A DNA stretch of 64,000 nucleotides from positions 10,352 to 74,351 of the IMG/VR virus record IMGVR_UViG_3300025874_000006. One strand, given 5' to 3'. Position numbers and translations under genes: made by a program. The notes beneath the pieces are model-generated. The model was given only the letters and a program-made list of their open reading frames with translations, ran no database searches and was not told where the DNA came from. This DNA comes from a virus. Below are positions 1 to 64,000 of the stretch, in pieces. How positions within the stretch are numbered: the first letter of the stretch is position 1; every line of letters begins with the position of its first letter.

Positions 1-1186
1 TCTGTCTACGTTTGATTCCGTTCACTGTATCCTGTACGTCATAACGCACATCTGCAATCAGGGATCTGTTACCTAATGCACGTGGCCCGAACTCTGCCTT
101 ACCGTTCGCGATACCACACACCTTGTGACTCAGTAGATGATCTACGATCTCACTAGGGTTAACCGGACGTTCGATATCGTACCCGCAGTATGGAGACCAT
201 ACTAGTTTGTCTTTACCTGTTGCCTTTGCCCAAGACCTTGCAGCTGTACCCAGACCGGAACCAGCATCCGTAGGTGAACATGCGATATGTACCTCATCGA
301 ACAGTTCGAACAGTCGTGAGTTGATTACTACATTTTGTGCACAACCACCGGAGTAACATAGTTTCTTACCATACTGCCGTGCAGTACCCATGATACCCAT
401 GATTGCATAGTCTGCAAAGTCTTGGGTCGCACGTGCGGCAACCTTATCTTCTACGGATAGAATTCTTTTCTTAAACTCTTTCCGGAACCTTAAACGATCC
501 TGTTCTCTTTCAGACTCTGCACCCCCAATCGCAATACCCATTTCAACTTCAGGTGCGATATCTTCTAGGTCATTGTACCAACTAATTAACCAGTCAGTAA
601 TTGCTTTGGACTCTGGACATGTGTCGTGATAGGCAGACAGTCCCATTACCACGTACTCATCTTCGAGAGGCCGTAGACCAAGGAACTTAGTAGTAAGGGT
701 ATAGACTAGACCTACCGACTTAGGGTAGTGCCATTCTTTGATTAGTTTGAAGTCGGAGTCGTAGATGACTGCTGTCTGTAACTCTCCAACTCCATCGATT
801 GATACTAGGACAGTATCTTCCTTCGAGTCCCACGGGCGCGTGTAGAACGCAGCCGCACAGTGAGATTCGTGATGTTGGTGATGCGCATCATAAGTAGATG
901 CTTCTGGATAAGGGAACTTTTCGAATGATTCTGAAGCTTGAATATGTTCAACTGACCGTCCAGTTGCTTCAATGCCACCACGCATATCAAACTTGATGAC
1001 GTGGTCTTCGTAGAAAGACACATGGTCATCATCCCTTATCATGTCCCATAATACATCAGGGATATTGGGGTCGTTCTTTTTCTTGGAGTATCGTTCTCCG
1101 TGCGTGGCAAAGTCTACAACACCGTCTTCGTTAATAATAGCAAGACCAGAGTCATGATAAAATTCACTGTATCCAACGTATCTCAT
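1..1186 (-). CDS. Carbamoyltransferase (NodU/CmcH family), truncated by the window edge
   Basis: Not in the ORF track. Manual translation from ATG 1186 gives MRYVGYSEFYHDSGLAIINEDG..HGERYSKKKND, then HHESHCAAAF, SIDGVGE, EDEYVVMGLSAY, YSGGCAQN, PTDAGSGLG and GKAELGPRALGNRSL, all typical carbamoyltransferase motifs. Confidence 0.9.
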   Translation of the reverse strand, partial: MRYVGYSEFYHDSGLAIINEDGVVDFATHGERYSKKKNDPNIPDVLWDMIRDDDHVSFYEDHVIKFDMRGGIEATGRSVEHIQASESFEKFPYPEASTYDAHHQHHESHCAAAFYTRPWDSKEDTVLVSIDGVGELQTAVIYDSDFKLIKEWHYPKSVGLVYTLTTKFLGLRPLEDEYVVMGLSAYHDTCPESKAITDWLISWYNDLEDIAPEVEMGIAIGGAESEREQDRLRFRKEFKKRILSVEDKVAARATQDFADYAIMGIMGTARQYGKKLCYSGGCAQNVVINSRLFELFDEVHIACSPTDAGSGLGTAARSWAKATGKDKLVWSPYCGYDIERPVNPSEIVDHLLSHKVCGIANGKAEFGPRALGNRSLIADVRYDVQDTVNGIKRRQ

Positions 1187-1214
1187 TATCCACCTGTGTA
1201 TCAGATTAAATTTA

Positions 1215-1222
1215 TATTTATA
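1215..1222 (-). promoter_or_regulatory. T4-type late promoter TATAAATA
   Basis: Exact consensus about 30 nt upstream of the carbamoyltransferase ATG. Confidence 0.75.
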
Positions 1223-1224
1223 CC

Positions 1225-1254
1225 AAAAAAAAGGGAGTCCTAAGACTCCCAAAA
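1225..1254 (-). terminator. Intrinsic terminator
   Basis: GGGAGTC-TTAG-GACTCCC hairpin followed by an 8-nt U tract on the minus strand. Confidence 0.85.
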
Positions 1255-1273
1255 CACCACTGAACGAAACAAA

Positions 1274-1849
1274 TCACTGTCCTTTTACATAGTCGTAAAT
1301 GTCTTTCCAGTTACGCATCAAAGGGAAATCTGATGTATCTTTGTTGTATTCGTGTTGCATGACAACTGATTCAAGTCCGACCACAGCACCGGCTATAGCG
1401 TTCTCTACTTTATCTTCTACCCACAGACACCCAGTATCTTTATACTCTGCGAGTGCCTCGTCTTTGTCAGCACCAGTATCTAGGTAAACATATTTCTCAA
1501 AGACTGTAGGGCCAAACAGTTCGCACAGGTTCTTAGTACGTAGATGTTGTGCATACTCATCGTTACTCAAAGAAGTAATTGCATGGAATATATATCCTTC
1601 TTCTTCGTGTAACTTCTTAACGTACTTGATTGCATCTCTCAGAGGTGGAACCTTACGAATCGTTGCACTCTCGTTGAACATACGACACAACTTACGTCCT
1701 TCACTTCTTTCTATTCCGAATATCTCGTTGATTTTGTACTTATCAACATCAATCGCTTCATACCCATGACGTTTCATCCAAGCTTGGAATGAATACATCC
1801 AATCCAACAACACACCGTCACAGTCTACTAAAATTACTTTATCTTTCAC
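1274..1849 (-). CDS. HAD-family 5'(3')-deoxyribonucleotidase (T4 30.2-like)
   Basis: DCDGVL HAD motif I, ITS, VEDK..N, HEYN. Confidence 0.75.
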   Translation of the reverse strand: MKDKVILVDCDGVLLDWMYSFQAWMKRHGYEAIDVDKYKINEIFGIERSEGRKLCRMFNESATIRKVPPLRDAIKYVKKLHEEEGYIFHAITSLSNDEYAQHLRTKNLCELFGPTVFEKYVYLDTGADKDEALAEYKDTGCLWVEDKVENAIAGAVVGLESVVMQHEYNKDTSDFPLMRNWKDIYDYVKGQ

Positions 1850-2037
1850 GCAACCCCCTCTTCTCTAACTTTGTTCATTATAACATAAACTTCCTTGGAA
1901 GTAAACCCTTCATTTATCAGGGAGATCATTAATTCGCCCCAGTCGGGATTCTCTAGTTGATAGATGTAGTGGTTAACTAGGTCGGTGGCCAACTCTATCT
2001 TGGTGGCATTTGAATCCTTCATAAAAAAACCTCTCAC
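1846..2037 (-). CDS. Hypothetical protein (true start probably ATG at 2022)
   Basis: ORF downstream of an early promoter and GAGAGG RBS; overlaps the next gene by 4 nt. Confidence 0.6.
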   Translation of the reverse strand: MRGFFMKDSNATKIELATDLVNHYIYQLENPDWGELMISLINEGFTSKEVYVIMNKVREEGVA

Positions 2038-2049
2038 ATTTGAAGTATC

Positions 2050-2078
2050 ATTATACTACTATATGAGAGGTTTGTCAA
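2050..2078 (-). promoter_or_regulatory. Sigma70-type early promoter
   Basis: TTGACA-17-TATAAT. Confidence 0.85.
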
Positions 2079-2096
2079 GACTTATTTTGAAAATAT

Positions 2097-2948
2097 TTAC
2101 GGTGGGCCCATACTTCTTTGCCAAGGGGTCGTCTTGAACCGGCGATCACGCCAGTGACGTACCATATCAACCTTCCATTCACCACCCGTGTAGTGACAGA
2201 ACCTTGCGTTCTCGAAGAACTCATGTTCGGCCGCATAGTGGGGGGAGTCGTTCCAAGTCGTATCGATAGTCTCTACATCGAAATCATGTTTCATCAACTG
2301 CGCAGAGATATAGGGTTGGTCATTCATGATAGACATGTGGAAGTCACCAGTATAACACCAGTCTTCCCAATTCATGAACTCATTACGTGCACGTAGACGT
2401 GCTTCCTTAGTCCAGAGAACAACTCCGGTATTCATTATCATTAGTTTGGACTTTCGGTTAGGTGGCATTACAGGGACGATAGGACAGTCATGCAGTTCGA
2501 ACTTTCGACAGAAGTTCATGTAATTCTCTTCGTTGCTGTCCCAAGAGTTGTACCCACCCCCATCAGCAGTAACGAAGTCCGACTCTAATACACCGTAGAC
2601 TTCGGCACCCGATTCCATCACGTCAAAGATATTCTCTTCGGTATTGACCACGATGTCTGTGTCTACGAATAGTAGGTTATCGTACTGGTCAAACATAGGG
2701 TCTAACCAGACACGTGCGCACTCGTGCAACAGTGAGGTTGAACATCCGTGACCTTTGGTAGCCACTCGTTCATCCGAGTAGATGTGAGTTGCACCAATCT
2801 TCTTTGCGTACTCTTCGAATGATGTGCGGGATATGTCCGCAACATCTTTGTACAAGGAAGAACGTGTACCGTCCCAACCTTTGATACCACCGCGAGCGTC
2901 TACTGCGTCACTCACAATCATATATTGGAATATTACATTATTCGACAT
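2097..2948 (-). CDS. GT-A fold glycosyltransferase (GT8/GT34-like)
   Basis: LLFVDTD (DxD), MNTGVVL, NDQ, WN and HY motifs. Confidence 0.7.
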   Translation of the reverse strand: MSNNVIFQYMIVSDAVDARGGIKGWDGTRSSLYKDVADISRTSFEEYAKKIGATHIYSDERVATKGHGCSTSLLHECARVWLDPMFDQYDNLLFVDTDIVVNTEENIFDVMESGAEVYGVLESDFVTADGGGYNSWDSNEENYMNFCRKFELHDCPIVPVMPPNRKSKLMIMNTGVVLWTKEARLRARNEFMNWEDWCYTGDFHMSIMNDQPYISAQLMKHDFDVETIDTTWNDSPHYAAEHEFFENARFCHYTGGEWKVDMVRHWRDRRFKTTPWQRSMGPP

Positions 2949-3435
2949 TCTCTAACCTTCTCATTAGTCGTTCAGACCTAAGTCCTACTTGATGGTACCA
3001 TCGCGAATCGCGTCCCTCAATAGCAGCTGTCTTCCAGTCACCTTCGAGTACCGCAGCATACATGTTCTTGAACTTACTTAGTCTTGGTCTACCTAGGTTA
3101 AACATCATATTAACCAAGACTTGCTGTACCTCATCTGGGAAACAATCGAACCGTTCTCCGTATAGTACACGACATTCGTTGATTGCGATGTCGAGGTCTT
3201 GTTGGAATGCCTCGCTAACTCTTTCGGGGGATATTTTCGTTCCGACTTTAGCGCCGAACTCTCCGTCACTTTCTTTAACGAGGTGTCCAACACCAAACGT
3301 TGGGTAGTTGAGGTGGTCGAGGTAAATCTCATAGACGACTCCTTCGTCAATCTTGAGTTGGTCATATACTGCTTGTCTATTCATGGTTTGGTTCACTTTA
3401 GGTTTACACCATAGTTTACGAATTAGTTCTATCAT
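2938..3435 (-). CDS. Phage lysozyme/endolysin (GH24, T4 e-like)
   Basis: LKIDEG..IYLDHLNYPTFGVGHL (E-8x-D-5x-T triad), LVNMMFNLG, SRWYHQVG.R. Confidence 0.92.
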   Translation of the reverse strand: MIELIRKLWCKPKVNQTMNRQAVYDQLKIDEGVVYEIYLDHLNYPTFGVGHLVKESDGEFGAKVGTKISPERVSEAFQQDLDIAINECRVLYGERFDCFPDEVQQVLVNMMFNLGRPRLSKFKNMYAAVLEGDWKTAAIEGRDSRWYHQVGLRSERLMRRLENVE

Positions 3436-3635
3436 AACTTGATGGCAAGTACCACCAAGATAGACGCCAACAAAATGTTGGTCGTTAAAATTTCAAGAGC
3501 GAGTATAGTATGATACCACACCCACCTAGTCTTGTAAGCATTTTCTACTGTGATGTCATCGGGGTCTGGCCCTGAACTATCAACAATATTTTTCCCACCT
3601 GTAGGCCCTGACTTCAACCAATGTAAAAATTTCAT
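3432..3635 (-). CDS. Small membrane protein, holin candidate
   Basis: Hydrophobic C-terminal segment; directly upstream of the lysozyme. Confidence 0.45.
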   Translation of the reverse strand: MKFLHWLKSGPTGGKNIVDSSGPDPDDITVENAYKTRWVWYHTILALEILTTNILLASILVVLAIKL

Positions 3636-3640
3636 ACAAC

Positions 3641-3910
3641 TTAAACCTTTATAGTATTGTCCTTACCAGAACCTTTTTTGATATTGCTAAGATGGTCTTG
3701 CCAATCCCTTCCGGCAAGTCTCATCGTAGACTTAACACCAGATACTATCTTAGGTGCTGAAGATGCAGGGAAATATCGTACCCATTCAGGGTTATCGACA
3801 ATCCACTGGTCGTATTCGGAAATCCGGAGAAGCACTTCCGTGACCTCTCCGGTTTCTTTGTTTTTAAAATCATACTGTGGCATTATAAGTCCATTCCAAA
3901 TTATTTTCAA
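3641..3910 (-). CDS. FmdB-like small protein lacking the zinc cysteines (likely start MPQYDF)
   Basis: MPxYDFKNxxTGE N-terminus. Confidence 0.6.
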   Translation of the reverse strand: MKIIWNGLIMPQYDFKNKETGEVTEVLLRISEYDQWIVDNPEWVRYFPASSAPKIVSGVKSTMRLAGRDWQDHLSNIKKGSGKDNTIKV

Positions 3911-3959
3911 TCACTACGACAGAAGTCTCACACACGCTTCTGAAGAGATAATCACCTCC

Positions 3960-4130
3960 TTATCGAGAAAGTTGTTGAGTAGACGAATTCAGTATATTGT
4001 AATACTGGGCAATGGTTTCCGGTCGATAATTTCGATTACCTTGGGAATATATTGCTTGGCGTCTGGTATCATGCACGAACTGTTGTAGTTCGGTAATATT
4101 TTGGTTCAACTGCTGTTCTTGACTCGACAT
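3960..4130 (-). CDS. Hypothetical 56-aa protein (MSSQEQQLNQ...QQLSR)
   Basis: Below the track cutoff; AAGGAGA RBS before the ATG; fills the intergenic gap. Confidence 0.6.
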   Translation of the reverse strand: MSSQEQQLNQNITELQQFVHDTRRQAIYSQGNRNYRPETIAQYYNILNSSTQQLSR

Positions 4131-4166
4131 AGGATTCTCCTTAGAAGTTAGTTAGTGTCGAAAAGA

Positions 4167-4598
4167 TTACTCGCGTATCAAATTTGGAAATGCCTCCTGT
4201 ACTATTTTCTTGGTTATGTAACGACATGGTGGTTTCTTTGCCACCATTTTCAGAACGTACTCAGCATCCTCCGGATGAACGGATTCTAGAAGCTGGACGA
4301 ATTGATTCTCTCTTTTGAATGATGGTGTTTGGTCACCTTGGCCACCCTTGATAAACTTACCGAACTGTTTATGTTGTTTGAGTAGAGTGGAAGGGGAAGA
4401 CTCCGCTTTATTCGGAGTGAAAGGTGGGCGCCCTGCCGGAAGGTTGAATTCCAGAGAATCATCGAAGGAACCTCGAAGGATATCCTTGAACGCCCAGTTG
4501 TCTTCATATTTTTTCAAAACATCTATCCGACTTTCTCTGGAACTTGCTTCTTTATATTCCTCGAAAACTTCAAAGACTTCTTTACGAAATGTTATCAT
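4167..4598 (-). CDS. Conserved T4-like hypothetical protein
   Basis: LPAGRPPF, RENQFVQLLESVHP and EAFP motifs, recurrent in marine T4-like phages. Confidence 0.7.
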   Translation of the reverse strand: MITFRKEVFEVFEEYKEASSRESRIDVLKKYEDNWAFKDILRGSFDDSLEFNLPAGRPPFTPNKAESSPSTLLKQHKQFGKFIKGGQGDQTPSFKRENQFVQLLESVHPEDAEYVLKMVAKKPPCRYITKKIVQEAFPNLIRE

Positions 4599-4600
4599 TA

Positions 4601-4906
4601 CTACACCTTATCAACTTTATGACACATGAAGGATTTATTGGATATGCGGATCTCATACTTATCCACACATTTCCAAATAAACATTTTCAAGGTATCATCA
4701 TATAAAATATTTAATTGTTTACTGCTATTAAGTTCTGACTTCAACATCATAATATTAAAGTCTTTTGTTTGTACTACCTTTATATATTCATTAATTAAAA
4801 GTGCTGTGCAGCCAATCCAAAGTAAAGAGCACAGCAAGGCAGTTATTGCCACTGTGTTATACGTTTTCATTAGACTTCCCCCTTGTCTATTTTTATTTAT
4901 AACCAA
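4601..4906 (-). CDS. Hypothetical membrane-anchored protein (likely start MKTYN at 4870)
   Basis: N-terminal hydrophobic helix; late promoter TATAAATA at 4894-4901. Confidence 0.55.
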   Translation of the reverse strand: MVINKNRQGGSLMKTYNTVAITALLCSLLWIGCTALLINEYIKVVQTKDFNIMMLKSELNSSKQLNILYDDTLKMFIWKCVDKYEIRISNKSFMCHKVDKV

Positions 4907-4925
4907 GGGGGTGTCTAGGGAGAAA

Positions 4926-5273
4926 TTATCTTAGACTATCCCAGTCCGAGGGGGTAGTATCATTTAAACGCAAACCAACTTGAGGAGAGTCATCGACATC
5001 CCAAGGCGGAGACAAATCTTCTTCGTCCTGTGCCCACACTGGACTTTCAAGATCAGGAATACAATCCTCTAAAGTTCTGAACAACTTGGCAAACTTAATC
5101 TCATATAGACTACGTATTCCAAGAAGCAGATTCGATATTTCGTCTGAATGAGTAGAAGACATACCCCTAAAGAATACATCGTCCCCAACATATTCCATAA
5201 TAGTATCTATGTCAGTGGTCACATTCCAACAGTTCATTATTTCTTGTTCTAAATCAAATCGGTCTTTTTTCAT
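4926..5273 (-). CDS. Hypothetical protein
   Basis: Operonic ORF with DRFDLEQEIMNCW motif. Confidence 0.65.
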   Translation of the reverse strand: MKKDRFDLEQEIMNCWNVTTDIDTIMEYVGDDVFFRGMSSTHSDEISNLLLGIRSLYEIKFAKLFRTLEDCIPDLESPVWAQDEEDLSPPWDVDDSPQVGLRLNDTTPSDWDSLR

Positions 5274-5542
5274 TTCTCTGTCTCCAACATAATTACTTCT
5301 GAGTAAACTGAAATCTTGGTTATACTCTTATTATTAATTTTGGTTCCTAGCTCTACATAGGGGCCACCACTGGGGTCTACCATACCTAAATTTAGTAGGT
5401 CAACTCCCTCTACACCTTCCCTACCACCATACCTAAAGTGATTTAGGTCACCTTCCAGAATGAACCTAGTGGGAGAGTCGGTGGAGACAAACTCGAATCT
5501 GTCCCCGTACCGATTTTTATATTCAGAGTTACTTTTATACAT
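5270..5542 (-). CDS. Hypothetical protein
   Basis: Operonic ORF with VDPSGGPY motif. Confidence 0.65.
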   Translation of the reverse strand: MYKSNSEYKNRYGDRFEFVSTDSPTRFILEGDLNHFRYGGREGVEGVDLLNLGMVDPSGGPYVELGTKINNKSITKISVYSEVIMLETEK

Positions 5543-6498
5543 TATGCTACCGCCATTTCAACTGCAAGTTCAGCTGCGCGCTTCTTCTTGACTTGGTTTG
5601 CGCCGTACCATGCAGAAGTCATTCGACCATCCGCAGTACGTCCTAATCGGTGGTCAGTTAGATACGTAACTGAGTTAAACGCCTGCCACCATGAACCACG
5701 ACCATACTCAGCACCCGGCTGTGTCTCTAACAACTCATATGCCTTCTTGGCATTTGGTGCGAGGTCGTTGTATACCTTAACTTCTTCTTTCGGTGCCTGT
5801 GAAGGGAAAAGTGAGTTGTAGTATTGAATAAGAGTGTCAGCAGTGAACTGTCGTTTGGACAACAACTGAGCCATCTCTTTGTATTGGTCAAACTTCTCAT
5901 GAGCAAGACCCATAGTAATCTTAACTTGGTCAGCATCAAACGCACGGCGATGGTTAATCTTGGTTGAGTTAACCGAAGTTCCCTTTAGTGCAAGTGACAG
6001 ACTGTTCATACAAGTTACACGAACCGGAGTGAATCGAACGTCAATTGACTTACCATACTCGTGTGGATTAGAGAACAACAAGTATGAATCGACTTGGTCT
6101 CCACCAAGGATATCGAACGACTCCTTGATTTTTGCCATCGCGTAGACCATCTTACCATCTTTCAGAGAACCCGCAGAACTCATCTCCATGTCACCGGCAG
6201 AGCAGTAATCATTGAAGAACTCGAAGGCTTGTTCGTTTTGAACGGGGTTCCAGTTACCACCGACCTGAGTCAGTACTTTGGAGTCAGTTGAACGGACGAG
6301 CGCTTCCATACCCGTAGCCACCTCTTCACCGTTGTGGTGTACGTAAGATGGGATTTTATCTACAGTCCAATCGACACCCGCTTTCTGCATCATCTGGACA
6401 GGAGTTAGGTCATTGGACACTTCGGTACCAATACCCCAAGGACATCCACCAACAACAGCGGAAGTTTCAATTTGCAAAATGTTATTTGATACAGTCAT
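5542..6498 (-). CDS. DUF932 family protein
   Basis: PWGIG, AGVDWTV, PVQNEQAF, TPVRVTCMNSL, GSWWQAFNSVT. Confidence 0.85.
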   Translation of the reverse strand: MTVSNNILQIETSAVVGGCPWGIGTEVSNDLTPVQMMQKAGVDWTVDKIPSYVHHNGEEVATGMEALVRSTDSKVLTQVGGNWNPVQNEQAFEFFNDYCSAGDMEMSSAGSLKDGKMVYAMAKIKESFDILGGDQVDSYLLFSNPHEYGKSIDVRFTPVRVTCMNSLSLALKGTSVNSTKINHRRAFDADQVKITMGLAHEKFDQYKEMAQLLSKRQFTADTLIQYYNSLFPSQAPKEEVKVYNDLAPNAKKAYELLETQPGAEYGRGSWWQAFNSVTYLTDHRLGRTADGRMTSAWYGANQVKKKRAAELAVEMAVA

Positions 6499-6527
6499 AA
6501 TATAGTTTCCTCATTGATTAAGTAGAC

Positions 6528-6556
6528 ATTATACACTTGTTTTCATTACTTGTCAA
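6528..6556 (-). promoter_or_regulatory. Sigma70-type early promoter
   Basis: TTGACA-17-TATAAT with an AT-rich UP element. Confidence 0.85.
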
Positions 6557-6581
6557 TACTTATTTCAAAAATAAATGAAAT

Positions 6582-6809
6582 TTATTCGGGGTGTACGTCA
6601 CCACCACACCAATCCAACACCAACTCGAATGCTTCTATCTGTTTGATGATGTACATAACATCCTGTTCAGGGTCTGAGTCAAAGATACCTATACCCTTAC
6701 CCTGCCTACGTTCTTCCAAGTCGCGTTCGAAACATTCAATCATAAATCGCATTTCCGTTCGAATTATCTCATCGGTCTGGTCACTATCTAGCTCTATCGT
6801 CATAGACAT
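6582..6809 (-). CDS. Hypothetical early protein
   Basis: GGAGAA RBS; operonic. Confidence 0.6.
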   Translation of the reverse strand: MSMTIELDSDQTDEIIRTEMRFMIECFERDLEERRQGKGIGIFDSDPEQDVMYIIKQIEAFELVLDWCGGDVHPE

Positions 6810-6835
6810 ATTTTATTCTCCATTAGAATATTAAA

Positions 6836-6991
6836 TTAAGAAACATCTTTCTCGTATATTTCAATATTCTCTTCCGGAACATTGAGGGCAATGAGGTCAC
6901 GCTTCATTTTTTCGGGGTTATCGACATTCCATACAATGTGTCTCTCCCCTAAACTGTCAATCCATTCTAGATTCATCACAGTCATGTTCAT
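6836..6991 (-). CDS. Hypothetical 51-aa protein (MNMTVMNLEWIDSLGERH...)
   Basis: Below the track cutoff; ATGA overlap with the upstream gene. Confidence 0.55.
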   Translation of the reverse strand: MNMTVMNLEWIDSLGERHIVWNVDNPEKMKRDLIALNVPEENIEIYEKDVS

Positions 6992-7266
6992 GCCGCAAAC
7001 TCCGACTTAGGTGAGAACCGTGGGTACAATCGGAACCGTCCCTGACTATTAATGGATTTCGTGTAGATAGTTGGTTCAGGAAGCCCTCTCTCATCTAACG
7101 CATCAAAGAACAACTGTGCATCACAGTCGCACTCTAACCATACGCTCTTGTCATTGAAGAAAGAATACTCCGAGATCTTGTTCATGAACCCTAGGTTCTC
7201 TACAGTGCGTACATCAACCTTCAGGTACGAATGGCTTGGATCAGAAATATAAGTGATTGCTTTCAT
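6988..7266 (-). CDS. Hypothetical early protein
   Basis: SDPSHSYLKV and WLECDCDA motifs. Confidence 0.65.
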   Translation of the reverse strand: MKAITYISDPSHSYLKVDVRTVENLGFMNKISEYSFFNDKSVWLECDCDAQLFFDALDERGLPEPTIYTKSINSQGRFRLYPRFSPKSEFAA

Positions 7267-7544
7267 TACACTGACTCCTTTACTTTCATTTTAGAAGAAC
7301 TATGGTCGATTATAAGGTCGCGAACACGTTCACGGTCAAGAGAGTCGCCGTGACCCCAAGACTCGTGACGAGTAGGACTAGAACAGATTTCTACATACTT
7401 AACGATAGCACGTTCAACGACTTCAACGTTCAGACCCTCAATTGGGTATAGACCGTCATACGCATAGAACGACAGAACATAGTTGCGGAAGTTAGTGAAC
7501 TCAGGGTTTTTTCTCAAACCGAAGTAATTACTAGACATAGTCAA
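7266..7544 (-). CDS. Hypothetical early protein
   Basis: YVLSFY..GLYP and GDSLDRERVRD motifs. Confidence 0.65.
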   Translation of the reverse strand: MTMSSNYFGLRKNPEFTNFRNYVLSFYAYDGLYPIEGLNVEVVERAIVKYVEICSSPTRHESWGHGDSLDRERVRDLIIDHSSSKMKVKESV

Positions 7545-7572
7545 ATCTCTCTATTCATTAATTTATGTACCC

Positions 7573-7636
7573 ATTATACTAGTTTTGATAACATGATGCA
7601 AGCAGTAAACGTGACCCAAACAAAGAAAATGGTCAC
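7573..7636 (-). promoter_or_regulatory. Early promoter with upstream GTGACC-N14-GGTCAC palindrome
   Basis: TTGCAT-17-TATAAT at 7573-7601; palindrome at 7611-7636. Confidence 0.75.
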
Positions 7637-7864
7637 TTAGTCTACTTCTTCGATGGTGATACGGTACTTCTTACCGTTCATATCTACCACGTCCAGTCTC
7701 TTGGTAGTGGATATCATATAACCTTCTCTAGGGTCTAAGTCCATTTTCACGTGACCTACTTCGCGGACAACACCCCCACATTCACTGTAACCATCTTCCA
7801 ACATGGCTGGTCTAATAATTGTGTGTGCGATGTAATCGCAGTATGCCATACCATTCTTATTCAT
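7637..7864 (-). CDS. Hypothetical early protein
   Basis: Operonic, 1-nt overlap. Confidence 0.6.
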   Translation of the reverse strand: MNKNGMAYCDYIAHTIIRPAMLEDGYSECGGVVREVGHVKMDLDPREGYMISTTKRLDVVDMNGKKYRITIEEVD

Positions 7865-8367
7865 TATGCTACCTCTTTCATTTGGGAGTAATATTTAAGT
7901 GATTCTTGATAGTCCATCCAGTCGCCCTTACAGGTCTCTACCTGAGTTGAATAGTTTGACTGTTCACCGTCAAGGTGTTGTATCCAAGAAGATACCTTTC
8001 GTTTGAGAATGCCGTAAGCAGGCATGTACTCGGAATACTCGGTGGAGGATTGTGCAACCCACTCACCTTCGGGGGTTCTCTCCATATAGATTGGAGTTTC
8101 CCAATGTTCGTGGTGGTTTGATGCATCGAAGTCGATGGCATCGATGAGGTCTTGGCTGATGATGTACTCGCCATAGTATTCATTGCTTTGGTTGATGAGT
8201 GTGGCCAACTCACTCCAGTAGGCATCATCTTGTGCCTCTGCTAGAGTACAGTCGAAGAAGTAGGTGTTACCACCCTTCATCTTCCAATGTTGAGGGCACT
8301 GGCCCTGACCGTCCCACGCATGGGCACCATAGTTTTCACTACACTGTGTTTGAACAACAATCTTCAT
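7864..8367 (-). CDS. Hypothetical early protein
   Basis: TQCSENYGAHAWDGQGQCPQHWKMKGG motif. Confidence 0.65.
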   Translation of the reverse strand: MKIVVQTQCSENYGAHAWDGQGQCPQHWKMKGGNTYFFDCTLAEAQDDAYWSELATLINQSNEYYGEYIISQDLIDAIDFDASNHHEHWETPIYMERTPEGEWVAQSSTEYSEYMPAYGILKRKVSSWIQHLDGEQSNYSTQVETCKGDWMDYQESLKYYSQMKEVA

Positions 8368-8522
8368 TATACAATCTCCAAGTCAGATAAAGAGTAACCA
8401 CATAGGGCAAAACCAGATACGCTATAGATAAGTGTCTCGGTAACAGTCATAACGTTGGTTTCCAAAGAACCCACAGAAGCCATCACGAAGAAACCACCCA
8501 ACAAACCTAACATCAATTTCAT
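8367..8522 (-). CDS. Small two-helix membrane protein (start MKLMLG)
   Basis: ATG lies at the end of the left 39-bp repeat, downstream of the early promoter. Confidence 0.6.
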   Translation of the reverse strand: MKLMLGLLGGFFVMASVGSLETNVMTVTETLIYSVSGFALCGYSLSDLEIV

Positions 8523-8730
8523 AATTTTCTCTCTCAACTCAATTTGTACAGACATTATACTTGTTTGTGAAACGAAAGTCAAGGTGTTTGATAGATTATT
8601 TGGTTATATAAAGCGGATAACTATGACATATTGATATAAAAACGGGGATAATAATGCTATAAATGGCTTGTGTTTTCAAAAGAAGTATGAGATAATGTCT
8701 GTACAAATTGAGTTGAGAGAGAAAATTATG
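8520..8730. repeat. Perfect 39-bp inverted repeat (8520-8558 / 8692-8730) enclosing divergent promoters
   Basis: ATAATGTCTGTACAAATTGAGTTGAGAGAGAAAATTATG occurs on both strands. Left promoter TTGACT-17-TATAAT (8554-8582, minus); right promoter TTGTGT-17-GATAAT (8668-8696, plus). Confidence 0.95.
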
Positions 8731-8871
8731 TATATAGTCCGAAACATGATCAATGACCAAAGAGTTAACAACATGACCTTTGAGACAATCACTGCCGCAT
8801 TGCAGTGGAGAATGAGTATGGGACGCACCTTCATGGGTGAGACTTGGATTGACTTTGCGGAGGCAAAATAA
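8728..8871 (+). CDS. Hypothetical 47-aa protein (start MYIVRN)
   Basis: ATG lies at the end of the right repeat. Confidence 0.6.
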   Translation: MYIVRNMINDQRVNNMTFETITAALQWRMSMGRTFMGETWIDFAEAK

Positions 8872-9008
8872 TGAACCACGAAATTGCTGATCTAATGAAT
8901 GACCTTGTAATGCTAATCGAAGCACAAGAGTGTTACAATGAGACGTACTACAACAGTGAGTACAATCGAATCACCAATCGTATTGCTGAGTTAGGAGGTA
9001 TCAAATGA
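8871..9008 (+). CDS. Hypothetical 45-aa protein (MNHEIADLMNDL...)
   Basis: GGAGG RBS; TAATG and ATGA coupling to its neighbours. Confidence 0.65.
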   Translation: MNHEIADLMNDLVMLIEAQECYNETYYNSEYNRITNRIAELGGIK

Positions 9009-9319
9009 ATAAAGTTACCGTGATACACCAAGCGTTCGAGAAGACCCCTGAGATGATTGCTTACGTTAATGTGGGTGACCGTACGGGTGACATCGCCCTT
9101 GAGTATGCATACTTTCGCACACAGAACATCCAAGGTTCGTGGAGTCGTGACGACATTGAGAACAATCCGGACTACTCAGAAGATGTGACTGTGTTAGTTT
9201 CGTTACCTGTTTTCGACGGTCAAACGTATGGATTACGTTCAACGTCTATGGGAGACCAGATGTTGTTTAGTGGTAAGACTTACGAGGTCGCGATGTGCGG
9301 CTTCAAGGAAGTGTCTTAG
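9005..9319 (+). CDS. Hypothetical protein
   Basis: AGGAGG RBS; TQNIQGSWS and LRSTSMGD motifs. Confidence 0.7.
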   Translation: MNKVTVIHQAFEKTPEMIAYVNVGDRTGDIALEYAYFRTQNIQGSWSRDDIENNPDYSEDVTVLVSLPVFDGQTYGLRSTSMGDQMLFSGKTYEVAMCGFKEVS

Positions 9320-9732
9320 TCTTTAGGTAGATGCTTCGCGTGGATTTTGCAACCGATGAATGCGTTGTAGAATTCCTCGCGAAGTAGTACGTCATGTTCG
9401 AACTGCAACTTTGCTTCGTAGTATGAACATTCCCCTTTGGTGCGGCAGAGTTTCAGGATCTCTCTCTTGAAACTCTCTGCACCTTTCTCTTCAACTAGGG
9501 ATTTCACTTGTTCGCTTGAACCAAAGTACTTCTTCCAGTCAGACACTACTCGCGTCTTTACCTTACGCTTTCGTGTCTTCGTCACTGGCAGTGTTTTAGG
9601 TTTCCAAAAGAATTTCTTACCGATATACTTCTTGCCCGTGTCGAGCTCAGTAACCATGTAAACGAAACCCTGATAGTCTTCGAGAAAAGACTCATCAGGG
9701 TCAAAGGGGGTATTTTCGAATGTCCATTCCAT
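9316..9732 (-). CDS. GIY-YIG endonuclease (T4 DenA/EndoII-like)
   Basis: GFVY...KKYIGKK, SDWKKYFGSS, F.REIL, YN; late-like TATAAGTA at 9738-9745. Confidence 0.85.
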   Translation of the reverse strand: MEWTFENTPFDPDESFLEDYQGFVYMVTELDTGKKYIGKKFFWKPKTLPVTKTRKRKVKTRVVSDWKKYFGSSEQVKSLVEEKGAESFKREILKLCRTKGECSYYEAKLQFEHDVLLREEFYNAFIGCKIHAKHLPKD

Positions 9733-9756
9733 ACACTTACTTATATGGTGGTTAAC

Positions 9757-9897
9757 TCACTCTTCTTCGTATGTAGGTTCCGCATCCGCATCTGCACTAC
9801 ACATTGGGCAGTGTCGCGGTATCTCATCTTCGTAGGGTACCCTTACTATTGATAGAATGTCGCATATAGGACACTCAATCAGATATTCGTTTTCCAT
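9757..9897 (-). CDS. Small zinc-ribbon protein, 46 aa
   Basis: CPIC...CPMC; GAGGTG RBS; TAATG coupled to nrdB. Confidence 0.65.
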   Translation of the reverse strand: MENEYLIECPICDILSIVRVPYEDEIPRHCPMCSADADAEPTYEEE

Positions 9898-10871
9898 TAG
9901 GCCACCTCTTGTTCCAACTCGTCCCAACCGTAGTCTTCGCCTTCCATACCGACCACTGAATATTCGGTCACACGTTTCTCAAAGAAGTTGTCGTGTGATG
10001 CTCCGTTCAGTACCCAGTCCAACCACGGTAGTGGGTTATTCTTTTGTTTGAACAGTGGTTTCATACCCAACTGAAGTAGACGGCGGTCAGCAATGTGACG
10101 GATGTAGTCGCGAACTTCTTTCTTGGTTAGGCCCTGTACACTGTTACCTTTAAACGCAAGTTGGATGAACTTGTCTTCTAGTTTGACAGCGTTCTCTGCC
10201 ATCTGGTAGATTTTAGACTTTAACTCATCATTAACAATACGTGGATGTTCATCTGTGAACTCACGGAACAACTTTGCGTTGCCCTGTACGTGAATGGTCT
10301 CATCTCGGATAGACCACTCAACAATCGTTGCCATACCCTTCATCTTTCCAAAACGTTGGAAGTTAAGTAACATGACGAATGATGCGAATACTGACATACC
10401 TTCGTTGAACACCGACTGTGCCAACGCAAGGGCAAGACCCATATGACTAGAGACGTTACCGTCCTTCATAAAGTCAATCTTATCTGCCATCTCAGAGTAT
10501 TCCAAGAACGCGTGGTAGTCTTCGTCAGGTAGACCTAGAGTGTCATTTAACAGGGCGTACGCACGTTGGTGCACCCCTTCACGGTTCGCAAACGATGCTA
10601 ACATATTGCGGACTTCGTTATTCTTGAACTTCGGTATTAGAAGTTCGTGGTAGTTCTCTCCTACCTGTACGTCCGACTGTGTGAATAGTCGCAGTACGTG
10701 TGTGATGAATAATTTTTCATCTTCTGACAATTTAGTCTTCCAGTCTTGAACATCTTCAGAGAGTTCTGCCTCATCTTCAATCCAGTGGATTTCTTCGTGC
10801 TTCTTTGTCAGTTCAACCGCCCAAGGGTACATGAACGGTTTGTAAGTTTCTGAAAGCTTTAGTAACGACAT
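9897..10871 (-). CDS. nrdB: Ribonucleotide reductase class Ia beta subunit
   Basis: FTQSD, EGVHQRAY, EGMSVFASF, RDETIH, NFFEKRVTEY. Confidence 0.97.
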   Translation of the reverse strand: MSLLKLSETYKPFMYPWAVELTKKHEEIHWIEDEAELSEDVQDWKTKLSEDEKLFITHVLRLFTQSDVQVGENYHELLIPKFKNNEVRNMLASFANREGVHQRAYALLNDTLGLPDEDYHAFLEYSEMADKIDFMKDGNVSSHMGLALALAQSVFNEGMSVFASFVMLLNFQRFGKMKGMATIVEWSIRDETIHVQGNAKLFREFTDEHPRIVNDELKSKIYQMAENAVKLEDKFIQLAFKGNSVQGLTKKEVRDYIRHIADRRLLQLGMKPLFKQKNNPLPWLDWVLNGASHDNFFEKRVTEYSVVGMEGEDYGWDELEQEVA

Positions 10872-10912
10872 AATAGACCTTTTATAATAATTTGTATGTA
10901 GGCAATCTGCCC

Positions 10913-12913
10913 CTATCCTTCACAAGCTCGACACTCATCTCCATCATTTCCAACAGCATTTAAACTGATATCTGTCTTCAACTGAATCATAAGGTCTTCA
11001 TAACCACCAATATATCTACCTTCTATGTAAATCTGTGGAACTGTCTTAACATCCTTTCGTCCAGTTACTTCTGCGGCAGTCTTCTTTATCACATCAAGGT
11101 CGATGTAATCAAAAACAACTCCCTGCAACTCTAACTCTTCGATTGCCTTGACACACCACGGGCAGTTAGATTTACCATAGATTATCGTCCGGTTGTCGTC
11201 TGCCAATGCAACTCGTTCGACTTTGTCGGATACCGTCTCCGCACGAGAACTCGCCTCGGTACGCAAATAGTATAGACCTTTCAATCCGTTCTTCCACGCG
11301 CTGAAGTGCACCTTATTGACATATGCCTTAGGTGTGCCCGATGGGAAGAATAGATTGACTGACTGACCTTGACAAATAAATGGTTGTCGTTCGGCCGCAT
11401 GAGTCACCACCCAATTCTGGTCTAGTTCTTGCGCGGTCTTGTATATCGCCTTCTCCCCTTCGTTGAGGAAGGGTAGGTGTTGCACCGACCCCTTTTTGGT
11501 GATAATACTAGTCCACGTAGATTCGTTATCTTGACCCTTCTCTTTGAGGAGTTGGGTCAGATAAACGTTCTTCACTAGGAACGAACCAGCACGAGTTCTA
11601 TGCGTATAAGCACATGCCTTCAGTGGTTCGATAGATGGTGATGTAGATAAAATGACTCCCGACGACGCGTTAGGTGCTATTGCTATTAAATGCGCATTAC
11701 GCATTTCTGAACCTAAACCGTCTGAGTATTCACCTCGCTCTTTCGCAAGGAGCCGTGACTCTTCTACAGCTTGTCTATTGATGTTCTCAAAGACAACCTT
11801 ATTTATCTCTCGGGCTTTATCAGATTCCCAAGCGACAGAGTGCTTTTGTAAGAGTGAATGGAATCCCATTGCACCCAAACCAATTGATCTTTCACGTTCC
11901 GCAGAGTATCTTGCTCTGGAGATGCTGTCCGGTGCGTTCTCAATAAAGTACTCAAGAACGTTGTCCAACATGCGAATCAAGTCTCGCACAATGTTGGTAT
12001 CCTTCCACTCATCGTAGTATTCTAGATTGAGTGAGGAGAGACAACATACCGCAGTTCTATCTGGCCCTGTCGGTAAGTGAATTTCATTACATAAGTTTGA
12101 CCCGTGAATCTTTAGTCCCTTATCCTTCAGAGGTTGGGGGAGCCCTCGATTCGCGGCATCAATAAAGTTTAAGTACGGTTCACCCGTACGGAACCGAACC
12201 TCAAGGATTCGTTCCCATAACTTACGTGCATCTACAGAATCTTTAACTGCACCGTCCTTCGGGTCACGTAAGTCGAATTTTTTGTTGTTTATAACCGCAG
12301 TCATAAACTCATCGGATATATTTATAGCATTGTGAATGTTCAGAGCTTTCCGTTGAACATCACCTGTCGGTATACGGATATTTAGGAATTCTATAATGTC
12401 TGGATGGCTTATGTCTAGGTATGCTGCATATGACCCCTTACGCGTCTTACCCTGACGATAAGCAATCATGTCGGCATCTACAGTGTGTAAGAACGGAATC
12501 GGGCCAGGCGCAATGTCAGAGACCGTACGAACGTCCGACCAATGGCCACCTACACCACCACCCATAACGGACAACCATCGCAGTTCCGAAGAGTGCTCGA
12601 TAAGTCCCTCTAGAGTATCTGGTACATAAGTAAGGAAACATGAAATGGGCAATCCCTTCCCCTTGCCTTCAGCTGAAGGTGCGTTTGACAGTACTGGTGA
12701 TGCAAACATGAACCATTTCTTGGAAACATATTCGTACAGTCTTCGTGCTAGGACTTCATCCAGTTGTCCTTTGTACATCGACCATGCGGTTGATGCTCTT
12801 GCATATGCGTCTTGTGGCGAATCTTCACCTTCTACCATATAGAAGTCTTTTAACATACCTACTGCATAATCAGTAAGTAAGTCATCTCTATCATATTTCA
12901 CTTCGACTGTCAT
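10913..12913 (-). CDS. nrdA: Ribonucleotide reductase class Ia alpha subunit with internal glutaredoxin domain
   Basis: PISCF, SNLCNEI, AVCCLSS, IAPNASS, KGLYYLR, glutaredoxin CPWC/TVPQI/IGG, terminal CRACEG. Confidence 0.97.
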   Translation of the reverse strand: MTVEVKYDRDDLLTDYAVGMLKDFYMVEGEDSPQDAYARASTAWSMYKGQLDEVLARRLYEYVSKKWFMFASPVLSNAPSAEGKGKGLPISCFLTYVPDTLEGLIEHSSELRWLSVMGGGVGGHWSDVRTVSDIAPGPIPFLHTVDADMIAYRQGKTRKGSYAAYLDISHPDIIEFLNIRIPTGDVQRKALNIHNAINISDEFMTAVINNKKFDLRDPKDGAVKDSVDARKLWERILEVRFRTGEPYLNFIDAANRGLPQPLKDKGLKIHGSNLCNEIHLPTGPDRTAVCCLSSLNLEYYDEWKDTNIVRDLIRMLDNVLEYFIENAPDSISRARYSAERERSIGLGAMGFHSLLQKHSVAWESDKAREINKVVFENINRQAVEESRLLAKERGEYSDGLGSEMRNAHLIAIAPNASSGVILSTSPSIEPLKACAYTHRTRAGSFLVKNVYLTQLLKEKGQDNESTWTSIITKKGSVQHLPFLNEGEKAIYKTAQELDQNWVVTHAAERQPFICQGQSVNLFFPSGTPKAYVNKVHFSAWKNGLKGLYYLRTEASSRAETVSDKVERVALADDNRTIIYGKSNCPWCVKAIEELELQGVVFDYIDLDVIKKTAAEVTGRKDVKTVPQIYIEGRYIGGYEDLMIQLKTDISLNAVGNDGDECRACEG

Positions 12914-12932
12914 TAGTATTCCAAAATTTGGA

Positions 12933-13250
12933 TTATCTTCCGTTTATAGAGAGATAACCACTTTCAAGTAATTTATAAGGGAACTTACCACGAACCCCTT
13001 TATTATATTCTTCATCAGTAACGATGATGTACTCTAACAGAACCTCCCTGTCTAAGCACCGAGATTTGATATCACTCCAGTACTTATCAATATGTTTGTC
13101 CGTACCATCTGACACCACCACCACGAAAATTTCTTTCTCTTCATATGTGCAATATCGTACATTATACGCAATAAATACCTTTCTGTCAATGTCTGAGAGA
13201 ACTTTATACAAAAAAGTATTGTCCTTCATATGGTTGGATAGTCCTGACAT
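12933..13250 (-). CDS. Hypothetical protein
   Basis: Operonic ORF. Confidence 0.55.
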   Translation of the reverse strand: MSGLSNHMKDNTFLYKVLSDIDRKVFIAYNVRYCTYEEKEIFVVVVSDGTDKHIDKYWSDIKSRCLDREVLLEYIIVTDEEYNKGVRGKFPYKLLESGYLSINGR

Positions 13251-13256
13251 GGTTAC

Positions 13257-13607
13257 CTATTTGCTGTAGTCATAAAAGGGTTCATCTTCTTCGTACTCAT
13301 AGTCTTCGATGAGCATCTGTTTACCTGTCTCCCAGAACTTCTTACAACACTTCTCTATGTATTCTTCCTGTTTTTCGGAGTCAAAGAGGCCTTCCCACAT
13401 CAGATGATTATCGAATGGGTTCTCTGGATTTTTTACTAGGAATCTTTCTTTGGACATTCTGTCAAAAACGGAGTAACCTTGCATAGCAACATAGATTACA
13501 TTACTCTCACAGAATTGGTGTGGAACGAGTTCTTCGACAACTTCTTCGACATCATTCATCTTTTCGAGAATGACTATCGTGTAGTCAGCATGGTGCAGTA
13601 ATTTCAT
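13257..13607 (-). CDS. Hypothetical protein
   Basis: Follows an early-type promoter at about 13633-13661. Confidence 0.6.
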   Translation of the reverse strand: MKLLHHADYTIVILEKMNDVEEVVEELVPHQFCESNVIYVAMQGYSVFDRMSKERFLVKNPENPFDNHLMWEGLFDSEKQEEYIEKCCKKFWETGKQMLIEDYEYEEDEPFYDYSK

Positions 13608-13670
13608 AACATAATCCTTATCTAAGGTGTAGGATTATATAGTATTTAAACTACTTTGTAAAGGGCTTAA

Positions 13671-13853
13671 TTAAAATTTATCTGGAAATATTCTTTTGAG
13701 TACTGCCGCAGCATCTTTGCGTTTCTTCTTGCGGTCATGTTTTTTACGTACTATGACAGTCTGGTCTGGATTATCACCGGCACCAGCAACACCTTTGGTA
13801 GTATTGGCAATTTCTTCGTCAAACTGTTTCATGAATTCTTCGTATGTTTTCAT
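13671..13853 (-). CDS. Putative internal head protein
   Basis: MKTYEEFMKQFDEE resembles the T4 internal-protein capsid-targeting sequence. Confidence 0.6.
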   Translation of the reverse strand: MKTYEEFMKQFDEEIANTTKGVAGAGDNPDQTVIVRKKHDRKKKRKDAAAVLKRIFPDKF

Positions 13854-14443
13854 TTCATTATCTCGTTGGCAGAGAATAGAACACGTCTGCCTGTTCGTAA
13901 GTGGGTTCCTTCGAAAATTGAGATGCCCAAGATGTCATGGGATAGACTGTCCTCTGCGATGCGGATTTGGTCACCCTTACGTACTAGTTCGTCCGCAGAG
14001 TCCGTCATAGAGTCATTACGCATACGATAGACCCCTTGACCAACAGACCCGTTCTCCAATACGTACCATTGGGAACTCTCCATGAGAACATCCAAGATGT
14101 CAATACCTGACGCCTCATGAATCTTCTGGATATTAGAATCGGAAAGGTCTCCGTGTTCCTTAATCAATGCAAGTGCGGCACCATATCGTGCGACTACCGA
14201 AGAACCACCAGGCGCCTTAGCCATAATCTTCTTGAGGTTAAATACTAGACGATGGAACGATGTATAGTGGTCACGGTATGCTTCTCGGTCATCCATTTTG
14301 TCCATAGAGAAGTCTGGATTTTTCTTACCGTCCTTATCAATGATACCAGCTTTGAACGCACCTGTATCCTCGAACTTAGTAACGAGTAGTTTTAAAAATC
14401 TAATTGTGTAGACTACGTCTGCAGCTGACTTTAGGATGCCCAT
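13850..14443 (-). CDS. Conserved T4-like late protein
   Basis: YTIRFLKLL, GIIDKDG, FHRLVFNLKK, YGAALALIKE. Confidence 0.7.
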   Translation of the reverse strand: MGILKSAADVVYTIRFLKLLVTKFEDTGAFKAGIIDKDGKKNPDFSMDKMDDREAYRDHYTSFHRLVFNLKKIMAKAPGGSSVVARYGAALALIKEHGDLSDSNIQKIHEASGIDILDVLMESSQWYVLENGSVGQGVYRMRNDSMTDSADELVRKGDQIRIAEDSLSHDILGISIFEGTHLRTGRRVLFSANEIMK

Positions 14444-14820
14444 CTTATTTCTCTCAATTTCTCTACTACGTATTTATCCATTTCGATACCTGTAATGTCA
14501 TCATTTTTTATCGCTTGAAGAAAAACAAGGAATGGTTTGATTGTTGGCCACTGGTCTAGTGGTACTTTTAACGCTAACATCTCCACCCCCGCCTCATATC
14601 CGAACACATTGAATATCACAATTAGGTGGTTTAGGATGAGACGCTCAGCGAGGTCACCGCTTTGGTGGTACCTATTAATAAGTCTCTTCACATACTTGAA
14701 TCGTTTGAGGTCGTCAAAAAACTCTTCCCCATCAATATGCGTAGGGTTGTAATAATGTTTTGCAGCGTACACAATAAGGTTATTTTTGTTCAACTTCATA
14801 GTATGGGTCTTTAAACTCAT
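14431..14820 (-). CDS. Conserved T4-like hypothetical protein
   Basis: YAAKHYYNP..EEFFDDLKRFKYVKRL, ERLILNH. Confidence 0.75.
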   Translation of the reverse strand: MSLKTHTMKLNKNNLIVYAAKHYYNPTHIDGEEFFDDLKRFKYVKRLINRYHQSGDLAERLILNHLIVIFNVFGYEAGVEMLALKVPLDQWPTIKPFLVFLQAIKNDDITGIEMDKYVVEKLREIRWAS

Positions 14821-15748
14821 TTAATGTAAAGTCCGGCAGTTCCGGTTCCATCTTATTTAGTTCTTTGATAAGAGGTTCCATCCATTCCCAATCCGGCATT
14901 TCTTTTCGTGTAACACTATATTCGTTTGAGATGTATATGTAACTGTACTTAGGATTTTCATTACGTATCTGCATATCTAGTTTGCCTTCGTGGGCAAGCT
15001 TCTTTAATAGATGGAACTGTACGATATCTTCCCCGACAACAAGGTTTGGGTTGTAGTTCATCATAGTAGCAGCTTTACGAGAGAAGAACACTAAACGATT
15101 TAGAGTATTGCGTCGGTCACCATGACGTATCGCAAAGTCATGAAGATATACCTTGTTCTCTAACCAGCGCCGAGCATCCTCTTTAGATAATGTCCCCTCA
15201 CAATATCTGACCAAACTATTAACCCCATCTTCCGTCACTCTGGATTTATATTTACGGACACCCTGTGCGTCTATCGCATGAGAAAACCCTGGCCGATAAC
15301 TAGGAGGAATAAACATATGTTTCCTAACGACAGTTTGAGAATCTACTTGTTTTCTAAACAGGTCTAAGAAACCCTCTTGATAATTTTGGACGCATAACTG
15401 ATTGTACAGACACACAACATCTGGAGGAGTTTCTTGATAGGCAGTGGTTCGGTAGAGGTTTCTACCATAGGGAGTGATGAGGTCATCTCCGTCGACATGT
15501 ACCATATACTCGTTGTCACTCTCTAGAAAGAGTTTCAGTACAGAGTTCTTACCTGTAGCGGGAGTACCATCGGATTCGGTGATATGATATTCAATATCGT
15601 TAGACGCACAAAACCCCGCAGCCTCATCAGAGTACCCTTTATTCAAGGTATTGATTACGACTACGGTTTCGTTAGATTTTAGAGTTTCAAATTGTCGAGC
15701 GAGAGCATTAAGAGACCCGCTCGTCAAGACATAATATTTAAAGGACAT
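14780..15748 (-). CDS. GT-A fold glycosyltransferase-like protein
   Basis: ESDGTPATGKNS, MVHVDGDD, GED. Confidence 0.6.
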   Translation of the reverse strand: MSFKYYVLTSGSLNALARQFETLKSNETVVVINTLNKGYSDEAAGFCASNDIEYHITESDGTPATGKNSVLKLFLESDNEYMVHVDGDDLITPYGRNLYRTTAYQETPPDVVCLYNQLCVQNYQEGFLDLFRKQVDSQTVVRKHMFIPPSYRPGFSHAIDAQGVRKYKSRVTEDGVNSLVRYCEGTLSKEDARRWLENKVYLHDFAIRHGDRRNTLNRLVFFSRKAATMMNYNPNLVVGEDIVQFHLLKKLAHEGKLDMQIRNENPKYSYIYISNEYSVTRKEMPDWEWMEPLIKELNKMEPELPDFTLNEFKDPYYEVEQK

Positions 15749-15751
15749 GGG

Positions 15752-15973
15752 TTATCCGTGGTGGATTCCAGCTTCCTTCAGTTTCGCAACCAGTACGGAC
15801 TTTCTGCGGCGGCGGTCTAATCGTACACCGTTCGCTGCACCTAGTTCATCTAGTTCACGTTTAGTCATATCTTCTATCATCTGAAGTGGCGTTACTGCCG
15901 GAGACCTAACAACTTCGTTTGGAGGGTCTTGACGGAACAGGTTCATTACGTAGTGAAAGATAGTAGACATCAT
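15752..15973 (-). CDS. Small protein with Rho-N/HeH-like motif
   Basis: MTKRELDELG..GVRLDRRRRKS. Confidence 0.55.
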   Translation of the reverse strand: MMSTIFHYVMNLFRQDPPNEVVRSPAVTPLQMIEDMTKRELDELGAANGVRLDRRRRKSVLVAKLKEAGIHHG

Positions 15974-15987
15974 AATTTAATCCTCAA

Positions 15988-16731
15988 TCATTTATTTTTT
16001 GGTGGAGTCTTATCACCGTTCTTTAGATTGTCAGCGCCACTTCGAGCAGGAGATTGTTTCATATCCTTACCGCCCGCTTTAAAAGTAACATCGTGACCTT
16101 CTTCTTCTTGGTCTTCGATCTTCTTATCAGACTTCTTGTGCATATCAATGACTTTCTTATCGTGTTCAGAAGAATGGTCATCATACTTCTCACCATCTGC
16201 TGCGATTTTCTTAGGGTCATTTTTTGCTTCAACAATCTCAGTCCACATCTTTTCAAACGCAGAACGAGTGTCCACACTTTCAATCTTAGAGATCTCTGCT
16301 TTCTTATCAGCAGTCTTAGGATTCTTTTTGATATCAGAGTCACCATCAGCTTCTGGTTCTACTTCTGGTTCTTCTTCATCTTTTTTCTTAGGTGGGAAAG
16401 GTTTCTTCTTAGACTTCTCTTCGTCTTCGTCTTCGTCTTCTTCTTTCTCTTCCTTAACAGCAGGTTTCTTACCACCGTCAATAGCGTCATCAGTCGCCTT
16501 ACGCTTCTTGTGAAGGTATTCATCCGAAGAATCTACGTCACCATCGTTGTCGATGTCCTTGTCCTTACGGTCTTTGAACTTCTTATCGTTCTCTGCATCG
16601 TTGACAGGGTCGAGTTTCTTCTCTTCAACTTCTTTTTTCTTCTTGTCAGTACCGCAAGATTCTGCGATTTGTTCCTGCTCGGAGACCTTCATCGACAAGT
16701 AAGCCTCCATGATTTTATTAATGTTTGACAT
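15988..16731 (-). CDS. Highly charged putative internal head/scaffold protein
   Basis: K/E/D-rich; DxDxDG loop DIDNDGDVDSSDEYL; IAE and IVE protease-type sites. Confidence 0.6.
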   Translation of the reverse strand: MSNINKIMEAYLSMKVSEQEQIAESCGTDKKKKEVEEKKLDPVNDAENDKKFKDRKDKDIDNDGDVDSSDEYLHKKRKATDDAIDGGKKPAVKEEKEEDEDEDEEKSKKKPFPPKKKDEEEPEVEPEADGDSDIKKNPKTADKKAEISKIESVDTRSAFEKMWTEIVEAKNDPKKIAADGEKYDDHSSEHDKKVIDMHKKSDKKIEDQEEEGHDVTFKAGGKDMKQSPARSGADNLKNGDKTPPKNK

Positions 16732-16752
16732 TATCAGTCTCCGTTAAATAAT

Positions 16753-17061
16753 TTATGCGTCAAAGAAAATTTTGACGACTACACCAGCAAAGACGGTTGC
16801 GGACAATGTAATAATATATTGCATCACCTTAACTGTTTTACCTTGTTCTTGAAGAGAATCTTCCATATCATCCATTCGCATGGAGAAACGATTCATTCTC
16901 TCGAAATGTTGAGAATTTGCCTTCTCTATATTGATAAGTTTTTCTTCTGCCCGTGCAAGGTCAATCATTGCATCAGAAAGTTTATCGATCTTATCTTCGA
17001 TTCTTGCGAGTCTTTGCTCTTCACGTTGCACATGGTCTATTAATGTTGAGTTATCTGCCAT
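16753..17061 (-). CDS. Coiled-coil protein with C-terminal transmembrane helix
   Basis: RLARIEDKIDKL heptads and hydrophobic tail; late promoter at 17151-17158. Confidence 0.6.
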   Translation of the reverse strand: MADNSTLIDHVQREEQRLARIEDKIDKLSDAMIDLARAEEKLINIEKANSQHFERMNRFSMRMDDMEDSLQEQGKTVKVMQYIITLSATVFAGVVVKIFFDA

Positions 17062-17150
17062 TTTCGATCATCCCATTAATGTGTATTATATAAGTCTTGT
17101 TTGATATAGTTATTATATACTGTTGACTTATTAGTTAGAAGTTACGGGTG

Positions 17151-17158
17151 TATTTATA
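17151..17158 (-). promoter_or_regulatory. T4-type late promoter TATAAATA
   Basis: Exact consensus, intergenic. Confidence 0.7.
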
Positions 17159-17166
17159 CGAATTAA

Positions 17167-17502
17167 TTACCATGCACGGCACGACCAATAACGCGCCTTC
17201 CACTTCGGGCCAGGGTCTGCACAATTGTGCCTCGCCCTGAAACTTTTTCTACGAGCAGGGTTGTCTTTCTTAATGGTCATATTCGGATCTCCGAATGAAA
17301 CCTTGACGACATTACCTGACTCGTTCTTGGTATATACGTAGAACTTCTTAGAACCACCACGTACGGGTTTATTCAGAGTAACAGTATTACCCTGATATTC
17401 TGTTTCAGTTAGTTCGAGTTCTTCGTCAAGAGACGCACATGACTCGCAACAACCTTCATCTATATACTTTTTAAATTTTTTCATCAGTGTTCCTTTATCC
17501 AA
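17167..17502 (-). CDS. Putative internal protein (DUF6321-like; likely start MKKFKK)
   Basis: KVSFGDP, RRKSFRARHNC, ARYWSCRAW; N-terminal MKKFKKYIDE. Confidence 0.7.
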   Translation of the reverse strand: MDKGTLMKKFKKYIDEGCCESCASLDEELELTETEYQGNTVTLNKPVRGGSKKFYVYTKNESGNVVKVSFGDPNMTIKKDNPARRKSFRARHNCADPGPKWKARYWSCRAW

Positions 17503-17771
17503 CGTTCGACTTCTGCCTTAGCAGTAGCAACATTCCTATATCCAGTTACGGGATATCTCGGAGTGTCTCCACTCTTATCGAAGACAGTGGGCAACACTTT
17601 CTGACTGCCATCTTTATTAAATTTCATAGAATCAGCACCAGATAAACGTATTTCATACATACCATCAGAAGTAACGTGTTTGAACACTTTCTTTTTACCA
17701 TCCCAACCGTCAGGAACTTTCTTCCATTTGATCTTGGTAGACTCTTCTAGATGTGTCTTAAAGGATTTCAT
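17484..17771 (-). CDS. Putative internal head protein
   Basis: MKSFKTHLEE N-terminus. Confidence 0.6.
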   Translation of the reverse strand: MKSFKTHLEESTKIKWKKVPDGWDGKKKVFKHVTSDGMYEIRLSGADSMKFNKDGSQKVLPTVFDKSGDTPRYPVTGYRNVATAKAEVERWIKEH

Positions 17772-17784
17772 TTTTGTACTCAGT

Positions 17785-18855
17785 TCAGTAAGAATCTTTC
17801 TTTGCTCTCATGCGTTCTTGATGTTTTTCAATCGCTTTACGTCTAGCAACTGCTTTCAAGTCTGTCTTGGCAGGCTGGGAAGCCATAGCGACTTTATCAC
17901 GTCTGTGCTTAGGAGTAGTCTTAATTGCATGTGTAAGACGGCGATAATCATCGTCCTTTGCTTCCGACAAGTCTGTAGATTCTTTTATATCGTCCATTAA
18001 AGCCTTTACGGTCTTCATGTCCAGACCCATCTTCTTAGCAATCCACTGTGCAGATTTACCTTGGTCAATATAGCCATGGAACTCTTTCATCCTACCTTCT
18101 TCAAGGTCTACAGACTCGTTACGCTTAGACTTCTGAAAAGCATTGTAATCTTTACGTCTCTTAGCATCTGCTGCTTTCTCAGCAGGAGTCATCTGTGATA
18201 CTGGTTTCTTACCTTCCTCAACAGACTCTTTCATCGAACCAAAGCCTGGGTCGAACCCAGTAATGTCACGAAGGTTGGCAGTTGCCGCAAGACGTAGGTA
18301 ACGTAACTTAATACCCTTACTCTCGAACTCTGCATAATCGACTTCACCGTCACTTGACTTCTGTGACAGGTTATATAGAAGACCTTTCTTAACATCAATC
18401 TTAACTAAAGGAAAGATGTCACCTGCCATACTGTTGCGAGTAGCATAACGGAATACTGTTTGACCAGTCTTAACCTTTGCTTCCTTGCCAACATATGACT
18501 TATCACCAGCATCAAGACCGAACAGTACGATACCGTCTACCCTACCGTGGCCACATACACCAATCACTTTGTAACCTTTCTTGGTTCCGTAAGCAACTAC
18601 CTTTTCTTCACCCCAGTTACTAGGTGACTTATCTAAGAATTGTTGGTATGCTTCGTCAAGTTCAACAGATTCTTTCATAAGATAAGCATCAACACCGCCA
18701 GTAGACTTTAGTTTCCATTTCTTAGCCGCTTTCTGTGCCGCATCATATGAAGTAGGTGCAGTAACTACTACCTTACCTTTCTTAGCATGAACTACAGTGT
18801 AGGTCAATTCCTTTGCTTCTACAAGACTTTCTCTTAACTCACTAAACTGTTTCAC
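17785..18855 (-). CDS. Putative modular internal head polyprotein
   Basis: Repeated linkers ESLVE, ESVELDE, ESVEE, ESVDLEE, ESTDLSE. Confidence 0.6.
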   Translation of the reverse strand: MKQFSELRESLVEAKELTYTVVHAKKGKVVVTAPTSYDAAQKAAKKWKLKSTGGVDAYLMKESVELDEAYQQFLDKSPSNWGEEKVVAYGTKKGYKVIGVCGHGRVDGIVLFGLDAGDKSYVGKEAKVKTGQTVFRYATRNSMAGDIFPLVKIDVKKGLLYNLSQKSSDGEVDYAEFESKGIKLRYLRLAATANLRDITGFDPGFGSMKESVEEGKKPVSQMTPAEKAADAKRRKDYNAFQKSKRNESVDLEEGRMKEFHGYIDQGKSAQWIAKKMGLDMKTVKALMDDIKESTDLSEAKDDDYRRLTHAIKTTPKHRRDKVAMASQPAKTDLKAVARRKAIEKHQERMRAKKDSY

Positions 18856-18857
18856 GT

Positions 18858-19040
18858 TTAACTTCCTCTTGATGCGCCACGAATCATTTTCGTTGCTGCT
18901 CGGTTTGTATTATTTATTTTTAAATTGGGGCCTTGCGTCCCCATTGTACTAAATTGGTTGTTTTCAAAACTAGTAGACTGTAACTTTTCCTTCTTGGCTT
19001 GTGACATCTTTTTGTTACGTGGTTTCTTAGTCTTGCTCAT
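18858..19040 (-). CDS. Small basic protein
   Basis: K/R-rich operonic ORF. Confidence 0.55.
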   Translation of the reverse strand: MSKTKKPRNKKMSQAKKEKLQSTSFENNQFSTMGTQGPNLKINNTNRAATKMIRGASRGS

Positions 19041-19049
19041 AACTAATCC

Positions 19050-19331
19050 TTATGCTAAATCTTTGTCGTGGTTAAGACCACCCTTCTTCTTTTTAACTAT
19101 GAAGGCGTTTACTCGTGCGTGGCCCCATTGTTGTGGTGTCGTGCCTGGACGGTGACCCGTCTTCCATGCTGCGACTCCACGGTTATAAACCTTTTTTAGA
19201 GTCTCTGGAGATATACCTGACTTCTTTGCCTTAGAAGCGATACCGTCTGGGCCTTCTTCCAGATCTAATGTATCATACACTGAATAACGACCTTCGTCAA
19301 GGTATTTCTTAAAATTAATCATGGTTTCCAA
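19050..19331 (-). CDS. Putative internal protein (likely start MINFKK)
   Basis: LKKVYNRGVAAWKTGHRPG.T.QQW..ARVNAF; MINFKKYLDE. Confidence 0.65.
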   Translation of the reverse strand: METMINFKKYLDEGRYSVYDTLDLEEGPDGIASKAKKSGISPETLKKVYNRGVAAWKTGHRPGTTPQQWGHARVNAFIVKKKKGGLNHDKDLA

Positions 19332-21025
19332 TCTCCTAACATATCGTGAAGTACTTTATCGTCCATACCCGCATATGTCTTGGCGACCTTCTGTGCATAA
19401 TACTGTGTACCATGACTCAGTTTACCTTGAGAGCCGTTGCTCTTACGGGTCAGAAGTTTCTTCAAGGTCATCAACGCATGTTGGTATTGTTTTTTGTTCA
19501 GGGTCTTAGACTTTATTTTATCCATGAACCCTTCATTAACACCTACGATATTCTCTTCTGCAACACAATCAGGAACTGTCTTATCACCTTTCTTTTTCAT
19601 ACCGACTTGCTTGTAACCGTCCCAACAATCTTCGTCATACATGTCTTTGAATGACTTGGTATACTTTGATGGTTTGGTCTTAGCGGCCGCATCGCCAGGT
19701 GCTGGTTTGTATGCAGAGGAATCGTCATCTGCTTTCTTACCATGCTTTTTGAAGTGTGCGTCACGTTTAGCTTTCGTGGACTTTGCAAGGCCTTTGTGAT
19801 AACGAGCCGGTTGAGTACCTTCTCGGTCTTTTATATCGGGGTCTTGTCCTTCATACTGGATGACTGGACTAGTTGTCTTAAACCCTTTCTTACGCATTAT
19901 AGTCTTGTTAACCATTTCGAACTCACCGTTCTTATAGTTTACAACGACAGGTAAATTTAGGTCTGACTGCATATCTTTCAATACCGCCTCAGCATCCCCA
20001 TGCTGTTTTACACCTTTGCCCTTGTTCTTTGCAATCTTCTTGAACAACCGTTGAAGTTCCGTTACCTTAATAGCGGGTTTGTTACGGGTATCATTCATAC
20101 GGTCTGCGAAGTGTCGCGTAAACTCGATGTCGATATTGAACTTCTTCAATAGACGGTCACCGAACTTTTCTAAATCGTTAAGTTGCCCTTGGGTCACATC
20201 TTCGGAGATTAACTCCACAGATTCTAACCACTTGCGCATCTTCTTGCCTTCGTTAGTCTCAACGATGACATAGTTTGCACCTAGGATAGATATGGTAGCA
20301 ATCTCATCACTTTCTTTGATTACTACCACATCCCCTACCTCGAACAATTCTCCTTGCACGAACTTCTCTCGTGCTTCGGATACTGTCTCAAGTTCTAGGT
20401 GATTACGGAATTCACTGGCTTCCTTTAGTCCCATACCCTTACGCACATCGTTAAACAACTTGCGTGTGTCTGGATTTGACATGGACTTAGGAACACCTTG
20501 CGAGAAAGAAACAAAATCATTATTCGTTGCGTTCTCTCTTTGTTTAGAAGCAGACATGCCTTCAACACCAGTAGCGTCTGGATCTCTCTTACCGGCAGAT
20601 ACCACCTTGATGTTCTTGAAGTTATAAAAACCATGTCTTGCTTTCTGTCCGTTGTACTTATTCAACAGGACATCAAATTCTGTAATTCTGTCGTCACCAA
20701 CAACCATAGTTACTGACTTGTAACCTTGATCATATAGTGCGACCATGGCGTTGATAGCTGTTTTAACAGACTTATCCACCATGATATTCCGTGCATGTTT
20801 CGGAAACATTTTTCTTGTGTGTTTGATTTTATCAGAGTACGATAGCGGATTCTTCTTTGCGTCTTGTGATTGTGACACAAATACTTTATAGTCCGTTTTA
20901 CCGGACTTCTTCGCTAAAGTATCCATTACCTTGCCGTGACCAATCGTAGGAGGATTCATACGACCAAACGTGAAGTATACTTCGCGTTCTTCTTCGACAA
21001 GATATTGACTAAAATTCTTGATCAC
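19319..21025 (-). CDS. HIGH-superfamily nucleotidyltransferase (cytidyltransferase-like) with extra C-terminal modules
   Basis: FTFGRMNPPTIGH, KNPL, VVGDDR, MSASKQR. Confidence 0.8.
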   Translation of the reverse strand: MIKNFSQYLVEEEREVYFTFGRMNPPTIGHGKVMDTLAKKSGKTDYKVFVSQSQDAKKNPLSYSDKIKHTRKMFPKHARNIMVDKSVKTAINAMVALYDQGYKSVTMVVGDDRITEFDVLLNKYNGQKARHGFYNFKNIKVVSAGKRDPDATGVEGMSASKQRENATNNDFVSFSQGVPKSMSNPDTRKLFNDVRKGMGLKEASEFRNHLELETVSEAREKFVQGELFEVGDVVVIKESDEIATISILGANYVIVETNEGKKMRKWLESVELISEDVTQGQLNDLEKFGDRLLKKFNIDIEFTRHFADRMNDTRNKPAIKVTELQRLFKKIAKNKGKGVKQHGDAEAVLKDMQSDLNLPVVVNYKNGEFEMVNKTIMRKKGFKTTSPVIQYEGQDPDIKDREGTQPARYHKGLAKSTKAKRDAHFKKHGKKADDDSSAYKPAPGDAAAKTKPSKYTKSFKDMYDEDCWDGYKQVGMKKKGDKTVPDCVAEENIVGVNEGFMDKIKSKTLNKKQYQHALMTLKKLLTRKSNGSQGKLSHGTQYYAQKVAKTYAGMDDKVLHDMLGDWKP

Positions 21026-21390
21026 TTGTTATCGCCTTTAGACCTGTTTCTTTTGCGTTCGATTTCTTGCTTACGAACAACCTTTACAAGTTTCTTAGCT
21101 TGGCGATCTATACGTGCTTGTACCGCAGGTTTTTCGAGTCTCTTCTCTATACCCTTCTTACGAGCAACAGACATCTCACCTTTATCCTGACCCTTAGTGA
21201 TCTTAGAGACCATAGCCTTACGCGCCTGTCGGCGAGCACGCTTCTTTAGGGTGTCCATAGAGGCGAACTTTCTCTCGGCACGCTTACGTGCCATTGCGAT
21301 ACGAGCTTTATTCTTTTTCATTCGCATCGCCATTTTGCGGCGTTGCTGCATATCTAAAACTTCAGATATGAGATCTTTAAATGACAACAT
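21022..21390 (-). CDS. Very basic putative internal protein
   Basis: MLSFKDLISE followed by R/K-rich helices. Confidence 0.6.
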   Translation of the reverse strand: MLSFKDLISEVLDMQQRRKMAMRMKKNKARIAMARKRAERKFASMDTLKKRARRQARKAMVSKITKGQDKGEMSVARKKGIEKRLEKPAVQARIDRQAKKLVKVVRKQEIERKRNRSKGDNK

Positions 21391-21423
21391 GTCATATAAT
21401 CCTTCTGTTGGTTTATCCCATTA

Positions 21424-22644
21424 TTATCTTCGGGCTGAGTCCCAGCCCTTTAATATATTAGATGAAAAGTTGTTGTATGAAAATTCCATACGGTCAACCA
21501 GTTTCACCGCATCACCACCAAGTGTGTCAATTGCTACATAACCTTCTTCACCAGTCACTTTGTAACCATCAGAAGTTTTCACGAAAGTATCAATCGATTT
21601 AAGTTTGTCTAAACTATTTATAAGTTTTAATTTGACTAAAACTATTAATTTTTGCAATTCGAACATTTTAACTAAGTTTGCACGATTTGAAGCAGAAAAG
21701 AACTCCATTTCGTCCGCATACTTCTGTCTCCACGTCTCTTTACCACGTTCAGACTTCTTACTGTCAATCTCTTTTTTGTAGTAAGCTTGTCTATTACTTA
21801 TCAATCCGTTAACATGCTTTTTTGAGTCGGGCAGTAATGCACCGGCACGAACGAAAGAGTTGTTGTATGTCTCAATCGACTGTGCGAGTTTAGGATTATT
21901 CTCTAATGCACGTAGAGTTGTTGCAGAGGTTTGTTTGAATAACTTACCAATTTGAGTGAGAGTCTTATTAATGTCTTTGGTTTCTTTCTCTGACATGGTG
22001 GCTTTGGTCACATCTTTCAACATTGCGTCCTGAGACCATACGTTCCTAGATTTTTTTAATTTAGAAACGTCCACTCCATAAGAGGCCTTCATCGATTCAA
22101 AGTCGCTCCCAGTATAGGTAGTGTGCCATACTATACCAATCTTTGCATCACGAACTTCTTTCCCTTGGTCATACGGTACTGCATATGCAATAGTGTTCGG
22201 GTGGAACACACTATACTTTTGTCCATCGATAGTCTTAGTAGACACATCACCTTTACCGAACAGGAAGTCTCCCTGAATAACACCCTTGATTCCCAACTCA
22301 GGAAGATACCGCAGAGCGTCCTTCAACTTAGCGTTCAGGTCTCCCGAAGTATCATCATCGATGTCGGCATCTGTCTTGTAGACCTTTGGGTTCTTATTGA
22401 AGATACCTTTCTTAGCAACAAAGAACTTACCGTCACTTGGATCAGTACCGCAGAAGACAGCAGGAGCGCCATCCCACTTTACGGACACACTCCCTTTAGA
22501 AGTACCAGCCAACATATCTCGCAGACCCCGAAGAGCAAAGATTGCCTCACGGGTTCCTTGGACACCACCATAAAGGACTTTGTCCTCAATGTGAGTCATG
22601 TGAGTATTTTTACTCTCCGTTATGAAGTCTGCGAAGTTTTCCAT
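21424..22644 (-). CDS. DUF6267-like protein with ATP-dependent ligase-type motifs
   Basis: HMTHIED, VKWDG (KxDG), QGDFLF, EEGYV, VKLVDR. Confidence 0.7.
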   Translation of the reverse strand: MENFADFITESKNTHMTHIEDKVLYGGVQGTREAIFALRGLRDMLAGTSKGSVSVKWDGAPAVFCGTDPSDGKFFVAKKGIFNKNPKVYKTDADIDDDTSGDLNAKLKDALRYLPELGIKGVIQGDFLFGKGDVSTKTIDGQKYSVFHPNTIAYAVPYDQGKEVRDAKIGIVWHTTYTGSDFESMKASYGVDVSKLKKSRNVWSQDAMLKDVTKATMSEKETKDINKTLTQIGKLFKQTSATTLRALENNPKLAQSIETYNNSFVRAGALLPDSKKHVNGLISNRQAYYKKEIDSKKSERGKETWRQKYADEMEFFSASNRANLVKMFELQKLIVLVKLKLINSLDKLKSIDTFVKTSDGYKVTGEEGYVAIDTLGGDAVKLVDRMEFSYNNFSSNILKGWDSARR

Positions 22645-23480
22645 TATACGTTGTCTACCAAAATTATATCGAATGTTGCGGATACCTGAGTTGCTTGACC
22701 AGCAAGCACATCAATCTGGATGTCATGTTTTTCAGGGATTACTAAAGGTACTGGATACGAGATATCCAAACTTTGTCCGCCTGCTGCGTTTAGATTCGCC
22801 TTGATTCTAAACACACCACCATTAAGAATTTCTCGGCAGAACAAACGATATGTCATTCGTGAGTTGGTCGATGCTTTGTCAGAACCCAAGTGAATACCTA
22901 ACAAGTACGCGGTCTTTCCAGCCGGTACTGTGTAGATTGCCATCAATGTCTGACCAAGTCCAGCAATAATCTTTGCTGCGAGTACTGCACCTAAGTTAAT
23001 CTCAATATCACTTTGGTTTGTGACGGTAGACATTTTAACACGGAACACACGAGAGAATATGAGTGTGCCCGTAGCACCAATCTCAATCGTTTCGCTCTGT
23101 AGATTATAGTTCTCATCCAGACCGTCTACTATTACTTCTTCTCCGACTTCAGTTGCAGATGAAACTGAAACTAAACCGTTAGCTGGATATGGATATGCGA
23201 TAGACCCATCATTACCGTCCCAGATAGTTCCGGCCGTTACGTCTCCATCGGTCGCACCAAACTTATTGATATGATTGTATCCTGTAAGAGCACCAGCTGC
23301 AAGTGGAATGTTACTTGCCGCACCAGAGGTGTTTAGGATGTTACCGTCTTTGTCCGCAAGCATCACCACTTCGTGGAGGTCTGCGTTGAATAAATTTTGT
23401 TGTCTTACTACACTAAATTGTGCCATAATTGTTCCCCTATAATAGTTTTTTACCAGTTGCCGGTTTACTCTTATAATCAC
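22644..23480 (-). CDS. Putative virion structural protein (likely start MAQFS)
   Basis: HINKFG, GQTLMAIYTVPAGKTAYL; beta-rich. Confidence 0.6.
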   Translation of the reverse strand: MIIRVNRQLVKNYYRGTIMAQFSVVRQQNLFNADLHEVVMLADKDGNILNTSGAASNIPLAAGALTGYNHINKFGATDGDVTAGTIWDGNDGSIAYPYPANGLVSVSSATEVGEEVIVDGLDENYNLQSETIEIGATGTLIFSRVFRVKMSTVTNQSDIEINLGAVLAAKIIAGLGQTLMAIYTVPAGKTAYLLGIHLGSDKASTNSRMTYRLFCREILNGGVFRIKANLNAAGGQSLDISYPVPLVIPEKHDIQIDVLAGQATQVSATFDIILVDNV

Positions 23481-24588
23481 ACATTATGTGCGATGGATAG
23501 ATTCCACCCTGTTTGTTTCGTATATTTACCTTAAAGTCGAAGTATCGATTACTGAATACAATGTCTATTCGCTTACCGTTGCCTTGTTTACCACCGTATT
23601 GTATCTCGACATCTCCAGTGATAGTGGCATACTGCGGGTTCTTAGAGTCAGACATTTCCCAGAAGTACACCTTACCGCCTTCCATGCCGTGAACCATCCA
23701 ATAATTAGAACCAATACAAGTCTGTAAGAATTTCTTTAACTTTTGTTTATCTAATTTTGCCTTGACGTTAGGGAATTTTTTTCTTCCGTAATTGTTAAAT
23801 ACATCACAGAATATATCATCCTCTATACCGAAGGTATCTAATATAGCCTTGCCCATAGTAGTCTGTATTGACCCAGACTTTATGTCAGACGGAGTAAATA
23901 TCTGAACAACACCAGCGTTCATGAAAGTCAAAGTACTTGAGAACTTCAATGAAAGGTAACTGAACTTTCCGTTAGCGTGTTTTAATGTAATGTCAGTTAA
24001 CTTTTTACCGTGTTCTGCGTGATTATATGGAGCAATAATCAACTGGTTACCTTGCATTTTAATGGGCCGACTTTGGTTCATACCACCTTCCGCAATAACT
24101 TCAGTTACCGGAGATCTCATCTCCTCAGCACATCTAACAAGTACCTTCTCGACTTCTTTTGAATACGTCTTATTACTTTTTAAACCAGACAGTTGTTCGT
24201 TCAATACTTCAACGAAGTCTTTCTCAAACTTAATCCCTTTGTTTACTCTGGTACCGCCAGCAGGTTGACCACCAAACTCTTCGGTCTTCTCCAATTTACC
24301 GAGAGACAGTTCGACTCTGGAACTCTGGCCTTGCATCTTACCACCAACTATTACCTTCCGTTGATTGGTAGGTAATAGTTTCAGAGCAAGAATCTTGCCA
24401 GCAATGTCTACTGGTTCCCCACTAGAGTACTTCGTGTTGTTGATAACAACATACTCAGCAACGAGAATGCCGTCATCCGTGACAAAGTTATTAGACTTAC
24501 CATCCATCTGAAAAACTTTTTGCACGAGAACTTCGGAACGATATTCTCTATTTTCTCTCGTTATCTCATTGTATGATAAATTTGCCAT
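23437..24588 (-). CDS. Hypothetical protein, possible PD-(D/E)xK nuclease fold
   Basis: LTDITL...YLSLK; first gene after the late promoter at 24629. Confidence 0.5.
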   Translation of the reverse strand: MANLSYNEITRENREYRSEVLVQKVFQMDGKSNNFVTDDGILVAEYVVINNTKYSSGEPVDIAGKILALKLLPTNQRKVIVGGKMQGQSSRVELSLGKLEKTEEFGGQPAGGTRVNKGIKFEKDFVEVLNEQLSGLKSNKTYSKEVEKVLVRCAEEMRSPVTEVIAEGGMNQSRPIKMQGNQLIIAPYNHAEHGKKLTDITLKHANGKFSYLSLKFSSTLTFMNAGVVQIFTPSDIKSGSIQTTMGKAILDTFGIEDDIFCDVFNNYGRKKFPNVKAKLDKQKLKKFLQTCIGSNYWMVHGMEGGKVYFWEMSDSKNPQYATITGDVEIQYGGKQGNGKRIDIVFSNRYFDFKVNIRNKQGGIYPSHIMCDYKSKPATGKKLL

Positions 24589-24628
24589 TAACCAGTCCTC
24601 TTTACTCTCTATAGAGTATAACAGATAC

Positions 24629-24636
24629 TATTTATA
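24629..24636 (-). promoter_or_regulatory. T4-type late promoter TATAAATA heading the internal-protein block
   Basis: Exact consensus about 40 nt before ATG 24588. Confidence 0.75.
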
Positions 24637-25351
24637 TGTCAAGAACATTTGCACTATTTTCTTCATTATATTGGGCAATAGTGTCGCGAAGTGGACGTAC
24701 CCAGTTGTCACGATGTTCAATAAACACTTGAGGTTCGTGATTATCAACGGAGATAATTGTAACGAGTTGAGTGATGGGCATTCCAGTGCGTTCTTCCCAC
24801 ATGATGGAATATGCAGACTCTTGCATGAAGTAGTTCTTAATCCAGTCAAGACGTTTGGGTTTCATAGAAGTCTTGTAGTCGATGATAGACAATTTACCAT
24901 CGAAGACGCCTACGCAATCCACACGGCCGGCAACACCCAGATGGGTAGAGTACAGTGGTGCTTCTTGAGCATGAACGACAGAAAGACGTTCGTCAAGGAT
25001 TGGTTTAATCTTTAGGAAGGAATCTATTAGGTCAGGAGTACGTTTGGTCAACTTCTGTTCACCAGTGTCGATATCCATAGCCATGTACTTGTCATAGTCT
25101 GGATCGTTGTTGACATACTGTTCACAGATTTCGTGAACCGCAGTACCACGCGTAGATGCGCGATAGGAGACACGGTTCGCTTCTTTCTCACCAACACGAG
25201 CACGCCATTTAGCAATGGAGTCGCGAGAGAGAATAGAAAGAACAGTAGTGATAGAAGGTAAGGTGATACCTTCGGGGGTTTCGTATTGACGACCAGTGTC
25301 CGTAGTTACGGCAGTCATCTCAGTCAGTTCCACGGGAACATGTTTAAACAT
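24632..25351 (-). CDS. PD-(D/E)xK (Cas4/RecB-like) exonuclease
   Basis: PSITTVL, RGTAVH, AGRVDC, IIDYKTS, QESAY. Confidence 0.88.
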   Translation of the reverse strand: MFKHVPVELTEMTAVTTDTGRQYETPEGITLPSITTVLSILSRDSIAKWRARVGEKEANRVSYRASTRGTAVHEICEQYVNNDPDYDKYMAMDIDTGEQKLTKRTPDLIDSFLKIKPILDERLSVVHAQEAPLYSTHLGVAGRVDCVGVFDGKLSIIDYKTSMKPKRLDWIKNYFMQESAYSIMWEERTGMPITQLVTIISVDNHEPQVFIEHRDNWVRPLRDTIAQYNEENSANVLDI

Positions 25352-25536
25352 AATATAATCCAATTCAATTTAATATACCCCTATTATAAAGGATTTGAAT
25401 GGATTTGTCAATAGGTAAATGTGACTAATTTTACTATATTGGTCAAATAAGAATCCCCACGAATACGGGGGCTCTTGTAGGGTACTTTATGTCTTGGAGA
25501 ACCTTAACTTACTGCTCTGGCATTTTTCTCATGCAC

Positions 25537-25561
25537 AAAAAAACCGCCCAAAAGCGGTTTC
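25537..25561 (-). terminator. Intrinsic terminator
   Basis: GAAACCGCTTTTGGGCGGTTTTTTT. Confidence 0.85.
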
Positions 25562-25634
25562 TTCGATGTTACTTGTCGGCTAAGCTTTCTACAGCGTCGT
25601 GAGACTGGAGGCCGTCCCAGAACTCTCACCAGAT
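25537..25634 (-). ncRNA. Putative ~98-nt small RNA with its own promoter and terminator
   Basis: TTGACT-17-TATAAT at 25641-25669; GTGAGA/TCTCAC plus CTGG/CCAG hairpin; intrinsic terminator at 25537-25561; no ATG in the transcript. Confidence 0.65.
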
Positions 25635-25665
25635 GCCCTAATTATAGGCTTTGATAGCAGACGAG

Positions 25666-25728
25666 TCAATCACCGCTGAGAATAGCGGCAGTCATTTCAG
25701 TCAAAGGTATAGGGTCGTGTGTAAACAT
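25666..25728 (-). pseudogene. 20-codon remnant of the exonuclease 5' end
   Basis: MFTHDPIPLTEMTA vs MFKHVPVELTEMTA behind an identical promoter and leader. Confidence 0.7.
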
Positions 25729-25827
25729 AATATAATCCAATTCAATTTAATATACCCCTATTATAAAGGATTTGAATGGATTTGTCAAGGGTGATAGGTG
25801 ACCAATTTAGGACTGTTGGTCACGTAA

Positions 25828-26020
25828 GAATCCCCACGAGTACGGGGCTCTTTATGGTACTCTTATGGTTTGGTGAACCTTAACTTGCGAGAGGTTTAAT
25901 TCTCTGCTGCTTGGCATTTTTAACATGCACGTTTTGAGAGATCGCAGTTATCAAGTTAGTGCGCAATGTTAGGCGCAATGTTCATCTCTTTTAGTACCGA
26001 GCCCCGTACAGTGGGGAAAT
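25828..26020 (-). ncRNA. Putative ~190-nt structured RNA directly after tRNA-Ala
   Basis: Ends pair: TCCCCAC-T-GTACGGGGCTC-GGTACT with AGTACC..GAGCCCCGTAC-TC-GTGGGGA; inner stems TGAAC/GTTCA and TAACTTG/CAAGTTA. Confidence 0.6.
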
Positions 26021-26094
26021 TGGTGGAGGAACGGGGAATCGAACCCCGATCGACGCCGTGCAAGGGCGCAGTAATCCCGTTATACTATTCCCCC
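26021..26094 (-). tRNA. tRNA-Ala(UGC)
   Basis: Cloverleaf, G3:U70 pair, CTTGCAC loop, encoded CCA. Confidence 0.92.
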
Positions 26095-26504
26095 AATAAT
26101 GCTATTACTTCTTCCTTGTATTTACTATGAAACATTTCATGATGATTTGGACATAATGGTATAAGGTTATTTATATCATTGTTATGATGGTTCTCATCCA
26201 TATGATGAACCACCACAATCTTATCAAAACCACATATCCTACATTCTTTAGGATTATGTCGAAAACATAGAGTTCTATAGTTAGTAGCGTTTTTATTCCA
26301 ATAGTCTTGTCTATTATTGGCACAACTTCTACTACAGAATTTAGATTCTGTCACTTTCTTGGTGAGTGCTCTACCGAATACGGTATATGATTCTCCGCAC
26401 CTAACACAGTCTTTACTATGTTCTTTTTCTTCACCAAATCTTTTATTGTAAGCAGCTGTTTGTTTTTGTTTATACTCTTCAGTATGATAACGACCATTAT
26501 TCAT
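26085..26504 (-). CDS. HNH homing endonuclease with zinc fingers
   Basis: CxxC, FCSRSC, CRICG, VHHMD.NH.NN...NL..LCPNHH. Confidence 0.88.
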   Translation of the reverse strand: MNNGRYHTEEYKQKQTAAYNKRFGEEKEHSKDCVRCGESYTVFGRALTKKVTESKFCSRSCANNRQDYWNKNATNYRTLCFRHNPKECRICGFDKIVVVHHMDENHHNNDINNLIPLCPNHHEMFHSKYKEEVIALLGE

Positions 26505-26568
26505 AATGCTCTCCTTTGTTAATCACACTAATATTTATAATAAATGCGATTTACAAACACTCCTACCT

Positions 26569-26724
26569 CTATACTTTCTTATCTCTATTTATAACCTTCT
26601 CTTTCTTAACCGATTCCTCGGTCTTTTTCTTCTTACCAAAGATGTTGTCCCAGTTATCTCTTCCTTGTTTTGATAACGTCTTAGACTGTATGGCGTCTCC
26701 GGTTATATCGTTTCTGCTTACCAT
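26569..26724 (-). CDS. Hypothetical 51-aa basic protein (MVSRNDITGDAIQSK...NWDNIFGKK)
   Basis: Below the track cutoff; AAGGTG RBS. Confidence 0.55.
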   Translation of the reverse strand: MVSRNDITGDAIQSKTLSKQGRDNWDNIFGKKKKTEESVKKEKVINRDKKV

Positions 26725-26741
26725 TCATACACCTTTAGATT

Positions 26742-26817
26742 TGGAGCGGGTAGTCGGGTTTGAACCGACCGCCTCAACCTTGGCAAGGTTGCGCTCTACC
26801 AAATGAGCTATACCCGC
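26742..26817 (-). tRNA. tRNA-Gly(GCC)
   Basis: Canonical cloverleaf, TTGCCAA loop, CCA. Confidence 0.95.
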
Positions 26818-26822
26818 AATAT

Positions 26823-26892
26823 TGGAGCGGAGTGTAGGAGTTTCACCTACCTTCAATGGGGGGCACCCATAGACCCAATAACTGGCCTCCGC
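26823..26892 (-). tRNA. Degenerate tRNA-Gly-like RNA
   Basis: GCGGAG/CTCCGC acceptor stem plus TCCA; GTAGG/CCTAC T stem with TGAAACT loop; GCC in a short hairpin; no normal D arm. Confidence 0.55.
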
Positions 26893-26899
26893 AAATTCT

Positions 26900-27154
26900 T
26901 TACTCTACAGTCAACTGGTCGGCCCATTTCAATTCCTGAATGATTCTATTATACCAATTAGAATCTTCTTCTGAATTGTTCGGATTATCCCTTTCTACAG
27001 TCAATTGTTCTATACGCACAGTTATATAGTCTGTTCGTCTAGACGCCTTACGTGATATCCTATCTAATAACTTTTTCTTCGAACCTGTCAACACTTCTAT
27101 ATTATTATAATCCATTGTCATTACACCCCAAATCTCTACGCGAGTCTTCATCAT
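26900..27154 (-). CDS. Hypothetical protein
   Basis: DYITVRIEQL...WYNRIIQELKW. Confidence 0.55.
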   Translation of the reverse strand: MMKTRVEIWGVMTMDYNNIEVLTGSKKKLLDRISRKASRRTDYITVRIEQLTVERDNPNNSEEDSNWYNRIIQELKWADQLTVE

Positions 27155-28529
27155 TGTTAGTTACACAATTACCACTTGGTAATTCTTCTGGTACATATCT
27201 CATCAAGTCTGAGTCGTATAGACCCTCTTCTAAGAAAGAAATTAAGTTGTCTGTCTCTTCATCAGTCAGACTGAGAGGAACAAACCGATAATCCAAATCA
27301 GTTATCTCTACCTGTGGATGTTCAGGAATACCTGCTACTTTATATCGTACAACATCTGCTATAGATGACATAGAACCACCGTGACCGAATACAGTAGTAT
27401 CTTTAAGATTGTATAGGGGTGGTACCTTAAAGGCAAAATCAGACATCTGGTCACCAGTAAATCCACCACGACCTTTTCGGTCGGCTTCTTTCACTTCACC
27501 AACAGTCTCTTCCCAGATATCCAAGTCATGGAAACCTAGAGTCATAAACACTTCACTCGCCAAAGAACCGACAGGTGAGGATAACGCGGGCCCATTATGA
27601 CACCCTGCACAATTACCTTTACCGAAGAACACCTTCGCACCTTCGACTTGTTCTAGGGTCATAGCATTTTCATCACCTCGCAACAACCTCTGGAAGGGTG
27701 CGCGGTTTGCAAGTACAGTACGTTCATATGCTGCAATCGCAAGTGCAGCTGCTTCCAACATGTCGTCTGGTTGAGATGTACCGTATGCCGCTTCAAACAT
27801 CATCTGATACTTCTCATTAGTGGTAAGGATAGAACCCTCTTCGCCAGGATTAAGTCTATGCACTCCTAGTCCAGCAACCGCCTGAGTCTCCAGACCAGAG
27901 AAGTTACGTAAGTTAGCTTCCTTCGGAGTACCCTCGGTGAAGTGTCGTTCAGGATCTATACCAATATTGACAATACCACCAATCACATTACCGAATTGGC
28001 CATTCCATAACATAACTTCTTGGTATGCGGTATTCAATATAGTAGGCGATGTTAAAGGTTGTACATCAGCAAACTCTTCCATACCTTCCGCGAAATTACG
28101 ATGGTCAAATCCAATACCACCTTCACCAATACCTTGACGAATACCGGACTTAAATCCGTTCTGACCATTATGACAAGATGCACAAGACCATGTGTTGTTC
28201 ATATCGGTTTCATTGGTCTCGGTCGAAGTCATACCAGTTTCATGGAAAAGCAACTTGCCGAGTTCCACCTTATCCGAGGTAATAGGATTACTAGGGTCTT
28301 GTGGGATGTTTAAGAAGTCATCGCTCTCTGGTAGGATATAACCTTCATAGGAACCGGTCGGTGAGGTTACACTCAATATATCACGAAGTTCACCAATAGA
28401 AACTTCTAGAGCTGTGGGTTGTGGGGGCGGAGTAACCGTTATAGGTTCTACCGGAGTAGTCTCAGAACCACCGGAACCACAGGCAGTTAGGAATATAGAC
28501 GATGACAACAACGCAATTTTACTATTCAT
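27105..28529 (-). CDS. Di-haem cytochrome c peroxidase/MauG-family lipoprotein
   Basis: Lipobox LTAC, VELGKLLF, CASCH, WNG, CAGCH, FKVPPLYN, HGG. Confidence 0.88.
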   Translation of the reverse strand: MNSKIALLSSSIFLTACGSGGSETTPVEPITVTPPPQPTALEVSIGELRDILSVTSPTGSYEGYILPESDDFLNIPQDPSNPITSDKVELGKLLFHETGMTSTETNETDMNNTWSCASCHNGQNGFKSGIRQGIGEGGIGFDHRNFAEGMEEFADVQPLTSPTILNTAYQEVMLWNGQFGNVIGGIVNIGIDPERHFTEGTPKEANLRNFSGLETQAVAGLGVHRLNPGEEGSILTTNEKYQMMFEAAYGTSQPDDMLEAAALAIAAYERTVLANRAPFQRLLRGDENAMTLEQVEGAKVFFGKGNCAGCHNGPALSSPVGSLASEVFMTLGFHDLDIWEETVGEVKEADRKGRGGFTGDQMSDFAFKVPPLYNLKDTTVFGHGGSMSSIADVVRYKVAGIPEHPQVEITDLDYRFVPLSLTDEETDNLISFLEEGLYDSDLMRYVPEELPSGNCVTNNDEDSRRDLGCNDNGL

Positions 28530-28565
28530 AATATAAGAGCCTCTCATAACTCTTTTCAATTGTAG

Positions 28566-28656
28566 TGGCGGAGAGGGTGGGATTTGAACCCACGATACGC
28601 TATTAACGTATGCCAGTTTTCAAGACTGGTGCATTCAACCGCTCTGCCACCTCTCC
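28566..28656 (-). tRNA. tRNA-Ser(UGA)
   Basis: Long variable arm, CTTGAAA loop, CCA; promoter TTGACA-17-TATCAT at 28668-28696. Confidence 0.95.
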
Positions 28657-28715
28657 ATTTACTACGTATGATACACTAATAATTACTGCTTGTCAACCCT
28701 TTTTATAAAAAAGTT

Positions 28716-28790
28716 TGGCTGGGGTGGGAGGATTCGAACCTCCGATATCGGGATCAAAACCCGAGGCCTTAACCGCTTGGCGACACCCCA
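28716..28790 (-). tRNA. tRNA-Gln(UUG)
   Basis: Cloverleaf, TTTTGAT loop, CCA. Confidence 0.95.
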
Positions 28791-28792
28791 AA

Positions 28793-28852
28793 CCTGTTTG
28801 CTCTACTGGGCACCACTGATTCAGTTATTTTAAAAGGGGAATCAGACCCTTT
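28793..28852 (-). ncRNA. Putative H-type pseudoknot RNA between tRNA-Pro and tRNA-Gln
   Basis: S1 AAAGGG/CCCTTT; loop CTGATTC pairs with downstream GAATCAG. Confidence 0.5.
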
Positions 28853-28861
28853 ATAATTAAG

Positions 28862-28938
28862 TGGTCGGAGATAAAGGATTCGAACCTTTGGCCCCTGCGT
28901 CCCAAACGCAGTGCTCTGCCAGACTGAGCTAATCTCCG
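28862..28938 (-). tRNA. tRNA-Pro(UGG)
   Basis: Cloverleaf, TTTGGGA loop, CCA. Confidence 0.95.
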
Positions 28939-28942
28939 TATA

Positions 28943-29014
28943 TGGAGAGCAGTTTACCTCTTACTCAGGAGACGGGCGTAACGACCAGCACAAGTTTAGA
29001 GTCATTTCGGGACT
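28943..29014 (-). ncRNA. Putative 72-nt structured RNA ending in CCA
   Basis: AGTC/GACT hairpin; 3' pseudoknot TCTC/GAGG with GAGTA/TGCTC; TCCA end. Confidence 0.5.
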
Positions 29015-29103
29015 ATAAATTAATCTTCTCGAAAAAAAGCAAAGTAGATGACTATGCAAGTCACTATACTTATTATTAAAATATCTATAAAACACATACG
29101 TTA

Positions 29104-29496
29104 TTAAAATACCTTATTAATTTGTATTTGGTTGTTGATTATTACTAATGTAGTCGCAGTATTCATAATATTAAGAGATGTTTCGCGAGACATTAAGGTT
29201 GTATCGCCCCTAAGCGCGGCATATATTAACAGATTCGACAATAGTTTAACCCCTACAAGTGTTTGAGGTGAGGGGTTATTTCCATATACAGGATTTCCTT
29301 CCTCTAGACACTCGTTAAGGGGCATATCACTGGTACATACATACTTTAATGCTTTATAAGTTTGCAGTGTGTCCACTGTTTGCAACGCTAGAAAGTATTT
29401 GTATTTGGTCTGTTCCTTTTCTGTCCAATCATTATATCCAGTACCGGAACAGCCGGTAAGAAAAACTAATAAAAGTATAGTTAAGATATTTTTCAT
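29104..29496 (-). CDS. Lipoprotein (DUF5658-like)
   Basis: Lipobox LTGC; DTLQT, EGNP, NN motifs. Confidence 0.65.
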   Translation of the reverse strand: MKNILTILLLVFLTGCSGTGYNDWTEKEQTKYKYFLALQTVDTLQTYKALKYVCTSDMPLNECLEEGNPVYGNNPSPQTLVGVKLLSNLLIYAALRGDTTLMSRETSLNIMNTATTLVIINNQIQINKVF

Positions 29497-29516
29497 TATT
29501 GTACCTACAATATAGT

Positions 29517-29593
29517 TGGCGGACTGGACGGGACTCGAACCCGCGACCTCAGCAGTGACAGTGCTGTATTCTAACCAACTGAACTACCAGTCC
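29517..29593 (-). tRNA. tRNA-Asp(GUC)
   Basis: Cloverleaf, CTGTCAC loop, CCA. Confidence 0.95.
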
Positions 29594-29930
29594 TTTTATT
29601 AGGGTTTCCCCATGTTTCCGTTTGAGAATGACAATTAGGACATAACAGCCGCAGATTTTCTATGCGATTGTCTCTATTGTTACCGTTGATGTGGTCAACC
29701 TGTAATATTAGAGTCTTTCCGTTGTATTCTCTTCCCACTCCACATTCGGAGCATGAGTCATATAGTTCGTTGATATATCTCCTGATACCTTCTCTGTAGT
29801 TAGAATCTTCTACCAACTTCTTTTTGACTACGTCCTGTCCTTGACATTTATTACTACAGTAGATGCCCTTAGATTGACTTGGGTAATACTGAAATTCAGT
29901 ATCACAATTTTTACAGATACCTTGTGCCAT
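29571..29930 (-). CDS. HNH homing endonuclease
   Basis: CxxC, YCSNKC, LQVDHINGNNRDNRIENLRLLCPNCHSQT. Confidence 0.92.
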   Translation of the reverse strand: MAQGICKNCDTEFQYYPSQSKGIYCSNKCQGQDVVKKKLVEDSNYREGIRRYINELYDSCSECGVGREYNGKTLILQVDHINGNNRDNRIENLRLLCPNCHSQTETWGNPNKRTGSSVG

Positions 29931-29979
29931 TATACTTCTCTTTATTAGAATGATGTATTTATTTATACCATTCTAACTT

Positions 29980-30162
29980 TTAAGAAGCACTACCAGTCCA
30001 AATTCTTTTTAAATAAGTGTGGTCGTCTTCAGTCTTTGTCAGAACAAACACATCACCTTCTTTAAAGGGTAAGTTAGACAAATCCAAAGCCTCGTCATCG
30101 TGTTCACTCAACAACTCAAATCCGTTAGTATCTATCTTAAATTTATATCCGAGATATAGCAT
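29980..30162 (-). CDS. Hypothetical protein
   Basis: Operonic ORF. Confidence 0.55.
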   Translation of the reverse strand: MLYLGYKFKIDTNGFELLSEHDDEALDLSNLPFKEGDVFVLTKTEDDHTYLKRIWTGSAS

Positions 30163-31005
30163 TTAGAACCACTTTTTTCCTTTCTTCTTCTTGAAAGGAT
30201 TTGTAGGTGTAGGAATCTTGTCGACGATAGTCTGTACCGGAGCAACAACTTCTTTTACTGGAGCGACGACTGGAGCAACAATCTTATCTACAGTGTCCTT
30301 TACTGGTTGCACAACATCTTGCACTGGGGCGATACTGTCTTCTACAACATCATATGCGGGGTCAACATCTACAGTGACAGTTCCTTCGGTCTTCACACCA
30401 ACAATAAACGCGAGGTTTACTGACCCGCCAATCGTAATGGGTTTGCTGTCCTTGTTCCAATCTGGGACTTGATAACCACCACCGATAGTTCCACCTACCT
30501 GTGCACCAACTGATACAGAAGTGTCGTTCACTACAGCAAGACCTAGACTTTCATTAGTATAGTAAGTGCGGTTACCTACACCAGCCTTCGCTCCTGCGAT
30601 TGCACCACCCTCAAACCAACAACCATCTGACCCTGCGTTTGCATCAACTCCTGCCCATGCGTAGAGTTCTGCATATGCATATAACTCTACACCTACTGCA
30701 TGGTCACCATTCTGGTACTCTGCCTTCAATGCAGCTTCTGCACGGAGTTTCGCTTCCGCAACTGCTTCGAGATATAAGTTATCGTCTCGATAACCAACAC
30801 CATATTTCGCAGACGCATTAGCCTCTGCATTCATTAATGCCTCACCTCTTAGGGTGTTGCCATCTGGATCTGTCCACTGACCACTTGCATTTACATAAAT
30901 GCCAGCACCTGCTCGGTACTCTCCGTTTAAACTAGTGTCTGTGTTATCAGTTCCACCTTCTGCACCGGCATTAGCGCCTGCGCCTGCTGTTGTGTCGACC
31001 ATCAA
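30163..31005 (-). CDS. Gly/Ala-rich beta-strand protein with Val/Pro repeat tail
   Basis: Alternating xAxAxA strands; APVxxVV repeats; basic KKKKGKKWF terminus. Confidence 0.6.
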   Translation of the reverse strand: MMVDTTAGAGANAGAEGGTDNTDTSLNGEYRAGAGIYVNASGQWTDPDGNTLRGEALMNAEANASAKYGVGYRDDNLYLEAVAEAKLRAEAALKAEYQNGDHAVGVELYAYAELYAWAGVDANAGSDGCWFEGGAIAGAKAGVGNRTYYTNESLGLAVVNDTSVSVGAQVGGTIGGGYQVPDWNKDSKPITIGGSVNLAFIVGVKTEGTVTVDVDPAYDVVEDSIAPVQDVVQPVKDTVDKIVAPVVAPVKEVVAPVQTIVDKIPTPTNPFKKKKGKKWF

Positions 31006-31382
31006 TTATTCTCCAAATCATGTGTGTGTAATGCTAATAAAGCATAATGTAATACCTTTACAAGGTCTTTTCGGTGATCTGATACATCACCCTTGTTTCC
31101 ATAACGTGCATTATACTTATCCACATTACCTAGAAAGAAACCCATACCATGGCCGCGATCAATAATGACTTCACTGGATTGAATACCAGAAGTGCAATAG
31201 TGTGCATTGTAAGTAGAGTCAATGTAACTCTTAAACTCTTCTATAAGTTTACCTTCGTTAAATTTGTAATCAATGACACCTATGTCACCGGCTTCTCTCA
31301 TTGATGTACCATTAGTATATTTTTCGAACTCCACCGTCTCATTGGTGTAAGGTGGAGTGTGTGCGTACATTAACTGACTCAT
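31002..31382 (-). CDS. DUF3310 (T7 gp1.7-like) family protein
   Basis: YIDSTYNAHY, GFFLGNVDKY..RYG.K, KDLVKVLHY. Confidence 0.7.
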   Translation of the reverse strand: MSQLMYAHTPPYTNETVEFEKYTNGTSMREAGDIGVIDYKFNEGKLIEEFKSYIDSTYNAHYCTSGIQSSEVIIDRGHGMGFFLGNVDKYNARYGNKGDVSDHRKDLVKVLHYALLALHTHDLENN

Positions 31383-31636
31383 ATAAATTCCCTCAAAAGT
31401 GCTGATCCCAGCATTACCATCATAACTGCGTTAAGTATAATCAGTGCACGGTCTTCCCACATCACTGATACCCACGCCCAAAGACCCGTGCCGACTACTC
31501 CTACGGCAAGATCGTATAACCTATACTCAGGGCCTGCTTGTCTAAACATTACCGATATTATGATACAAACAGTCGCAGCCCATTTCACATACCAGTCAAG
31601 ATTATCAGGATACCATTTAGTATCAGGTTTACTCAT
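31379..31636 (-). CDS. Small three-helix membrane protein
   Basis: DWYVKWAAT, W.WV..W.DRALIILN. Confidence 0.65.
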   Translation of the reverse strand: MSKPDTKWYPDNLDWYVKWAATVCIIISVMFRQAGPEYRLYDLAVGVVGTGLWAWVSVMWEDRALIILNAVMMVMLGSALLREFI

Positions 31637-31989
31637 TAGGACTTACTACCAATAGTTCTTCTAACGATATCGTTGTGATTGAACTCTGCCCAATACAACT
31701 CAAACGCGACTCCGTCTTTGAGACCTTCGAACTGGTGGATCTTGCCTGGTTTGACTTGGGTGAACTCGCCCGCACGTAGTATGGTTTCGTCAACAAGACC
31801 ATCTTGGTCATCTTGCCAAACACGCACAATCATCTCACCGGATTCTACGAAGAACCCGTTCCATTTGTGTTCGTGCAGATGTTCGGAACACTTGAAACCT
31901 TTTTTAAACTCGATACGATGAAACTCAAGAACACCGTTCGCGTGAACTAGTTCTGTCTGTCCCCAGATCTTTCCTGATTTCATTGTCAT
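31636..31989 (-). CDS. Cupin-domain protein
   Basis: KIWG, CSEHLHEHK.N.F.V.SG, PGKIHQF. Confidence 0.8.
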   Translation of the reverse strand: MTMKSGKIWGQTELVHANGVLEFHRIEFKKGFKCSEHLHEHKWNGFFVESGEMIVRVWQDDQDGLVDETILRAGEFTQVKPGKIHQFEGLKDGVAFELYWAEFNHNDIVRRTIGSKS

Positions 31990-32015
31990 ACTAGTCTCAC
32001 TGGTTCATAATAATT

Positions 32016-32100
32016 TGGTACGAGTGAGAGGACTTGAACCTCCACTGATTTCTCAACAAGAACCTAAATCTTGCGCGTCTACCAATTTCGCCACACTCGC
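32016..32100 (-). tRNA. tRNA-Leu(UAG)
   Basis: Type II cloverleaf, TTTAGGT loop, CCA. Confidence 0.93.
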
Positions 32101-32104
32101 ATTT

Positions 32105-32179
32105 TGGCTCCAAAGGTTGGGGTCGAACCAACGACCAATTGATTAACAGTCAACTGCTCTACCACTGAGCTACTTTGGA
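32105..32179 (-). tRNA. tRNA-Asn(GUU)
   Basis: Cloverleaf, CTGTTAA loop, CCA. Confidence 0.95.
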
Positions 32180-32207
32180 ATAATTTCTTCTTTACTACTA
32201 AGACGAT

Positions 32208-32236
32208 ATTATACTACAAAACCCTCTATGTGTCAA
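32208..32236 (-). promoter_or_regulatory. Sigma70-type promoter for the tRNA operon
   Basis: TTGACA-17-TATAAT. Confidence 0.85.
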
Positions 32237-32445
32237 GAGGGTTGGTGTTCTAATATGTCTTGATTTGAAAACCCACGTTTCACTAGTTCATTACGAAATT
32301 TAACTTTTACTTTCGGGGTTCTGCACTTATCGAACTCTTCCCACAGAGATTCGGTGGAAAGGGATTTTACAAAAAACCGTTGAGTTGTAATCTTTCCGGT
32401 CATGCGGTCTTTTACAATAGTATCTTCTTTGTACTTAGTTGGCAT
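32233..32445 (-). CDS. Hypothetical protein
   Basis: AAGGAA RBS; K.RNELVKRG motif. Confidence 0.6.
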   Translation of the reverse strand: MPTKYKEDTIVKDRMTGKITTQRFFVKSLSTESLWEEFDKCRTPKVKVKFRNELVKRGFSNQDILEHQPS

Positions 32446-32487
32446 AATATAGTTCCTTATTAAAGGGTTTAAGAGTTGTCGATTTTT

Positions 32488-32733
32488 TTAATCTTCGCTT
32501 AGTGATGCGTTGTATGCATCAACTACTTCGTCAGTATGCACAACAGCACAGATAGCCTGCACCTCTGCTGACTCGTTGCTGTAGTCTTGACCAGCCGTGA
32601 TGACGTGTCTGTGGTAGCCTGAAGATAGCTCTACGCCGTCTTCTAAGACTTTGGTGCAGGTTCGTACTTGTACTGCTTTGAACTCACCTACGATTTCAAT
32701 CTTGTCTTCTGATATTACTTTTTCTAAAGCCAT
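32488..32733 (-). CDS. Small fibre-associated protein
   Basis: DKIEIV..VQVR..EDGVELS..YHRHV; follows the fibre-like gene; AGGAG RBS. Confidence 0.6.
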   Translation of the reverse strand: MALEKVISEDKIEIVGEFKAVQVRTCTKVLEDGVELSSGYHRHVITAGQDYSNESAEVQAICAVVHTDEVVDAYNASLSED

Positions 32734-32778
32734 TGTGTTGCTCCTGTCTGTGCCTACCGTCCGATAGGCGTATGGTTG

Positions 32779-34539
32779 TTATGCTGTTTGATATGATGCG
32801 GTTACATGGACGTATCTTGAGCTGCCTGCTGTCAAGTTTGCAACGACCCAATTACCGCCCTGTATCATACCCAGAAACTCTAGTTGTGAGGTGCTTCCCT
32901 GTACAATTCCGCCTACAGTTTCACAAGCAACATTAAATGTGTTTAAATATGTTACAGGAAAAGAAGACCTTTTAGGCCCATTTGCAAAAGGTAAGCCTGT
33001 AATAATATGATTAGGAGCGCCCGTTATAGTTGAGGCCTCCAAAGCAAGAGTGACGGTAACTAAACGTCCAACTTTAGTGTATATACCAGTCATGTCTGTA
33101 GCTGTAGCTCCACCGCCTAAAGTAGGAGTCCAAGTACCCTCTTCATAATCATCCAGCTTATTAGCAGCACCTGTGCCGCCTAAGTAGACACCGCCTCCTA
33201 AATATAAGTTCTTAAAGCCGTTGTTGTCATCGCCCAAAGATATCACGCCGTCAACTTGGGTTCCGTCTCCGTTTGTCGGTTGTATCTCTTGAGATGCGCC
33301 TGTCAGTCCTGCTCCGTTGGTTCTTGGGTCTAAGATAATTGTGGATACAAGCCCAGCGCGAGATTGAATACTACCTACGGTTGTGCCGTCTTTGCGGAGC
33401 AGCATAATGTCGCCATCAGTTGTTCTGCGGTTAAACACGGCAGAAACGTCTGGTCTACTCGCTGAAATAAAACCTGCACTAGAAAGCTGAATTCCCGTGG
33501 TTGTTAGGTCTGCAACAGTCTTACCCACAAGCAAATTACCTGCGCCATTTAGAGTCATCTTAGGCGTAGTGTTAGCGTTGGCATAGAAGTTTAAGTTGTT
33601 ACTTGCGCCGCCAGTTGAGCCTATGTCCCAGTAGGACGAAGCGCCAGTGTTCTCAATGACTCGCAATGCTGAAGGCAGGTTAGTAGATACAGTCTTAGAG
33701 TAAGCGTTAAGAGTGGCAGCGTTGGTTGTTCCAGTGCCTGCTACAACTGAGCCAGTAAGTGAAACACTACCAGTAACGTCTATGCCTGTGTCGTCTGTTC
33801 TTATTTTTTCAGACCCATTATGGAAAAGTTTAACGAATCCGTCAGGCTCAGCAGTTATCATATTCTCATCATCAGCAACATTATTAACTGCAAAGTTTTG
33901 TGCTTGTATTTTTAAGTTTCCAGTACCTGCGTCAACAATTCTACTCTGAGTTCCATCATGATAAATCTGTAGGTCATCACCAGCACCAAACGTAGCCTTG
34001 TCATTGTCGCCAAAGTTAATGTCAGCAGAGGTAGTCAAAGGGCCGGTTAACGTACCACCCGATACTGGTAAATATCCAGCAAACGAAGGTGGAGTATATG
34101 TGAAAACACCTGTCGTGTTATCGTATTCTAAATTTGCAACACCGACCGCATTAACCGATACCGAAAGGTCTGTCAGCGATATACCTACTAAGTCAGGAAT
34201 ACCAATTAAAGTTGCACCAGTAAAGTCTACAGTACCGTCTGCTGTAATGTTAGCGATGTTTAGGTAACCGTCAGTACCATCAGTACCAGCATCCATTACC
34301 AGAGAAGCAACATCCAATGGATCATTAGGATTAAATCCTACTTGCGTAGCATAAGTACCACCAGCTGCTCCGCGACCAATAAAGTTGTCTGCATACACGT
34401 CACCTAAGACGAGCATATCAGTCTCTACTTTAAATACTTTTGTACTTGACATATTAGGTAATCCACTCTGTTCTGCTAAATTTTCAGGAACGTTCTGTTC
34501 TCCAATATTGACGTTAGGTGTCTGGGTATCGTTAGACAT
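32779..34539 (-). CDS. Fibre-like virion structural protein
   Basis: G/T-rich; YDNTTGVFTYTPP, DLQIYHDG, NKLDDYEEGTWTP, YTKVGRLVTV, GLPF; late promoter at 34578-34585. Confidence 0.7.
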   Translation of the reverse strand: MSNDTQTPNVNIGEQNVPENLAEQSGLPNMSSTKVFKVETDMLVLGDVYADNFIGRGAAGGTYATQVGFNPNDPLDVASLVMDAGTDGTDGYLNIANITADGTVDFTGATLIGIPDLVGISLTDLSVSVNAVGVANLEYDNTTGVFTYTPPSFAGYLPVSGGTLTGPLTTSADINFGDNDKATFGAGDDLQIYHDGTQSRIVDAGTGNLKIQAQNFAVNNVADDENMITAEPDGFVKLFHNGSEKIRTDDTGIDVTGSVSLTGSVVAGTGTTNAATLNAYSKTVSTNLPSALRVIENTGASSYWDIGSTGGASNNLNFYANANTTPKMTLNGAGNLLVGKTVADLTTTGIQLSSAGFISASRPDVSAVFNRRTTDGDIMLLRKDGTTVGSIQSRAGLVSTIILDPRTNGAGLTGASQEIQPTNGDGTQVDGVISLGDDNNGFKNLYLGGGVYLGGTGAANKLDDYEEGTWTPTLGGGATATDMTGIYTKVGRLVTVTLALEASTITGAPNHIITGLPFANGPKRSSFPVTYLNTFNVACETVGGIVQGSTSQLEFLGMIQGGNWVVANLTAGSSRYVHVTASYQTA

Positions 34540-34608
34540 AATATCATCTCACTATAAATTTGTAAATGTGTTTGTACTATTTATACAAAAAAAACATTTC
34601 ATTCAATA

Positions 34609-34684
34609 TGGCGTCCCGTAGGGGAGTCGAACCCCTGTTACCGCCGTGAAAGGGCGGTGTCCTAGGCCTCTAGACGAACGGGAC
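34609..34684 (-). tRNA. tRNA-Glu(UUC)
   Basis: Cloverleaf, CTTTCAC loop, CCA. Confidence 0.96.
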
Positions 34685-34685
34685 A

Positions 34686-34943
34686 TTAATAAATTTTTTC
34701 TACTAAGATTGTGACTTCACCGATTTCACTGGAAACCATGATTGCCCAATCAAAGACATCAACATGTACTGTGTCATACTGATAGTCTTTAGTGACCTCT
34801 TGGACTGCTCTTTCAATTGCACCGTCCGCATCACCATGAACGCATATCAGTCCACCCATGTGGTCGTATAGTATATATGCGTTATTTACCTCCGAATCTT
34901 CTGGAAATAGACCTGTTGGCATAGACTCGTAATCTATCGGCAT
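34686..34943 (-). CDS. Hypothetical protein
   Basis: GAGGAG RBS; TAATG coupling. Confidence 0.6.
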   Translation of the reverse strand: MPIDYESMPTGLFPEDSEVNNAYILYDHMGGLICVHGDADGAIERAVQEVTKDYQYDTVHVDVFDWAIMVSSEIGEVTILVEKIY

Positions 34944-35467
34944 TAGTACTCCTCTTTATAGAAGATATGGTCACCAATCCTACCAATCAATCTCATACTT
35001 GAGTGAGAACTCCATTTAGGACTGACATAGTTTGCATGGTAGTGAGTAGACCCTTCAGTTAGTCCTCGGTGTTTCTTAGTGAAAATCATGTCTCGTGCTA
35101 TATCTTGTGCACGTAACCAAGAATATGTCTCTACTGGTTCATCTGCAAGACCATCGCAGTACCAACTGAACTGACACATGTTCTTTCTCGGTATGGACAT
35201 TCCTCGGTCTAATCCCCACTGACTCAGTACGGCTTGTTTAACAACTCCACAAATGGTGGACGGGAATCTTCCGTGTTGTACACGGTTAAGAGTAACATCC
35301 GCAACTGCATACTGACCGGCGAGACTTTCACTTCTTGCCTCATGATATATATTCAATGCAAGACAGTTGATTTCTTCGTTATCGCGCATATTTGGAGTTT
35401 CTGCATGGACTAGGCTAATGTAACCTAGAAAACCAAGCATAACAATCCCTATCGATAAGCGTACCAT
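34943..35467 (-). CDS. Cell wall hydrolase (SleB/Hydrolase_2)
   Basis: CLALNIYHEARSE, NRV...FP.TICGVV, CQFSW.CDG, HYHA.YV.P.W, IGDHIFY. Confidence 0.92.
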   Translation of the reverse strand: MVRLSIGIVMLGFLGYISLVHAETPNMRDNEEINCLALNIYHEARSESLAGQYAVADVTLNRVQHGRFPSTICGVVKQAVLSQWGLDRGMSIPRKNMCQFSWYCDGLADEPVETYSWLRAQDIARDMIFTKKHRGLTEGSTHYHANYVSPKWSSHSSMRLIGRIGDHIFYKEEY

Positions 35468-35518
35468 AAAATTCTCCTAATGAATAAAGAGTTATTATAC
35501 AGGGTTTATAGAGGAATG

Positions 35519-35644
35519 TCAAACAGTTTTTCGTAAAAGTTTTAGAAGTTTATCTAATTTCTTTTGTTGTTTGGGGGTGGGACTGTCCCCTACCTTAGAT
35601 AGTAGGAGAGCATATTCTTTAGCGAGATTTGACTGATAGTTCAT
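35519..35644 (-). CDS. Hypothetical 41-aa protein between two early promoters
   Basis: GAGGAA RBS; TTGACA-17-TATAAT promoters at 35669-35697 and 35494-35522. Confidence 0.5.
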   Translation of the reverse strand: MNYQSNLAKEYALLLSKVGDSPTPKQQKKLDKLLKLLRKTV

Positions 35645-35697
35645 TATAGTTCCTCAAGTTGTTGAGTTATTATACTATAATGAACTATTCTTGTCAA

Positions 35698-36387
35698 TCA
35701 TTTCTTTTTCTTTTCTCCGGCAATCCACTTCTTCGCTTTAGCATTTTCTACTGGAGCTTGAGTGAACTTAGTAGCATCACGGTATGCGCGGACTGTCTCT
35801 TTCTGGTAGTCCTTACCTTCAGAGTTATCCACAACTAGAAAGTTCTTCTTACCGAACATCTGTTGGAACTTACCAATATTTTTTTGTACCGCTTTCCAGT
35901 ACTCAGTAACACCTTTGGCACCTAGTGTACGTGCGCGTTGTGCATCACGAGAGATTGCAGTATCAAGGTCAGTATTCACGAAAATCATTGCGACATCGTA
36001 ACCTAGTTTCTTGAGTTCTTTTGCTTGGTCTGCAATCTTACTTGGGTCTTTACCAGTACCATCGATGACAAGACCTAGACGACCTCTGATGTACATCGAT
36101 TGTTTGATGTCAGTAAGGCTCTTTGCTTTACCGCGAAGTTCTTGACCCTTTACGGAGAAGATGTTATCTGGATTCATTTCCATAGATGCTTTCTTCATGG
36201 CGTTCTCAAACGCATCATCAGAGTTAACAACTTTATAACCCATAGAAGTCAGACCTGTCTTACCGACAATGAATGACTTACCAGAGCCTGGGCCGCCAGC
36301 GAGAAAGATTGCCTTGAAGATTGCTGGGTCGTTGACACCTTCGTTTAAGAAGGACTTAAATGATTTTACCACGGTTGTGCTCGCCAT
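35698..36387 (-). CDS. Zeta-toxin/AAA_33-like P-loop kinase
   Basis: AGGPGSGKS, VNSDD, IDGTG, R...R.R; VKSFKSFLNE near the N-terminus. Confidence 0.8.
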   Translation of the reverse strand: MASTTVVKSFKSFLNEGVNDPAIFKAIFLAGGPGSGKSFIVGKTGLTSMGYKVVNSDDAFENAMKKASMEMNPDNIFSVKGQELRGKAKSLTDIKQSMYIRGRLGLVIDGTGKDPSKIADQAKELKKLGYDVAMIFVNTDLDTAISRDAQRARTLGAKGVTEYWKAVQKNIGKFQQMFGKKNFLVVDNSEGKDYQKETVRAYRDATKFTQAPVENAKAKKWIAGEKKKK

Positions 36388-36647
36388 AGTTGGAGGGCAA
36401 CTTCAACGATTTCCGCTTTACGAGAAGGAAGACGACCTGTTCTGCCTTTAGATGCGATATAAGTCTTCAGTTCCGCAATTGTCATAGCAAGGAACCTTTC
36501 GCGTTGTTCGTCAACGTCCATCTTCGCAGGGCCTGTAATAACAGTTCTAGTATTTTCGCCTCTCTTACTTAACCATATGCCAACAGCAATAGCAAGGACT
36601 AGAAAAAGACCAAGGGTAAATTGAGTATCATTCATAACGTTCTCCAC
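36366..36647 (-). CDS. Membrane-anchored protein with SAP/Rho-N-like motif
   Basis: N-terminal TM helix; MTIAELK..SRKAEIV; late promoter at 36671-36678. Confidence 0.55.
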   Translation of the reverse strand: MENVMNDTQFTLGLFLVLAIAVGIWLSKRGENTRTVITGPAKMDVDEQRERFLAMTIAELKTYIASKGRTGRLPSRKAEIVEVALQLWRAQPW

Positions 36648-36673
36648 AAGTTAATGTTAGTTAGTGTGTTTAT

Positions 36674-37471
36674 TTATACTTCTTTTTGATTTGACTTTTC
36701 AAAAGTTTCAATCAAAAACTCTGCAAAGACCTCTTGGGTACGTTCGCCAGGATGTCCAAACTCTTTCATGTCTTTTAACTCCCTACAGAGAGTGTAAAGG
36801 TCTTTGCCCTTTCCTAGTCCGACTCTACTGTCAACGTCAAGAGATTCTATAGAAGAAATTAACCATTTCTTGTAATCCGGTATAGAGTCTATTCTGAACG
36901 GTTTCTCCAAAATCTTCTTAGAAGAATCATCAGCAGGCATGTCCGTCAATACCGACATAACATTAGACCAGTTTCTTTTATGAAACACACCTTGTATCAG
37001 TTTGATTCCAGCTGCATCACAATAAGACTCCATCATCTTCATCTTACTTAGGGTGTGCATAATATCGGTCTTAGAGTCATAAGCAGTATCAAACCAATCT
37101 TTCATCACACGTCTCTTGTCTCTATCCCATATCAATTCAGTGCGTAACTGAGAGAACTGCGTAGTGTCAGTTTGACGGCCAATCTTCACATCGCGGGCAT
37201 CGGGCATATACTCTACAACTTCCGAACGTTGCCACGCAGACCACATCACAACCATGTGCGTTACTTTGTTAGGGTTTTCATGAAGGTAGTCTGTGATCTC
37301 GCGGAATATCTTTTCATTACATGCACCACACACACCACGGTTCTCATAGTCCAATCCCAGTTTCCTAGCGACTATAGAAGTAAACGTGAATCCCCAATGT
37401 GTGGGTGGGTCTTGGTCAAACCCTTCTAGTTCATCACCCCAGACGAAACTACAACCGGCAGTTAACAACAT
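36674..37471 (-). CDS. SGNH-hydrolase-like protein
   Basis: AGCSFVWG, GACNEKI, WS...R.E, GHPG. Confidence 0.65.
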   Translation of the reverse strand: MLLTAGCSFVWGDELEGFDQDPPTHWGFTFTSIVARKLGLDYENRGVCGACNEKIFREITDYLHENPNKVTHMVVMWSAWQRSEVVEYMPDARDVKIGRQTDTTQFSQLRTELIWDRDKRRVMKDWFDTAYDSKTDIMHTLSKMKMMESYCDAAGIKLIQGVFHKRNWSNVMSVLTDMPADDSSKKILEKPFRIDSIPDYKKWLISSIESLDVDSRVGLGKGKDLYTLCRELKDMKEFGHPGERTQEVFAEFLIETFEKSNQKEV

Positions 37472-37710
37472 TACTTAAACAGTTCCTCGTAAAGTTCATA
37501 AACTTCATTAGTTTCTGTTCGAGATTCTTCGAGGTTTCTCTTATGGAAGATGTTAGCAATCTTTCGGAAGTGTTTCTTGTCCACACCGTATTTCTCGTTC
37601 GTGACATCAACGATGTCTTTCATCAACTCTTTCTCTGCATCAATACGTAACATGCTGTCTGACATCTCTCGGATTGCCGCTGCAACCTTTTCTTTATCTG
37701 GGCCTATCAT
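37471..37710 (-). CDS. dsbA: T4 DsbA-like dsDNA-binding protein
   Basis: EMSDSM.RI.AEKE..KDI; FRKIA..FH; ELYE.LF. Confidence 0.65.
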   Translation of the reverse strand: MIGPDKEKVAAAIREMSDSMLRIDAEKELMKDIVDVTNEKYGVDKKHFRKIANIFHKRNLEESRTETNEVYELYEELFK

Positions 37711-37982
37711 AATACTATTTTCACTCCACTAGTCGCTTCAGTCCATGCTGATGAGAAATCATCGTTAGTTTCGGTACATAGTACATACTGTTGAAACGTA
37801 ATCTCTTCAGGGTTCTCTTTACTTGTCATGCAAACACCACGGGCGAAACCAATACCTTGTTCACCATGAATCAACATGCGAGGGTCTTTAATAGTAATTG
37901 CACCATTGCTATTGGTATTCTTTAACCGGCCAACATACTCACCACTTACTGTAACTACCGTAACTACTTCATTATTTTTCAT
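37707..37982 (-). CDS. Small Sm-like beta protein
   Basis: VVTV..VSGEYVG, I.DP, ATSG. Confidence 0.55.
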   Translation of the reverse strand: MKNNEVVTVVTVSGEYVGRLKNTNSNGAITIKDPRMLIHGEQGIGFARGVCMTSKENPEEITFQQYVLCTETNDDFSSAWTEATSGVKIVL

Positions 37983-38659
37983 TCTTCACTCTCAATTTCA
38001 TCAATTAACATATCACGCATTGCTCTCGCTTGCGCATCTTCAGGGTTGTTCACACTACCATTATTAACAAACTTATACGCTAGTGTAATTCGTTGACATC
38101 CCGCGTAAGCAGCGTGCCAACAGTGTAAATCTTCTTCGTGTCCCGCACCAAAGTAATAGTGTCTACATTGCCAGCCAGGCACATCTTGGATACGAGTAAT
38201 CTTATCAGTCTTCTTATCATAGTACTCAAAGAAACCATCTCCGGTCTCTGACCATGTAAATAAGACTTGATACGCGTTCGCATCATAGTTAGTGTGCCAT
38301 CCGACAAAACCGCCTGGCGGGTAATAGGAGAGTAATGCGGACGTGTGCGCACCAATCTCCGCAGCGAAGTCATACTTGACCTTCTGCATAAAGTCTCCCC
38401 ACATTTCCTTATCTTCACGAACCATCTTAGAGATAGGTTGAGCGAAGTAACGGTCAGGCGGCCCTACTAACTCAGGATATCTAGACAAACATTCATCAAG
38501 ATACTCGCGAGAGGTGTAGTACTCTCCCTTGTGGATATCATCATACTCATGATATGTCCAATACTTCTCATCGTTATAAGAAGGTTTTGATAACATCTCA
38601 TCAGAGAAACTGTCGAGCACTCCCAACAGTTCCTTATTACGAATAACAACTTCACTCAT
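37979..38659 (-). CDS. 2OG-Fe(II) oxygenase-like protein
   Basis: YYPPGGFVGWHTN, WH, R.TL. Confidence 0.65.
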   Translation of the reverse strand: MSEVVIRNKELLGVLDSFSDEMLSKPSYNDEKYWTYHEYDDIHKGEYYTSREYLDECLSRYPELVGPPDRYFAQPISKMVREDKEMWGDFMQKVKYDFAAEIGAHTSALLSYYPPGGFVGWHTNYDANAYQVLFTWSETGDGFFEYYDKKTDKITRIQDVPGWQCRHYYFGAGHEEDLHCWHAAYAGCQRITLAYKFVNNGSVNNPEDAQARAMRDMLIDEIESEE

Positions 38660-38661
38660 TA

Positions 38662-38850
38662 CTAAACATCGTCCTCTTCTTCAGCAAATTTCTCATTCGC
38701 TCGTTGCAAATCTTCTTCTGTACAAGCACCCATTTCTATCATATAAGTTACTGCCGCGCTTATTCCTTCCTGTCTTCCTATCTTCTTTCCCAAGAAATGT
38801 GAGGTAAAAAGTAACGCCAACGCAATAAAAGTATGCGCGTATGGATCCAT
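38662..38850 (-). CDS. Small membrane protein
   Basis: GGAG RBS; N-terminal TM helix. Confidence 0.55.
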   Translation of the reverse strand: MDPYAHTFIALALLFTSHFLGKKIGRQEGISAAVTYMIEMGACTEEDLQRANEKFAEEEDDV

Positions 38851-38860
38851 AATGGACTCC

Positions 38861-40261
38861 TTATAGTGTGAAGCCTTCGAAGTTCATCTTCTCAGAAGAA
38901 ATTCGTTGGCCTGAGTTAGAGTTATCAAAAACTGGGCCATGGTCTACTTCTTTATTTAGTGGAGAATCATTTTGGTCGACATCAAACAAACGCATTTTAC
39001 TTCGGTCAATACCTACAACGAATCGTTGATTTTGGCCAGGGTCATTATATCGGTTCTTTAACTGTTTCACCAATATCTGTCCCTGTGCATTCAGTTCATC
39101 ATTACTAATCAGGGCAAACATCAAATCTGCCGTGGCGGGAAGACCGAACGATTCGGACGTATCCTCAAGACCCACATCATCATTACTATAACCGGAACGG
39201 GTAGTCTGGGTTGCAGATACTACCGGAACATCAAACTCAACAGCAAGACCACGCAACTCTTCTGCGATAGATTTGATATATGTATAGGAGTTGATAGCAC
39301 CCCCCATAGACTTCATCCTAGAGGACGAACAGATGTTCAGGTAGTCGATAAATATTATATCTGGGGTGAACTTCTTCTTTAGTTTCAACTCGTTCAGGAG
39401 CGCACGGAAGTGGTTTGAGTGCGCACTACCTGTCGGATATTCTTTGATAATTAGTTTACCCGTGGTCTTATCTGCCACCTTCTTCACTCGGTCTGAGAAC
39501 ATATCCTTACTAAGATGTTCTAACTGGTCAATAGGGACGTTCAGTAAGTTAGCATCGATTCTTTCTGCGATACGTTCTTCGGACATCTCTAGAGTAATAT
39601 ACAGAACATTCTTATTCTGACTCATCGCAGCTGCCGCAGCGTGACACATGAACAACGACTTACCGACACCAGTACCCGCAAGAGCGATATTCAAAGTCTT
39701 GTTAGGTAACCCACCTTTGGTGATACGGTTGAAGTAATCCAAGTCCCAAGGCATTCTCTCCTCGTCCATGTTGTAGAAGTCCCACCGAGAATCTACATTT
39801 TCTAGATAGTCGTGACCGATGTTAGTGTCAAAGGACACGGACAGTGCCTTGGACAATACATCAGGGATTGCATTCTTGGATAGTTCTTGGTGTTTACCAT
39901 CGATGATAGAGATAGACTCCATCACTGCATTGAATACTGCACGGTCTTGACACCACTTCTCAGTGCGTTCTACTAACCATGACAGGTCTTCTTCAGCATA
40001 CTTGAAGATGTCGGGAAGAATGTCTATTGTGTGACGATAGTGTTCGTCTGACATTCTATCTTCCGAATCAATCTCAATCTTGAGAGCTTCTTTAGAGGGG
40101 AGGTTGTTATACTTGGCGATATACGCAGTGAACTCTTGGAAGATACTTTTGTAAGTACCTTCGAAGTATTCGGGGGAGAGGAAGGGGGCAACCTTCCTCA
40201 TGTACGAATCGTTAGTCAGTAGATTCCGTAGAATCGTCTGTTGTAGATTGATGTCCGTCAT
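38861..40261 (-). CDS. 41: Replicative DNA helicase gp41
   Basis: AGTGVGKS, YITLEMSEE, IKEYPT, IDYLNI, SATQTTR, KNRY. Confidence 0.97.
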   Translation of the reverse strand: MTDINLQQTILRNLLTNDSYMRKVAPFLSPEYFEGTYKSIFQEFTAYIAKYNNLPSKEALKIEIDSEDRMSDEHYRHTIDILPDIFKYAEEDLSWLVERTEKWCQDRAVFNAVMESISIIDGKHQELSKNAIPDVLSKALSVSFDTNIGHDYLENVDSRWDFYNMDEERMPWDLDYFNRITKGGLPNKTLNIALAGTGVGKSLFMCHAAAAAMSQNKNVLYITLEMSEERIAERIDANLLNVPIDQLEHLSKDMFSDRVKKVADKTTGKLIIKEYPTGSAHSNHFRALLNELKLKKKFTPDIIFIDYLNICSSSRMKSMGGAINSYTYIKSIAEELRGLAVEFDVPVVSATQTTRSGYSNDDVGLEDTSESFGLPATADLMFALISNDELNAQGQILVKQLKNRYNDPGQNQRFVVGIDRSKMRLFDVDQNDSPLNKEVDHGPVFDNSNSGQRISSEKMNFEGFTL

Positions 40262-40574
40262 TTGAATCCTTTTTCTTTATTGAACCAGTCTCGATGGCTG
40301 CTTCTAAAATATCACCTAGTACTTCACCTACAAACCCTTGTAGGTCAACATTGTCTACATTATACACGGTTGGGTCTTCTGTGTCAACAACATCGAAGTC
40401 GAAAGTTATATTTTGTTCATCACCATTAATACGAACATTATTATAACGGATGGTTACATCATTGTAGGGTGCGCGTAGTAAATCTACGTTCCACCCATCA
40501 ACGCCCTCCGCAACTACAGGGACTAATTTATAATCTAGATTTTCTGACGGTTTATCTAAATCTAATTCTTTCAT
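40212..40574 (-). CDS. Head vertex assembly chaperone (gp40-like)
   Basis: Synteny between uvsX and 41; size matches. Confidence 0.55.
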   Translation of the reverse strand: MKELDLDKPSENLDYKLVPVVAEGVDGWNVDLLRAPYNDVTIRYNNVRINGDEQNITFDFDVVDTEDPTVYNVDNVDLQGFVGEVLGDILEAAIETGSIKKKDSNDGHQSTTDDSTESTD

Positions 40575-41632
40575 GCTACGGTTTCCTCAACGAAGGTTTC
40601 GGGATTGATATCGCTCTTGTATCCGATCTGATAAGTCTGTTGAAGGAATGTAGCGAAATCACTTGTTTCGAAAATAGGTGCCCAGAACTCATTGGACAGA
40701 GTATCCTTGGTACGGAACTTCTTATCTTCTGCTTCGGTTCCATGACAACGAGAGTACCAACCATTACTTGGTTTGATAACATATCCACCAGCCAATGCAA
40801 CTTCGAGGAGACCAGAGTTCTTCTCAACACCACCGTCCCAAGAGACTGAGATTGGAATCTTAGATTGTTCTTTCACGAATCGAGACTTCTCAACCTTGAT
40901 GACAAAGTCGTAACCAGTAACTTCAGTACCAGTCTTGTTTTGTCTACGACCGATAATCCAGATATTGTCGGCAGAGTAATAGATACCAGTACCACCACTA
41001 ACTACATCTTTTGGAAACAGACCAATCTCTTTATAAGTGTGATTGATTGCAAGCATCGGAATGTTCTTCATCGCAAGATATGGAGTCGACATACGGAACA
41101 GACCTTTCAGTGCCTTCGCACGTGACATGTCCGCAACACCTTTCTCGTTCAACGCATCGTCTAGTTCTTTCTTAGACGCAAGATTACCGATAGAGTCGAT
41201 AACGATAATAACCTCATCATCACGAGTCAGGTTCTCTAGTTGGCTGATAAGGTCAAACTTCAACTCTTCGACATTTGCAATAGGTGTGTGCAATACACGA
41301 CTAGTGTCAATACCGAATTGTTCAAAGTATGATTGAGGAGAACCGAACTCGGAATCATAAAACAACATGACCGCATCAGGTTTCGCATTAAGATATGCGC
41401 CTGCCATGAGCAATGCGAATGATGTCTTAAAGTGTTTAGATGGCCCTGCAAGGACAGTAAGTCCTGGCGCAATACCACCATCTACGGAACCAGACAATGC
41501 AACATTCACCATCGGAACATCGGTTGGTACCATATCTTTCTCTGTGAAGAATTTACTCGTTGATAGGGTCGCTGTCTCCTTTATCTTCGAGTTCTTCTTT
41601 AGTTTGTCCATTATCGACATTTTTTCCTCCAA
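40571..41632 (-). CDS. uvsX: UvsX RecA-like recombinase
   Basis: AGPSKHFKT, YDSEFG, IDSIGNLASKKE, SGGTG..YSA. Confidence 0.97.
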   Translation of the reverse strand: MEEKMSIMDKLKKNSKIKETATLSTSKFFTEKDMVPTDVPMVNVALSGSVDGGIAPGLTVLAGPSKHFKTSFALLMAGAYLNAKPDAVMLFYDSEFGSPQSYFEQFGIDTSRVLHTPIANVEELKFDLISQLENLTRDDEVIIVIDSIGNLASKKELDDALNEKGVADMSRAKALKGLFRMSTPYLAMKNIPMLAINHTYKEIGLFPKDVVSGGTGIYYSADNIWIIGRRQNKTGTEVTGYDFVIKVEKSRFVKEQSKIPISVSWDGGVEKNSGLLEVALAGGYVIKPSNGWYSRCHGTEAEDKKFRTKDTLSNEFWAPIFETSDFATFLQQTYQIGYKSDINPETFVEETVA

Positions 41633-42539
41633 AATCTACAAATGTAATGTTATTAACTTTTTCACGTTCATCAAGGTCATATTGTACACGATAAGCACTA
41701 TTGATGTCAAGTACTTTATGCAATAAATCGAAACTAGTTGTAGTCCCGTCAGCAAACTCATGTGTTGAGAAGTCTAAGAATGCTCTCGTGTCTTTTGGAA
41801 GACATGCGCCACCGAATCCACGTTTACCATCAAAGCCTGGCACACGGGTGTGACCCATACCTACTCTATCATCTTTACCTGCTGCTCGGACAATAGTATT
41901 ATAGTTGCAACCATAAAGGTTGACTAGATCATATAGTTGATTAAAGAATGTAATCTTCGTAGATAGGAATGAATTGATTGTGTACTTCACAAACGATGCT
42001 TCATACGCAGTCATACGATGATAGTCGTTAGACTCACACGCACCAAAGATCTCATACACGTCAATGAGTTCTCGTGCGGCTACTGGCATACCGCCAATGA
42101 CGTGGAACTTAGCACCAACGAAGTCTGCCTTAGCATTCTTCTCTGTCAAGAACTCAGGGTTATAAACGAAACGATCGACCTGTTCCCTACTCATAGTAGA
42201 GTAAAGACGGTCAATAGATTCGGGGGTGATTGTAGATTTAACTACGACAAGAGCGTCAGTATAGTTAAGACACTTAATCACTGACTCTTCTACTATAGAA
42301 GAATCTACCGAACCATCATCAGCAGATGGTGTAGGTGCACATATAAAGAAACACTTAGGATGACGGTCTGCTGAGAAATCTGTTAGGTCATCAAGGTCAG
42401 TTTCATATTTGGGGTCATAGTAGTTGAAGTCGACAAGCGGATGCATAAACGCATACTCGACTGCCTGGCCAACAAATCCATGTCCAACGATTCCTATTCG
42501 AAATCGTGTGTTAACATCGTCTGCTGTTGCTCTAGTCAT
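41553..42539 (-). CDS. UDP-glucose/GDP-mannose dehydrogenase family
   Basis: GHGFVG, PTP, KST, YNPEFL, GFGGACLPKD. Confidence 0.9.
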   Translation of the reverse strand: MTRATADDVNTRFRIGIVGHGFVGQAVEYAFMHPLVDFNYYDPKYETDLDDLTDFSADRHPKCFFICAPTPSADDGSVDSSIVEESVIKCLNYTDALVVVKSTITPESIDRLYSTMSREQVDRFVYNPEFLTEKNAKADFVGAKFHVIGGMPVAARELIDVYEIFGACESNDYHRMTAYEASFVKYTINSFLSTKITFFNQLYDLVNLYGCNYNTIVRAAGKDDRVGMGHTRVPGFDGKRGFGGACLPKDTRAFLDFSTHEFADGTTTSFDLLHKVLDINSAYRVQYDLDEREKVNNITFVDFGGKNVDNGQTKEELEDKGDSDPINE

Positions 42540-43480
42540 TATTTAATCCCATTATAAGTTTTATACCATTCGTAAAATTTTTCAACGCCCTCTGTAATAC
42601 TAACCTTCGGTTCATAACCAAGTGCTTGTAGTTTGGAGGTGTTTGACCAAGTCTCTAGAGTATCAGCAGGGTGTTTAGGAGCAAGATTCTTAATTGCTTC
42701 CTTACCTGTGTTCTTCTCAATCTCGGAGATGAAGTCCATCAATCCGACTTGTTCACCACGACCTATATTGAAAATTTCTCCCGATGGGATATCATTGTTG
42801 CCTAGGACAACCTCAATACCATCAAGGATATCTTCCACATACGTAAAGTCACGTTTCATATCACCGTAATTATACACTGTTATTTCTTTTCCGTCAAGTA
42901 TATTCTTAGTGAAGTCAAACAATGCCATATCAGGTCTACCCCAAGGCCCATATACTGTGAAAAATCGTAGACCTGTAGTGTTCAGTCCAGATGACTGGAA
43001 CTGACATTCATTTGCCCACTTGGTATAACCATATGCGTTCAACTGTTTACCAGACTCTTGACCTTCAGTCCACGGAACCGGAGAACCCGCATACACGCAC
43101 GAGGTTGATGCATAGACGATACGGGTATCAGGAAGATGTTGCTTACAGATATCAATCAAGTTCTGTGTAGCATCTATGTTATTCTGGTGGTACGACTTCT
43201 CCTTTCCCATAGAATCCCGAACGCCCGCCATTGCAGCAAGGTGAATAATAGTATCGGGTCGGAAGTCTCGCAATAGTGCTTCTAGTTTAATCTCGTCTTT
43301 TAGGTCACATCCCCAGATATCTAGATTGAAGTGTTTCATCCGATCTACTTTAAGCTTAGGTGTGTAAAGGTGGTCGTTGAAGTTGTCAACTCCCTTTACA
43401 GTAAGTCCGCGATCCATTAAACGTTTTGCGAGTTGGGAACCGATAAAACCTGCGGCTCCTGTTACTAATACTTTATTCAT
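42539..43480 (-). CDS. NAD-dependent epimerase (UDP-glucuronate 4-epimerase-like)
   Basis: TGAAGFIG, HLAAMAGVR, YGYTK, LRFFTVYGPWGRPDMA, RDFTY. Confidence 0.9.
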   Translation of the reverse strand: MNKVLVTGAAGFIGSQLAKRLMDRGLTVKGVDNFNDHLYTPKLKVDRMKHFNLDIWGCDLKDEIKLEALLRDFRPDTIIHLAAMAGVRDSMGKEKSYHQNNIDATQNLIDICKQHLPDTRIVYASTSCVYAGSPVPWTEGQESGKQLNAYGYTKWANECQFQSSGLNTTGLRFFTVYGPWGRPDMALFDFTKNILDGKEITVYNYGDMKRDFTYVEDILDGIEVVLGNNDIPSGEIFNIGRGEQVGLMDFISEIEKNTGKEAIKNLAPKHPADTLETWSNTSKLQALGYEPKVSITEGVEKFYEWYKTYNGIK

Positions 43481-44422
43481 TTAACTATTCCTGTAAATAT
43501 ATTCTAATGCCCTGTCTGCTTCTACAGTCAGGGGTCTGTTCTCATACCAACTACCAGTCTCACGGTCAAACTCTCTACACATATCTGCAATCTGAGTTGC
43601 AGTGATGGGATATCCTTTCGCATAAGCATTACCCGCAATCGCAAGCATTATCTTATACATCCCAGAATACCAACCAGTTTCGTTGATTGTTTGGTACTCG
43701 ATGCCTAATCGTTTAGGCCAGAAAGGACAGTCGCGGTATGACGACCATCTGAAGTCGGTATTATTTAGACTGTCCTTACGGTGTTGAATTACCGCCTGTT
43801 GCATCTCTACTGGAAGCCTGTCTAGGAAGGTATTACCAGTCTTTTCATGGTATGGGTGTTTAGCAATCAGTTCAGAGGTGTTTAGAGAACCCCCTTGGTT
43901 AGTAATAAAGAAAGACTCAGCATCCGGATACTGTGCGGGGACATAATACATGCGAGCGAGGTCTTTGGTCTGTGGGTCACCCAGTTCACCCAACTCAGTA
44001 TTCAGTGCATACCAGAATGCTTTGATGCGGTCATTATCAATATGTTCGTCTAATCGAAATACGATTCTAAACTTGAGATGGTCGTCTCTGCTTGATGCAG
44101 TGTTGTACACAACGTAGTCGTACTGCCCAAAGAGTTCGTGCAGCTGTTGGTTAAGGACTCGTACATTACTAGAGAAATCGTGATCATCAACATCAACGCA
44201 ACACCAACCACCCCAATAGCGAGTAGATTTATTACTACGCGTAGTATCCACTTCGAAAACAGCAGGACTAATAAGAGGACTAGAATTATTTCCACCTTTC
44301 TCTCCTTTCTCTCTATACATTTTTAGTAGGACATTTACGAACTTGTCCCAATCATCAAGAACCATATGGCGATGGGTCTTGTTATCGAACTGATTTTTAA
44401 ATATAGTTAATTCGTAATTCAT
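43481..44422 (-). CDS. Primase/primase-polymerase-like protein
   Basis: DVDD, YNTASS, KFRIVF, DPQTKD..RMYYVP; adjacent to the DNA polymerase. Confidence 0.65.
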   Translation of the reverse strand: MNYELTIFKNQFDNKTHRHMVLDDWDKFVNVLLKMYREKGEKGGNNSSPLISPAVFEVDTTRSNKSTRYWGGWCCVDVDDHDFSSNVRVLNQQLHELFGQYDYVVYNTASSRDDHLKFRIVFRLDEHIDNDRIKAFWYALNTELGELGDPQTKDLARMYYVPAQYPDAESFFITNQGGSLNTSELIAKHPYHEKTGNTFLDRLPVEMQQAVIQHRKDSLNNTDFRWSSYRDCPFWPKRLGIEYQTINETGWYSGMYKIMLAIAGNAYAKGYPITATQIADMCREFDRETGSWYENRPLTVEADRALEYIYRNS

Positions 44423-44453
44423 GTGACCATTATATCATAAAGTTTGGTGTCTG

Positions 44454-46937
44454 TCAACCGAAGAAATCCTCAAGAGAGGCCTGAGGTTCTGCGTCCCATC
44501 CCACCGCATCCAAAATAGGAATCAGAGGGTCTAGGAAAGTCTTGTCAAACATCAGGTCGTAATCAACATATTTGTGGAGACCAAGTTCCTCCGGCAAGTT
44601 GAGAGGATATGACACAACATTCTGACCCAGACGATTAGGCATTTTGAGATAGACGAACTTTATCTTCTCGCCCTGTTTGACAGACTCGTATCGTCGATTG
44701 ATATCATTCTCGACAATCGCATTGTTGTAACACAGGGCACCACGCACATGGATGGGAGTTCCCTTCTTGAAGATAGTTTTGCGGTCTTTCCATTTGGCGA
44801 GATTAGAAACACCACGAGGGAAGGACACATCTTCGGGAGGAAGAGTCTTGAAGTGAGACCGGAAGTCACGAATATATCCTTGAGTGTCTATCTCAGTACC
44901 TTCTACTATAACACGGAAGATTTCCTTGAACTTATCACGGACAACTTGCGGAGTCGACGACTTGATTGCCTCGATACCCATCATCTTGAGTTTGGGAGTT
45001 TTGTACTGGACACCCTCGTTATTGTGCACGTTGAGAATGTATCGTTTCTTAGCCATCCAGATACCACGGTCTGCAATCACCTCACGTCCCATCTCCATGC
45101 GATTCTCATAGGCACCAGTTGCGTCTGCCATAGTCGCATAAGAGTCTGCCAGTACTTTCTCGAAGTGGTCTGCGCATATCTTGTCTAGGAACTTGACAGG
45201 GTTCTTCGGGGCAAACTTCTCGACCAAATCGCCCATGCGAATATACACGGAGTCGGTATCGATTGCGACGACATAGTCTTCATCTGTTTTCAGAACATCT
45301 TGCATCGCACCATTGACCGCACGTTCTGCCCACTTGATTGCCAACTGACCCGCAAGAGTAATAGACTCTGCAACACGCTGATCGAAATATCTAAACCAAC
45401 GATTGCCTAGGGCCCCATAAAGTGAATTCATGAGAATTTTAATGGCCATCTGTTGGTTGTCGAGAGAGGATATCCGGTATTCCAATTCCTTGGACGGATT
45501 AATCTGCATCTCCTGTTGGGCCTTCAACATCTCAGTCTTTATTACACGACGTTCGGAGTAGTACCGCTTAATCACCGTAGGAATAACACCCTCACGGTCA
45601 TGGGTGAATCGAATACCAGTGGGAGCAACAGAGAACCCCCGTTGACCGATATTGACCGAACCGTCGAGGAACTTATCGACAGACACCCCATTTTGGAAAC
45701 CGTCCATAACAGTCTCGGGCGACATATTATATTGTACAATGATGTTTGGATATAGAGAGTTCAAGTCAAACGACGTGACCCAATCATGAGAACCCACCTG
45801 TGGCTCCTTCACATAACCGCCGGGGTATGATGTCTTGGGTTTCTCAACTTTCTTAGGAACCGCAATCTTCTGCTTGTTCAACAGTCGATAGATGATAGTG
45901 TCCCAGATGGCAGTAGTACCCAGAGTGTCGTTGTAGTTCACACCCGCCTTATAGGCCATAGTGAAAATCAAATCAATGAGGTCGAGTTTGACATCTAGGT
46001 TATGTACTAACTCAACGTCCTTCACGTTATAGTCAATAAACTTCTGGTAATCCTTCTCGTATAACGTGTGGAGATTTCCATGTTCAGCATACGAGAGTTT
46101 ACGTTCACCCAACACAACGTGGGAGATATGGTCGAGTCGATATGATTCCTGTTGTCCTAGAGTATTGTAGGTGAACTTCTTGAAGACTTCCAAGTAGTCG
46201 AGTTGTTCGATGCCTTCGAGAATAAACTCTTGGTTCAATTTACCATTGATAGTGGTGTTGCGTTCACGGATGAGTCCCCACGGAGACATGCGTTTTGCTA
46301 GAGTGTCGTCACCAAACAACTTTACCATTCGGTTATGAAGATAGGGAATATCAAAGAATCGTGTGTTCCATCCGGTAATCACGTTAGGCGCATACTCTTC
46401 CATACGACGAACGAACTTGCGTACAAGGTCAATCTCATTGTCGCACTTGATGTATAGAATGTCCTCACGTGTGGTTGTGTAGTCACCACAACCCCAGACC
46501 CAGTAAGTGCCTGTGTTCTCTCGCATACAGATAGCGGTAATAGGATGTGCCGCATCTTCGGGGGCAGGGAAACCATCGGCCGAGAAGACCTCAATATCGA
46601 TGTTAGCGGTCTTGATTAGACTGCGGTCATATTCGATACGATCGGGCCACTCTTCCGCAATGAATTGTGCGACATAGTTAGTATTGCCTGCGATTTCGAA
46701 GTTAGAGACGTTCTCATAACGTTTGTTGAAATCTTTGGCGTCTGACATGGATTCGAAGATAACGGGTTGCATCGGAATACCGTCTAGGGTAGTCCAACCT
46801 TCCTCGCTTTCTCCGGACATGAATAGTGTGGGCTTGAATGGAATACGAGATTTGGTCGCGAGACCGTTTTCGTCATATCCACGGTATAGTAGTTTGTCGC
46901 CATATCGGACGACAGATGTATAGAATTTATTAGACAT
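44454..46937 (-). CDS. 43: Family B DNA polymerase gp43
   Basis: DIE exonuclease motif, [26 protein letters not shown]. Confidence 0.98.
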
Positions 46938-46964
46938 ATGTCAATTTCCCAATAGTAAGGACGT

Positions 46965-47000
46965 ATTATAACTGAAAAGGGGGGTCTTGTCAACCCCCCT
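46965..47000 (-). promoter_or_regulatory. gp43 promoter with its -35 box inside the upstream gene's terminator hairpin
   Basis: TTGACA-17-TATAAT at 46965-46993; AGGGGGG..CCCCCCT-TTT stem. Confidence 0.8.
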
Positions 47001-47016
47001 GTTTATAGAACTTAGA

Positions 47017-48048
47017 TCAAACCGTTTCGTCAATCAAATCATCTATTAATACGATATCTTCTCTATTCAAATTCAGAGAATCGACAAGACCATTGGTGTC
47101 TTTTAAGACCCTTTTTGCAATAAGATACGCGATACTAGCCTTTGCGTTACCAGCCAATCTACCTCGAATCACATCCGTTTGTTTAGGGTAAGTAACGGCA
47201 TAGGTCTTAAATGCATCTATAATTTCTTCGGTATCATACGAGAAATCACAATCATCGTTATGTTTGAGAAGATGTGCTAATCCTGTGAGAAAGTATCCTG
47301 ATAAAACCCCAGTTGGGTAAACCGTTCTGATTATCGCCGAAGCAGTTATGAAAGTATCAACGTTTCTTACCCACTCATCTGACATATAACTATGGACATT
47401 CGCCTCAGAGAAATAAACATTGCGAACTTCGACAAATCCACCAAACACTCTACCGCCAGGATTTAACCCCTCAATATCAAGTGCACAGTTCTTGATGAGT
47501 TCAAGAAATTCCAAAGCCTTTGGGTCGCCAAAGACAACTTCCGCAGTGAAAATTTCTTCCGCCTTCATATTTTCGTTATCCGCATTACGAGACTTGAAGT
47601 ATCGTGCTTCTTGTTTCTGACAATCCCTAAGTGTAGAACTCATTGGGTGTATAAACTGAGATGACTTCACATGAGTCAATCCGCATAGTCCAGCCATGAC
47701 GCAACGCCTTAGACCATCCCACACATAACTATTACCACAAGGTCGGATTGCTACATCAATAACCCCAGCTGAGTACATATCATATCCATTCATCTTCTTT
47801 AGTTTATTAACTAACTTTTTAAGACGAAGAATGCGTTGGTAAGTCATATCGACATAAAGTTCCCTTAGAGGAACAACACCAACTTCATTGGGGTTATATT
47901 TAGCGTTGCTTACCATATTGGCCAATGTCTTTGACTTGAAGTTGTCGATTTGCAGGATGGTGTCGATGATTTCCTGAACGGATACAACACCAGTGAGGGT
48001 TGAAAGTGCCCCAGACACTTCACTAAATTTAGTACTTTTACTGATCAT
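47017..48048 (-). CDS. ParB-like N-terminal domain protein (DUF6551-like)
   Basis: VDMTYQR, VWDGLRR, EARYF..N; own promoter TTGCCA-17-TATAAT at 48129-48157. Confidence 0.6.
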   Translation of the reverse strand: MISKSTKFSEVSGALSTLTGVVSVQEIIDTILQIDNFKSKTLANMVSNAKYNPNEVGVVPLRELYVDMTYQRILRLKKLVNKLKKMNGYDMYSAGVIDVAIRPCGNSYVWDGLRRCVMAGLCGLTHVKSSQFIHPMSSTLRDCQKQEARYFKSRNADNENMKAEEIFTAEVVFGDPKALEFLELIKNCALDIEGLNPGGRVFGGFVEVRNVYFSEANVHSYMSDEWVRNVDTFITASAIIRTVYPTGVLSGYFLTGLAHLLKHNDDCDFSYDTEEIIDAFKTYAVTYPKQTDVIRGRLAGNAKASIAYLIAKRVLKDTNGLVDSLNLNREDIVLIDDLIDETV

Positions 48049-48162
48049 AATAATCTCCTAGATTATTTTATTTTTGACATCCGGTATGAATGCCTTACAA
48101 ATGTATATAAACCTTTATATACCCGTTCATTATACAACAATTTTACCTTAATGGCAAGCGTT

Positions 48163-49326
48163 CTATCTGATTATATCAATATCATCAGCATTTACATTCC
48201 ACGTCTCAACTGTTGTGCGTAGTCTGCCTTCGGACTTGAGAGTCTCATATCGTTTAGACGCTTTGTTGCGCCACCACTCAATAACATTCTCAACTTCGAA
48301 TCTGTCAAAGTTTTCTGATGGTTTGATTTCGTCGGTCTTCAAGTTCATGTAGTCCTTGACTGACTGGGCCTCATGACCATACGTACTATAATACGAACGC
48401 TTACGTTCTGTCAATCCTTTCGCATCTACAATTGTCTGACAGAACTTATTATATGAATTATCATCCACACCCTTCAGTGACGCTTTGATGATAGATGCCA
48501 TCTTTGTCTGAGTCTTGAGTTTACGTGACGACGCGTCAGCGGGAACAAGATAGTCACCTTCGTTGCGTTGCTTGAACCAATCATTGAGAGACCGGAACTT
48601 TTCATCATTGATAAGTGGAGCAAAGTTAGAGTCTGTCAAACCACTATGACGTAGGAACGGACGCATACCGTCATACATGGAAGAAGACTTAGTAGACCCA
48701 TAGAGACTAGTTGTTTCGAAAAGACATATGTTCGCATCATACTTTTTGTTAAGCGCACGACGAACTTGATGAGAACAACAGATGGCCGCCAATAATTTTC
48801 CTCCCAAATAATTGAAACCCGCTGGTTGTACAGGAACGATATTGAATCCCATAATAGCGGACTTATTGAAACGACGCATCACGTCTGGATTTATGGTGTC
48901 GAGAGGTGCACCCAACCACTCATTGCGAGGACGAGAGTTGATGGTAGGAGAACCGAAACGAATCATACCGAATATCTGTCCGGTGTTCTTCTCCTTGACC
49001 ATGTAAAGTAGTTGTTTGCCGGGGATTGACGACTCGACTGGAGCGGAAGTTGTTATCTCCATGTAGGTCATGAACTGGTCTTGTCGACACTCGAAGATAG
49101 AGAACTCCATGTCGTTTGGGTGGATGTTGAAATCATCGAAGACATCTGTCTCAGGGCCCATGCCCGGCAAAGAAGCAGGGAAAGTTTTCATCCTATCCAT
49201 CTTTATGGAACGTTGGTATTCGTCAATACGATTGAAACTTCCGAAGAACTCATCGAAGATGTTTGCAGCATATATTGCATCAGTTTGGTTTAGAATCATA
49301 ATAAATCTCTCATTCAGTTGACACAT
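48163..49326 (-). CDS. DUF4338 (DruA-like) protein
   Basis: PGK, VPVQP.GFNYLGGKLLA, TTSLYG...SMY; promoter at 49325-49353. Confidence 0.7.
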   Translation of the reverse strand: MCQLNERFIMILNQTDAIYAANIFDEFFGSFNRIDEYQRSIKMDRMKTFPASLPGMGPETDVFDDFNIHPNDMEFSIFECRQDQFMTYMEITTSAPVESSIPGKQLLYMVKEKNTGQIFGMIRFGSPTINSRPRNEWLGAPLDTINPDVMRRFNKSAIMGFNIVPVQPAGFNYLGGKLLAAICCSHQVRRALNKKYDANICLFETTSLYGSTKSSSMYDGMRPFLRHSGLTDSNFAPLINDEKFRSLNDWFKQRNEGDYLVPADASSRKLKTQTKMASIIKASLKGVDDNSYNKFCQTIVDAKGLTERKRSYYSTYGHEAQSVKDYMNLKTDEIKPSENFDRFEVENVIEWWRNKASKRYETLKSEGRLRTTVETWNVNADDIDIIR

Positions 49327-49349
49327 TATACACTAATATAACGCCCCTG

Positions 49350-50150
49350 TCAATCAATAACTTTAAAAAACTTGTGTCTAGTCCAAGGTTCATCTTGGTT
49401 TTTGTCACTGTATCCGTGATGCTCTTGGGTCACAGACAAACGTTTTGAAATCAACTGAGTAGTTGGTGTCGGAATACCAGTCTTGTGTTTATCTCGTTTA
49501 TTGAAGTAAACTCCAATGTCACGTCCTACGCCTATTGTATCACATTCATTCCAAGGATGCAAGGATGTATTGCGAATTCCGTAATAATCTATTTCTGGTA
49601 GTTCTAGGTGTTTGGTGGTAAACGTTCTGAAAAGACGTTGGAGAACACAATATGGGCCACAGTTGATAGGGAAATCCTTCTGTGTTAACATATAGTGACC
49701 CCAGTGCGCGAAACTCTTGTCCATGCAGTACATACCCATGAACAATCCTATATTCGCGTAGAGTGTGTTCTCTGCGTACTCAGAGAGTAGTTTGAAGGAC
49801 TCGTATCGTTCTTCGAGTAACCAAGTGTCATGTTCCATAATCCAGAACTTCTCGTCAGACTCTCCCTGCTGACGCATAAGTTCCCAGTGAGAACACATGC
49901 CCGCTTTCTCTGAAGGCGAGTGGTCGTCTTTGTCTTTACCTGAGTTTAGGTCTAGAGTCATAAGACTTTTAGACCATGTGTACTTATCCACATGTTCTTG
50001 AAAATCGGGAATTTCTGGTGTTATGGCATCGAAGGTTTCGATGGAGTCGATGTAGCCATCATCGATGGCACGTTGAAAGGAACGTTGAGAGAGATAGGCA
50101 TACTCTTCAGACCGTTCATTACCTTTCATAACAATTTGTATTGCTTTCAT
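49350..50150 (-). CDS. Glycosyltransferase family 25-like protein
   Basis: FDAITP, AGMCSHWELM, IMEHD. Confidence 0.65.
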   Translation of the reverse strand: MKAIQIVMKGNERSEEYAYLSQRSFQRAIDDGYIDSIETFDAITPEIPDFQEHVDKYTWSKSLMTLDLNSGKDKDDHSPSEKAGMCSHWELMRQQGESDEKFWIMEHDTWLLEERYESFKLLSEYAENTLYANIGLFMGMYCMDKSFAHWGHYMLTQKDFPINCGPYCVLQRLFRTFTTKHLELPEIDYYGIRNTSLHPWNECDTIGVGRDIGVYFNKRDKHKTGIPTPTTQLISKRLSVTQEHHGYSDKNQDEPWTRHKFFKVID

Positions 50151-50161
50151 TTTTTACCCAT

Positions 50162-50196
50162 AAAAAAGGAGGAGACACATCGCGTGTACTCCTCCT
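50162..50196 (-). terminator. Intrinsic terminator after the hsp20 operon
   Basis: AGGAGGAG..CTCCTCCT stem followed by a U tract. Confidence 0.8.
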
Positions 50197-50202
50197 ATTT
50201 AT

Positions 50203-50325
50203 TTACATAATAGATGTTATGCAAAGTACTACAGTTACGGTACATACTAGATTGATACCCATAAAACCTAATCTTTCTAGGTCTTCGGAATCACGTCTAG
50301 CCATGTAGGCCTTTATCTGTTGCAT
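50203..50325 (-). CDS. 40-aa membrane peptide (MQQIKAYMARR...CITSIM)
   Basis: GAGGAG RBS; overlaps the hsp20 3' end. Confidence 0.5.
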   Translation of the reverse strand: MQQIKAYMARRDSEDLERLGFMGINLVCTVTVVLCITSIM

Positions 50326-50779
50326 TAATTGTCTCCTCGTTTAATAGTTGCGAGTCTAATGTTTGAGACCCATTGATTTCAACTTTACGAGGCCGCTGAC
50401 TTTCAGGTATTATGACTTCCAAATTAATGGCAAGTAGTCCTTGACTGAAATCAGCTCCCATTACTTCAACATACTCCGACAGCCTAAATTGCCGCTCGAA
50501 CTTCTTCGTTGAAATACCCTTGTGGATATATTCTCTTCCTGTATCTTTGTGCTGCCCTCGAATGGTCAGTGTTCGGTTCTTTACTTCGATTTCTAATTCA
50601 TCCTCGCTGAAACCAGCGATCGCGAGTTCGATTAGGTATTGATCCTTCCCCGTCTTTAATATGTTATGCGGGGGGAATATATCACCCGAGCGCCTTGAGA
50701 TACGGTCTAATTCATCGATCATGGTATCAAAACCGACAAATGCCGAACGCGGAAATAGTTGTTTTGCTGTTAATGTCAT
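50297..50779 (-). CDS. Small heat shock protein (Hsp20/IbpA-like)
   Basis: VGFD, FPPHNI, IELAIAGF, HKGIS.KKF.RQF.L, GLL.I, IPE. Confidence 0.93.
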   Translation of the reverse strand: MTLTAKQLFPRSAFVGFDTMIDELDRISRRSGDIFPPHNILKTGKDQYLIELAIAGFSEDELEIEVKNRTLTIRGQHKDTGREYIHKGISTKKFERQFRLSEYVEVMGADFSQGLLAINLEVIIPESQRPRKVEINGSQTLDSQLLNEETINATDKGLHG

Positions 50780-50968
50780 GTTGTTAACTCCTAGATTATT
50801 TAGCAAGTTTAAAAGGATGCCCGACCATCGGCACATCCGGTACTATATATACAAATTATAAGAATGAAAAGTGAAATATTATCACTTTATTTAATTATCT
50901 TCGATATCTCTGTAAGATATCCAAGAAACAATCGTCGTGGTCTTCTTATAATAAACCACAACGAGTGA

Positions 50969-51508
50969 TTAGTAATAGATTGAAGGGTCTGGGTCACCCT
51001 CTACACCAAATGAGAATGAAACACGAGACTCTCTTGGGAATACTTGGTGGTGAGTTCCACGGGGTAAGTATGCGTACATCCCTGGCTCGAAGTCGAAAGG
51101 TTCGTTATTGTCGATACCTTCCACCTTTAAACCAACCGTGCTGATAACCTGAACCAAAAACACATCCATAGAATCTTTGTGCCAAGGGTATGACCCACTT
51201 GCCCGGCCGAAACCACTGAACGCAATGTTCGTGATTTTGTTTTCGTGTAAAGCAAAGACTTCTTGCATCTCTTCATAAATTCTTCGTGCAAAGTCCGGTG
51301 CACTACCGCGACTGTGAAAAGAGTTTAGTCCAATACGCATTTTGTCCGAATTACGGTCGTAAAGGTCGTTCGGGTGAGAATCCATCATAGTCATAAATTC
51401 ATTCCAGTTATAAGTCGACCCCATATCAAATGGCAGCCGACCTATAAATGGTGTTTTAGTTCGTATGTTTTCTTCTCTATCCTCAAATATTCCATAATTA
51501 TCTGACAT
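50969..51508 (-). CDS. JmjC/cupin-fold protein
   Basis: PWHKD..DVFLVQ, PG...YLPRG..H, R.S.SFG. Confidence 0.75.
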   Translation of the reverse strand: MSDNYGIFEDREENIRTKTPFIGRLPFDMGSTYNWNEFMTMMDSHPNDLYDRNSDKMRIGLNSFHSRGSAPDFARRIYEEMQEVFALHENKITNIAFSGFGRASGSYPWHKDSMDVFLVQVISTVGLKVEGIDNNEPFDFEPGMYAYLPRGTHHQVFPRESRVSFSFGVEGDPDPSIYY

Positions 51509-51513
51509 ACTAC

Positions 51514-51924
51514 TTAGCTATTCCCAATGTTATATTTTGGTTGTAGTGTCCATTCAGACTTATCTCGAAATGAGATAATTTTAATTTGTCTCATTGGAGC
51601 ACAATCACGTGCTACTTCTTTATTCACGATTCCCACTAAACCCCAGTCTGCAAGCAGAGTGGCGATAGTGTTACGTCTTTCCATATCAGACGTTTCTAAG
51701 TTTGACTTCTTACCATCCAACAAGAATAGTTCTTTGAAATGGACGATAAAGTACCTACCCTGTTTATGCAAGATATGGCACGATTGGTATAGAGTATTGT
51801 CTCTTCGAGATGCTACACCTATACGAGTTAATGTTTCTCTGACTTTTAGAAAGTCGTCTGGTTCCGACAGGCTGATTTCCAGCATCATATCAGAGTTCCA
51901 TTGGACAAGATTATTCTCTTCCAC
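51514..51924 (-). CDS. regA: Translational repressor RegA
   Basis: PDDFLKVRETLTRIG, LYQSCHILHKQG.YFIVHFKE, KYNIG. Confidence 0.97.
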   Translation of the reverse strand: MEENNLVQWNSDMMLEISLSEPDDFLKVRETLTRIGVASRRDNTLYQSCHILHKQGRYFIVHFKELFLLDGKKSNLETSDMERRNTIATLLADWGLVGIVNKEVARDCAPMRQIKIISFRDKSEWTLQPKYNIGNS

Positions 51925-52336
51925 CTTTTGCTACCTTTAGTTTGATAGTTTTTATTTGTGATTCCGTTAAGAGCCCTATGACTTGCTTCGCCTTTTGTTC
52001 ACTGTAACCAAAATATTCCTTGATACATTCCATGTCGGCTCTTTGATCAGGTTTGTCCCATTTAGAGAATCGTTTCTTTTTCCTTACAATATTTATAAGA
52101 AAATCGTATTGCATCTTAGCATCTAAGTGATGTAATCTGTTCATTTCATTGGACATGAATACCGTGTCCGGAAAATAAGACAGAGACCTATTAACGACAA
52201 ACCCACTATAGTACTTGGTATTATCTTGGTCTTGGTCAATGAGATTGACTTTAGTATCATTTATACTTTTCAGAAAGTCAAATGGACTTAGTCTACTATT
52301 AATATTCATTTTTACACCACCCGCTTTCATAATCAC
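51911..52336 (-). CDS. 62: Clamp loader small subunit gp62
   Basis: NRSLSYFPDT..NEMN, RKKKRFSKW, YFGYS..KA. Confidence 0.92.
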   Translation of the reverse strand: MIMKAGGVKMNINSRLSPFDFLKSINDTKVNLIDQDQDNTKYYSGFVVNRSLSYFPDTVFMSNEMNRLHHLDAKMQYDFLINIVRKKKRFSKWDKPDQRADMECIKEYFGYSEQKAKQVIGLLTESQIKTIKLKVAKGGRE

Positions 52337-52952
52337 GCCAGTATAGTTTCTTGATGCGGCGTATCTGCTGCTCGGTCAACACATCACCATACATTTTCAA
52401 GGAAGTCTTATTATCCCAAATATCCAACTGGTCGGGAGACAATCCAAGTCCTGAAGATTCGTTTAAGAATACCATAAGTTGAGAAAGTTCGTCAATATGA
52501 ACAATCAGATTATAATCATGCGTACTGTTCATATACCAAGATTGAGTATAAAAATGATTATTTTTAAATAATCCACCTTCAATCTTATCCAAAACAGTGT
52601 CCAACTCTTCATCTAAACTCGGTAGTTCATTCAAACGACCTGATTTAATATACTTCGCTTGGTTGGCCAAAATATATTCACATGCAGATTTAAAACGGTC
52701 TACAGGGTCACGTTTAACTGCTATCCGATAACTATTTTTTCTAAAGGGCATTTCAAACTGACAACTATGGTTTTTAACGCTATCCATTCTATATTTGCGG
52801 CCTACGTACTCATTATGGCCCCGATAGATACGATAAAGTTCTTTGATAGAAGACATGCCGTTTTTAGGACACAGTCTAATATCAATGTTGTTAGGAAAAT
52901 ATAAAATATTATCAGCAGGAGTCATCTCATAATGACGTATGTGAGTTCCCAT
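52299..52952 (-). CDS. Sulfotransferase family 2-like protein
   Basis: PKNGMSS (5'-PSB), RDPVDRFKS (3'-PB), NHF..Q, Y..DY. Confidence 0.75.
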   Translation of the reverse strand: MGTHIRHYEMTPADNILYFPNNIDIRLCPKNGMSSIKELYRIYRGHNEYVGRKYRMDSVKNHSCQFEMPFRKNSYRIAVKRDPVDRFKSACEYILANQAKYIKSGRLNELPSLDEELDTVLDKIEGGLFKNNHFYTQSWYMNSTHDYNLIVHIDELSQLMVFLNESSGLGLSPDQLDIWDNKTSLKMYGDVLTEQQIRRIKKLYWRDYESGWCKNEY

Positions 52953-53897
52953 TTATTGTTTAATCTCCACGTTCGCCATGACTTCAGTCATACATGCGAC
53001 AAGATTCAATTCGTGGTCTGCGACAAATGCATTCTTGTACTGGTAATCCGCGAGGATTAGTACCAGTTGAGGGATACTATTAGGCGCGACATAGTCGTAC
53101 ATCTTATCATAGACACTACGGAAGATTGACGCTGGTTCAACATCGATGTTGTTTACTACCCACGCTCGCATCTTCTTGAAGTTCTTATCACGGATTGCAC
53201 CGAACAACTGAGAGTAGGTATCAGAGATATCTGCACTCGCGCTGTTAGGGACATTGAGTGTACCGGAGACAGAACCTTTCTGGCACTCATTCAGTACGCG
53301 CCTCCAATCTGGAGCATGTTTCATGATGATGTTAGCCAATACGTTTTTATCGTACTCCACACCTTCTTGTTGCAAGATTCTTTGGAGACGCTGCATGAAC
53401 CCGCCACATAGCGAGGTCATAGTTTTCTTGTTGAAGTTAAAGGCGTATTTGGAACACCTTGAATGCAGTGGTTCGATGATGCGGTTCTCGAAGTTACATG
53501 TCATAATAAAACGACAGTTGTTAGAGAACTCTTCAATAAACCCACGGAGAGCGGGTTGCGTTGACTGTGGATTCAGATAGTCTGCCTCATCAAGGATGAC
53601 AACCTTATAACCACCAGATAATGACACCGATGACGCGAACTGTTTAATCTTGCCGCGTAGGGTATCGATGTTGCCCTCTTCAGACCCATTGACAACAATG
53701 TAGTCCAGTTCTAATTCTTCACAGATGGCACGGGCCACTGTGGTCTTACCAGTACCAGCGGTACCAGTGAACATCATATTTAGTATTTCTCCACCGTCTA
53801 CGATGTTCTGAAATGTTTGTTTTAGTTCATCCGGAAGGATTGTTTCAGAAACTTTCTTCGGACGATATTTCTCAACCCACAAAAACTCATTGCTCAT
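52953..53897 (-). CDS. 44: Clamp loader large subunit gp44
   Basis: WVEKYRP, GTAGTGKTT, DEAD, SRC; promoter TTTACA-17-TATAAT at 53935-53963. Confidence 0.97.
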   Translation of the reverse strand: MSNEFLWVEKYRPKKVSETILPDELKQTFQNIVDGGEILNMMFTGTAGTGKTTVARAICEELELDYIVVNGSEEGNIDTLRGKIKQFASSVSLSGGYKVVILDEADYLNPQSTQPALRGFIEEFSNNCRFIMTCNFENRIIEPLHSRCSKYAFNFNKKTMTSLCGGFMQRLQRILQQEGVEYDKNVLANIIMKHAPDWRRVLNECQKGSVSGTLNVPNSASADISDTYSQLFGAIRDKNFKKMRAWVVNNIDVEPASIFRSVYDKMYDYVAPNSIPQLVLILADYQYKNAFVADHELNLVACMTEVMANVEIKQ

Positions 53898-54075
53898 TGT
53901 AACTCCATAATAAAATAATTAAATAACGAGGACTATTATACTACAATAAACCTCTCATGTAAACAACCATTAGACCTTTATTTATCAAAAATGATAGTTT
54001 AAAGGTATGATTTTTTCTGATACGGGTAATACAGATTTTAATTGGAAGGGGTGTCGTTTTAGACACTTTAGGGAA

Positions 54076-54151
54076 TGGAGCCCGCGATAGGAGTCGAACC
54101 TACGACATCCTGATTACAAGTCAGGTGCTCTACCAACTGAGCTACACGGGC
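54076..54151 (-). tRNA. tRNA-Thr(UGU)
   Basis: Cloverleaf, CTTGTAA loop, CCA. Confidence 0.93.
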
Positions 54152-54378
54152 CTTCGTTTCTTACGTTTTTCTGAATATGACCTTATTATATATATGCGGG
54201 TGAACGCAGTAATTGAGAACCAGAAAGTGATTATGTTAGTAATCCAGAATGGATCTGTTATACCCCACTGTTCTATAATTAACCACAGAAAAAATATGTT
54301 GAGCGGATAATTAATCATTGCCCCCGTCAACACATGTACTGCGGACTCTTTAGCAATATTGGAATTTAACTTTAACAA
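54142..54378 (-). CDS. Small two-helix membrane protein
   Basis: TG..INYPLN and R.YIIR motifs; stop codon lies inside tRNA-Thr. Confidence 0.6.
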   Translation of the reverse strand: MLKLNSNIAKESAVHVLTGAMINYPLNIFFLWLIIEQWGITDPFWITNIITFWFSITAFTRIYIIRSYSEKRKKRRPV

Positions 54379-54478
54379 TTAAGGTGGTCTCTTGAATCAA
54401 ATAAGGCATATTATATATACGTTCAAGTCAAATCATATCTTGGGCAAAGACATTATGATTCAAGAGACCGATAAGGGT

Positions 54479-54742
54479 TTACTTCTTCTTGGTGTCCGAA
54501 TCAGCTTTCGCAGACTCTTCGGCAAATGCTTTCGCGACATTTTCGTAGAGTGCGACAACTTGGATTGCTTGGTCACGTAGTTGACCGACAGTAGTCAGTT
54601 CTTCACCTTTAAAACCACCACGGGTCACTACAGTGTCGACAACAGCAATACAAGAACGTGCTACACGGTTTGCTAGGTCATTTAATGTTTTTTGTTCTTC
54701 AGTCATTTTAGGCTCCGTAAGTAGATGACTTTTCAAGTGCAA
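54479..54742 (-). CDS. Conserved hypothetical protein (likely start MTEEQK)
   Basis: VD....RG.FKGEEL..VG.LR. Confidence 0.65.
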   Translation of the reverse strand: MHLKSHLLTEPKMTEEQKTLNDLANRVARSCIAVVDTVVTRGGFKGEELTTVGQLRDQAIQVVALYENVAKAFAEESAKADSDTKKK

Positions 54743-55385
54743 TAAAATATTGCGTATCTGAATCAGTTGATTTGAAATGAGATATTAGTTTAGTTGAAAC
54801 AGAGACTTCATAGTCACCACCCAACAGTTTCATATTTCCCACACCCATGATAAAGTTGAAGTCAGTTCCTTCGGGGAAAGAACCTTCGGTCAATACCGAG
54901 TATGAGTTAGACGTGGAGTCATTGGCATCAACTACATTAATCTCAATTGAATTTCCGTTTGGACGGATAGAGATGTTGTCATAACCAAGTGCAGATGATG
55001 CACGTTTGATCTTACTTAGGGTTTCGTTAGTGAGTAAGAATTTAACTTCACACTCAGGCATCACGATATCTTTCTTAGGAGCAGAAAGCATCTCAGGGTC
55101 TGAGTAGAAATATTTAACAGAAGATAGACCACTACCGTCTGATACGGTACAGAAGTTCTCACCGAAAGTGATTGATGGACGATCCACCAAAGACAATACA
55201 GACAAGAACTCAGAGAGGTCATAGATACCGAAAGTGTTCGGGAAGGTCTCTTCGATCTCAGCTCGAGATACGATGTTCTTTGCTATCGACATAGTCTTCA
55301 GGACGTTACCGCCATTGACTACAATGTTTGGATTGATTGTCGAGAAGTTACGCAGTATCTCGACCGTGCGACTAGATAGTTCCAT
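54708..55385 (-). CDS. 45: Sliding clamp gp45
   Basis: LRNFSTINP, FGIYDLSEFL, YFIALE; promoter at 55415-55443. Confidence 0.95.
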   Translation of the reverse strand: MELSSRTVEILRNFSTINPNIVVNGGNVLKTMSIAKNIVSRAEIEETFPNTFGIYDLSEFLSVLSLVDRPSITFGENFCTVSDGSGLSSVKYFYSDPEMLSAPKKDIVMPECEVKFLLTNETLSKIKRASSALGYDNISIRPNGNSIEINVVDANDSTSNSYSVLTEGSFPEGTDFNFIMGVGNMKLLGGDYEVSVSTKLISHFKSTDSDTQYFIALEKSSTYGA

Positions 55386-55439
55386 TGTTGTATTCCTTAG
55401 TTAGTATGGTGATCATTATACAGAGTTTACACCTGTGTG

Positions 55440-57164
55440 TCAAGTGTTTTCTTTCATTCGACTGAAGTTTTTATCTTTAACGAATGTCAGCTTGCGTTCG
55501 AAGTGAGCATCCTCAAGTTCAGTCTTGTGAGAGATTACGAAGACGTTAGTGTCTTCTTTCAATGTGTCGATAATCTTCATAAGGTTATCTACACCTTCAC
55601 CGTCCAACGAAGAGTCGAACGTCTCATCCAGTATCAACAAGTTAGTCGATACAGAATTCTTCATCTTGGCAATCTGACGCCAAGTAAATAGTAGGGACAG
55701 GTCAATACGCTGTTTCTCACCTTCGGAGAACGAGTCGTAAGAGAACGTGTCGCGATATCGTGACCGGATGGTTTCACTGAAACTATCATCCAATTCAAAG
55801 TGAACGAAGAAGTCTAGAATCTGTAAGTACTTGTTGGTCAACTCATTGATGACCGGAATGTACTGTCGGATAATCTTAGTCTTGATTCCCGTATCACGAA
55901 GCAACTCACCAGCAATACGATTGTAAGATGCCTTCTCATTAAGAACATACTTCTCATCAGTCCTCTGGTGCAATTCAGAATCTAACTCAGACAAATCAGA
56001 GTTTGCTTGACCCATATCACCAGAACTGTCGGCCATATCATTGAGGTCAGTACGAAGTTTATCTATAGACCTCTGAAGTCGAATGATGGTCTGGTTGTTA
56101 TTATGCAGAGTATTCTGGTCAACAAGACACTCGGACATGCGAGACTCAAGGGAGACGATATCGTCTTCATATATCTTGCGTTGAATTTCCGCCTCATCCA
56201 TAGTGGTCTTCAGACCTTTCGCTTTGGCTGTTGCAGAATCTTTCTTTTCTTTTCGCAACTCTTCTGCGATATCTTGGTCACATGTAGGACAGTGTTCGTT
56301 CTCATCGAAGAACTTTGCTTCCTTAACTACGGTCTTAACCTGTGTCTTGAACTGTGCATAGTACTGGTCTAACTTCTGTTTGTTTTCACGTACTGTGGAC
56401 AAACTATCCGTGATGGTTGGCAACAACGAGTTAACCGTCTCAGATAAAGTGATGTTCACCGCATTCAACTCTTCTATCTCAGTCTGGAACTCAGAGATTT
56501 CACCCTCTTTATCCTTACGATGCTGAGTATTGATAGCAGTCAAATCACGGATATACTTCTTCTGTGCGTTTATCTTAGTCTTGACTACTTCAATAGAATG
56601 GGTGTTGTTCTCAAGCTCGCCTTTTAGGAGGGAGGTTTTCTCCTTGAGTAACATGTTCATCTTAGAGAATATGTTAATGTCAAGGAGGTCTTCTATCACG
56701 TCACGCCGAGAGGTTGAGTTGAGTTGCATGAACGGAACAAAAGACGACGAACCTAGAACAACAATCTGATGGAAACTCTTGTGAGACATCTGAAAGACGT
56801 TCTTCTCAAGAATGTCCTGATATTCCCGTGCGTGTGAACTCTGGTTAATCATACTACCGTCTTTCCAGATTTCAAACTTAGCAGGTTTAATCCCCCGCAC
56901 CACACGATATTGGACAGTATTAACACTGAAGGTAACCTCAGTCACACAGTCTTTATTATTGATTGTGTTGATTAACTGATTCTTGGTTATCTTTCGGTGC
57001 GCCTTACCAAACAATGCAAACGACAACGCGTCAAGCATCGTAGACTTACCAGCACCGTTCTCACCAACAATAAGGTTGGTCGAACTGTCTAGGAAGTTTA
57101 TTTCGTTAAAATAGTTACCAGTTGAAAGGAAATTCTTCCAACGTAAGGTTTCAAATTTAATCAT
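55440..57164 (-). CDS. 46: Recombination endonuclease subunit gp46 (SbcC/Rad50-like)
   Basis: GENGAGKST, CPTC hook, FSEGEK, LDE. Confidence 0.97.
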   Translation of the reverse strand: MIKFETLRWKNFLSTGNYFNEINFLDSSTNLIVGENGAGKSTMLDALSFALFGKAHRKITKNQLINTINNKDCVTEVTFSVNTVQYRVVRGIKPAKFEIWKDGSMINQSSHAREYQDILEKNVFQMSHKSFHQIVVLGSSSFVPFMQLNSTSRRDVIEDLLDINIFSKMNMLLKEKTSLLKGELENNTHSIEVVKTKINAQKKYIRDLTAINTQHRKDKEGEISEFQTEIEELNAVNITLSETVNSLLPTITDSLSTVRENKQKLDQYYAQFKTQVKTVVKEAKFFDENEHCPTCDQDIAEELRKEKKDSATAKAKGLKTTMDEAEIQRKIYEDDIVSLESRMSECLVDQNTLHNNNQTIIRLQRSIDKLRTDLNDMADSSGDMGQANSDLSELDSELHQRTDEKYVLNEKASYNRIAGELLRDTGIKTKIIRQYIPVINELTNKYLQILDFFVHFELDDSFSETIRSRYRDTFSYDSFSEGEKQRIDLSLLFTWRQIAKMKNSVSTNLLILDETFDSSLDGEGVDNLMKIIDTLKEDTNVFVISHKTELEDAHFERKLTFVKDKNFSRMKENT

Positions 57165-58219
57165 GCAATCTCGACACTCTGCGCTTCAATCATTAGTTCA
57201 GATACTACAGCCTTAATACGTTCTTTGTCTAAGTCTGTTTCTACTTCTTGGATATAATTATACACTAAAGTTTCGGTGTCGTCAATAGTTATATCAGTAT
57301 CCGAGACATTTTCTCCTCGGAATTCTTTGAAGTCTTCGGCAATCTTCAGTTCGTGTATCTTCTGCATCTGAATCTTATCGACATACCTCTCAAACTTCTG
57401 CATATCAGAACGGTTAGATACAATCAACTTAACGAACTTGCCGTTCAGATATGATAGGTCTTCGAAGTAATTGATAGTGTCTTCATCATAATATATTTTA
57501 TGGAATAGAGTGACCTTATTCTGTACTGGAGTCATCTCACGAGTTTCGGTGTCGTAGATGTGGAAGTACTTGGGGTCGTGCGCATCGTTCCAGAAGAACT
57601 CCATCTGCGAACCTAGGTAAGTGATATTACCCTTACTGGATTTAGTATGGAAGTGTCCGGACAACACGGTTTCAAAACGTTCTAGAGGTTTCGGATCCAT
57701 ACCAGTGTGACATACGATACCCTTATCCATCTCAAATCCTGCGAGTTCAAAGTGGCCACCGATGACATCAGCACCGCAGTTGTCCAAGAAGGTCAGAACC
57801 TCTTTCTCATTCTCAGGACAAATCCAAGGAACCAGACCAAACTTTACACCACCATAATCACGGACTATAGGATCCATGAGGATATCAACCTCATTGATGT
57901 AGTGACCCATCAACTCTTTCAAGGAGTTTAATTCGATAGTATTTTTAAAGTAAACGTCATGGTTGCCGGGGATAATATCCATATGAATATTGTGATCCCG
58001 AAGCCTATCCAAGAAGATACGGCGGTTGTGATTTAACGCCTTTAGGTTAATAGTTTTACGATTATCATAGTAATCCCCCAAATGTAGAATCTGGGTTATA
58101 CCGTTCTCTAGGAGATAGGGGAAAAACTCTTCGGTGTAAAAGCGTTCTTGATAATCCATGAAGATATCAGAGGAATTCCGACATCCGCAGTGGGTATCAT
58201 TCAGTATTGCGATTTTCAT
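57161..58219 (-). CDS. 47: Recombination endonuclease subunit gp47 (SbcD/Mre11-like)
   Basis: DTH, GD, GNHD, SGHFH; promoter at 58250-58278. Confidence 0.97.
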   Translation of the reverse strand: MKIAILNDTHCGCRNSSDIFMDYQERFYTEEFFPYLLENGITQILHLGDYYDNRKTINLKALNHNRRIFLDRLRDHNIHMDIIPGNHDVYFKNTIELNSLKELMGHYINEVDILMDPIVRDYGGVKFGLVPWICPENEKEVLTFLDNCGADVIGGHFELAGFEMDKGIVCHTGMDPKPLERFETVLSGHFHTKSSKGNITYLGSQMEFFWNDAHDPKYFHIYDTETREMTPVQNKVTLFHKIYYDEDTINYFEDLSYLNGKFVKLIVSNRSDMQKFERYVDKIQMQKIHELKIAEDFKEFRGENVSDTDITIDDTETLVYNYIQEVETDLDKERIKAVVSELMIEAQSVEIA

Positions 58220-58282
58220 AAATGACTCAACTCAATTTATATGACGACTATTATACTACAATAAATGGCATGTGTCAAGTCT

Positions 58283-58594
58283 TTATTCTAATTGCATATT
58301 ATAATCCGGTGGAAGGTTAGTAGTTTCACAAAAATTGTCTCCACACCTTTCAAAGGTTTGGTTACCTAGGTTTTTATTTTTTTCACGTTTAAGTGATTTC
58401 TGATTATCAATAGAAATTTTACGCATTCTTTCGACAGGTGTAGCGACTGTACATACATAGGTAACATCATGGGTTATTGCAAGTTTCTTTGCATCTTTAC
58501 CCAAGTTGTCTATTACTAGAGTTCTGCACTGGTCATCAGAGATATCACCCGTTGTTGCGAAAGATAGATATAATACTGCTGTGATGGCTTTCAA
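58283..58594 (-). CDS. Hypothetical Cys-containing protein
   Basis: ORF between genes 55 and 47. Confidence 0.5.
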   Translation of the reverse strand: MKAITAVLYLSFATTGDISDDQCRTLVIDNLGKDAKKLAITHDVTYVCTVATPVERMRKISIDNQKSLKREKNKNLGNQTFERCGDNFCETTNLPPDYNMQLE

Positions 58595-58597
58595 TAT

Positions 58598-59182
58598 TTA
58601 CTCCAGATAATCGGATAAGTCAGAGTCGACATTTACAGCACGTCTTTTTCTTTTCTTCTCTTCTTTAGCATATTGTTTGAAATCGTCATCTGCGTTTTTT
58701 ACAACATCGATACGTTGACGCAGAGTATCTATGAAGGGAGAAGCTTGTTGAGAGAAACCTTCACCGTCACCATCCATGAATGCGCTAATATGTGCTTCAG
58801 CAATATACTTCATCTTGATGTCTTGTTGTTTCTTTTCTTTTTGAATTCTTCGGAGGAATGCATACCATGATATCTGTGTGAAATATGCGAATGCATTTGG
58901 TTTACCCGAACGGGTAGCAGCTTCAATATCATAGTTCTCGATTGCTTTGAGACAGTTCTCCACAGCGTCCATCACCATCTCTTCACGATAAGTGTAACGA
59001 ACGAAGTTCCCCTTGTGAGAAAGTCCTTCTGCGATCTTTAAAAAACAAGTAGCAATATAGTTAGTCACCACAGGGTGTGGTTTACCCTGTTCTTTAGCTT
59101 CCTTGACAGTGGTGCAGTATTCTACTACTGCGTTTGAGAAATCTTTATTACTTACGTAATGGGGTTTTTCTTTTGGTTTCAT
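58598..59182 (-). CDS. 55: Late-transcription sigma factor gp55
   Basis: HYVSNKDF, KIAEGLSH..NF..Y, NAFAYFTQI...AF.RRI.KEK; promoter at 59211-59239. Confidence 0.95.
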   Translation of the reverse strand: MKPKEKPHYVSNKDFSNAVVEYCTTVKEAKEQGKPHPVVTNYIATCFLKIAEGLSHKGNFVRYTYREEMVMDAVENCLKAIENYDIEAATRSGKPNAFAYFTQISWYAFLRRIQKEKKQQDIKMKYIAEAHISAFMDGDGEGFSQQASPFIDTLRQRIDVVKNADDDFKQYAKEEKKRKRRAVNVDSDLSDYLE

Positions 59183-59235
59183 GATATACTATTCCATTAA
59201 TTTAGGGTCTATTATAACAGTTTATAGACCGTTTG

Positions 59236-59646
59236 TCAATCAATATGCATTACTCTATTTCGTAAATCGCTAGATGAGAATCTATGCGACCTTTCATTGA
59301 AGTATAATTGTATACCTCGTTTCCTACAAATATCCTTGCCTGTGAAGTCTTTGTCTCTATACTCTTCACCTAGTATACGCAAGTCAATCTGATACATGGC
59401 AAGAATGTCTTCTAAGTCTTGTTCAGTCACATACGGAATAATCTCATCGACATATCCAACTGCATTCAGCTGAGAATATCTCTCAACTATGGTCTGCACC
59501 GGAGAATTCTTGTTAGAACGGTCTAGGGAAGGGTCAACCTGTAACCCACATATAAGGTAATCGCAATGTGCCTTTGCATCACGCAACATAGCAACGTGTC
59601 CCGCATGTAACAGGTCAAATGATGAACAAGTGAACCCTACTATCAT
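59236..59646 (-). CDS. Glycerol-3-phosphate cytidylyltransferase-like protein (TagD family)
   Basis: FDLLHAGH, YVDEI, R.H.FSSS. Confidence 0.85.
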   Translation of the reverse strand: MIVGFTCSSFDLLHAGHVAMLRDAKAHCDYLICGLQVDPSLDRSNKNSPVQTIVERYSQLNAVGYVDEIIPYVTEQDLEDILAMYQIDLRILGEEYRDKDFTGKDICRKRGIQLYFNERSHRFSSSDLRNRVMHID

Positions 59647-60011
59647 AACGTTTTATGTTGTTTAACTAACAACTCTAGTGCCTCTTCAACAGTGACATCT
59701 AAGTTATAATGAGTGGAGATAAAAGTTGCGTACTGTTCAAAGTGTGGTGCAAGACCTAACTCTTGCCTAACCTTTATCTGTACAGCATAACCTTCCACTT
59801 CAGAACGAAGTCGATAGTCTTTATTGAACTGATACCAAATCCCGTGAGTACAAAACGTTCTCCAGAACTGATGGACATGAACTTTCTCATGCTCTATCAA
59901 AGCGGTGTTATTTCTGTGTGCTTTACGAACAAAGATGATAGGCCCGAGGACGTATGCCGCGAACCTCTTGGGAATAAATGTGCTTAACGGAATAATAATA
60001 TGTAATAACAT
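59643..60011 (-). CDS. HExxH metallopeptidase-like protein
   Basis: HEKVHVHQ...EVEGY. Confidence 0.6.
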   Translation of the reverse strand: MLLHIIIPLSTFIPKRFAAYVLGPIIFVRKAHRNNTALIEHEKVHVHQFWRTFCTHGIWYQFNKDYRLRSEVEGYAVQIKVRQELGLAPHFEQYATFISTHYNLDVTVEEALELLVKQHKTL

Positions 60012-60028
60012 TTTTTTTACCTCTACCC

Positions 60029-60057
60029 TTGACAGATAGTGTTTTATAGTGTATAAT
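60029..60057 (+). promoter_or_regulatory. Consensus sigma70 promoter on the antisense strand
   Basis: TTGACA-17-TATAAT with no plus-strand gene downstream. Confidence 0.7.
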
Positions 60058-60088
60058 CTAGCTTGTTGTCCAGAGGGGTATATAAGGA

Positions 60089-60505
60089 TTAGTTTGGTAG
60101 CATTCCTGTAACATCTGAATCAAATACGTCACTTTCTTTCCTCATATCATCTAAAAAATCTTCTAATGACATTTCTTCATTATGCATATCCTCGACACCT
60201 TCGTTGTAATTCTCTTCAAGATAGTTAGCCATCTCTTTAAGAGCAGTCTTATACTGTTGCAACATTTCCTCAGCAGGAACAGCTAGAGACATAAGCTTAT
60301 CAGTAAAAATGACAATAACATTGGTGGGAGTGTCCTGATAGACCATATACGTTTTAAAAGTAAAAAACTTCTCACCCGTCTTCAGTGTGTTCTGCATCAG
60401 ACTCATTGCATTATTAACAATTATAGAACCGGAAGTTTCGTCCAGAACTTCACATATAACTTCTTCGCCAGTAACTAACTTCAAATGTTTAACTGAAGAA
60501 CTCAT
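60089..60505 (-). CDS. Sm-like conserved protein downstream of uvsW
   Basis: KLVTGEEVIC motif; synteny. Confidence 0.65.
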   Translation of the reverse strand: MSSSVKHLKLVTGEEVICEVLDETSGSIIVNNAMSLMQNTLKTGEKFFTFKTYMVYQDTPTNVIVIFTDKLMSLAVPAEEMLQQYKTALKEMANYLEENYNEGVEDMHNEEMSLEDFLDDMRKESDVFDSDVTGMLPN

Positions 60506-62033
60506 CTTTATTATCCTTAGATATTATAGGTTTTAGGTCAATGGGATACACTTTGTATTTAAATCCCTCTTTAGTATATATCTTAATCCTTTCAGCGCTA
60601 TGTTTCAGAGTAAAATTCTTATGAGACTTGACATGCAAATCATCAGCGATATCAATAAGCTTAGTAGTCCGACCATCGTCAGACTGACGAAGACCCCTGC
60701 CAATCGATTGGAGTACCTTAACTTGGGACTTGGATGGAGTCGCGAATACAATATTATGCAAGTTGCGGATGTTGATGCCAGTGCTGAAAGTGCCAAGAGA
60801 AGCGACAATAATAGAGTCATTTTCTTTTTCTACGATACCTCGTATCTGTTCTCGATCAGTCGCATCCACTTCACCCGAAACATAAAACACTTTACGGTCT
60901 TCTGGGACTAACGACTTAATCATCTCATATAATACCTTACCATGTTTCTCAACAAACTGAAACATGACCAAAGTATTACCCGTCTGGTCTATTGCTATTT
61001 TACTTATAAACTTATTACGTGGTTCATATGTAACAATATAATCAAGTTCTTCTTGATAGTTCTTGTCTTTCATCATATTACAGATATCACTATGATACCT
61101 CAACAACAGAATTGATATCTCCAACTCTGCTAGTTGTTTATTCTTTTGCAATTCCACGGTGCGTGTCACCGTAAACGTAGGGCCGAATAAACCTTCTAAC
61201 ACTAACTTATTCGTTTCAGTCCCATCAAGTGTTCCTGTAAGACCGAATCTGTATTGTGCTTCGGTGCACTTGTCCATCATCGTAGAGAGAGACTTTGCTT
61301 TGAAAAGATGTACCTCATCACCAAAGACGGTGTTGAACTGTTCAAACCACTCCTTACCAAACTTATAGATTGACTGCCACGTAGAGATGATAACTCTCTT
61401 GTCAGTAACCTTTTCTTTACCAGAGTATATCTTATGACAGAACTCATCAGCATCATAACCATAGTCAGCAAAGTCTTTGTACATTTGTTCCACCAGAGAG
61501 GTGGTAGGAACAATGACCAATATCTTCCCTTCGGTCACTTCATAACAATACCGTAGAAGGTTGTAAATGATGAAGGACTTACCACTACCTGTAGGACTTA
61601 ACAGAAGACATCGTCTGTTCTCGACTCCATGAGCAATAGCTTTGTACTGGTAGTCTCTGGGTTTGAAAGGTACCTCCAGAAGAGATAAGAAATCAATCAG
61701 AGCGGGGTGGTCGATATCCTCTTTGAAGGATGGTATCCCATAGACCTCATGTTCGAGTATTTCTAACTGATAAAAACGGTCTGCACAGAAACGACGCAGA
61801 TGTGTATAGAGACCCACGTTCATTTGTTTTGAAACCATGTTGTACAGTTTCACTTTCCCGTCCCAGTGACGAGACTTGAATGCTGGCATAAATTTATAGC
61901 CAGGCACGAAGAAAGAGAAGTATTCCCTCAATTCATTTTCTTGTGCTGGATGGGCCTCTACCATGAAATGGGAGTGGTCTTTCATCCTTATCCGTATCTT
62001 ATTATCCACCGGCTTCGAACTTTCTCCAATCAA
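60489..62033 (-). CDS. uvsW: UvsW helicase
   Basis: WDGK, RDYQ, SPTGSGKS, DEVH, GLTGT, QSIGRGLR. Confidence 0.96.
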   Translation of the reverse strand: MIGESSKPVDNKIRIRMKDHSHFMVEAHPAQENELREYFSFFVPGYKFMPAFKSRHWDGKVKLYNMVSKQMNVGLYTHLRRFCADRFYQLEILEHEVYGIPSFKEDIDHPALIDFLSLLEVPFKPRDYQYKAIAHGVENRRCLLLSPTGSGKSFIIYNLLRYCYEVTEGKILVIVPTTSLVEQMYKDFADYGYDADEFCHKIYSGKEKVTDKRVIISTWQSIYKFGKEWFEQFNTVFGDEVHLFKAKSLSTMMDKCTEAQYRFGLTGTLDGTETNKLVLEGLFGPTFTVTRTVELQKNKQLAELEISILLLRYHSDICNMMKDKNYQEELDYIVTYEPRNKFISKIAIDQTGNTLVMFQFVEKHGKVLYEMIKSLVPEDRKVFYVSGEVDATDREQIRGIVEKENDSIIVASLGTFSTGINIRNLHNIVFATPSKSQVKVLQSIGRGLRQSDDGRTTKLIDIADDLHVKSHKNFTLKHSAERIKIYTKEGFKYKVYPIDLKPIISKDNKDEFFS

Positions 62034-62451
62034 TCATATTTTTAATGGTTTGATGTCGCCACTTCAACGTGTCGACTATATTACTTAGGGATTCGATAAG
62101 TGTCTTGTGATAGATGATTTTTTCCTCAGACTTCTGTATCTCAGGGTCTGAATCATAATAATAATCCATCTCACCTTTCAACATGCGCAAACCATTAAAG
62201 GGGTCTAAATCCCATCCAGTTGCTAATATCTCTTCTTGAGACATCTTCCCGTTGTAGTATAAGAACTTTTGTTTTAGTAACGTCTTCTGATTGTTTTCAG
62301 AACGTTTGAGTTGTAATTTGGCGAGAGCCAGATACTGCAAATACTTTGCATGTAGTGATGGAGTCTGTCGAGAAACTTCGTCCAGTTGGTGCTGTGATAT
62401 CTCACAGTCCTCTTGCCATTCTTTAAGAATGGACTCTAAATCTATCATCAT
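62002..62451 (-). CDS. uvsY: UvsY recombination mediator
   Basis: W.ED..I, P.LHAKY, YY.GK, IKNMIDWRKFEAG. Confidence 0.92.
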   Translation of the reverse strand: MMIDLESILKEWQEDCEISQHQLDEVSRQTPSLHAKYLQYLALAKLQLKRSENNQKTLLKQKFLYYNGKMSQEEILATGWDLDPFNGLRMLKGEMDYYYDSDPEIQKSEEKIIYHKTLIESLSNIVDTLKWRHQTIKNMIDWRKFEAGG

Positions 62452-62489
62452 ATAAAAAACCTAATGTGTATAAGGTATATATTATAACA

Positions 62490-63134
62490 CTAACTCGTTA
62501 TAAAATCAATACAATCTTGCCAATAATTTTCATCATGTCCTAGGACATAGGACAGTGTCATTCTGTAACAATTGGTACTGGCGGCATGATACACCACGTC
62601 ACCAGAACCATATGTACCAAAGTGTCCCGCCTTGAGATTCCATCCCTTCTCATCTTGAACAGTTACGACCTCTTGGGTCTTTGGATCAACATACTTAAAC
62701 CACCCGTCACCTTTTTCCGACCAAGTGAAGATAAGGTTATATGCGGAAGCGTTTGCATTATTGTGCCAACCAATAAACCCCTGTGGAGGATATAGTGTGG
62801 ATAGTGCACTATGTTGTACGCCCAACTCTTCGGTCAAACTAGTGTTCAGATTGTGCCATGTCTTCGCATACTCTTCGGGGTGAGTACCATTGTAATGTTC
62901 TGGTTTGATAGGATAACACACGGACGTGGATGCGGAACCATCATGTTCTTCACCCATGTCAATGATTCTCCACATTTCATCTTCGCCAGTGTACACGTCA
63001 GCCATACCTTTCAATTCTGAAAAGAGACAACGATTAGATTTCTCTGGTTGGTATAGTTCCCGATAGGTATAACGAAAATCTTCGAGAATACTCAGAACGA
63101 CACCGTTCTTGATTGAGTACTTTTTTAAACTCAT
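62490..63134 (-). CDS. 2OG-Fe(II) oxygenase-like protein, paralog of 37979-38659
   Basis: LYPPQGFIGWHNN, FTWSEKGDG, YH, R.TL. Confidence 0.65.
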   Translation of the reverse strand: MSLKKYSIKNGVVLSILEDFRYTYRELYQPEKSNRCLFSELKGMADVYTGEDEMWRIIDMGEEHDGSASTSVCYPIKPEHYNGTHPEEYAKTWHNLNTSLTEELGVQHSALSTLYPPQGFIGWHNNANASAYNLIFTWSEKGDGWFKYVDPKTQEVVTVQDEKGWNLKAGHFGTYGSGDVVYHAASTNCYRMTLSYVLGHDENYWQDCIDFITS

Positions 63135-63598
63135 GACAATTCAAATTCGGTGAATCTGAAAGTGGTATCGAAGTTTATATAGGTAACGTCACCTATGGTT
63201 GAGGTAAGTTCTATAGCACCTAACTGTGTAGGTATACAGTTCTTATATTTGATTTGTGCACAGAAGTTGTTGTGACTTGTCAACACAATTACTGTGATAT
63301 CGTGGTGTATTCCATCTACCTTTTGATAAACAGAATCTTCTAACCACTTTTGAACTTCTTTATATGCAGTTAGGTCTTCATCTAGGATTAAGTTTAAAGA
63401 CAACTCTCCATACGAAATGGTGTCGCCTGGCATAGGCAACCCTTGAATCCTAGGAATAGGAATCTCTACAGCAGACACGCTAGCGCCTGGATGTTGAACC
63501 GACTGAGCAAAGAACTCAAGATTACCATACGTCTCGCGCTCAATTATAACACGAAACCCCGTAGGTTGTAGAAAGTTTTTATTGTCTGTTAGGCTCAT
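63131..63598 (-). CDS. 3: Tail completion/sheath stabilizer gp3-like
   Basis: NFLQPTGF, FFAQSV..PG, PGD, LDED...Y.E...W; late promoter at 63621-63628. Confidence 0.8.
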   Translation of the reverse strand: MSLTDNKNFLQPTGFRVIIERETYGNLEFFAQSVQHPGASVSAVEIPIPRIQGLPMPGDTISYGELSLNLILDEDLTAYKEVQKWLEDSVYQKVDGIHHDITVIVLTSHNNFCAQIKYKNCIPTQLGAIELTSTIGDVTYINFDTTFRFTEFELS

Positions 63599-63671
63599 AT
63601 CATATCCTCTAGATTCATTGTATTTATATAAACAATAGTACCGTCCTTGGTCAGCGTACTCCTAATATTCT

Positions 63672-63893
63672 TTATTCTGTTTCGTCTGGTTCTGTTGCAT
63701 CTGTGCCAGTCTTCGAAGCAACATCTTTGATAGTGCTAGATGTTACGTCCAAGACACCAGCGGTAATAGCAAAGACATCGGAACCGACACCTTTAACGAC
63801 ACCACCAGTACCATCGATAGTCGCATCGATAGTAGAACACGCAGATAAAACCAACGCAAACATAATTGTCAGTAAGCGCATGTTAATCTCCAT
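63672..63893 (-). CDS. Small lipoprotein
   Basis: Lipobox LSAC; late promoter at 63989-63996. Confidence 0.65.
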   Translation of the reverse strand: MEINMRLLTIMFALVLSACSTIDATIDGTGGVVKGVGSDVFAITAGVLDVTSSTIKDVASKTGTDATEPDETE

Positions 63894-64000
63894 TATTCGT
63901 AATTCCGATTGTGGTTCCGTAAGATACCGTCATCCACCAGTGCCGTCCGTACCGCTTGATACGTATAGCCAAATCCGTTTTATATCCTTATTTATACGCA

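Follow-up and report, generated by a model that had tools for sequence, protein, structure and literature searches.

A small RNA gene captured by phages from a bacterial MazF-type locus, and its possible role as an RNA antitoxin mimic

Introduction

The closest described precedent for the locus that we analyzed is the lytic phage PhiTE, whose RNA (pseudo-ToxI, or hijacked ToxI) copies a host RNA antitoxin and allows the phage to escape abortive infection (Blower et al. 2012, PMC3475682). Recombination with the host locus supplied the RNA of one PhiTE escape mutant (PMC3475682). The PhiTE RNA is the 36-nt tandem repeat of the ToxIN system, and these escapes were selected in the laboratory (PMC3475682). 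In both ToxIN and AvcID, the toxin is freed when the shut-off of transcription by a phage depletes the RNA (PMC3475682, PMC10511110). An RNA antitoxin need not be a repeat array: AvcI, from AvcID, is a single sRNA (PMC10511110).

Here we describe a marine, T4-like phage that, like PhiTE, encodes an RNA homologous to a host RNA; we infer that the host RNA is an antitoxin. Unlike the PhiTE RNA, this RNA is a single pseudoknotted unit, its partner is a MazF-fold protein, and it occurs naturally in many phage lineages, often within tRNA arrays. The bacterial locus resembles the type III toxin-antitoxin systems (ToxIN, CptIN, TenpIN, and AvcID) in that a gene for a predicted endoribonuclease-type toxin lies beside a structured pseudoknot RNA, on plasmids and in defense islands, and in that this non-coding RNA and the toxin gene are conserved together, side by side. 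In ToxIN, CptIN, and TenpIN, the antitoxin is an upstream array of tandem repeats, with a terminator between it and the toxin gene; here, in contrast, there is one RNA unit, and it lies downstream, with its own terminator and its own promoter, which overlaps the stop codon of the toxin gene. The protein also differs from the type III toxins: its fold is that of MazF, to which an N-terminal domain and a coiled coil are added, and we found no match to the ToxN/AbiQ, CptN, or TenpN families (Pfam reports only PemK_toxin, PADLOC reports nothing, and the best Foldseek matches are all MazF). The central domain shares the MazF fold with the toxins of MazEF and PemIK, but the conserved neighbor is the RNA instead of a MazE- or PemI-type gene, and the protein is three times longer than MazF. 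Because these defining features were checked and do not fit, we do not consider the module to be a member of ToxIN, CptIN, TenpIN, or MazEF. Rather, it is probably a type III-like toxin-antitoxin system whose antitoxin is mimicked by phages.

The T4-type phages are also said to carry mobile regulatory PeSL cassettes, in which repeated early promoters are crossover points that shuffle small modules from one T4-type genome to another. A repeated early-promoter sequence serves as a crossover point in our phage as well, but here there are only two copies, one on each side of a single insert, and what is carried is an sRNA gene from the host and not a phage ORF.

Results

Layout of the locus

We analyzed 64,000 nucleotides (the window) of a 151-kb virus record from IMG/VR. 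The genes around the cassette are all read from the minus strand. The cassette itself is placed at the border of the phage's tRNA region, and on the minus strand the order is tRNA-Ala, spacer, copy B, a unique piece, copy A, and an exonuclease gene. The features are:

26021-26094, minus strand: tRNA-Ala(UGC), the upstream neighbor of the cassette (ARAGORN; Rfam tRNA)
25686-25930, minus strand: copy B, 245 nt, with the 3' half of a conserved spacer RNA-like region, a hairpin, promoter P_B, a leader, and the first 14 codons of the exonuclease (repeat search and direct comparison)
25847-25832, minus strand: hairpin inside copy B
25788-25760, minus strand: P_B, predicted early promoter in copy B (TTGACA-17-TATAAT, 12/12 consensus positions)
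25666-25728, minus strand: chimeric ORF of 20 codons, namely 14 phage exonuclease codons and, in frame, the last 6 codons of the host toxin gene, followed by the toxin stop codon (from the sequence and the end of the host ORF)
25522-25690, minus strand: host-derived tract, 169 nt (99.4% identity to metagenome contig L100)
25641-25669, minus strand: predicted sigma-70-type promoter of the sRNA itself (TTGACT-17-TATAAT, 11/12 consensus positions)
25537-25635, minus strand: predicted sRNA, about 98 nt (folding, covariation, and model match)
25629-25599, minus strand: 5' stem-loop of the sRNA (covariation)
25614-25611 and 25580-25577, minus strand: pseudoknot between loop CGGC and GCCG (covariation)
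about 25564-25537, minus strand: predicted intrinsic terminator of the sRNA, a hairpin followed by a T-run
25309-25536, minus strand: copy A, 228 nt, without the internal hairpin (repeat search, direct comparison, and alignment of alleles)
25470-25455, minus strand: terminator-like hairpin in copy A
25411-25383, minus strand: P_A, predicted promoter in copy A, driving the intact exonuclease gene (12/12 consensus positions)
24632-25351, minus strand: intact exonuclease gene, 239 amino acids (phrog_298, E = 3e-74)

The exonuclease of phage C48C1 (Kyanoviridae) shares 72% identity with the one in the window, and hundreds of marine viral contigs encode relatives. In the relatives that have a tRNA upstream, the spacer between the tRNA and the exonuclease gene is 224-391 nt, as compared to 669 nt in the window and also in a single further contig (L004, which is the same as L097), so the single-copy state is the common one.

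The original prediction, which was made from these letters alone, was largely right. It had described a unit of 230-245 bp that is present twice (we find 228 and 245 nt), with one copy carrying the first 14 exonuclease codons, which in copy B run into 6 more in-frame codons and a stop. It had also proposed that an acquired, self-contained sRNA gene is driven by two tandem promoters, and both promoters (in copy B and in the insert) are indeed predicted. Between the copies it placed 149 unique bp; these do hold the promoter, the RNA of about 98 nt, and the terminator, but the foreign tract is longer, at 169 nt.

The insert matches a bacterial locus

To find the body of the RNA elsewhere, we scanned contigs from viruses, metagenomes, and genomes for an exact pattern, and the body was present in many unrelated contexts. 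Over the 169-nt tract (25690-25522), the window is nearly identical to contig L100, in which the matching sequence lies directly 3' of an ORF for a protein of 339 amino acids. We will refer to this ORF as the toxin gene, although toxicity is a prediction. The phage tract begins with the last 7 codons of this ORF (...AAILSGD and the stop), so that it includes 21 nt of the toxin gene; then it continues through the promoter, the RNA, and the terminator, and for 15 nt further. Copies that are 82-83% identical lie behind the same gene in an Alcanivorax metagenome-assembled genome (MAG; 217-kb contig) and in a second MAG, whose contig ends after the last 93 nt of the toxin gene. By these alignments, the insert is DNA of a bacterial host locus. 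Because the tract carries the last codons of the toxin gene along with the promoter, the RNA, and the terminator, transfer in this event was from host to phage.

The toxin stop, which also ends the chimeric ORF, overlaps the -35 box of the sRNA promoter, and the position of this promoter relative to the toxin stop is the same in the phage, bacterial, and plasmid loci.

Both junctions can be seen. The host tract overlaps each of them via a short homology: at the left junction, TGCCG is common to exonuclease codons 13-14 and to the toxin gene; at the right junction, the host sequence after the terminator and the phage spacer share a 15-nt homeology (13/15 identical), exactly at the start of copy A. 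The capture probably occurred by illegitimate recombination at these two short homologies between two copies of the phage genome, which would have left the exonuclease promoter region on each side of the insert. With a promoter region on both sides, the exonuclease gene keeps a promoter downstream of the imported terminator.

The flanking copies are different phage alleles

Copies A and B are about 83% identical overall, yet they share an exact block of 67 nt (25788-25722 and 25411-25345) that spans the 12/12 promoter, the leader, and the first exonuclease codons, including the start codon. An identical 67-bp promoter core had been predicted, along with flanks that diverged after the duplication. 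The flanks do differ, but they are not diverged copies of a single duplication. When aligned with single-copy relatives, copy B has the internal hairpin that is seen in four of them (L002, L008, L011, and L017) and its N-terminal codons MFTHDPIPLTEMTA are of the type found in L008, L011, and L015, while copy A lacks the hairpin, as do L005, L018, L019, and L055, and its N-terminal codons MFKHVPVELTEMTA are of the type found in L002, L003, and L005. This allele pattern rules out divergence in place. Furthermore, the flanks of the two copies differ by about 17%, as compared to 99.4% identity between the host tract and its source, so the flanks cannot have diverged after the capture. The comparison indicates that copies A and B are different alleles from different phage lineages that were homogenized at the promoter core, rather than decayed duplicates. 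Either two different phage genomes were joined in the capture, or one copy was later replaced through recombination.

Gene conversion is the best explanation for the exact identity of the 67-nt core. Two core positions still distinguish copy B from copy A in L004. The left half of L004 is nearly identical to the window (99-100% identity from 28351 down to 25352), and from the exonuclease start onward the identity is 65-88%. Because the identity falls exactly at the core of copy A, the promoter core is a real crossover point, as had been suspected from the repeated cores. The cassette is thus present in two different downstream backgrounds.

An assembly artefact that joined two strains via a common sRNA sequence would also place different alleles on either side of the insert, as we see for copies A and B. 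However, the same architecture was assembled from another sample (L004/L097), which argues against a misassembly of the duplication, even though the left half of that contig is so close to the window; a misassembly was one of the outcomes that the original prediction had named as fatal to it. A chimera would also require two strains that each have the host tract at a different site, and a podovirus (L083/L094) has the same layout, with an insert that is again flanked by a local duplication. We consider an artefact to be very improbable.

A MazF-fold protein with a restricted distribution

In the 339-amino-acid protein, Pfam identifies PemK_toxin at its cut-off, in residues 132-212; PADLOC has no model for this protein, and NCBIfam yielded nothing useful. 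An AlphaFold (AF2) model built from 45 homologues has a pLDDT of 88.5. It comprises an N-terminal domain of mainly beta strands (residues 1-100), a central barrel whose best Foldseek matches are all MazF (probability 1.0, TM 0.65-0.75), and a long coiled coil at the C-terminus. The alignment of homologues has two invariant motifs, HKRR (141-144) and TS (162-163), which presumably sit where the catalytic arginine and threonine of MazF lie. Given the modeled MazF fold and these motifs, the protein is likely to be an RNase. In current databases, the protein is annotated as type II MazEF/PemIK.

The family is small and uniform: at 50% identity, it forms 174 clusters in a set of 1.84 billion representatives, and nearly all of its members are of 300-350 amino acids. 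We collected 82 homologues, and the family is spread sporadically (Alcanivorax, Shewanella, Marinomonas, Vibrio, Proteus, Stutzerimonas, Roseibium, and Dyella). Surveys of 400 and 401 genomes show that both partners are rare, as the protein is present in 1 of 400 sampled Gammaproteobacteria and the RNA is present in 1 of 401 genomes of the order; neither survey added a context. (Another RNA match in genomes of the order lies inside an ankyrin-repeat gene, and we rejected it as a chance match.)

The surroundings of the toxin gene are mobile or defense-related. In Alcanivorax, the island that holds it follows guaA and also encodes a resolvase and a RES-domain protein; on a 7-kb plasmid from Pectobacterium, it adjoins AbiTii; S-4TM effectors are nearby in Rahnella and Raoultella, and Tox-REase-5 is nearby in Acinetobacter. 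No locus that we examined has a conserved gene for a protein antitoxin in an operon with the toxin gene. The upstream neighbor varies at every locus (guaA, DUF6500, a hypothetical protein, a divergent gene for an SOS-response peptidase, or a Tn3 transposase).

The RNA accompanies the toxin gene in bacteria and on plasmids

For the bacterial side, we considered three chromosomal or metagenomic contexts and 16 plasmids that encode homologues of the protein at 28-36% identity. In the plasmid loci that we fetched, the toxin gene is followed on its 3' side by 216-521 nt without an annotated gene. On plasmids of Pectobacterium, Serratia, Rahnella, Pantoea, and Raoultella, this gap holds a homologous RNA unit, with a promoter that overlaps the toxin stop, a 5' stem-loop, conserved single-stranded segments, and a terminator. 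In L100, L089, and L088, and also in the five RNA-bearing plasmid loci that we fetched, the RNA immediately follows the toxin gene. Judging from these loci, the RNA is the constant partner of the MazF-fold protein in bacteria.

With the Rahnella RNA as the query, blastn identified the RNA on 15 plasmids, and 13 of these also carry the toxin gene. Of the two RNA-only plasmids, one has an IS5 element at the expected site of the toxin gene, and on the other no toxin gene was detected. One toxin gene that is truncated by an insertion sequence lacks the RNA. Among the loci examined, we found no intact toxin gene without a small transcription unit downstream. That the RNA occurs without the toxin, yet no intact toxin occurs without a downstream unit, is the asymmetry that is expected of an antidote, in what is a small sample.

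Distant homologues on Acinetobacter and Shewanella plasmids are also followed by a promoter-terminator unit, which our covariance model of the RNA (R1) did not detect. By eye, the unit on the Acinetobacter plasmid has a similar stem-loop.

The RNA has a conserved pseudoknot

We tested the structure of the 5' domain with an alignment of 20 sequences from host, plasmid, and phage copies. For the stem-loop and the pseudoknot together, 96.2% of cells in the alignment are paired, versus 33-58% with slid partners; 9 of the 13 pairs show compensatory changes, and the observed values were reached by 0 of 500 shuffles. In the pseudoknot, 2 of 4 pairs covary (U-A replaces G-C in two phages and C-G in two plasmids). 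Additional viral copies, found with R1, contain further variants of the stem. The window's sRNA scores 66 bits against the covariance model, and it has the conserved single-stranded segment GACGCUG. Because the fold of the single sequence is unremarkable (z-score of -0.94), support for the structure comes only from covariation. A repeat scan found no tandem repeats.

The original prediction had suggested comparing the RNA to Rfam. Even with permissive thresholds, no curated family matches the RNA in the window, in the host loci, on the plasmids, or in cultured phages (the best overlaps have E > 0.9).

We also considered antisense (type I-like) control. Neither the start region of the toxin gene nor the whole toxin mRNA has complementarity to the RNA above that of shuffled controls, and there is no conserved site, so we rejected this mode of control; direct binding to the protein is likelier. 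An anti-CRISPR RNA, which the original prediction had listed among the possible roles, was also set aside, as we found no feature that resembles a CRISPR repeat. Of the listed roles, which also include a host-sRNA mimic, an antitoxin decoy seems to be the best supported, because the RNA is the constant partner of the MazF-fold gene in bacteria.

Many phages carry the RNA

In marine phage contigs, the RNA is surrounded by at least six different pairs of junctions. These copies retain 69-133 nt of the RNA at 94-100% identity, and the only part that is common to the marine contexts is the RNA body (25635-25567 in the window). Of the marine contexts L084, L093, L096, L098, L099, and L101, we scanned the first five against PHROG, and this identified phage markers in four of them: portal and terminase in L084, tail and virion genes in L093, replication genes in L096, and an HNH endonuclease in L098; L099 had no match.

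A BLASTn search was the other comparison that had been suggested. Neither megablast nor blastn matched window positions 25200-26000 to cultured phages. The link to cultured phages appeared solely when the enterobacterial version of the RNA was used as the query: 24 cultured phage records carry positions 3-67 of it, at 84-98% identity. The phages with the RNA include Demerecviridae, Vequintavirinae, Stephanstirmvirinae, and Tevenvirinae. In 10 of the 10 cultured records that we examined, the RNA is inside a tRNA array and on the strand of the tRNAs, and several of the IMG/VR copies are likewise within tRNA arrays. In Ro1 and Hena1, the RNA ends one base before a tRNA-Asn, which suggests that it is released by tRNA processing. 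Most phage copies keep the 5' pseudoknot domain (about 65 nt) without the terminator and the U-tail. The toxin gene is in 0 of 50,697 phage records.

These results bear on whether the insert is neutral debris of host DNA that was left by illegitimate recombination and does nothing for the phage. The window's insert does hold useless toxin codons and host flanks, and its microhomology junctions are typical of accidental joins. However, it would be surprising for debris that no fewer than six junction contexts in marine contigs and 24 cultured records from several taxa have acquired or retained the same RNA body, that compensatory changes within the phage copies maintain the fold, and that the toxin gene does not accompany it in any of the phage records. 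Also, although the two backgrounds of the cassette differ by 12-35% immediately downstream of it, the cassettes themselves are 99-100% identical. We view debris as improbable.

A proposed role in evading abortive infection

We propose that the RNA is a type III-like RNA antitoxin that phages captured as an anti-defense mimic, and the conservation patterns described above make this the probable explanation. The cassette derives from a bacterial locus that combines a long, predicted MazF-type endoribonuclease with a downstream sRNA. In uninfected cells, the sRNA would hold the nuclease inactive by binding to it directly. If the host RNA is short-lived, then the shut-off of host transcription by a phage would deplete it and free the toxin. 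The phage copy would be transcribed early, with its own host-type promoter assisted by read-through transcription that starts at the duplicated early promoter of copy B, and the transcript would end at the host terminator; in other phages, the RNA would be made from tRNA operons. The phage RNA would thereby keep the antitoxin supplied, so that the nuclease stays blocked and the abortive-infection defense is averted. The N-terminal domain of the modeled protein (residues 1-100) could be a built-in regulator, which we count against the antitoxin reading.

Alternatively, the sRNA might act in trans as a regulator, or the nuclease might require it as a cofactor, guide, or substrate, with phages using it to reprogram host expression or to misdirect the nuclease. 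The bacterial form does end with a Rho-independent terminator and a U-tail, like many Hfq-binding sRNAs, and its long invariant single-stranded segments could act as seeds. However, the terminator and U-tail are what most phage copies have dropped, keeping the 5' pseudoknot domain alone, and complementarity to the toxin mRNA is no better than for shuffled controls. The RNA-only plasmids, and the downstream unit behind every intact toxin gene that we examined, also suit an antidote better. We consider a regulator or cofactor to be unlikely.

Returning to the antitoxin explanation, we lean slightly towards a broader form of it: that the long MazF protein and the pseudoknotted sRNA are a previously undescribed RNA-antitoxin abortive-infection system of Proteobacteria, and that phages of many families counter it via the 5' domain, commonly placed among their tRNA genes. 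We found no description of the module or of the phage RNA in the full-text literature, whose coverage leaves most subscription journals outside. If our reading is right, a family that is annotated as orphan "type II PemK/MazF toxins" would become a protein-RNA defense module whose RNA partner is absent from databases, and the window would preserve a fresh capture event with both junctions intact. The natural capture of RNA antitoxins, an idea that so far rested mainly on the laboratory escape mutants of one phage, would then have occurred repeatedly in the wild, in marine myoviruses and podoviruses and in cultured phages of Klebsiella, Raoultella, Pectobacterium, Erwinia, Pantoea, Enterobacter, and Acinetobacter. 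It would also give a concrete function to conserved unannotated RNAs in phage tRNA arrays, and delivering non-tRNA, anti-defense RNAs would be part of the role of these arrays.

The finding reaches far past the window, as it leads to a protein-RNA module that is unannotated and to repeated captures from it by phages, and the cultured phages and plasmids make our reading directly testable at the bench. For uncultured phages, a near-identical tract of a bacterial locus would provide a link to the host. In 5,426 complete genomes of E. coli, we found neither the RNA nor, at the DNA level, the toxin gene, and none of the 24 RNA-bearing phage records is from an Escherichia or Salmonella phage. The hosts that are named in these records are Klebsiella, Pectobacterium, Erwinia, Raoultella, Pantoea, Enterobacter, and Acinetobacter, and all of these genera except Erwinia have plasmids that bear the toxin gene.

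Duplicated sequence and recombination around the insert

When we compared the window with an assembly from another sample that has the same architecture (L004), we found an abrupt recombination breakpoint at 25352-25411. Upstream of the point where the exonuclease gene starts, the two are 99-100% identical; downstream of it, identity is 65-88%. A T7-like podovirus also carries the RNA, between its portal and scaffold genes:

L083:3652-3784, the RNA in a podovirus contig
L094:4711-4843, the RNA in a podovirus contig

There the insert is bordered by a duplicated start of the gene for a small basic protein (MPYG...), the same arrangement of insert and duplication that the window has.

Non-coding sequence and genes near the RNA

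The window has three further features:

28542-28668, minus strand, sub-threshold match to the Rfam sX4 sRNA (52 bits; the gathering score is 70)
26085-26504, minus strand, HNH endonuclease ORF of 139 amino acids (phrog_1271, E = 1.5e-13)
25831-26020, minus strand, spacer that separates tRNA-Ala from the exonuclease promoter, about 190 nt long and kept among relatives

The start of copy A, the duplicated promoter unit next to the exonuclease gene, falls within this tRNA-Ala/exonuclease spacer sequence. The spacer ends in a terminator-like hairpin, and another hairpin inside it shows compensatory changes or is missing, depending on the relative. The spacer appears to yield a stable non-coding RNA, co-produced with the tRNAs. 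The sX4 match overlaps tRNA-Ser and is probably a false, tRNA-derived hit.

The HNH ORF is directly upstream of tRNA-Ala. Elsewhere, HNH genes adjoin the RNA in a marine phage contig (L098) and are close by in Hena1 and P7_Pc.

The RNA in cultured phages and plasmids

Two cultured phages encode the RNA without annotation:

L116:1501-1565, Raoultella phage Ro1
L117:1501-1565, Erwinia phage Hena1

In both, the RNA ends one base upstream of tRNA-Asn, and therefore RNase P cleavage would set its 3' end.

Distant homologues of the MazF-fold toxin are followed by promoter-to-terminator units on two plasmids:

L108:3478-3589, Acinetobacter plasmid
L113:2420-2720, Shewanella baltica plasmid

Our covariance model of the RNA (R1) gives no match to either unit; they may be diverged forms of the toxin's partner RNA.

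Two plasmids, NZ_MF788070.1 (L128) and NC_014842.1 (L127), have the sRNA and lack the toxin gene; IS5 occupies its place in one, and a HigB module adjoins in the other. On plasmid L112, the toxin is IS-truncated and the sRNA is absent.

Follow-up and report, generated by a model that had tools for sequence, protein, structure and literature searches.

What is encoded directly behind the last tRNA gene of this phage's tRNA region? The first-pass annotation of the window (the whole 64,000-nt stretch analyzed, from IMG/VR record IMGVR_UViG_3300025874_000006) described an end-paired element starting right after the CCA of a tRNA-Ala gene, and proposed that it is either a 6S-like RNA or a new class of noncoding RNA. 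ARAGORN confirms the position behind the CCA, on the minus strand; tRNA-Ala(tgc), which closes the phage tRNA region, lies immediately 5' of the RNA and has the same orientation. Because all ten tRNA genes in the window are on the minus strand, the RNA element reads from 26020 to 25828, with its start placed about 3 nt past the tRNA-Ala CCA. The comparative sequence evidence given below indicates that 25828-26020 (minus strand) is a gene for a highly structured noncoding RNA. The locus is organized as follows, R1 and R2 being the first and second covariance models built for the family.

26168..26175, minus: T4-type late-promoter box TATAAATA, 73 nt upstream of tRNA-Ala, in the 3' end of an HNH open reading frame (ORF)
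26021..26094, minus: tRNA-Ala, anticodon UGC, with G3:U70 and an encoded CCA (ARAGORN; Rfam tRNA, 59.1 bits)
25828..26020, minus: structured RNA gene, 193 nt (fold; R1, 134.5 bits; R2, 146.5 bits; covariation)
25828-26017, minus: family-model match to the structured RNA (covariance model)
25798..25823, minus: hairpin GUGACCAA..UUGGUCAC, separating the RNA from the next promoter; confined to the window-type subgroup
25760..25788, minus: sigma-70-type promoter of the downstream unit, TTGACA-17-TATAAT (12/12)
25450..25536, minus: truncated RNA remnant, 3' portion only, part of a duplication with a 377-bp period

The minimum-free-energy fold of 25828-26020 (minus strand) has an energy of -67.7 kcal/mol (z = -7.1), and none of 200 shuffled sequences folds as well. 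Its terminal helix has 24 pairs (7+11+6), beyond which come an internal loop (AAAAGAGA / CCAAACCAUAAG), a three-way junction, and an apical loop; all of the features read earlier from the letters (an interrupted end helix of about 24 bp, a bubble, and the listed stems and side hairpins) are present in the fold. Its parts are listed here in 5' to 3' order of the RNA.

25993..26017, minus: P1 5' strand, UCCCCAC-UGUACGGGGCUC-GGUACU, pairing with 25831-25861; predicted by RNAalifold alone
25985..25992, minus: internal loop, 5' side, AAAAGAGA; GAG is common to most members
25980..25984, minus: P2 5' strand, UGAAC, pairing with GUUCA at 25874-25878; compensatory changes in 4/5 pairs
25960..25977, minus: P3 side hairpin, UGCGC-loop-GCGCA; missing from the most divergent members
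25952..25958, minus: P4 5' strand, UAACUUG, pairing with CAAGUUA at 25881-25887
25944-25947 and 25907-25910, minus: P5, CUGC paired with GCAG
25931..25943, minus: single-stranded apical segment GAUCUCUCAAAAC; its UCUCUCA is identical in 41/41 members
25914..25928, minus: P6 hairpin, GCAU-loop-AUGC; conserved in sequence and never covarying
25890..25905, minus: optional hairpin, AGAG-loop-CUCU, in some members only
25862..25873, minus: internal loop, 3' side, CCAAACCAUAAG; a CAUAA-like core is semiconserved
25831..25861, minus: P1 3' strand, AGUACC-auaaa-GAGCCCCGUAC-uc-GUGGGGA (fold and covariation)

Homologues were collected by several routes. A 20-mer from the conserved core occurs at 12 IMG/VR loci, and the neighboring PD-(D/E)XK exonuclease (P0001), used as an anchor, leads to 80 syntenic loci, 35 of which have a match to R1. 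The second model, R2, was built from the R1 matches and also recovers divergent members picked by eye, while a looser motif and a metagenome scan supplied further members; 26 of the 33 pattern matches in metagenomes, Tara Oceans scaffolds among them, are true members. As a control for specificity, chance pattern matches in other viruses and in 80 bacterial loci gave no full-length model match. In viral contigs, most matches to the gapped motif ATCTCTCAAAAC..TTCACC proved to be due to chance, and this route was abandoned. No full-length member is present among the 80 matches listed from a pattern scan of GTDB genomes, and nothing was found with R2 in a sample of 302 genomes that covered two bacterial classes, chosen around a Rhodobacteraceae-type and a Wenzhouxiangellaceae genome.

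The family comprises 41 matches, 39 of them distinct, with lengths of 147-191 nt by model match (the window RNA being 193 nt). Its members are marine viral and metagenome contigs together with one GenBank phage, and it belongs to a clade of uncultured marine T4-like myoviruses plus that phage. When three members were compared by blastn with 50,697 GenBank phages, the sole relative was Phage C48C1 (OQ984149, Kyanoviridae), in which the element is also behind tRNA-Ala and has a terminal helix whose sequence is different yet complementary. Roseophage DSS3_MAL1 and Erythrobacter phage XM05 were rejected as members, since they share the tRNA alone and have no R2 match. Each genome carries one full copy of the RNA, always at the same locus.

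Of the checks proposed in the first-pass annotation, covariation analysis of phage homologues gives a strong signal. In the 39 distinct sequences, standard pairs fill 92.2% of pair cells, compared with 75.2% when partners are shuffled and 27-52% when the register is slid by moving the 3' partner 1-3 columns. Compensatory (two-sided) changes are present in 38 of 49 pairs and none of 500 shuffles reaches any of the five measures, in an alignment that was fitted to the family model and so favors the structure. RNAalifold independently recovers P1 with 22/23 pairs compensatory (22/25 for P1 of the model), and a first, MAFFT-only alignment of seven sequences already had 10 compensatory pairs. Changes of this kind are found in P4 and P5 (helices 5-7) at 10 of 11 pairs and, in the homologues, in every listed helix except GCAU/AUGC; even the optional hairpin covaries, as AGAG/CUCU, GGGA/UCCC, and AGAC/GUCU. 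The TCTCTCA of the apical loop is invariant in 41/41 members. We note that the 3' strand of P1 has an alternative local hairpin, CCCC..GGGG, whose pairing is possible in 87% of cells; because its covariation does not exceed column composition, it was rejected as a conserved alternative fold.

Which strand and which kind of molecule carry this structure can be read from the same alignment. In P1, G-U combinations outnumber A-C combinations by 31 to 11, which argues that the folded strand is the tRNA strand and that the molecule is an RNA. Insertions and deletions in the family are not multiples of three, no ORF is conserved, and the ORF that starts from a conserved AUGCC varies from 4 to 31 codons across members; the stretch is thus noncoding, and a tag-peptide or small-ORF reading was rejected on the length of the AUGCC ORF. 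A 31-aa hypothetical protein annotated in phage C48C1 (WJE87956.1) lies wholly inside the RNA gene (L003:2620-2715; OQ984149, 59600-59695), and the coding annotation is probably spurious, a miscall to be corrected. These properties also bear on the idea of a DNA-level element, in which the stretch would be a miniature inverted-repeat transposon, a recombination site, or a replication origin. Its inverted-repeat ends are about 140 bp apart, and a partial copy and an insertion scar adjoin it, but there is one full copy per genome at a constant locus, the helix sequences covary freely with G-U pairs on one strand only, and there is no GC-skew switch at the locus, on which ground the replication-origin version was rejected. 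We regard a DNA-level role as hardly credible.

Is the RNA already known under another name? At gathering thresholds, Rfam 15 gives only tRNA matches in the window, and at E<=10 no family but tRNA matches over the RNA in the window copy and 16 diverse members. The searches proposed at the outset with the 6S (RF00013), tmRNA, SRP RNA, and RNase P RNA models gave no match to the RNA in these 17 members; a lone subthreshold match to permuted tmRNA covers the T arm of the tRNA. A literature search on phage C48C1 returned nothing relevant. The family is supported as new, being absent from Rfam 15 and not described in the literature searched, and the suggestion of a new noncoding RNA class, here a conserved, covarying structured RNA without an Rfam 15 match, holds up. 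The RNA may already be among the 8,495 unnamed IMG/VR candidates of PMC10690425, which are likewise covariation-supported phage RNA motifs obtained by comparative genomics from the same kind of data; no RNA trailing tRNA-Ala is described in the text of that article.

The other half of the original suggestion, a 6S-like RNA, found no support in the comparisons made here. Such a decoy would mimic an open promoter and sequester the host sigma-70 holoenzyme late in infection, replacing AsiA. Several points speak for it. Like 6S RNA (RF00013; E. coli ssrS), the new RNA is about 185-190 nt long, has its two ends joined in a long helix interrupted by an internal loop, and has similar terminal letters; if it is made from a late promoter, its timing would suit the shutoff of sigma-70 promoters late in infection; and the 151-kb record has no AsiA. 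However, neither RF00013 nor 6S-Flavo matches at the gathering threshold, and neither does so at E<=10 in the window copy and 16 members; R2 with filters off and a profile HMM run with nhmmer both fail to match E. coli ssrS. 6S RNA is a rod with conservation centered on its bubble, whereas the new RNA is phage-encoded, tRNA-linked, and branched, with a three-way junction (P3), an apical loop of ~45 nt, and a small internal loop of 5-9 x 10-16 nt, and its invariant bases are apical, with none in the bubble.

Two further resemblances to 6S RNA, and the matter of AsiA, deserve comment. E. coli 6S does have the termini AUUUC...GAUUC, as the ssrS sequence confirms, but their occurrence in both RNAs is coincidental, since each has an end helix with a G+C base. 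A stretch of 13 identical nt, CUUAAAACUGCGA, is common to one subgroup and E. coli ssrS (L081:1302-1314 and L287:1091-1103), and a match of this length arose in 1/200 shuffles. This 13-mer lies in a covarying, nonconserved segment and on the opposite helix strand, and we therefore judge it to be coincidental. The first reading had seen no asiA in the window, and AsiA is indeed absent from the whole 151-kb record (the T4 control was positive), but it is likewise absent from a complete relative without the RNA, so its absence calls for no substitute and that part of the argument falls. On sequence and structure a functional analogy with 6S RNA is unlikely, and we consider the specific sigma-70 decoy that replaces AsiA to be very improbable.

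The same annotation had also described a second, partial copy of the RNA, and had taken its lack of a hairpin as structural variation. The copy exists (about 25450-25536, with 87% identity over 59 nt to the 3' part of the RNA), and it does keep the 3' part and lack the AGAG/CUCU hairpin, but it is a truncated remnant. The whole 5' half, with the 5' strands of P1, P2, and P4, is missing, so that neither the terminal nor the inner helices can form. The duplication of which it is part, with a period of 377 bp, also contains second copies of the promoter and of the initial ~14 exonuclease codons (MFTHDPIPLTEMTAA..., then a stop). Neither R1 nor R2 reports the remnant, and its sequence is closer to an L004-type variant than to the adjoining full copy. 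Because it matches the 3' part only, lacks the 5' strands, is not reported by the models, and is L004-like, the second copy is read from its sequence as a recombination scar rather than a structural variant or an independent RNA. The separate small cassette between the repeats (25537-25731, minus) holds a shortened second copy of the exonuclease start (MFTHDPIPLTEMTAAILSGD, then a stop), a further promoter at 25669-25641 that matches at 11/12 positions, and, at about 25540-25570, a strong bidirectional terminator.

The genomic setting of the full-length RNA is highly constant. It is on the tRNA strand, 3-26 nt past the CCA of whichever tRNA ends the phage tRNA region. At 28 of the 29 loci checked it is behind tRNA-Ala, 3-15 nt from the CCA, a count that includes L211, which has no ARAGORN tRNA call and whose flank reads CTCCACCA. 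The remaining locus has the RNA behind tRNA-Asp, with a gap of 22 nt to the model match and 26 nt from the CCA. In a single lineage (L089:1183-1429, and also L177), tRNA-Asp replaces tRNA-Ala, and the spacer repeats the initial ~15 nt of the RNA's 5' strand. RNA-carrying phage genomes have 8-12 tRNAs, with tRNA-Ala ending the main run and adjoining the exonuclease gene; in four relatives that lack the RNA, tRNAs number 0-3 and tRNA-Ala is not among them. The tRNA-Ala(UGC) gene ahead of the RNA comes in two very different forms, one of 74 nt, unusual in its shortened D arm (in the window and L131), and a canonical one of 76 nt (L081 and L003 among others); both keep G3:U70.

Other features of the tRNA region were noted in passing. 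A 139-aa HNH endonuclease ORF (26085-26504, minus; a weak HNH_2 match) has its stop codon inside the first 10 nt of tRNA-Ala, an arrangement that parallels T4 segB upstream of tRNA-Arg. The region also contains a di-heme cytochrome c peroxidase gene (CCP_MauG, E = 1.5e-22; window 27105-28547, minus), with homologues in 3/3 other RNA-carrying genomes and 0/4 genomes without the RNA.

Putative signals for the start and the end of a transcript flank the tRNA-RNA pair. Of 29 loci, 26 have a TATAAATA late-promoter box a short way ahead of the tRNA, most often ~10 nt before the tRNA 5' end; the window is an exception, with its nearest box 73 nt upstream of tRNA-Ala and within the HNH ORF (26175-26168). 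At the 3' end, family members have GGGGAU(C/U) and a U-rich run, followed within 5-40 nt by the -35 TTGACA of the next unit. When checked as an intrinsic terminator, GGGGAUC with UUUU... is clear in most members, and the window copy has only UUCUUACG, which a simple scan does not call. The window-type subgroup (L081, L131, L078, L094, and window 25798-25823) has a second hairpin, G/AUGACYAA..UWGGUCAY, before the early promoter, and the C48C1-type subgroup has a plain U-run in its place.

This arrangement raises the question of whether the element acts purely in cis, as an oversized terminator, an insulator, or a processing trailer that shields the downstream early gene, with no function in trans. 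Its invariable position between the tRNA and the next promoter would be explained, as would the G+C-rich stem base and U-run at its 3' end, and the local hairpin of the remnant scores as a terminator. A terminator, however, needs about 30 nt, and this explanation must contend with 150-190 nt, six covarying helices, and an invariant loop of 7-9 nt far from the 3' end, all kept across 39 variants. We consider a purely cis role improbable.

We favor the explanation, which we regard as probable taken whole, that the element is a stable, late, trans-acting structured RNA released behind the tRNA, most plausibly as a protein-binding decoy or scaffold. The tRNA and the RNA would be made as one late transcript from the TATAAATA box, stopping at the terminator-like 3' end, and the RNA would be freed by ordinary tRNA 3'-end processing, with cleavage of the RNase E or Z type and exonuclease trimming. 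The terminal helix of 24-28 bp would lock both ends and yield a stable RNA. Action in trans is less certain than these transcript and processing steps; as a decoy or scaffold, the RNA would have a protein of the host or the phage as its late-infection partner. We infer the existence, the ends, and the stability of the transcript from sequence signals, and have moderate confidence that the RNA is stable, late, and trans-acting, and low confidence that it binds a protein partner. Two points run against this explanation in the window itself, namely the weak U-run (UUCUUACG) and the location of the late box, 73 nt upstream and in the HNH ORF.

A protein-binding role is favored over others by the pattern of conservation, which extends over several patches: the loop (A/G)UCUCUCAA, the sequence of the GCAU/AUGC hairpin, both sides of the internal loop, and the UCCCC/GGGGA base of the helix. 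Such a distribution is typical of protein-bound RNAs and not of small RNAs conserved in a seed only, and hence points toward a decoy or scaffold. As to the partner, a tentative possibility is a late decoy whose invariant loop captures a host machine, either the sigma-70 RNA polymerase, very improbable by itself, or an RNA-targeting defense or decay enzyme. Presence/absence profiling of 8 genomes yields 27 candidate co-occurring genes, all of which are confounded by clade structure.

The invariant loop could instead act by base pairing. In T4, early mRNAs are shut off by the proteins RegA and RegB, and the loop UCUCUCAA would provide an RNA counterpart by pairing with UUGAGAGA in early mRNAs made from sigma-70 promoters, at their ribosome-binding sites, in a late shutoff. 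The motif UUGAGAGA is the exact complement of UCUCUCAA and lies 5-8 nt before ATG in several early leaders of the phage's own genome (TATAAT..ACAAATTGAGTTGAGAGAGAAAATTATG); it is among the commonest upstream 8-mers (10/753 genes in genomes with the RNA versus 4/631 in those without), GAGAGA is upstream of 30/753 and 12/631 genes, respectively, and the RNA itself is predicted to be late by its promoter box. But the pattern occurs before ATG at 3.3 versus 2.4 per 100 kb, a small difference, and in a duplex-energy scan start regions are not enriched relative to intragenic controls or to genomes that lack the RNA. The complementarity ends at 8 nt, any pyrimidine loop fits purine-rich ribosome-binding sites, and a seed leaves several other conserved patches unexplained. 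We treat the base-pairing mechanism as a minor possibility.

A set of early TATAAT-driven leaders in this genome shares the arrangement ACAAATTGAG-TTGAGAGAG-AAAATT-ATG, at positions 18871-19081 (window about 8520-8730), 144593-144610, and 145724-145741. Two of them head a divergent gene pair, and their purine run is the exact complement of the invariant loop.

Other phage and bacterial RNAs were also compared with the element. The Y RNAs (YrlA, RF02553) that act with Ro60 are similar in being phage tRNA-cluster RNAs with a long stem joining the 5' and 3' ends and a conserved base, but the new RNA has no YrlA match and no tRNA-like module, and the phage has no TROVE/Ro60 gene; a Y RNA/Ro60 reading was rejected because PF05731 is absent from the 151-kb record (controls positive) and YrlA matches none of the 17 members. 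A type III antitoxin RNA (ToxI-like) was rejected because the element is a single nonrepetitive copy and not a set of tandem repeats; its flanking genes encode the HNH endonuclease and the PD-(D/E)XK nuclease, and the search for a toxin family was negative.

By position, the closest parallel is in T4, where the species 1 and species 2 RNAs (rnaC and rnaD) are small, stable, and of unknown function (PMC3014915). These too lie directly behind the last tRNA of the tRNA region and on the same strand, in the layout segB, tRNA-Arg, rnaD, rnaC, which likewise has a homing-endonuclease gene upstream. The likeness does not extend to sequence or structure: R2 with filters off has no match over the T4 rnaC/rnaD region (2409-2672 of L016) and nhmmer has none, the T4 RNAs are 119 and 139 nt compared with 147-193 nt, and rnaC ends in a tRNA-like T arm, which the new RNA lacks. 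By sequence comparison, the new RNA is a positional analogue of T4 rnaC/rnaD, and is not a homologue of either rnaC/rnaD or 6S RNA.

The two T4 RNAs have stood since the 1970s as stable RNAs without an assigned function, placed where the tRNA cluster ends. The finding of an unrelated, identically placed family, conserved in many marine T4-like phages with strong covariation and an invariant loop, suggests that stable RNAs trailing tRNAs recur in this lineage and are no oddity of T4. The consensus structure of the family is well defined, its UCUCUCAA loop is an obvious target for mutation (changed, for example, to AGAGAGUU), and there is a clear hypothesis for its expression, in which a late promoter drives the unit, processing is linked to the tRNA, and the RNA acts as its own terminator. 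If the RNA is indeed a decoy for a host machine, lytic phages would have in it an RNA-based means of takeover or antidefense, and there would be a first lead on what tRNA-cluster stable RNAs do, T4 RNA C and D among them, a puzzle of 50 years' standing.
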